A DNA stretch of 17,495 nt from the UHGV virus genome UHGV-0117107; one strand, 5' to 3'. Position 1 is the stretch's first letter. Each line of letters opens with the position of its first letter. The stretch comes from a virus. Both the position numbers and the translations under genes were made by a program. The notes below the pieces were generated by a model. That model saw only the letters and a program-made list of their open reading frames with translations. It was not told where the DNA came from and searched no databases. This document shows, piece by piece, positions 1 to 17,495 of this stretch.

Positions 1-2429
1 CCCGCTATTTTTAGCAATGTTCCGGCTTTAAGATTCTGTTGCCATGATTCCAAACTTCCCTTAACGCCATCAAGTATTTTTTTAACGTTATCTAAGAAAC
101 TTATTTTTTCGAATGGATCAGATAATCCTTTAATAAAGTTTCTTATGGCTAGTAATATTCCAGCAAACAATCCGCTGTTTAATACTTCGAAAATATCGCC
201 TTTACCAAAGGCATCGGCTATCATATTACCTATATCGGAAAAAGCTTCTCCGATGGCCGCGCCAACCGACTTTATAGTGTTCCATAGACCGGAAAAGAAG
301 CCAAGAAAACCTTGAAGTGTAGGAGAAATCTTAAAACTCTCAATAAGTGAGCGTCCAAACTCTGCTATTTTTGAAATCCCGTTGCTAAGAAATCCAACAA
401 TTTTATCAACTGCGTCGCCAAACAGATTTCCTTCTACTATGGAGTCTCTCACATTCGAGATAAAATCTCCAAAAGAACTCGTTGCATCCAGTATTCCTCC
501 ACCAAGTCCGGTGAAGTTTCCAATAATATCTAGAGCGCCTTTTCCAACAGCTTTAAAAGCCTCTATAACAATATCGATAGCGGAAAAGATTCCTTTAAAT
601 GTAGATTTTATTTTAGATGCAGCGCCTTCACTTACTTTTAAAGTATCAGTGAAAGCTTTGAATCTATCAATCATACTTACTACTTGGTCGACTGTAGTAG
701 GTGGAAATATCTCTCTAAAAGCTTCTTTTATCGGTTTTATTATATCTCCAAGGAATTTGAATATATTTTTCAAACCCTCTATAATTTTTTCTCTACCGCC
801 AAGCTCGGTTATTCCATCGATAAGACCATCTATGTTGTCTTTTAATTTATTCGTAGATTCGTTTGCTTCATTTAGCGCTTTTAATGTAGCGTCATCAACG
901 ATACCTGTTATTTCTAAATCGTTAGCTTCCTGAAAAGCTTTAATAGCTGACTCTGTGGCACTTCCGAAAATTCCATCAGCACCAGAATCGCCAATATCAT
1001 AGTTAAGGCTTTGTAATGCTTTTTGTACTTTTGTTACGTCGTCTCCTGTATTACCTTTCGATAAACCGGCTTCGACTCCACTTAAATCTACAAGTTCGCC
1101 TTTTAATCCGCTAACAGCTTCTTTTAAAATATCAGAAGATATGGCACCAGATTGAAAAGCTTTTTCTAGAGAACCATATTTTTTTATGATCTCGTCCATA
1201 TTAACGCCATGGTCCTCAGCAATCGATCTAACTTTTTCCTCAAAAGTATCGGTTTCTACACCAGCTTCATTTATTTTTTTTACAAGCTTATCCCAGTTAG
1301 AAGACATCGCGCCTTCCAATAATTCGTTACGAGATTTCGCTGATGATTCAACCATCTTTCCAATGGTATCTGAAATTCCAGTGAACAATTCTTTGGAGTC
1401 TTCAAAATCACCGACAAGTATTCTCCAAGTTTGACCCCATCCAGATTGGAGAGATTCTTTTACCGTATCTATCAGCTGTGTGAATGTTTTTACTTTTGTA
1501 GCAGCGTCTTCAGCGTCCTTCGCTAAAGCCATAATATCGTTTGCTTGAGATTCGCTATAACCTTGGGCAATAAGATCGGCCTTACTATATGCGCCAGACA
1601 ATTGGTTAAGAGTTTCAGTTAATACCTCGGTCGTTAACCATTCACCTTTTGTTAGGCTTTCTCTAAAGCTGCCATATGTATCAATAGCTTGTTTAGCGCC
1701 TGTTCCCAAAAGTTCAGACGTTCTAACAAGTGCGTCCTGAAATACCTTACCACCCATACCGGCATTAACAACTGAGTTCCAGTCCATAAGACTAACTTTA
1801 CCTGCCGCCAATGCCTGAGAAAGCTGATACATCGCAGTAGATGCCTGTTGAGAAGTTGATCCAGAAACTGCGGCCAAGTTCGCAATACCTTTAATAGCAT
1901 TAACTGAGGTATCAAGTTTTACACCAGCTGCTGTAAACGTACCGATATTACGAGTCATTTCCGTAAAATTGTAAATCGTCTTATCGGCATATGTATTTAG
2001 CTCATCTAAAGCCTTATTTACAATATCAACATTAGTGCCTTCCTGCCTTGTATTGGATAGAATTGTCTGAATAGCACCAATCTGAGTTTCGTATTCTTGG
2101 AAACCGCTTTTAACCGGATCTATAGTTAATGCTGATATCATACGTTTACCAGTGTTAACAGCCTGGTTAGTGATGTTTGCTAAAGCAGTTACACCAGCGA
2201 CCTGTAGTGCTGAAAATTTAGCCTGAACTGTCTCTATACCACTGCTCATTCCTGCAAAGCTAACACCTTTAGCAGCCTTACCGACATTCTCCAACCCTTT
2301 GGAGGCACCAGATAGATTTAACTTTTGTTTGAGCTTATCGAGAGTTGACATACTGGTTGCGACTCCGCTCTCAAACTGCTTATTGTCGAACCGCATCTCC
2401 AAGACTCTGTTGTCAATAGTCGTACTCAT
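1..2429 (-). CDS. Phage tail tape measure protein, 5' portion only (first ~809 codons; gene continues past window start); carries an internal peptidoglycan-binding-like domain
   Basis: ATG at 2427-2429 (minus) preceded by GGAGGGAGG; reading frame stays open to position 1 (checked at both ends and mid-gene), which explains its absence from the ORF track. Translation starts MSTTIDNRVLEMRFDNKQFESG and contains TIYNFTEMTRNIGTFTAAGVKLDTSVNAIKG and LAAGKVSLMDWNSVVNAGMGG, motifs recalled as typical of siphovirus tape measure proteins. The start overlaps the upstream stop as ATGA. Confidence 0.85.
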   Translation of the reverse strand, partial: MSTTIDNRVLEMRFDNKQFESGVATSMSTLDKLKQKLNLSGASKGLENVGKAAKGVSFAGMSSGIETVQAKFSALQVAGVTALANITNQAVNTGKRMISALTIDPVKSGFQEYETQIGAIQTILSNTRQEGTNVDIVNKALDELNTYADKTIYNFTEMTRNIGTFTAAGVKLDTSVNAIKGIANLAAVSGSTSQQASTAMYQLSQALAAGKVSLMDWNSVVNAGMGGKVFQDALVRTSELLGTGAKQAIDTYGSFRESLTKGEWLTTEVLTETLNQLSGAYSKADLIAQGYSESQANDIMALAKDAEDAATKVKTFTQLIDTVKESLQSGWGQTWRILVGDFEDSKELFTGISDTIGKMVESSAKSRNELLEGAMSSNWDKLVKKINEAGVETDTFEEKVRSIAEDHGVNMDEIIKKYGSLEKAFQSGAISSDILKEAVSGLKGELVDLSGVEAGLSKGNTGDDVTKVQKALQSLNYDIGDSGADGIFGSATESAIKAFQEANDLEITGIVDDATLKALNEANESTNKLKDNIDGLIDGITELGGREKIIEGLKNIFKFLGDIIKPIKEAFREIFPPTTVDQVVSMIDRFKAFTDTLKVSEGAASKIKSTFKGIFSAIDIVIEAFKAVGKGALDIIGNFTGLGGGILDATSSFGDFISNVRDSIVEGNLFGDAVDKIVGFLSNGISKIAEFGRSLIESFKISPTLQGFLGFFSGLWNTIKSVGAAIGEAFSDIGNMIADAFGKGDIFEVLNSGLFAGILLAIRNFIKGLSDPFEKISFLDNVKKILDGVKGSLESWQQNLKAGTLLKIA

Positions 2430-2803
2430 ATCTTAGTAACCTCCCTCCAGGCCTCTTCTGCCATTTTGTCAAAAATAGGCTGAATCGCAGGATTGATATA
2501 ATCTCTCCCTTGAACCCAGCCTCCAGTACCAGTCCCATGACCATATTGCAAAATAATAGCGATTGGTACACCTTTATTAATGTTAGAGTTTGTAAAAGTA
2601 ATCTTTGCTGATCCGGATGTATTCTCAATTTCGTATCCCCACGATTTAGCAGTCAATCCAGATTCTACAGGAGTAGCAGACATAAGAGCAGCCACCCCTT
2701 CCCGACCATATTTGTCGAGTACGCTGAGCTTTGCATTCCCTTTAAGTTTCTCAAAATATCGAGTAACTTTAGAGAAGTCTCCCTTATGTCTGAAACTAAT
2801 CAT
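2426..2803 (-). CDS. HK97 gp10-family-like head-tail joining/tail component protein (125 aa)
   Basis: ORF track 2426..2803; ATG preceded by AAAGGAGAAAGATCAAA. Translation has PVESGLTAKSW and LQYGHGTGTGGWVQGRDYINPAIQPIFDKMAEEAW, resembling the PVDTG...EFGT...P-(F/Y)-L-x-P-A pattern recalled for the HK97 gp10 family. TGA stop overlaps the tape measure ATG. Confidence 0.6.
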   Translation of the reverse strand: MISFRHKGDFSKVTRYFEKLKGNAKLSVLDKYGREGVAALMSATPVESGLTAKSWGYEIENTSGSAKITFTNSNINKGVPIAIILQYGHGTGTGGWVQGRDYINPAIQPIFDKMAEEAWREVTKI

Positions 2804-2818
2804 TTTGATCTTTCTCCT

Positions 2819-4237
2819 TTACAGTAGCTCGTTAACTCGATCCTGAATTTTCTGAATCATGTTGTGATCGTATCCAGCTTTTGCGAGGGCATTAATTCGT
2901 GCATCTCCATTACCGTATTTTCCGGCAATGACATCACGGGCTACATTATCAATCACTATCTGATTTACTTTCTTCTGCACAGTGTCTGGATTATAACCAG
3001 CTTTCTTGAGAGCAGACACACGAGCATCACCATTACCCCATTTACCGGCGATTACTTCTTTAGCAATTTCATCGATAGATTTGGTCGGTTTTGGCGTAGA
3101 TGTAGGTTTAGATGTTGGTGCTGGTGTGGAAGAACTTTTCGCATATTTTGGTCTAGCAAAACCACGAATCATACCCCAGCCAACCGGAATGGTACGTCTT
3201 GCTACTGCTTCTCCTCTGTTACCTTCAATCGCTGTGATTTGTCCGTTTGAAACAGATTCCACATACCCGATATGATCAGAATATCCGTCGTTTGGCTGAG
3301 TCTTATCATCCCAGTTATAAACAATTACATCACCAGGTTTCGGAGTAATGGTGCCGTCCTCGACCCAAATGCCTTTCTGCTTAAAAATCTTAATATGTTC
3401 CTCACAACCAACTTCTGTACCGATGAGATCGACTGCTCCGGATTTGATAGCTGCTGCTGATACTGTACAATCACACCATTCATCATTAGGTTTAATAGCG
3501 TATCCGCGAGCCAAAGGTTTGTGAGAATTATAGATGTTAAGAATCTCAATATATTTACCGTTAGCTTCAGAATAACCGAGCCAACTTCTCATAACATTAA
3601 GAACGTCCTGTGCTGTTACACCCAATTCCGTATCCTCCTGTTTTCCGTAAAAATAGTTCATGTCGACTTTACCTTTAATACCGCCTACAGTTCCGGAACT
3701 CGTATACTGATGAACCAAACAACCGTAATCTGCTTTTCCGTTATAATCAGCGAGCCAGAATTTGTACTGTTTAATCAGATCATGATTATACCAATTTCGA
3801 TAGTAGTCGATATTTGCGTAGATTCCAGCTTTGTATCCCTGAGATTCTACGTACTCACAAAAGATTCTTGTAAAGTTATTACATTCATTTTTACCAAGTC
3901 TCACACCTTTTGCAGCTGCTTTCTTGACTGTGTCATATTCGAAATCTGCGAAGATGATTGTGTTTTTATCAAGACCAGCTTTTCTAACAACATCAACACA
4001 GAATTTTGCTTCGTCAAGTGCGCCCTGTTCGTTTAAGGCATAAATAAAATGGTAAGTTCCTATAATCGGAATCTTGTTGTTTTTACACCCATTGACATAC
4101 TCATAGAATTTTGAATCTACTGTCTTCCTGTAAGAAGATCTAAGAATCGCGAACTCTATTCCGGAGGACTTGACTTTAGAAAAATCTACATCTCCCTGCC
4201 AATAGCTGATATCAATTCCTTTCTTCACAATCATCAT
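2819..4237 (-). CDS. Modular peptidoglycan hydrolase (endolysin-type): N-terminal GH25 muramidase, central CHAP/NlpC-P60-like cysteine peptidase, Ser/Thr/Pro linker, two C-terminal CW_7 (Cpl-7-type) cell-wall-binding repeats
   Basis: 472-aa ORF. N-terminus GIDISYWQGDVDFSKVKSSGIEFAILR and later HQYTSSGTVGGIKGKVDMNYFYG match the GH25 signature; central WCDCTVSAAAIKSG ... DHIGYVESV ... TAIEGN fits a Cys/His/Asn CHAP-like domain; linker KSSSTPAPTSKPTSTPKPTKS; two repeats EVIAGKWGNGDARVSALKKAGYNPDTVQKKVN and DVIAGKYGNGDARINALAKAGYDHNMIQKIQ. Start ATG overlaps upstream stop (ATGA). Confidence 0.88.
   Translation of the reverse strand: MMIVKKGIDISYWQGDVDFSKVKSSGIEFAILRSSYRKTVDSKFYEYVNGCKNNKIPIIGTYHFIYALNEQGALDEAKFCVDVVRKAGLDKNTIIFADFEYDTVKKAAAKGVRLGKNECNNFTRIFCEYVESQGYKAGIYANIDYYRNWYNHDLIKQYKFWLADYNGKADYGCLVHQYTSSGTVGGIKGKVDMNYFYGKQEDTELGVTAQDVLNVMRSWLGYSEANGKYIEILNIYNSHKPLARGYAIKPNDEWCDCTVSAAAIKSGAVDLIGTEVGCEEHIKIFKQKGIWVEDGTITPKPGDVIVYNWDDKTQPNDGYSDHIGYVESVSNGQITAIEGNRGEAVARRTIPVGWGMIRGFARPKYAKSSSTPAPTSKPTSTPKPTKSIDEIAKEVIAGKWGNGDARVSALKKAGYNPDTVQKKVNQIVIDNVARDVIAGKYGNGDARINALAKAGYDHNMIQKIQDRVNELL
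2822..3080 (-). repeat. Two tandem CW_7-type cell-wall-binding repeat units (coding, C-terminus of the lysin)
   Basis: Two ~40-aa protein repeats with the (V/I)IAGK(W/Y)GNGDAR...AGY core; the underlying DNA segments are visibly similar (approx 2860-2950 vs 2980-3070). Confidence 0.7.
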
Positions 4238-4794
4238 CCTTTCGAATTGAATTTCTTTCTTCGAGCTGCATTCATTTCAGCATAACGACTCATTAATTCT
4301 CGCTTACTTGTCTGTTTAGGTGGCTCATTGTGAGCACTACATACCCTTATCAAAGTAATAAGTCTATTAAGATGCCATTTTTCACACTCAAATGGAATAT
4401 TGTTTGCAATCATCCAATAATATATAAGCTCTGACGTTATGATCTCTCGATTTTTCTTTCCAGATCTTCTGTCATTGATAGTAGTTGCTGTCATTGGAGC
4501 ATAAATATAGTCAGTTATTTGCTTTAAGTTATCTTCACTTAACCGACCATACACACTTGGATCAACATTCTTATTGAGTGTCATACACCTTATGTAATCT
4601 ATTGTTTCTTCAATGGTTTTCTCTTTATTTGTATAAAAAGGTTTACACCATTTTGATTCCCATTTTGAAAGAGAGATGAGTGAATGTTCTAATTGTAGTG
4701 TCTGCTCTTTCTGAGCTGGCACGGGTATAAACACTTGATTTCCTTCATCCCATAATTCGTCAGCTTCTCTAGCAGGTACTATAATCTGAATCAT
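4234..4794 (-). CDS. Putative tail assembly protein (Gp15-like, the family found immediately upstream of tape measure genes in Firmicutes siphophages)
   Basis: 186-aa ORF, ATG preceded by GGAGGGATGAGTA; no transmembrane segment; sits between the chaperone-like gene and the tail operon. Family assignment is from memory of the pattern and position only. Confidence 0.45.
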   Translation of the reverse strand: MIQIIVPAREADELWDEGNQVFIPVPAQKEQTLQLEHSLISLSKWESKWCKPFYTNKEKTIEETIDYIRCMTLNKNVDPSVYGRLSEDNLKQITDYIYAPMTATTINDRRSGKKNREIITSELIYYWMIANNIPFECEKWHLNRLITLIRVCSAHNEPPKQTSKRELMSRYAEMNAARRKKFNSKG

Positions 4795-4823
4795 TACTCA
4801 TCCCTCCATTGTGTTCGAATTTA

Positions 4824-5237
4824 TTAAGCTCCTGGAAGCAGATTCTTTGAATTAGCTTCCTGTGCAACATCAGCCGGAACGATGCCGTTAATAAATGCCG
4901 CTGCTGCTTCTGCGTCTGTAGCAAGTTCCATGAAGAGTGTGGAATAAGCTTCTGTCTGTGAAAACTTTCTTGACAGTGGTCTTCCGTCCTCATCAAGTTT
5001 CATGAAACCTTTACCATCCGGAGCCTTTTCTCCATATGCTTTAAGAATAAGATCTTTAAAGATAGCTACGATTGTCGGAGTATCCTGTGCTGCCACGACT
5101 TTCTCAATCATCTCAGCGAATCCACCAACTGTAGATAATTCCATCTCCATAATTTCTGCTTTAGAAAGGTTGAAGTAATATGTATCTTCTCTTTCTACTC
5201 CGTTGTAATCTGTGTATTTAATAGCTTTTTTTAACAT
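4824..5237 (-). CDS. Putative tail assembly chaperone (137 aa)
   Basis: First gene downstream of the major tail protein and its terminator; ATG preceded by AAAGGAGAACAAC; acidic C-terminus (ELATDAEAAAAFINGIVPADVAQEA) typical of tail chaperones. Assignment by position and composition. Confidence 0.5.
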   Translation of the reverse strand: MLKKAIKYTDYNGVEREDTYYFNLSKAEIMEMELSTVGGFAEMIEKVVAAQDTPTIVAIFKDLILKAYGEKAPDGKGFMKLDEDGRPLSRKFSQTEAYSTLFMELATDAEAAAAFINGIVPADVAQEANSKNLLPGA

Positions 5238-5273
5238 GTTGTTCTCCTTTCAATTTTTCAACGTTTAATAATT

Positions 5274-5308
5274 AAAAAAAAAGACCCCACCTATTGCTAA
5301 GCGGGGCC
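5274..5308 (-). terminator. Rho-independent terminator for the minus strand, immediately after the major tail protein gene
   Basis: In minus-strand RNA: GGCCCCGC (5301-5308), 10-nt loop UUAGCAAUAG, GUGGGGUC (5283-5290) giving an 8-bp GC-rich stem with two G-U wobbles, followed by a run of 9 U (plus-strand A run 5274-5282). On the plus strand the same hairpin would have A-C mismatches and no downstream T run. Confidence 0.6.
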
Positions 5309-5333
5309 TATCGTTATTCCATTACTTAGTTAC

Positions 5334-5999
5334 TTACGCACCTGTCGTAGTTTTCATCATAGTAGCAACCTCATCCGGGAGTGGAAGTCTTGCTTCTGTA
5401 TCCTCGTCACCGTAAAGAACTGCCTCCAGTGCTGCCAGTTTAGTTGGATCAGCTGTGGTAGAGTCGATTATGAGATGAGATGTAGGTTTGAAATTAGCTA
5501 CAGATACCGGAGTAGTACTACACTCCCAGGACATAGTAGCCGCTTCCGGACTATCATTTACAGTCGCACGAGATACTTCGGAAGGAGCTGCAAGAGCACC
5601 GTATACCAGATGCAGTTTGTAACCATGTGATTCGCCCTCTGTATCATTACCAATAAGGCTTCGATAAGATAAACCGAAATTTTTACGTTTCTGCTGTCCA
5701 ATCTTAACGCCGGTTGCAATTTCTCCTTCACCGTTACATTCTGCGAATTCATCGGGATACATATAAGCTTCGATTGTGAAACCAAATTCCTCAGCGGACA
5801 TAAGTGTCACATACTTAATGTTATCTGCATAGAGCGGTGTCGGTTCTGCTCCAGATGGTGATTCTGTTACAGCTGTAAGACCATTCCATGCTGCTCCTTT
5901 CGGATAGTTTCCATCAGTTCCCATTGGATAAATTACGCCATGATCGACGCCAGTTTCAAACAAACGTTCGCCTGTTGCGTCCCATACAAGTTTAGCCAT
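5334..5999 (-). CDS. Major tail protein (siphovirus type)
   Basis: 221-aa ORF with GGAGGAAATCAAAT upstream of the ATG; N-terminus MAKLVWDATGERLFETGVDHGVIYP...AAWNGLTAV...YADNIKYVTLMS resembles recalled major tail proteins of Firmicutes siphophages; followed by an intrinsic terminator, as is common for major tail genes. Confidence 0.75.
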   Translation of the reverse strand: MAKLVWDATGERLFETGVDHGVIYPMGTDGNYPKGAAWNGLTAVTESPSGAEPTPLYADNIKYVTLMSAEEFGFTIEAYMYPDEFAECNGEGEIATGVKIGQQKRKNFGLSYRSLIGNDTEGESHGYKLHLVYGALAAPSEVSRATVNDSPEAATMSWECSTTPVSVANFKPTSHLIIDSTTADPTKLAALEAVLYGDEDTEARLPLPDEVATMMKTTTGA

Positions 6000-6013
6000 A
6001 TTTGATTTCCTCC

Positions 6014-6319
6014 TTAATAATATAGCGTTAATACATCGTGATTGAGATTATCGGCTTTATACAGCCTATCGTAAGAGCAGTATGGAAGTTCCATAAGCTT
6101 CTGTATAACAGGATTATCCGGTAATTTACTAATCACGGTAATGTCATATTTCCTACGTGTTAAATATGTTGAGTTGTTAGCTTTCATGGTTTCGATATCA
6201 CTTAATGAATACACAATAGCTGGATAACTCATTTGAAGTGACGCTGGGGGTTGATAGAAAACCTGGTTACTACCAAGAAGTTCTTCAAGTTTCGCTTGTA
6301 GTTCTAATCTACTAGCCAC
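6014..6319 (-). CDS. Putative tail completion / head-tail joining protein (DUF3168-like pattern)
   Basis: ORF track gives 6014..6334, but the codon at 6334 is TTG with no Shine-Dalgarno; an in-frame GTG at 6317-6319 is preceded by GGGGGTG, so that start is preferred (about 101 aa). Translation ASRLELQAKLEELLGSNQVFYQPPASLQMSYPAIVYSL... fits the recalled pattern of small tail-completion proteins. Lies directly upstream of the major tail gene. Confidence 0.4.
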   Translation of the reverse strand: MASRLELQAKLEELLGSNQVFYQPPASLQMSYPAIVYSLSDIETMKANNSTYLTRRKYDITVISKLPDNPVIQKLMELPYCSYDRLYKADNLNHDVLTLYY

Positions 6320-6629
6320 GCCACACACCCCCAATCGATAATATCAGTCTAGGATACTGAACTTCGACGTCTGTCACTTTCCATTTCTCATTTGAGAATT
6401 CAATCCAAGTCATGGCAGATACATGATCTCTGGCGTAGGGATCGGCCACTATACTAATCTGGTTTGAGATATTAATATCATCGTTAACGTTTCCAGAATT
6501 CTGCCGTTTCCACCGATTGCTCATGATATCACCAAAATACTGACGTTCGACGATTTCATCTTCTATCCAGACACCAGGCTCAACCTCGCCAGTATAAGTA
6601 AATCCGATCTTCCCACACCATTTATTCAT
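6312..6629 (-). CDS. Putative head-tail adaptor / head closure protein
   Basis: 105-aa ORF directly downstream of the capsid gene; RBS GGAG within AAAATGGAGTGATAGAAC upstream of ATG. Assignment mainly by position and size; weak resemblance to head-closure proteins. Confidence 0.4.
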   Translation of the reverse strand: MNKWCGKIGFTYTGEVEPGVWIEDEIVERQYFGDIMSNRWKRQNSGNVNDDINISNQISIVADPYARDHVSAMTWIEFSNEKWKVTDVEVQYPRLILSIGGVWRG

Positions 6630-6653
6630 GTTCTATCACTCCATTTTGAATTG

Positions 6654-8399
6654 TTAGGCAGTTTCTTTCACGAATTCAAGAGCTACTGCGGAATACGGTT
6701 TAACAAGTGTACCGGAGCAACGTGTCTCCATAAGATACTTCTGCTTGTTGTAATCGATATCGAAATCATCGAAGAAGTTGATTTCTCCACCCTTATCTGT
6801 ACCTACGTTGTAATCTTTAAGATTTACATAGATACCAGCAAGCTCATATGTCTTATTTTCATCGTCTGTTCTTGTAAGACCTTCCATTACCGGAACCGGA
6901 ACGATTTCTCTTACGCGAAGAGATGCTGCAAGTTTCTGTACGCTATCATAGATAACACGTCCGTTTGTATCTTCAATGAGCAAGCAATCTGTAAGCATAT
7001 CCTCAGACATGAACATATCAGGGTTGCCAGATCCTTTATAATTCTTTCTGGATTTGATGCAAGCTTTGATGAATGCCTTAGCTTTCTCTTCAGCAGTAGC
7101 GGAATCGCTTACATTGATAGCTGCTTTAACTGTGAAAAGATCTTCCATCTTCCAGATAGGTCTGATGCAGTCCTCATTGATTTTATCGTTAGCCTCTTCA
7201 ACCGGATCTCTTCCATCACCGATAAGGAATGCGCGAGCAAGTTCCTCATCAAGCATCATACGAACTTCTCTCTTCAGCCATGGAAGAATATCGAAATCTG
7301 TAATATCAAGCATGTCATCGCGATCTAATGCCTGTTTCTTGTATACAGTTGTTGGATTTGTTACACGTTTGAGAAGCTTAAATACTTCTTCAATTTTAAG
7401 TTTGCCTTTCTGGTATCCCTTTGCTCTAGCCTGTGCTGCTGTGATGTCAGCAAAGATAGTTTTGATACGGGAGAACGGTGTGTGATGTACTCCGCCAAGT
7501 ACTTTTGATACCCAATCGTCATTACGTTTGATAAATTCCGGTTCATTGTTAAGATTCTTTGCATCCGGGAATAAGATGTCAATGTCTGTGATACCATGAG
7601 CAAGCACTGCCTCTTTAAGAGAACCTGAGCGTTTCGCATCTTCGAAAATCGCAGTCATCTCGGAGTGTGTAAGCACATCATCTGCCATAGGGGTTTCATT
7701 GTCGAATACGTTGTGTTTCATATTTTTGTTTCCTCCTTCATTTTCATCATCTTCTTCGGTTTCAACACCAGCATCTTCTAATGCCTGTCCGATCATAGCG
7801 TACACAACAGTTTTCTGTTTCTCAGAAAGAGTGTTGAATACATCAGCTACAGTTTCGTCCTTATTTTCTTCGGCATTATGTTTTTTGGTTTCTTCTGCCA
7901 TTTTTTCTTCTCCTTTCTCAGAAGTATCTGCGTGGAACAATGACTCCACATTTTCGATATATTCGCCTGAGCTGATATATCCCTCTTCATAAGAATCTTC
8001 GCCATGCATCATGACAGACTCTATTACTGCGCCTGGATTAGCACCAGCTAAAACCAAACTAAGCTCACGAATGACTCCGTGAACTACATTACTTCCCTGC
8101 TGTTTAAGTCTGTTGGCATATATGGAAAATCTATTCACATCACCATGCTGAACCAGCAATTTAGCATTCTGCCCTGATTCCGTATCGTTAAATGTGCAAT
8201 ATGCATACACACCTTCGTCCCTGTTTTCCAGCAAGGCATGACCGAGCACTTCATCTACGCTATTATGCTGATGATTCCAAACTAACGGTACAGTTTCACC
8301 ATCGCACTCTTTGAATGCATCTTTCATGATGACTCTACCGTCCGCACACAGCATGTCAGCTTTAGTAGCCCAGCCAGAACAATCATATGACTTAGCCAT
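6654..8399 (-). CDS. Prohead protease - scaffold-like linker - HK97-fold major capsid protein fusion (581 aa)
   Basis: N-terminal ~140 aa carry prohead serine protease-like motifs (WNHQHNSVDEVLGH, RFSIYANRL, ELSLVLAGANPGAVI); residues ~150-330 are an acidic, charged linker (EDSYEEGY...ETEEDDENEGG); the C-terminal ~250 aa end in LAGIYVNLKDYNVGTDKGGEINFFDDFDIDYNKQKYLMETRCSGTLVKPYSAVALEF, resembling HK97-family capsid C-termini. ATG preceded by AAAAGGAGGCAGAAAATCAAA. Confidence 0.8.
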   Translation of the reverse strand: MAKSYDCSGWATKADMLCADGRVIMKDAFKECDGETVPLVWNHQHNSVDEVLGHALLENRDEGVYAYCTFNDTESGQNAKLLVQHGDVNRFSIYANRLKQQGSNVVHGVIRELSLVLAGANPGAVIESVMMHGEDSYEEGYISSGEYIENVESLFHADTSEKGEEKMAEETKKHNAEENKDETVADVFNTLSEKQKTVVYAMIGQALEDAGVETEEDDENEGGNKNMKHNVFDNETPMADDVLTHSEMTAIFEDAKRSGSLKEAVLAHGITDIDILFPDAKNLNNEPEFIKRNDDWVSKVLGGVHHTPFSRIKTIFADITAAQARAKGYQKGKLKIEEVFKLLKRVTNPTTVYKKQALDRDDMLDITDFDILPWLKREVRMMLDEELARAFLIGDGRDPVEEANDKINEDCIRPIWKMEDLFTVKAAINVSDSATAEEKAKAFIKACIKSRKNYKGSGNPDMFMSEDMLTDCLLIEDTNGRVIYDSVQKLAASLRVREIVPVPVMEGLTRTDDENKTYELAGIYVNLKDYNVGTDKGGEINFFDDFDIDYNKQKYLMETRCSGTLVKPYSAVALEFVKETA

Positions 8400-8438
8400 T
8401 TTGATTTTCTGCCTCCTTTTTAATTAACTTAAACTGCA

Positions 8439-17495: not shown

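What the first reader, a model, noticed from the sequence alone, without database searches (positions are those of the whole stretch)
860..1060. Peptidoglycan-binding-like domain inside the tape measure protein
Within the tape measure ORF the translation reads GNTGDDVTKVQKALQSLNYDIGDSGADGIFGSATESAIKAFQEANDLEITGIVDDATLKALNEA, matching the two-half pattern of peptidoglycan-binding domain 1 (G..V..LQ..L...DG.FG..T..A...FQ...L...G.VD..T...L). Tape measure proteins sometimes carry wall-active domains used during genome ejection; a wall-binding domain without a catalytic one, alongside a separate lysin gene in the same operon, suggests a divided penetration apparatus.
Basis: partly seen in the sequence, partly recalled or inferred. 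Interest (0 to 1): 0.5.

Follow-up and report, generated by a model that had tools for sequence, protein, structure and literature searches.

The report
Wall-binding domain inside phage tape measure
The tail tape measure protein of this gut phage really does carry a peptidoglycan-binding domain with no enzyme attached, and related phages carry other wall-binding domains (CW_7, LysM) or nothing at the same spot, so it is probably a swappable wall anchor used during DNA injection.

Summary
Observation confirmed. The quoted peptide is aa 459-522 of a tape measure protein (TMP) on the minus strand (window 1055..864). The TMP gene runs 2429..3 and is cut by the window end.

- **Domain identity.** It matches Pfam PG_binding_1 over the whole profile (E=5e-19, 68.6 bits against a cut-off of 23). 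It is predicted with high confidence as the three-helix fold and superposes on solved PG-binding domains at 0.5-1.8 Å.
- **No catalytic domain.** Contigs whose DNA is identical over the shared part give the full TMP, 2515 aa. Pfam, PHROGs and PDB sequence searches find no catalytic domain in it.
- **Variable slot.** The domain sits in a slot between two conserved TMP motifs. Among 190 relatives, mostly prophages of gut Clostridia, the slot is empty (90), holds a helical subdomain only (46), or holds PG_binding_1 (29), CW_7 (20) or LysM (3). Slot content does not track the flanking sequence.
- **Best reading (inferred).** A non-enzymatic wall anchor for the ejected TMP.
- **"Divided penetration apparatus".** Only weakly supported. 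The neighbouring GH25+CHAP+CW_7 gene looks like an ordinary endolysin placed unusually inside the tail module.

I rate it a new variant of a known theme (wall-active TMPs), of moderate interest.

The parts
3..2429 (-). Tape measure protein gene, N-terminal 809 codons; cut by the window end. The full protein is 2515 aa in contigs L001/L004.
   Evidence: PF20155 TMP_3 and phrog_4372. DNA identical over 2427 nt to L001, where the ORF is 2515 aa.
1581..2021 (-). TMP_3 core (aa 137-283), inside the highly conserved N-terminal module (aa 1-372).
   Evidence: Pfam; invariant columns in alignment A1.
810..1313 (-). Variable slot (aa 373-540) between the conserved motifs ...ARNxLLxGA and GGRExLIES.
   Evidence: Alignment A1. 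Slot length and content surveyed in 190 relatives.
1110..1298 (-). N-helical subdomain of the slot (aa ~378-440). Conserved in most filled slots; no known fold match.
   Evidence: AF2 helices with pLDDT 75-83. Foldseek gave only PG-binding-domain matches. Present in 87 of 100 filled slots among the 190 relatives.
864..1055 (-). PG_binding_1 domain (aa 459-522; Pfam envelope aa 461-519 = window 873-1049).
   Evidence: Pfam E=5.4e-19, full profile. PDB sequence hits to endolysin 7rum, phiKZ gp144, SleB and CtpB. AF2 pLDDT 87-93 with three helices. Foldseek 6tci TMt 0.88/rmsd 1.0, 5tv7 rmsd 0.5.
2426..2803 (-). Neck1 / tail completion gene (125 aa); overlaps the TMP start by 4 nt.
   Evidence: phrog_5 E=1e-13; homologous position annotated 'neck protein Ne1' in FP_oengus.
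2819..4237 (-). Lysin gene (472 aa): GH25 muramidase + CHAP + two CW_7 repeats. Context gene, not shown to act together with the TMP.
   Evidence: Pfam; endolysin PHROGs only; three CW_7 repeats in L001.
4234..5237 (-). Tail assembly chaperone gene (4824-5237, Phage_TAC_17) and the 186-aa phrog_4338 gene (4234-4794) upstream of the lysin.

Best explanation
Window 864-1055 (minus strand) encodes a genuine, folded PG_binding_1 module of about 64 aa. It is inserted in a variable slot (aa 373-540) of a very long siphophage tape measure protein that has no wall-cleaving domain. The phage belongs to a group that infects or lysogenises gut Clostridia (Lachnospiraceae/Oscillospiraceae). The proposed mechanism is inferred, not shown. 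At infection the TMP leaves the tail with its C-terminus first. Its hydrophobic block (aa ~800-1375) goes to the cytoplasmic membrane. The N-terminal third, carrying the PG-binding module, is then left within the thick Gram-positive wall, where it grips peptidoglycan and anchors or orients the TMP conduit for DNA passage. The module is exchangeable: related TMPs carry CW_7 or LysM at the same place, or nothing, so it would tune the injection step to the host's wall.
For: Shown:
- Full-length PF01471 match, E=5.4e-19.
- The family signature (DG..G..T..A.K.FQ...G...T) is invariant across 22 TMP homologues that are only 37-61% identical to the window over this 194-aa segment.
- The AF2 model has three helices at pLDDT 87-93. 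It superposes on SleB N-domain, C. difficile 5tv7, phiKZ gp144 and 1lbu at rmsd 0.5-2.6 Å.
- The full TMP (2515 aa, DNA identical over the shared 2427 nt) has only TMP_3 and PG_binding_1 in Pfam. PHROGs gives only TMP and tail families (plus two weak unknown-function hits) for the rest, and PDB sequence search adds only a C-terminal match to the baseplate-embedded end of phage 80alpha TMP gp57.
- A hydrophobic block at aa ~800-1375 lies C-terminal to the module.
- Slot survey of 190 relatives: 90 empty, 46 helical only, 29 PG_binding_1, 20 CW_7, 3 LysM, 2 other. None of the 120 listed homologues has a catalytic Pfam domain.
- Three unrelated folds that share only peptidoglycan binding occupy the same position. 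In P0017, LysM replaces PG_binding_1 between conserved flanks.
- Slot content is intermixed within clusters of both flanks.
- Relatives are prophages in Blautia faecis, Hungatella, [Ruminococcus] torques, Clostridium leptum and Faecalibacterium.

Established knowledge: TMPs are ejected into the envelope and can carry wall-active domains (TM4, T5, phiIPLA35; PMC6116005). LysM combined with catalytic domains occurs in Bacillus phage TMPs (PMC6145125).
Against: - No binding experiment exists, and the PG_binding_1 fold is also used for protein-protein contacts (matrix metalloproteinase pro-domains, from my own knowledge).
- 90 of 190 relatives lack the slot entirely, so the module is dispensable for TMP function.
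- Three folded domains of about 2.5 nm would not fit side by side in a tail lumen of about 4 nm (my own geometric estimate). The domain would have to be staggered or unfolded in the virion.
- The exit order and final topology of the TMP are assumed from other siphophages.
- The sequence downstream of the slot is much more divergent than the N-terminal module (32-44% against 66-83%). Part of the apparent 'swapping' may therefore reflect recombination of the whole downstream region rather than of the slot alone.
Confidence: 0.55

Rival explanations
1. Divided penetration apparatus. The TMP supplies wall binding and the neighbouring GH25+CHAP+CW_7 protein is a virion-associated lysin that supplies cleavage during entry.
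For: The lysin gene sits inside the tail module, between the chaperone genes and Neck1/TMP. It is on the same strand, with overlapping or 15-nt junctions and no terminator-like site. A lysin occupies the same slot in MT835495. The TMP has no catalytic domain of its own.
Against: The lysin has the classical endolysin layout with its own CW_7 binding repeats and hits only endolysin PHROGs. In MT835495, holin-like genes follow the tail fibres without an adjacent lysin, so the tail-module lysin is probably that phage's endolysin. FP_oengus has the same tail synteny without a lysin there, and its endolysin and holin lie after the tail genes. The slot module and the lysin vary independently: MT835495 has the lysin but an empty TMP slot.
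Confidence: 0.15
2. The PG_binding_1-like fold is used here as a protein-protein or assembly module and not to bind peptidoglycan. It could mediate TMP oligomerisation, dock chaperones or tail completion proteins, or simply add length.
For: The domain lies in the head-proximal third of the TMP. Solved structures with this fold include proteins in which it is not known to bind the wall (CtpB hits). The slot is dispensable in 90 of 190 relatives.
Against: Orthologous TMPs have LysM or CW_7 at the same site. These are unrelated folds whose only common property is peptidoglycan binding. The family signature residues are invariant.
Confidence: 0.15
3. Neutral passenger. The domain is a fragment captured from a lysin gene by recombination, carried along in a recombination-prone region of the TMP and not selected for any function.
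For: TMPs are mosaic and repetitive. The slot is a gain/loss hot spot. The closest sequence matches of the domain among deposited phages are endolysin binding domains.
Against: The domain is intact over the full profile, confidently folded, and conserved across TMPs only 37-61% identical to the window over this segment, with invariant signature residues. Three independent kinds of wall-binding module were recruited to the same site.
Confidence: 0.1

Closest known systems
Tape measure proteins with embedded peptidoglycan hydrolase domains (mycobacteriophage TM4 Rpf-like motif, T5 pb2, S. aureus phiIPLA35 muramidase; reviewed in PMC6116005)
   Same: A wall-directed module embedded within a siphophage TMP, presumably acting when the TMP is ejected into the envelope.
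   Different: Here the module only binds. No catalytic domain was detected in the 2515-aa protein or in any of the 120 listed homologues.
Bacillus phage TMPs with LysM plus peptidase M23 or lytic transglycosylase (Basilisk gp47; B. megaterium phages Staley/Slash; PMC6145125)
   Same: A recognised peptidoglycan-binding module inside a TMP of a phage of Gram-positive hosts.
   Different: In those TMPs the binding module accompanies an enzyme domain. Here it stands alone, is PG_binding_1 rather than LysM, and sits in a slot that alternates between PG_binding_1, CW_7, LysM and empty.
Cell-wall-binding domains of endolysins (PG_binding_1 of phiKZ gp144/KZ144, 3bkh; endolysin 7rum; CW_7 of Cpl-7-type lysins)
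   Same: Same domain family, fold and signature residues. The same kind of modular shuffling of binding domains.
   Different: The host protein is a structural tail protein, not a lysis enzyme. The domain is internal, flanked by long helical TMP sequence, rather than terminal.
Oengusvirus-like phages (Faecalibacterium phage FP_oengus, Bifidobacterium phage BitterVaud1; uncultured MT835495)
   Same: Same structural-module synteny and an orthologous very long TMP: 40-59% identity over the 809 aa, and 2019-2314 aa in total.
   Different: Their TMP slot has only the helical subdomain (FP_oengus, BitterVaud1) or is empty (MT835495). MT835495 instead has a LysM at the N-terminus of the tail protein that follows the TMP.

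Membership tests
Pfam PF01471 PG_binding_1 | Profile HMM score above the curated gathering threshold, covering the whole domain | tested here: met
   68.6 bits against 23; E=5.4e-19; profile 1-57/57 at aa 461-519.
Pfam PF01471 PG_binding_1 | Three-helix bundle fold superposable on solved members | tested here: met
   AF2 helices at model residues 95-106, 122-134 and 145 onward, pLDDT 87-93. Foldseek: 6tci TMt 0.88, rmsd 1.0; 5tv7 rmsd 0.5; 3bkh rmsd 1.8; 1lbu rmsd 2.6; probability 1.00.
Pfam PF01471 PG_binding_1 | Conserved signature D-G-(hydrophobic)2-G-x-x-T ... A-(V/I)-K-x-F-Q ... G | tested here: met
   ADGIFGSATESAIKAFQ is present. D, G, G, T, A, K, F, Q and G are invariant in 22 TMP homologues. 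Aligned with endolysin 7rum and effector 4nso.
Pfam PF01471 PG_binding_1 | Binds peptidoglycan | not testable with these tools
   Needs a sacculus pull-down. The indirect support is that LysM or CW_7 replaces it in orthologues.
Siphophage tape measure protein | Sequence membership in TMP families | tested here: met
   PF20155 E=2.8e-15; phrog_4372 E=5e-235. The C-terminus matches 80alpha TMP gp57 (6v8i), E=3.8e-13.
Siphophage tape measure protein | Genomic position after the tail tube and chaperone genes and before the distal tail genes | tested here: met
   Order: Phage_TAC_17, phrog_4338, lysin, Neck1, TMP, then fn3-bearing tail protein(s). The lysin and Neck1 genes between chaperone and TMP are atypical.
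Siphophage tape measure protein | Sets tail length and occupies the tail lumen | not testable with these tools
   No virion data. Length polymorphism (2515 against 2387 aa) was seen between near-identical contigs.
TMP-borne virion-associated peptidoglycan hydrolase (TM4/T5/phiIPLA35 type) | A catalytic muralytic domain within the TMP | tested here: not met
   Pfam at E<=0.1, PHROGs and PDB sequence search of the full 2515-aa protein give no hydrolase or peptidase domain. None appears among the 120 homologues' precomputed Pfam hits. Remote-homology methods (HHpred) were not run on the whole protein.
Canonical endolysin (neighbouring gene 2819-4237) | Catalytic domain(s) plus a C-terminal wall-binding domain | tested here: met
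   GH25 E=2e-29, CHAP E=2e-8, CW_7 x2 E=2e-34; endolysin PHROGs.
Canonical endolysin (neighbouring gene 2819-4237) | Adjacent holin / lysis cassette | tested here: inconclusive
   Among minus-strand ORFs of the window, the only one with a TM-like segment is the distant 181-aa DUF7211 gene at 15580-16125, so there is no holin candidate near the lysin. In the relative MT835495, holin-like genes lie after the tail fibres, away from the lysin. The rest of this phage's genome was not available.

The most novel reading that the evidence does not exclude
Non-catalytic peptidoglycan-binding modules embedded in the TMP form a distinct, exchangeable 'wall-anchor' device of siphophages of Gram-positive gut Clostridia. 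After ejection the TMP is pinned to the wall by PG_binding_1, CW_7 or LysM instead of cutting it. The choice of module would act as a post-adsorption host-range determinant matched to wall chemistry. It would also be a genuine, datable case of domain shuffling in TMPs, which a systematic study could not confirm (bioRxiv 10.1101/2022.12.27.521992).
Probability: 0.3. Interest if true: 0.6.

Novelty: new variant of a known kind. Interest (0 to 1): 0.4.

Why it matters
How siphophages cross the thick wall of Gram-positive bacteria is poorly understood. The known TMP-borne wall modules are enzymes. A binding-only module would point to an anchoring step in genome delivery that needs no enzyme in the TMP. 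That reading gains weight because the module is repeatedly exchanged for other wall-binding folds at one site in phages of abundant gut Clostridia. It also offers a simple genetic handle: swapping or deleting the slot in an inducible Blautia or Faecalibacterium prophage would test how TMP topology and wall chemistry affect host range. In practical terms, these modules are a source of wall-binding domains specific for hard-to-target gut anaerobes.

Tried and rejected
- Megablast of the TMP region against deposited phages found nothing. Only protein-level relatives exist, 59.5% identity at best.
- I looked for a hidden catalytic domain in the full TMP with Pfam at a lenient E-value, PHROGs on three sub-segments and PDB sequence search. 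None was found.
- Literature searches for PG_binding_1/PF01471 or LysM in tape measure proteins returned only endolysin contexts or TMPs with LysM plus an enzyme. I found no description of a binding-only PG_binding_1 in a TMP.
- tblastn of the slot against deposited phages gave 364 records. The 60 listed are endolysins, baseplate lysozymes or unannotated records, none annotated as a TMP except BitterVaud1's helical part.
- The promising Anaerostipes phage hit turned out to be the C-terminus of a 314-aa protein at the end of the late operon, probably an endolysin and not a TMP.
- Foldseek gave no fold match for the N-helical subdomain of the slot.
- I considered simple vertical inheritance of the PG_binding_1 slot. 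I rejected it because slot types are intermixed within clusters of both flanks. The caveat is that the downstream flank is itself highly divergent.
- I considered that the 186-aa gene upstream of the lysin might be a holin. I rejected this: it has no TM segments and is a conserved phrog_4338 tail-module gene that FP_oengus also has without a lysin.
Full report
**Where the window comes from.** The window is the ENA metagenome contig ERZ1755062 NODE_792 (17,495 b). All its genes are on the minus strand, and they form a phage head and tail module. In transcription order they are:
- a connector protein;
- four genes with the DUF7211 motif;
- TerL;
- a sequestin-like gene;
- a collagen-repeat protein;
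- the portal protein;
- a protease-capsid fusion;
- DUF7253;
- a 221-aa presumptive tail tube protein;
- Phage_TAC_17;
- a phrog_4338 protein;
- a lysin;
- a Neck1/tail completion protein;
- the tape measure protein (TMP).

**The observation.** The minus-strand ORF starting at 2429 runs to base 3 without a stop, giving 809 codons. It contains the quoted peptide exactly, at aa 459-522, which is window 1055..864. It is a TMP: PF20155 TMP_3 at aa 137-283 (E=2.8e-15) and phrog_4372 (E=5e-235). The peptide matches PF01471 PG_binding_1 over the entire profile (1-57/57) with E=5.4e-19 and 68.6 bits, against a gathering cut-off of 23. Only the strand was left unstated.

**Is it a real domain?** Three lines of evidence agree.
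- Sequence search against solved structures finds the PG-binding domains of an endolysin (7rum, E=3.5e-7), phiKZ gp144 (3bkh), SleB, CtpB and the Streptomyces DD-peptidase 1lbu. The DG-hydrophobic-hydrophobic-G..T and A.K.FQ signatures align.
- An AlphaFold2 model of aa 369-562, built on 22 homologous TMP segments, gives three helices at pLDDT 87-93 for the domain.
- Foldseek superposes the model on the SleB N-domain (6tci, TM 0.88 normalised to the target, rmsd 1.0 Å), C. difficile 5tv7 (0.5 Å), phiKZ gp144 (1.8 Å) and 1lbu (2.6 Å), each with probability 1.00. The E-values are modest (1.6e-3 to 5e-2) because the domain is only a third of the query model.

The signature residues are invariant across the 22 TMP homologues, which are only 37-61% identical to the window over this 194-aa segment.

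**The rest of the TMP.** The window truncates the protein. Looking up the neighbouring 125-aa protein found longer contigs (L001 and L004) in which the TMP is 2515 aa. The shared 2427 nt are 100% identical.
- Pfam on the full protein gives only TMP_3 and PG_binding_1.
- PHROGs on the remaining three segments gives only TMP and tail families, plus two weak hits to families of unknown function.
- PDB sequence search adds only a match of aa 2193-2400 to the baseplate-embedded C-terminal part of phage 80alpha TMP gp57 (6v8i, E=3.8e-13).
- A strongly hydrophobic block with many TM-like segments spans aa ~800-1375, starting just where the window ends.

So 'binding domain without a catalytic one' holds at the sensitivity of these methods.

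**Comparative anatomy.** This is the main new result. The domain lies in a slot (aa 373-540) between two conserved motifs...ARNxLLxGA and GGRExLIES (alignment A1). I extracted this slot from 189 relatives, which with the window makes 190 sequences. They are 120 metagenomic homologues, 80 loci from bacterial genomes or MAGs, and three deposited phages (203 in all), minus the 14 that lacked one of the two anchors. Slot content was as follows:

| Slot content | Sequences |
|---|---|
| No slot (direct junction) | 90 |
| Helical subdomain only (~113-127 aa), as in FP_oengus and BitterVaud1 | 46 |
| Helical subdomain + PG_binding_1 | 29 |
| Single CW_7 repeat (11 alone, 9 with the helical subdomain) | 20 |
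| LysM | 3 |
| Long helical inserts | 2 |

- The precomputed Pfam hits of the homologues agree with these classes. None of the 120 shows a catalytic domain.
- In P0017, LysM replaces PG_binding_1 between well-conserved flanks.
- Slot type does not follow the flanks. Clusters at 75% identity or more in the N-terminal 372 aa mix PG_binding_1, CW_7, LysM, helical-only and empty forms.
- The window's nearest N-terminal relative (P0051, 83%) carries CW_7, while the nearest PG_binding_1 form is 74% identical.
- In the 150 aa after the slot, the window is closest to a slot-less TMP (55%), ahead of another PG_binding_1 TMP (51%).
- Caveat: everything downstream of aa 372 is much more divergent than the N-terminal module (32-44% against 66-83%). 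Some exchanges may therefore involve larger downstream segments and not the slot alone.

**Hosts.** Relatives are prophages in cultured Clostridia: Blautia faecis DFI.3.66 (which has the PG_binding_1 slot), Hungatella hathewayi, [Ruminococcus] torques, Enterocloster, Lachnospira, Clostridium leptum and Faecalibacterium. Many Clostridia MAGs carry them too. The few Bacteroidota bins are probably mis-binned phage contigs (my inference). Deposited relatives infect Faecalibacterium and Bifidobacterium. I infer a Gram-positive gut host.

**Mechanism (inferred).** Established knowledge is that siphophage TMPs lie in the tail lumen with the C-terminus at the tip, are expelled at infection, insert into the envelope, and may carry muralytic domains (PMC6116005). 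The 80alpha-like C-terminus here fits that orientation. If the C-terminus and the hydrophobic block go first to the membrane, the N-terminal third would remain in the wall layer. Recruitment of three unrelated folds whose only shared property is peptidoglycan binding argues that wall binding is the selected function. I therefore favour a wall anchor or orienting device for the ejected TMP conduit (confidence about 0.55). Open problems:
- Half of the relatives do without the slot.
- Three folded copies would not fit side by side in a lumen of about 4 nm (my estimate). The domain must therefore be staggered or unfolded in the virion.
- Nothing here shows binding.

**The lysin and the 'divided apparatus'.** The gene at 2819-4237 encodes GH25 + CHAP + two CW_7 repeats. 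It is co-directional and tightly packed with its neighbours. Its start overlaps the stop of the upstream gene by 4 nt. There are 15 nt between its stop and the Neck1 start, and the Neck1 stop overlaps the TMP start by 4 nt. No terminator-like site lies between it and the TMP. Its place inside the tail module is unusual. FP_oengus has the same synteny without it, and keeps its endolysin and holin after the tail genes.

Several points favour a relocated endolysin over a virion-borne entry enzyme.
- It is a textbook endolysin architecture and hits only endolysin PHROGs.
- MT835495 has a different lysin (Amidase_2 + SH3_3) in the same slot, yet an empty TMP slot.
- MT835495's holin-like genes follow the tail fibres with no lysin beside them.

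The question stays open without virion proteomics.

**Comparison with what is known.** Wall-active TMPs are well known (TM4, T5 pb2, phiIPLA35; PMC6116005). LysM together with M23 or transglycosylase domains has been noted in Bacillus phage TMPs (PMC6145125). I found no paper describing a binding-only PG_binding_1 in a TMP, or an alternating PG_binding_1/CW_7/LysM slot. A systematic study of phage protein mosaicism reported that it could not confirm genuine recent domain mosaicism in TMPs (bioRxiv 10.1101/2022.12.27.521992). The domain annotation itself is already present in precomputed Pfam hits for these metagenomic proteins.

**Verdict.** The feature is real. I class it as a new variant of a known kind, of moderate interest (0.4).

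Noticed in passing
window 2819-4237 (-); L001 8417-9985; L007 17386-18348: A lysin gene sits inside the tail module between the chaperone genes and Neck1/TMP. Here it has two CW_7 repeats (472 aa). Contigs L001/L002, whose TMP is identical or nearly identical, have three repeats (522 aa). MT835495 has an unrelated Amidase_2+SH3_3 lysin in the same slot, and FP_oengus has none there.
   Followed up: partly
L001 10375-17919 vs L002 10375-17535: The full TMP is 2515 aa, which predicts a tail of roughly 375 nm at 0.15 nm per residue (rule of thumb, my knowledge). A nearly identical contig lacks aa 1588-1715, a 128-aa stretch inside the region of repeats containing LQSSLEPIGGVISWFKGRDDLGTFG. That implies tail-length polymorphism within one phage population.
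   Followed up: partly
L007 (MT835495) 25687-28347: In the closest deposited relative the TMP slot is empty, but the 887-aa tail protein right after the TMP begins with a LysM domain (aa 4-50). The wall-binding module appears at a different place in the tail machinery.
   Followed up: partly
window 1110-1298 (-), TMP aa ~378-440: A conserved helical subdomain precedes the wall-binding module in most filled slots. It is predicted at pLDDT 75-83 and has no Pfam or PDB fold match, so its function is unknown.
   Followed up: partly
window 12762-16125 (-): Four consecutive genes (190, 378, 352 and 181 aa) each begin with the short DUF7211 motif. They lie between a connector gene and TerL. This looks like a paralogous family of unknown role.
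   Followed up: no
window 6654-8399 (-): A single 581-aa ORF combines weak Peptidase_S78 (prohead protease) and HK97-type capsid matches, so protease and capsid are fused. The same gene is 645 aa in L001/L002.
   Followed up: no
window 10035-10895 (-): A collagen-triple-helix-repeat protein (198 aa) and a crAss001_48/sequestin-like protein (81 aa) lie between TerL and the portal gene.
   Followed up: no
window 5282-5309 (-): A strong terminator-like hairpin (12 pairs, T-run) lies between the 221-aa presumptive tail tube gene and the tail assembly chaperone gene. It is possibly an attenuator that lowers expression of the downstream tail genes.
   Followed up: no
L007 38151-38745: In MT835495 two small genes follow the tail fibre gene: a 99-aa protein with two TM-like segments, and a 100-aa protein whose N-terminal hydrophobic stretch I noted by eye (it fell below the scan threshold). 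They are holin-like, and no lysin gene lies beside them.
   Followed up: partly

Follow-up and report, generated by a model that had tools for sequence, protein, structure and literature searches.

Several described systems bear on the locus reported here. In the pneumococcal phage Cp-7, Cpl-7 is composed of a GH25 domain and three CW_7 repeats. HydH5/phi11 gp49 and Tal2009 are encoded by tail-module genes, carry no dedicated wall-binding modules, and are fused to or have been shown in tail structures; HydH5 and phi11 gp49 are virion-associated lysins with two catalytic domains, and virion-associated lysins are generally devoid of wall-binding modules. In the Arthrobacter cluster AM/AU phages, the endolysin is situated upstream of the terminase, an arrangement likened to that of the cluster A mycobacteriophages (PMC5513430). 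In actinophage relatives of the present phage, scattered lysis genes have been described before, including around the very slot considered here: in the Gordonia cluster DJ phages, lysin B occupies this slot, and lysin A and the holin are encoded approximately 15 kb away (PMC12859696, PMC9671378).

The slot is the interval between a 186-aa gene (p186) and a gp10-like gene, followed by the gene of the tape measure protein (TMP). In the locus described here, it holds a complete three-module lysin. In the literature searched, no description was found of such an arrangement in the Firmicutes branch, i.e., a peptidoglycan endolysin, with or without small membrane proteins, between p186 and the gp10-like gene. 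The finding is one of gene-order variation and introduces no new kind of enzyme or mechanism. The lysin is probably the phage's own principal endolysin of the canonical, holin-dependent type, made late with the tail proteins and split from a distal holin.

The contig and its lysin gene

The window, i.e., the whole stretch of DNA analysed, is a complete metagenomic contig of 17,495 bp (ENA ERZ1755062, NODE_792) with low coverage (4x), and every real gene in it lies on the minus strand. Listed as transcribed, the genes come in the following order.

Start: 114-aa ORF (function not assigned), HNH-type gene, Phage_connect_2 gene
Next: four tandem DUF7211 genes
Next: TerL, crAss001_48-like small gene, collagen-repeat gene, portal
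Next: protease-capsid fusion, DUF7253 gene, tail-terminator-like gene, major tail protein
Last: Phage_TAC_17, 186-aa gene, lysin, gp10-like/Neck1 gene, TMP (first 809 aa, running off the contig)

The HNH-type gene has no family match, and its label derives from a position shared with annotated HNH endonucleases of relatives. The sole hydropathy signal in a real gene of the contig is the C-terminal hydrophobic segment of a 181-aa DUF7211 protein. The order of protease-capsid fusion, DUF7253, major tail protein, TAC_17, 1706-gp16-like gene, 1706-gp17-like gene, and TMP with a wall-binding domain is that of the 1706/Oengusvirus-like structural module. The contig derives from a 1706/Oengusvirus-like siphophage of Lachnospiraceae, the host group being assigned from lysin homologues found in bacterial genomes of that group. 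Among GenBank phages, no near-identical DNA was found beyond the terminase gene of one record (77% identity), and the exact lysin sequence is confined to the 17,495-bp contig itself. The features around the lysin gene are listed below.

5334..5999, minus strand: major tail protein (PHROG 2645, E 3e-106)
5282..5309, minus strand: terminator-like hairpin with T-run, located after the major tail gene and ahead of the TAC gene; the sole such signal near the lysin
4824..5237, minus strand: tail assembly chaperone (TAC; Phage_TAC_17, Pfam E 1.6e-37)
4234..4794, minus strand: 186-aa gene p186, upstream border of the slot (PHROG 4338, no assigned function; homologue of Lactococcus phage 1706 gp16)
2819..4237, minus strand: modular lysin gene, 472 aa, ATG start, TAA stop (ORF list, Pfam, PHROGs, and PDB matches)
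3677..4216, minus strand: GH25 muramidase domain, aa 8-187 (Pfam PF01183 Glyco_hydro_25, E 2e-29)
3218..3478, minus strand: CHAP cysteine peptidase/amidase domain, aa 254-340 (Pfam PF05257, E 2e-8)
2822..3076, minus strand: two CW_7 cell-wall-binding repeats, aa 388-428 and 429-472 (Pfam PF08230, two stretches, E 2e-34)
2804..2818, minus strand: 15-nt spacer, AGGAGAAAGATCAAA, containing the Shine-Dalgarno sequence (AGGAG) of the gp10-like gene
2426..2803, minus strand: gp10-like/tail completion (Neck1) gene, 125 aa, downstream border of the slot (PHROG 5, E 1e-13; homologue of the 1706 gp17 'structural protein'; synteny)
3..2429, minus strand: TMP gene, N-terminal 809 aa, cut by the contig end; PG_binding_1 at aa 461-519

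The lysin possesses a GH25 domain, a CHAP domain, and two CW_7 repeats, as proposed by the first-pass annotation of this DNA and confirmed by Pfam, PHROGs, and PDB matches, with the strand being minus. The GH25 catalytic residues (D9, D98, E100, and D192) and the CHAP residues (C255, H322, E338, and N340) are all invariant in an alignment of eight homologues. The two CW_7 repeats are identical to each other at 22 of 40 residues, and a low-complexity linker rich in Pro, Thr, Ser, and Lys is located ahead of them. In PHROGs, the protein matches endolysin or amidase families only, and its sequence matches in the PDB are the CW_7 domain of Cpl-7 (5i8l, E 1.5e-29) and GH25 endolysins/autolysins. 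The one other domain signal, a sub-threshold GH-like match, overlaps the GH25 domain. A hydropathy scan revealed no TM/SAR segment, no signal peptide is apparent, the GH25 domain beginning at residue 8 already, and no structural or tail-attachment domain was found in Pfam or PHROGs. Intact catalytic residues, a C-terminal wall-binding module, and the lack of a signal peptide or TM segment are the characteristics of a canonical endolysin.

The start of the lysin gene overlaps the stop of p186 by ATGA (4234-4237), and the gp10-like gene follows after the 15-nt spacer, both junctions being exactly as first read. The gp10-like gene likewise begins with ATG, and its stop overlaps the TMP start by ATGA. 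On neither side of the lysin gene does a promoter-like or terminator-like site exceed chance expectation, and the GC content is uniform across the region. These start/stop overlaps, together with the even GC content and the absence of flanking signals, indicate that the lysin gene is probably co-transcribed and translationally coupled with the TAC, p186, gp10-like, and TMP genes. The labels initially given to the two border genes fared differently. 'Gp15-like' for the 186-aa gene is not borne out, with no Pfam match even at E<=10, none by PDB search, and PHROG 4338 as the only match. 'Gp10-like' is retained through the match to PHROG 5 (tail completion/Neck1), which is its sole basis.

The window also contains no holin, as the earlier reading had it: among all ORFs of at least 30 aa, the hydropathy scan detected no small multi-TM protein on the coding strand. 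Since the window is the entire contig, this absence covers approximately 1/4 to 1/3 of a genome of ~60 kb. The contig ends inside the TMP gene, so that the holin and any second lysin of the phage would fall outside the view.

A gene situated in the tail module, translationally coupled to tail genes, and without an adjacent holin could encode a virion-associated peptidoglycan hydrolase, incorporated into the tail (e.g., via the gp10-like protein or the TMP) and digesting the wall locally at DNA injection. The two catalytic domains, as in some virion-associated lysins, agree with such a role. In addition, the TMP of the window carries a wall-binding domain only, and no catalytic domain was recognised in the full-length TMPs of two relatives (full-length TMPs in relatives comprise 2000-2400 aa); hence, a separate enzyme could complement the TMP. 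Against this stand the lack of any structural or tail-attachment domain and a size and layout, including the CW_7 repeats, that are those of a classic endolysin; the comparison with relatives below bears on the same question.

The low coverage and a position that looks non-canonical might also be taken as signs of a chimeric assembly that placed a lysis gene inside the tail operon. This is extremely improbable, given the exact junctions (the ATGA overlap and the 15-nt spacer with its Shine-Dalgarno sequence), the uniform composition, and the same gene order in more than 100 independent contigs as well as in bacterial assemblies, including that of Lachnospiraceae bacterium 1XD21-87. Misassembly and a recent foreign insertion were both ruled out by synteny and uniform composition.

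Contents of the slot in related phages

Relatives of p186 were confirmed in IMG/VR (502) and in GenBank phage records (240). They include Faecalibacterium phage FP_oengus, the Lactococcus 1706 group (P118, P092), Rhodococcus phage ReqiPepy6, Streptomyces Rimavirus phages, and phages of the Arthrobacter AU and Gordonia DJ types. The order common to them is major tail protein, (TAC), p186, slot, gp10-like gene, and TMP. A synteny comparison, named at first reading as a check, was carried out as a census of 129 distinct loci with both border genes. These loci were picked by similarity to the query proteins and hence form a non-random sample, in which the slot contents are distributed as follows.

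69/129 loci: lysin alone
35/129 loci: lysin with one or two small TM proteins
23/129 loci: slot empty (gap <120 nt)
2/129 loci: small fragments

A lysin is present in the slot in ~80% of the sampled relatives. When the slot proteins were clustered, the representatives of almost every large cluster proved to be peptidoglycan hydrolases equipped with wall-binding modules; the exceptions, two proteins of 225 aa and 158 aa, gave no Pfam match. The occupants comprise Amidase_2 with SH3, SPOR, or CW_7; Amidase_3 with CW_7 or PG_binding_1; CHAP with CW_7 or PG_binding_1; GH25, with or without CHAP, combined with CW_7; Phage_lysozyme2; and ELLD. The small TM proteins accompanying the lysin in the slot mostly gave no match or matched function-less families in Pfam and PHROGs, with one weak Holin_LLH/PHROG holin match. 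The slot is the usual lysin site of the 1706/Oengusvirus-like lineage. The placement regarded as anomalous in the first-pass annotation is therefore the normal arrangement of a large phage lineage; the lysin is indeed apart from a holin, but the anomaly was overstated.

The slot is also a place of exchange. Contigs L092 and L094 are ~82% identical from the TAC gene over p186 to the GH25 domain, lose their identity over the CHAP and wall-binding part, and regain it at the gp10-like gene, a pattern which indicates that lysin modules are exchanged in place. In actinophage relatives, the same slot is filled by genes annotated as tail proteins, glycoside hydrolase, or LysB; given these occupants, the slot is a lysis locus, though not exclusively.

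The tail proteins annotated in the slot of actinophages lend some weight to a virion-associated enzyme, but the remainder of the census does not. Unrelated lysin types swap freely in the slot, which a fixed structural interface would hardly allow, and small TM proteins lie beside the slot lysin in 35 relatives. Furthermore, the slot is empty in 23 relatives, which argues that the slot protein is not needed to build the tail. Given a pure endolysin architecture and homologues encoded behind small membrane proteins in other prophages, the virion-associated hydrolase that had first been suggested is quite unlikely.

A broader proposal would treat the p186/gp10-like junction as a dedicated exchange hotspot for cassettes, single lysins, and lysin domains in phages of both Firmicutes and Actinobacteria, with the lysin perhaps also delivered by the tail and serving both lysis and entry. 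The dual role would agree with the make-up of the tails in this lineage, in which wall-binding modules were detected (PG_binding_1 or CW_7 in the TMP and LysM in the tail protein that follows) but no catalytic domain. On balance, this combined proposal is doubtful.

Homologues of the lysin in other settings point to lysis. In a scan of bacterial genomes, the nearest full-length homologues (54-59% identity) occupy the same slot and derive from two MAGs, one of a Ruminococcus sp. and one unclassified, and from Lachnospiraceae bacterium 1XD21-87 (QXWO01000037.1). Meanwhile, a three-module homologue with 58% identity is located directly behind small TM proteins in an unrelated Lachnospiraceae prophage (L212), and many CHAP plus CW_7 homologues in Blautia, Mediterraneibacter, Faecalicatena, and Porcincola are likewise situated directly behind small TM proteins, which is the layout of a canonical cassette. 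One TM protein next to a homologous prophage lysin is an r1t-type holin; the others mostly lack a Pfam match. The lysin family therefore appears to serve elsewhere as a holin-adjacent endolysin. Homologues at canonical positions in other phages were one half of what had initially been named as contradicting the unusual placement; the other half, a misassembly of this copy, does not hold.

Lysin sites and holins outside the slot

The 10-kb flanks anchored on p186 are filled by the TMPs (2000-2400 aa), and the region after the tail genes was reached by re-anchoring on the gene after the TMP and one further walk. Lysins at these post-tail sites were sought with a BLAST panel of lysins of limited sensitivity. 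For 36 lysin-only loci, the sequence extends at least 7 kb beyond the TMP; in 34 of them, small TM proteins are encoded after the tail genes and no lysin is detectable there. The sampled post-tail TM proteins belong to Phage_holin_Dp1 (E ~3e-32) or Phage_holin_5_2 (Hol44).

Two relatives illustrate this arrangement. The closest one, IMG/VR contig 3300045988_061906, shares with the window 66% identity in p186, 78% in the major tail protein, and 81% in the gp10-like protein, and its slot holds a GH25+CW_7+LysM lysin. Approximately 22 kb downstream, an 89-aa Hol44-family holin and an 88-aa one-TM protein are followed by genes on the opposite strand; neither a lysin beside the holin nor a second lysin was found in the ~41 kb retrieved of this 89-kb contig. 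In prophage MT835495.1 (69.8 kb), the slot is occupied by an Amidase_2 lysin, in which SH3_3 is matched below threshold, and a Hol44-family holin is located at the prophage end, adjoining bacterial sortase and MutS2-like genes; the lysin panel gave no further match in the 69.8 kb. If the slot enzyme served entry only, as a virion-associated hydrolase would, the lysin-only relatives would possess a holin but no endolysin.

The rest of the genome lies beyond the contig, and a standard holin-endolysin pair might be encoded there after the tail genes, with the slot lysin acting as an auxiliary enzyme that accelerates lysis or extends the range of hosts. Two-lysin phages have been described, e.g., ValentiniPuff (PMC7302621). 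In the present lineage, the lysin-only relative L138 contains an additional 246-aa lysin-panel match amid its post-tail membrane proteins, the matched slot protein having no Pfam family; it may thus carry a post-tail lysin-like gene besides the slot lysin, and two lysins per genome apparently do occur. Nevertheless, no second lysin lies near the post-tail membrane proteins in 34 of the 36 lysin-only relatives with coverage, nor was one found in the closest relative or in MT835495.1, and an auxiliary role is unlikely for the slot lysin.

Relatives with an empty slot encode lysins at other positions. In FP_oengus, an endolysin and a holin follow the tail genes. In L169, post-tail small TM proteins (one tested, no family match) precede a Phage_lysozyme+CW_7 lysin, and in L168 a GH25-like gene is located after the tail genes. 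In L068, a CHAP gene is situated ~9 kb upstream, before the terminase, a position matching that of lysin A, which is encoded ahead of the terminase in Arthrobacter, Streptomyces, and Gordonia relatives (PMC5513430). Lysins at slot, post-tail, and pre-terminase positions show that the lineage uses three alternative lysin sites. Within the window, no lysin is found at the pre-terminase site, where DUF7211 genes are located instead. Complementarity between the slot and the other sites is incomplete, as the BLAST panel, with its limited sensitivity, located no lysin in 10 of the 12 empty-slot loci with coverage, and L138 may possess a second one.

The slot contents, the orphan holins of the lysin-only relatives, the lysin sites of the empty-slot relatives, and the homologues behind TM proteins together favour the phage's own principal endolysin. 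The first-pass annotation had offered, as an alternative to a virion enzyme, a relocated lysis gene co-expressed with structural genes; this is the reading backed by the relatives, with their slot lysins, the holin-like membrane proteins often found next to these, and the orphan post-tail holins. When the lysin is made, whether it needs a holin, and that this phage has a holin of its own and of which family are inferred. The lysin would be transcribed late, in a unit consisting of the TAC, p186, lysin, gp10-like, and TMP genes, with tight translational coupling on both sides, and, lacking a signal sequence, it would accumulate in the cytoplasm. At the end of the cycle, the membrane would be opened by a holin, which is predicted to belong to the Hol44 (Phage_holin_5_2) or Dp-1 family and whose gene would follow those of the tail fibres, past the contig end and ~20 kb downstream of the lysin gene. 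Subsequently, the CW_7 repeats would bind the peptidoglycan, the GH25 domain would cut the glycan strand, and the CHAP domain would cut the peptide stem or the cross-bridge.

Implications and comparison with known systems

For annotation, the endolysin in this lineage, which is abundant in gut and soil, should be sought between the tail chaperone genes and the TMP gene, not by the holin, and from the lack of a 'lysis cassette' in such a genome it does not follow that the phage has no lysin. Within one late transcription unit, ~20 kb can separate the genes of holin and endolysin. In addition, nature has produced in the slot a series of exchanged modules, catalytic as well as wall-binding, directed against Lachnospiraceae walls, which can be used for enzyme mining.

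In its concept, the lysin of the window is closest to Cpl-7 with an added CHAP domain, and its families are well known. It shares with Cpl-7 the GH25 acidic residues and the C-terminal CW_7 repeats; it differs in an additional CHAP domain, which separates GH25 from the repeats, and in having two CW_7 repeats instead of three. Compared with Cpl-7 and GH25 endolysins such as Psm and PlyB, its gene is located among tail genes and not beside a holin. HydH5/phi11 gp49 and Tal2009 are likewise encoded in the tail module, possibly with two catalytic domains, but a tail-structure domain is absent in the window lysin.

With respect to gene order, FP_oengus (Oengusvirus) and the Lactococcus 1706 group (P118) agree with the phage of the window in their head-tail module and in how the border genes are ordered, but their slot is empty. 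The Arthrobacter AM/AU phages and the phage of the window both encode an endolysin away from the post-tail position, at different non-canonical sites. The Gordonia DJ phages and Rhodococcus ReqiPepy6 share the structural module, in which both p186 and the gp10-like gene have homologues, and likewise encode a lysis enzyme in the slot far from the holin. In these actinophages, the slot enzyme is the mycolate esterase LysB, accompanied by extra tail-protein genes, and the peptidoglycan lysin A is encoded upstream of the terminase, whereas in the phage of the window the slot holds the peptidoglycan endolysin itself.

Lysin variation at the tail-operon slot

Between the 186-aa gene and the gp10-like gene lies a slot that the GH25+CHAP+CW_7 lysin occupies here, and its content varies among related phages and prophages (retrieved loci are given L-numbers, each in its own coordinates). 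In L092 (2024-3016), nucleotide similarity to L094 breaks off exactly where the slot lysin gene encodes its CHAP and wall-binding regions; the GH25-coding portion and the genes on either side remain similar. The two loci are approximately 93% identical across the downstream 11.5 kb and encode identical Dit proteins. Their difference is a domain-level swap within the lysin gene.

In L159, L160, and L167 (L167 1888-2562), the slot is occupied by a protein family of 225-246 aa without a Pfam match. Another member, a 246-aa ORF in L138, starts 6996 nt past the end of the tape measure protein (TMP) gene, among post-tail membrane proteins; the family may be a lysin type that has so far gone unrecognised. 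In Rimavirus, the slot holds a 598-aa "chitosanase/glycoside hydrolase" (L083 10614-12410, Streptomyces phage Rima gp21; L207 13969-15765), although these phages already encode an endolysin ahead of the terminase and have a holin gene past the tail genes.

Relatives with the same GH25+CHAP+CW_7 lysin carry a reverse transcriptase gene between the tail genes and a Dp-1-type holin:
L092 16105-17202: reverse transcriptase (RVT_1, E 7e-17)
This gene may belong to a diversity-generating retroelement targeting a tail-fibre gene. The GenBank record MT835495.1 ("Bacteriophage sp."), with a lysin in the slot, comprises a prophage plus host flank (L086 39103-44653); past its holin, putative genes for a Cna-B-type surface protein, a sortase, and MutS2-like and CbiD-like products were read by eye.

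Wall-binding domains in tail proteins

A wall-binding domain is also present in the TMP:
3-2429, minus strand: TMP gene, PG_binding_1 domain at residues 461-519
In several relatives, the TMP has CW_7-like repeats in place of PG_binding_1 (L094, L141, L173, L174-L178, and L201, with L035 11959-12369 listed alongside). A catalytic domain was sought in two full-length TMPs and was not found. Because TMPs carry wall-binding domains and these two lack a detected catalytic domain, the tail appears, on sequence grounds, to have peptidoglycan-binding capacity but no recognised hydrolase.

Immediately 3' of the TMP gene, the closest relative (IMG/VR contig 3300045988_061906) encodes a further tail protein:
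L002 19091-20558 (= L171 10001-11467): 881-aa tail protein
Its homologues in relatives match a slot lysin over a short stretch. The start of the 881-aa protein looks like a LysM motif, followed by putative FN3-type repeats resembling such repeats by eye.

Hairpin, head genes, and the interval before the terminase

Upstream of the lysin, a strong terminator-like hairpin was located just 3' of the major tail gene:
5282-5309, minus strand: 12 pairs, then a T-run
It may act as an attenuator, with the tail assembly chaperone-lysin-TMP block expressed below the tail tube protein.

The head and terminase region contains the following genes, all on the minus strand:
6654-8399: 581-aa fusion of prohead protease (Peptidase_S78) and capsid domain (Phage_capsid)
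10035-10631: 198-aa collagen-triple-helix repeat protein
10650-10895: 81-aa crAss001_48-related protein
12762-16125: four paralogous tandem genes (190, 378, 352, and 181 aa; Pfam DUF7211)

The collagen-repeat and crAss001_48-related genes are placed between the terminase gene (TerL) and the portal gene, and the precomputed annotation names the latter product "Sequestin". The DUF7211 paralogues share only an N-terminal motif of 20-25 aa, YHHGVKGMKWGVRRY, and diverge beyond it; in the 181-aa copy, the C-terminal end is hydrophobic.

The same protease-capsid fusion has been described in Arthrobacter phages of clusters AM/AU and in Gordonia phages of cluster DJ. The four DUF7211 genes fill the interval between HNH/connector and TerL, the site at which actinophage relatives carry lysin A.

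Follow-up and report, generated by a model that had tools for sequence, protein, structure and literature searches.

Positions 6654 to 8399 of UHGV-0117107 virus genome DNA raise the question of how a phage builds its head when protease, scaffold and capsid functions appear to be encoded by a single gene, and whether that gene makes one product or two. The window referred to below is the whole stretch of DNA that was analysed (17,495 nucleotides). The plus strand over this interval contains many stop codons, and a 581-aa ORF with an ATG start is read on the minus strand. The main parts of the gene are:

6654..8399, minus strand: complete ORF of 581 codons plus stop (ATG at 8399-8397, stop at 6654-6656)
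8412..8416, minus strand: Shine-Dalgarno (SD) sequence GGAGG serving the full-length protein, 12 nt ahead of its ATG
8010..8399, minus strand: prohead serine protease domain of the HK97 gp4 / Peptidase_S78 type, aa 1-130 (Pfam, hhalign, AF2)
7722..8009, minus strand: acidic linker, aa 131-226, predicted to be disordered outside a helical motif (charge, pLDDT)
6657..7721, minus strand: HK97-fold major capsid protein region, aa 227-581 (Pfam, Foldseek)

The full-length product of this ORF is a 65.2 kDa protease-linker-capsid protein. Its aa 2-576 aligned with positions 2-566 of the 603 positions of the profile phrog_3270 (E 9e-216), and collinear homologues run into thousands. All 8000 database candidates scored matched the protein at E<=1e-5, and the best 120 of these 8000 were 581-662 aa long. 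When matches were clustered at 50% identity, 781 clusters were obtained at E<=1e-30, and the best 150 of the 781 ranged from 547 to 1084 aa. At least 80% of the query was covered in all 246 matching phage records, many of which carry a fusion-protein annotation for the homologue.

A frameshift, a sequencing error or an assembly error might have joined separate protease and capsid genes. In Streptococcus phage Javan400, which has a distant homologue (24.5% identity over 84% of the query), the protease gene (QBX27614) and the adjacent capsid gene (QBX27613) lie in one frame with a single TAA between them, and losing this one stop would merge them. However, the same 581-aa protein was recorded on two contigs (P0002), relatives of 581-583 aa with 91-94% identity were found on independent contigs, and 246 phage genomes carry the fused ORF, Sanger- and Illumina-finished isolates among them. 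The linker is not spanned by an ORF in any other frame. Merging of two genes by error was ruled out by the collinearity of the homologues across the linker, and we give it practically no probability. The fused gene is thus confirmed as real. The fusion survived the test for an error in the linker that the initial annotation had named, and its reading of protease, linker and capsid in one ORF was borne out by Pfam matches to both domains, by phrog_3270 and by AF2 and Foldseek.

For the N-terminal domain, Pfam PF04586 (Peptidase_S78) matched aa 17-94 with 27.6 bits against a cut-off of 21, and the same family is annotated for most of the 120 closest homologues. In hhalign, the domain aligned with residues 25-158 of HK97 gp4 (probability 94.6%, E 7e-8). 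H43 and S92 were paired with H65 and S114 of gp4, respectively, which are the catalytic His and Ser of that enzyme. The two codons are:

8271..8273, minus strand: codon of H43 (CAT), aligned with catalytic His65 of HK97 gp4 (hhalign)
8124..8126, minus strand: codon of S92 (TCC), aligned with catalytic Ser114 of HK97 gp4 (hhalign)

H43, S92, D87, E112 and H132 were invariant in 86 diverse family members and nine cultured phages. When AF2 was given a diverse alignment, the 10-residue blocks between aa 11 and 120 had a mean pLDDT of about 90 or more. As to a fold like that of herpesvirus assemblin, a Foldseek match to the KSHV protease 5ur3_A (probability 0.99, E 0.011, TM 0.36) was obtained only from the first AF2 model, which was of low confidence (pLDDT 59), came from a shallow alignment limited to relatives of 73% identity or more, and was superseded by the diverse-alignment model. 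The protease-like N-terminal domain described initially is thus upheld by the Pfam score above cut-off, the gp4 alignment and H43/S92.

It is very improbable that this domain has degenerated into a protease fold without catalytic activity, serving only as scaffold or core, with maturation proceeding without proteolysis or through a host protease. Such a reading could draw on the shortness of the domain (130 aa, compared with 225 aa for HK97 gp4) and on the modest Pfam score. Yet in the alignment the catalytic His and Ser of gp4 have exact counterparts in H43 and S92, and the five invariant residues are kept across members only 46-58% identical, which would be unexpected for a dead enzyme, as well as across phages of five host genera. 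Since the catalytic His and Ser of gp4 align with the invariant H43 and S92, self-processing of the 581-aa precursor is plausible. A literature search returned no experimental data on products, N-termini (sequencing or mass spectrometry of mature capsid) or cleavage for any family member.

The C-terminal part was matched marginally by Pfam PF05065 (Phage_capsid) at aa 358-575, with 24.5 bits against a cut-off of 24.2. The profile searches on the two halves that had been suggested initially therefore gave matches over the gathering score for both, each only slightly above its threshold. The diverse-alignment AF2 model had a mean pLDDT of 81, with capsid blocks mostly above 90 from about aa 290 to 575 and confident folding of the capsid region from about aa 285. 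In Foldseek, the C-terminal part matched the HK97 capsid 1ohg_A (TM 0.70, E 1e-11). GTA 6tb9 and T5 8zvi were also among the 386 PDB matches at E<=1e-3, and the best 50 of these 386 were all phage, GTA or archaeal-virus capsids or encapsulins. PDB sequence searches with the protein and with the family profile gave nothing meaningful. When the family profile was aligned with HK97 gp5 by hhalign, the match lacked significance (probability 1%), so it is Pfam and the fold that carry the capsid assignment. On these two lines of evidence, the HK97-like C-terminal domain proposed earlier holds. The Lys-Asn isopeptide cross-linking residues of the HK97 type do not define the fold in general. No second capsid-like ORF was found in the window.

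Between the two domains, aa 136-235 contain 28 Asp and Glu against 9 Lys and Arg (net charge -19, pI 4.3), and AF2 pLDDT fell below 50 at aa 131-143, 159-180 and 211-243. The linker had been described as an acidic, charged stretch of about 180 residues. It is indeed acidic, but the unstructured spacer measures about 95-115 residues (aa 131 to about 226-243). The linker is not featureless, as a conserved helix-turn-helix motif lies inside it, and a shorter conserved motif was also recognized:

7767..7859, minus strand: conserved helix-turn-helix motif ETVADVFNTLSEKQKTVVYAMIGQALEDA, aa 181-211 (alignment consensus, AF2)
7926..7940, minus strand: short motif L-F-H-A-D, aa 154-158 (alignment conservation)

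The helices of the longer motif were placed at aa 184-189 and 193-211 with pLDDT 68-79 in AF2. By HMM, one copy was counted in 11 of 120 close relatives and two tandem copies in the remaining 109; representatives of the 50% clusters had 0-5 copies, and the window protein has one. The motif is likely to be a scaffold or coat-binding element. Throughout the family, every copy of the helix motif is preceded by the pattern [LVI]-x-H-[AS]-[DE], and H156 of L-F-H-A-D is invariant or nearly so. Speculatively, L-F-H-A-D may be a protease cleavage site.

The gene lies in a conserved module with the order TerL, portal, 581-aa fusion gene, DUF7253, tail terminator and major tail protein. This order was conserved in 18 related loci, with the fusion between the portal and the head-tail genes, and no separate protease, scaffold or major capsid protein gene was found in the conserved head module of these 18 loci. 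Within the module, the 6654..8399 gene alone accounts for protease, scaffold-like element and major capsid protein. The neighbouring orf111 (8439-8774) was considered as a separate scaffold gene and rejected, having no family match and no homologue in the 18 related loci. The 6654..8399 ORF is the gene for head assembly in a siphovirus whose host is a Gram-positive gut bacterium, and its known lineage includes FP_oengus, the Lactococcus 1706-like phages and the actinobacteriophage clusters AM, AU, BI and DJ.

The protease-linker-capsid fusion has already been described in many phages and is not a new architecture. The actinophage capsid-protease fusion was described by Klyczek et al. 2017 (PMC5513430), who also mentioned the lambda protease-scaffold fusion, and again in the Giantsbane preprint. 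Shared ancestry of FP_oengus and the 1706-like phages with the actinophage clusters has likewise been described (bioRxiv 10.1101/842583). The actinophage fusions (clusters AM, AU, BI, DJ and CC) belong to phrog_3270, have the same domain order and occupy the same site after the portal and before DUF7253, and the catalytic residues and the junction start codon discussed below are common to both. They are longer (658-718 aa), reaching about 70 aa further at the C-terminus than the window protein, and their linkers vary in length with 1-3 copies of the helix motif, whereas the window protein, with its single copy and low-GC host, stands at the short end of the family. Arthrobacter phage Circum gp12 was 45.8% identical over 99% of the query and Arthrobacter phage Gordon gp13 40.4% identical to the window protein. 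Faecalibacterium phage FP_oengus AUV56564 ('major capsid protein') showed 47% identity over 99% of the query. The Lactococcus 1706-like phages P118, P162 and P1046 are further Firmicutes members (P118 and P1046 at 35-36% identity). In FP_oengus and the Lactococcus 1706-like phages, the gene order is as in the window, and the gene is annotated as capsid or as protease, never as both.

At the junction of linker and capsid domain, the following candidate start site was recognized:

7732..7736, minus strand: internal Shine-Dalgarno sequence GGAGG within GAAGGAGGA, 10 nt upstream of the M227 ATG
7719..7721, minus strand: internal in-frame ATG (M227), proposed start of a capsid-only product (conservation and SD)

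The window junction reads GAAGGAGGA-N10-ATG. Predicted SD pairing at M227 was -11.7 kcal/mol, which is in the top 0.3% of ORF windows. A product started at M227 would span aa 227-581 (355 aa, about 40 kDa). It was ruled out as a scaffolding protein, since aa 227-581 are the capsid domain without the helix motif (aa 183-211).

In all 67 homologues with DNA, a codon able to start translation lay at the junction or next to it. Those scored were 49 ATG, 9 GTG and 5 TTG, and in four further homologues an ATG near the junction was found by eye. In 271 proteins, the residue at the M227 column was Met in 252, Val in 10, Leu in 5 and Ile in one. Val at this column was encoded by GTG in 9/9 cases and Leu by TTG in 5/5, and both codons are rare elsewhere in those ORFs; the junction codon is GTG in FP_oengus and TTG in the Lactococcus phages, compared with ATG in the window. 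Among non-ATG codons, GTG or TTG made up 13 of 16 at the M227 column and 1 of 76 at other Met-majority columns (Fisher p 3e-12), while the SD Gly codon was GGA in 20 of 23 representatives against a background of 24% (p 4e-10), and both p-values overstate independence because of kinship among the junction sequences. The SD Glu codon was GAA in 17 of 17 representatives against a background of 51%. The internal SD and start codon are thus conserved, synonymous sites included.

Across 45 homologues with a GC content of 39-65%, the median rank of the junction SD window was in the top 2% of ORF windows. The median strength was -8.5 kcal/mol, compared with -8.3 kcal/mol at the true starts of the genes and -2.7 kcal/mol for the background. 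The spacing from SD to start was mostly 6-10 nt, and 12-14 nt in some members. A few high-GC members had a weak junction SD, namely L050 (-5.3 kcal/mol), Pherobrine and DizzyRudy (both -5.7 kcal/mol). P0242, P0230, P0248 and L037 showed alignment offsets at the M227 column, with ATG or GTG within a few codons; an SD-like string was present near the offset starts of P0248 and L037 and was weak in P0242. L059 was left out of the junction analysis for its disrupted reading frame. In Javan400, the second gene carries an SD and an ATG where its scaffold and capsid parts meet. The purine-rich linker, with its Glu, Gly and Lys codons, raises the chance level of SD-like strings. Within K-H-N-V-F, which follows M227, N230 was invariant among close relatives and F232 family-wide. 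As K-H-N-V-F is conserved as protein, structure or a cleavage site could account for some of the conservation of the Met. A scan of 6300-8900 for promoters and terminators found nothing over shuffled expectation.

Fusions of the same domain order have arisen independently, as in Lactococcus phage Q54 (orf21), Rhodococcus phage RRH1 (Orf7) with Arthrobacter cluster AN (Maggie gp7), the capsid polyprotein of Pseudomonas phage PAJU2, and Lactobacillus phage SA-C12. The Q54, RRH1, PAJU2 and SA-C12 fusions have no detectable sequence kinship with the window family. Q54 orf21 has S78-like and Phage_capsid Pfam matches, and in Foldseek against BFVD the whole model aligned to several independent fusions over 600-770 columns at 11-18% identity. 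For the PAJU2 polyprotein, a passage in PMC8306868 cites a proposal of autocatalytic cleavage. No junction SD with start codon was found in the Q54 and RRH1 families, indicating that the method does not flag junctions indiscriminately and also that a junction start is not general to protease-capsid fusions. The conserved internal SD and start codon of the present family may be new.

Nested in-frame genes are known from head assembly in lambda C/Nu3, Mu I/Z, P2 gpO and herpesvirus UL26/UL26.5. In these systems, two in-frame starts yield two proteins with the same C-terminal part, the longer of which bears the protease, and this nesting fixes their stoichiometry and brings the protease into the procapsid. 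The signature of the lambda C/Nu3 type, a conserved in-frame start with its own ribosome-binding site, is present here at the sequence level. In the known systems, the two products have the scaffold in common and the capsid gene is separate, whereas the part in common here would be the capsid protein itself. The window gene would thus behave as a nested pair while standing outside the protease/scaffold class.

With HK97 gp4 and gp5, the window protein has in common a homologous protease core and the capsid fold. The HK97 gene order is portal, protease, capsid, with the protease as a separate gene in a different frame, whereas the window protease is covalently fused. Javan400, whose order is as in the window, keeps the genes unfused in an HK97-like state, and its scaffold is a long coiled-coil-like segment instead of a short helix motif. 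In HK97, the scaffold function resides in an N-terminal extension of the capsid protein that is cut off by the protease, and the window linker has no detectable similarity to this delta domain. The HK97 protease itself is said, after work of Duda, Oh and Hendrix in 2013, to be targeted by its own C-terminal tail. About 60 copies of it are present per 415 capsid subunits (PMC12749128).

Taken as a whole, the locus is best explained by a nested protease-scaffold-capsid gene that combines self-processing with a capsid-only start at M227, and we consider this explanation likely. We infer protease activity, cleavage, use of the internal start and the stoichiometry of the products. The full-length 65 kDa product would consist of the S78 protease with H43/S92, an acidic flexible linker with one scaffold-like motif, and the HK97-fold capsid domain. 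Its covalent tether would replace the C-terminal targeting tail by which a free protease such as HK97 gp4 enters the procapsid. The capsid domain would build the shell with the protease and scaffold parts facing the interior, and after assembly the protease would cut the linker and the fragments would leave. The M227 site (GGAGG-10 nt-ATG, 7736..7719) would yield the 355-aa capsid-only protein, so that plain subunits and subunits bearing protease and scaffold would be mixed in the shell, and the two ribosome-binding sites would determine their proportions. The initial annotation had spoken of a single polypeptide. The ORF is continuous, but the description is probably incomplete, since the conserved internal SD and start suggest a capsid-only product too.

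The alternative, in line with the single-polypeptide reading of the initial annotation, is that only the 581-aa protein is made, with the three parts at 1:1:1 and all mature capsid protein arising by autoproteolysis, while M227 is unused for initiation. The SD and M227 would then be a by-product of Glu/Gly codons, a ribosome-binding site left over from an ancestral intergenic region, a pause site, or part of a cleavage site or N-arm. The continuous ORF, the conservation of the fusion in thousands of homologues and the invariant catalytic residues are all in keeping with it. By estimate, 415 extensions of 25 kDa would fill about one third of the interior of a T=7 procapsid, so nothing forbids a 1:1 ratio; in some members other windows of the purine-rich acidic linker score alike, and the Q54 and RRH1 fusions appear to do without an internal start. 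Against production of the 581-aa protein only stand the synonymous bias toward the SD (GGA and GAA) and the fact that Val and Leu at the junction are always GTG and TTG. Furthermore, Ile, Thr and Lys replacements, common at other Met columns, were absent at the M227 column in the Met-column comparison, and the junction SD is as strong as those of true starts. A relic ribosome-binding site should have decayed across the divergence of the Firmicutes and Actinobacteria phages (35-50% identity). We therefore regard production of the 581-aa protein only as unlikely, though deserving of serious consideration.

On balance, the nested reading probably extends to the whole capsid-protease fusion family, which would make free capsid protein together with a minority, or a comparable amount, of protease-scaffold-capsid 'delivery' subunits. 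A third form may occur in the low-GC clade from another candidate site:

7899..7916, minus strand: candidate internal start M167, with AAAGGAG at 7916-7910, a spacing of 8 nt and ATG at 7901-7899 (sequence)

A start at M167 would yield a scaffold-helix plus capsid product of 415 aa. An SD with ATG or GTG ahead of the helix motif was present in 22 of 63 homologues, mainly in the low-GC clade, FP_oengus and Circum. M167 may thus be a second, weaker and clade-specific start.

By itself, the finding of a 581-aa fusion annotates a known family correctly and makes little difference. The papers describing the fusion leave the control of protease and scaffold dose unaddressed, and a nested start offers a concrete, testable answer. 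If nested expression is true, it would extend the principle of lambda C/Nu3 and UL26/UL26.5 in a new way, with the capsid protein serving as the common module for targeting, and it would explain how protease and scaffold are dosed in phages without separate genes for them. Annotation would also be affected, since in hundreds of deposited genomes a single ORF would have two products, and so would the design of capsid expression constructs and of encapsulin- or phage-like nanocages built on this family. The uncultured gut-phage contig itself falls in the FP_oengus / 1706-like / actinophage supercluster, and the nearest GenBank record to the window was MT835495, an unannotated human faecal contig with 63% identity.

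The fusion gene is encoded on the minus strand, which the initial annotation had left unstated; the plus strand at 6654..8399 carries stops throughout. The SD sequence GGAGG lies 12 nt before its own ATG. The features of this region are:

6654..8399, minus strand: fusion ORF, 581 codons, ATG start
7767-7859, minus strand: helix motif of the linker, single copy in the window protein
8439-8774, minus strand: 111-aa ORF between the portal gene and the fusion gene; its GTG start overlaps the portal stop

The initial annotation had claimed one polypeptide combining protease, linker and capsid, and this ORF is present. Profile searches matched both families above their Pfam cut-offs, one at each end: Peptidase_S78 (Caudovirus prohead serine protease) at the N-terminus (aa 17-94, 27.6 bits, cut-off 21) and Phage_capsid at the C-terminus (aa 358-575, 24.5 bits, cut-off 24.2). 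In PHROG, phrog_3270 spans the protein end to end (aa 2-576, E 9e-216). The interdomain region is acidic (28 D+E vs 9 K+R and pI 4.3 for aa 136-235). A first AlphaFold model from a shallow alignment was of poor quality and was replaced by a second, built on an alignment of 86 sequences with identity down to 46% (mean pLDDT 81). In this second model the N-terminal domain was beta-rich and confident (block-mean pLDDT about 90 or more, aa 11-120), disorder was predicted at aa 131-143, 159-180 and 211-243, and the C-terminal domain was confident from about aa 290 with block means mostly >90. The unstructured spacer was only about 95-115 residues long, shorter than the linker of about 180 residues initially described.

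Such an ORF might have arisen if a frameshift or a sequencing error had merged two genes at the linker, but abundant collinear fused homologues refute this. All 246 phage genomes matched by tblastn covered at least 80% of the fusion protein in one frame. In the protein database, 8000 of 8000 scored candidates fell at E<=1e-5, the best 120 of them were all 581-662 aa long, and an identical 581-aa protein was present on two contigs. An exhaustive HMMER search of cluster representatives (50% identity) recovered 1685 clusters at E<=1e-3, of which 781 reached E<=1e-30; the 150 best-scoring were all 547-1084 aa, and the length differences within the family were located in the linker.

The fusion family has already been described in phages, so the architecture proposed initially was right in outline but not new. 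In Klyczek et al. (PMC5513430), the fusion protein (e.g. Circum 12) is assigned to clusters AM and AU. The Giantsbane preprint describes a fusion holding capsid, protease and scaffold in clusters AU, AM, BI, DJ and CC, and bioRxiv 10.1101/842583 links these actinophages with Lactococcus 1706-like phages and Faecalibacterium phage FP_oengus. Unrelated fusions with the same domain order are on record in Q54, RRH1/cluster AN, PAJU2 and SA-C12. The window gene is an uncultured, newly found member of this known, named family; the closest GenBank record comes from human faeces, a contig with 63% identity, and Circum gp12 matches 99% of the window protein at 45.8% identity. Unlike the window protein, the actinophage and Lactococcus homologues (Circum, Gordon, ClubPenguin, Pherobrine, DizzyRudy, RosaAsantewaa and P118) continue for about 70-150 residues past its C-terminus, which may be a decoration or Ig-like add-on.

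When the model was compared with the PDB using Foldseek, 386 matches were obtained at E<=1e-3, and all 50 of the matches listed were HK97-fold shells, including GTA 6tb9, T5, T7-like phages, actinophage capsids and encapsulins; HK97 itself (1ohg_A) gave TM 0.70 and E 1e-11. For the protease domain, profile-profile comparison of the family with HK97 gp4 gave a probability of 94.6% (E 7e-8, gp4 residues 25-158), aligning H43 with gp4 H65 and S92 with gp4 S114, which Duda, Oh and Hendrix reportedly identified in 2013 as the catalytic pair. H43, D87, S92, E112, S114 and H132 were invariant in the 86-sequence alignment and likewise in nine cultured phages whose hosts span five genera. Judged by its sequence, the domain is of the HK97 gp4 protease type. 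Structural matches to a herpesvirus (KSHV) protease were seen only with the first, weak model.

The linker carries a conserved 29-residue motif, ETVADVFNTLSEKQKTVVYAMIGQALEDA (family consensus, aa 182-210), predicted in the second model as a helix-turn-helix (aa 184-189 and 193-211, pLDDT 68-79). With a motif HMM, one copy was found in the window protein and 10 other close relatives (581-591-aa forms) and two tandem copies in 109 of the 120 close relatives, most of which (636-650 aa) contain a tandem duplication of a unit of about 50 residues comprising HAD, an acidic spacer and the helix motif. This unit occurs once in the window protein and in a few relatives of 581-583 aa. Copies of the motif ranged from 0 to 5 in the 50%-identity representatives, indicating that the number of scaffold-like elements differs across the family. 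A short sequence, [LVI]-x-H-[AS]-[DE] (LFHAD, aa 154-158, in the window protein), lies ahead of every copy. The helix motif may serve as scaffold or bind the coat, and H-A-D is a candidate cleavage site.

An SD sequence and start codon were also found inside the gene. In the window DNA, GAAGGAGGA is followed after 10 nt by the ATG of M227 (7736..7719, minus strand), right at the boundary between the disordered linker and the part of the protein that aligns with capsid structures. Since Glu and Gly codons could generate such a string by chance, 45 IMG/VR homologues (GC 39-65%, 39-82% identity) were analyzed. The window upstream of the M227-aligned codon had stronger anti-SD pairing than 98% (median) of in-frame windows of the same ORF and 96% of windows inside the linker. 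The internal SD equalled the genes' own SD in strength: the median energy was -8.5 kcal/mol at the internal site, -8.3 at the genes' own starts and -2.7 in the background, where 3.5% of windows lay at or below -8 kcal/mol; internal spacing was mostly 6-10 nt, and the SD was weak in a few high-GC members. Among 26 representatives <80% identical, the Gly codon before the aligned start was GGA in 20 of 23 (background 24%, binomial p 4e-10) and the Glu codon preceding it GAA in 17 of 17 (background 51%), indicating that the SD is kept at synonymous positions. These and the following p-values are optimistic because the homologues are related.

Across 271 family proteins, Met occupied the aligned position 252 times, Val 10 times, Leu 5 times and Ile once. 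The Val was encoded by GTG in 9/9, including FP_oengus (2-25% of Val codons elsewhere, six ORFs counted), and the Leu by TTG in 5/5, among them Lactococcus P118 and P1046 (elsewhere TTG made up 0-7% of the Leu codons, three ORFs counted). The other exceptions were alignment offsets with ATG or GTG within a few codons and, where examined, an SD-like string ahead of the start, weak in homologue P0242 (homologue P0230 fell outside this check). GTG and TTG might be mere mutational neighbours of ATG. An uncorrected alignment of 67 genes answers this objection: non-ATG codons were GTG or TTG in 13 of 16 cases at the M227 column and in 1 of 76 at other Met-majority columns (Fisher p 3e-12), where Ile, CTN-Leu and GTT-Val replacements were common. 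Conservation of the Met may be partly structural, since the K-H-N-V-F directly after it is conserved at the protein level.

No comparable junction SD and start was present in the two unrelated fusion genes of Q54 and RRH1. Streptococcus phage Javan400, a distant relative, has its protease gene and its scaffold-capsid gene in one frame, split by a single TAA. Of its 600 codons, only two that could act as starts have an SD of similar strength: the one annotated as the start of the capsid gene and an ATG where scaffold and capsid meet, at which AAGGAG-7 nt-ATG forms a strong site inside the second gene (locus L089, MK448929, 2447-4246). Javan400 seems to represent an unfused version of this design. 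The window gene has a second candidate site at M167, AAAGGAG-8 nt-ATG, located before the helix motif; it recurs in only 22 of 63 genes and is a weak lead to a further internal start. The literature searched yielded no experimental data on products of the fusion family and no published description of a nested start, although such absence is no proof that it is undescribed. We hypothesize that this conserved site acts as a nested start throughout the family.

The analysis established what the domains are, from sequence and fold, and the comparative start-site signature; protease activity, cleavage sites, internal-start use and stoichiometry are proposed as follows. The full-length protein, itself a capsid subunit, would carry protease and scaffold element into the procapsid, the covalent tether taking the place of the tail that targets a free protease. 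Inside the closed shell, the protease would cut the linker, and the fragments would leave before or during DNA packaging. Initiation at M227 would yield capsid subunits lacking both parts (355 aa, about 40 kDa), and the dose of protease and scaffold would be set by the ratio of the two ribosome-binding sites. Lambda C/Nu3, Mu I/Z, P2 gpO and herpesvirus UL26/UL26.5 follow a nested-gene logic in which the scaffold is the shared module, whereas in the nested arrangement proposed for the fusion gene the shared module would be the capsid protein.

All genes of the region are on the minus strand, in the order:

HNH endonuclease, Phage_connect_2, four DUF7211 paralogues, TerL
crAss001_48-like gene, collagen-repeat protein, portal, 111-aa orphan ORF, fusion gene
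DUF7253, tail terminator, major tail protein, tail assembly chaperone, phrog_4338
endolysin, Neck1, long TMP-like ORF

The order TerL ... portal - fusion - DUF7253 - tail terminator - major tail protein is kept in 18 related loci, including FP_oengus, Lactococcus P1046 and Arthrobacter Circum, and in 12 further metagenomic contigs. Because these 18 loci and 12 contigs contain no separate protease, scaffold or capsid gene, the fusion gene is the sole source of these three functions. The 111-aa ORF, in which an internal ATG would give 88 aa, had no Pfam or PHROG match and no homologue in the 18 loci; it was thus ruled out as a conserved scaffold and is regarded as a window-specific insertion.

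The four tandem DUF7211 (PF23847) paralogues occupy 12762-16125 (minus strand) between the connector gene and TerL (12762-13334, 13364-14500, 14518-15576 and 15580-16125; 190, 378, 352 and 181 aa), each opening with the motif ELYHHGVKGMKWGVRRYQ; their PHROG families are of unknown function, save one weak match to a virion structural protein family. The TerL-portal gap holds a collagen-repeat protein (G-x-y repeats, PF01391, tail-fibre PHROG matches) and a crAss001_48-related small protein (10035-10895, minus strand), an unusual site for a fibre-like protein, whose presence differs among relatives. The TMP-like ORF (at least 810 aa) starts near 2430 (minus strand) and runs off the window start. 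The GC content of the window is 39%. The endolysin (2819-4237, minus strand) lies within the tail/neck module, flanked by the phrog_4338 gene and the Neck1 gene (2426-2803), and its GH25, CHAP and two CW_7 repeat domains indicate a Gram-positive host.
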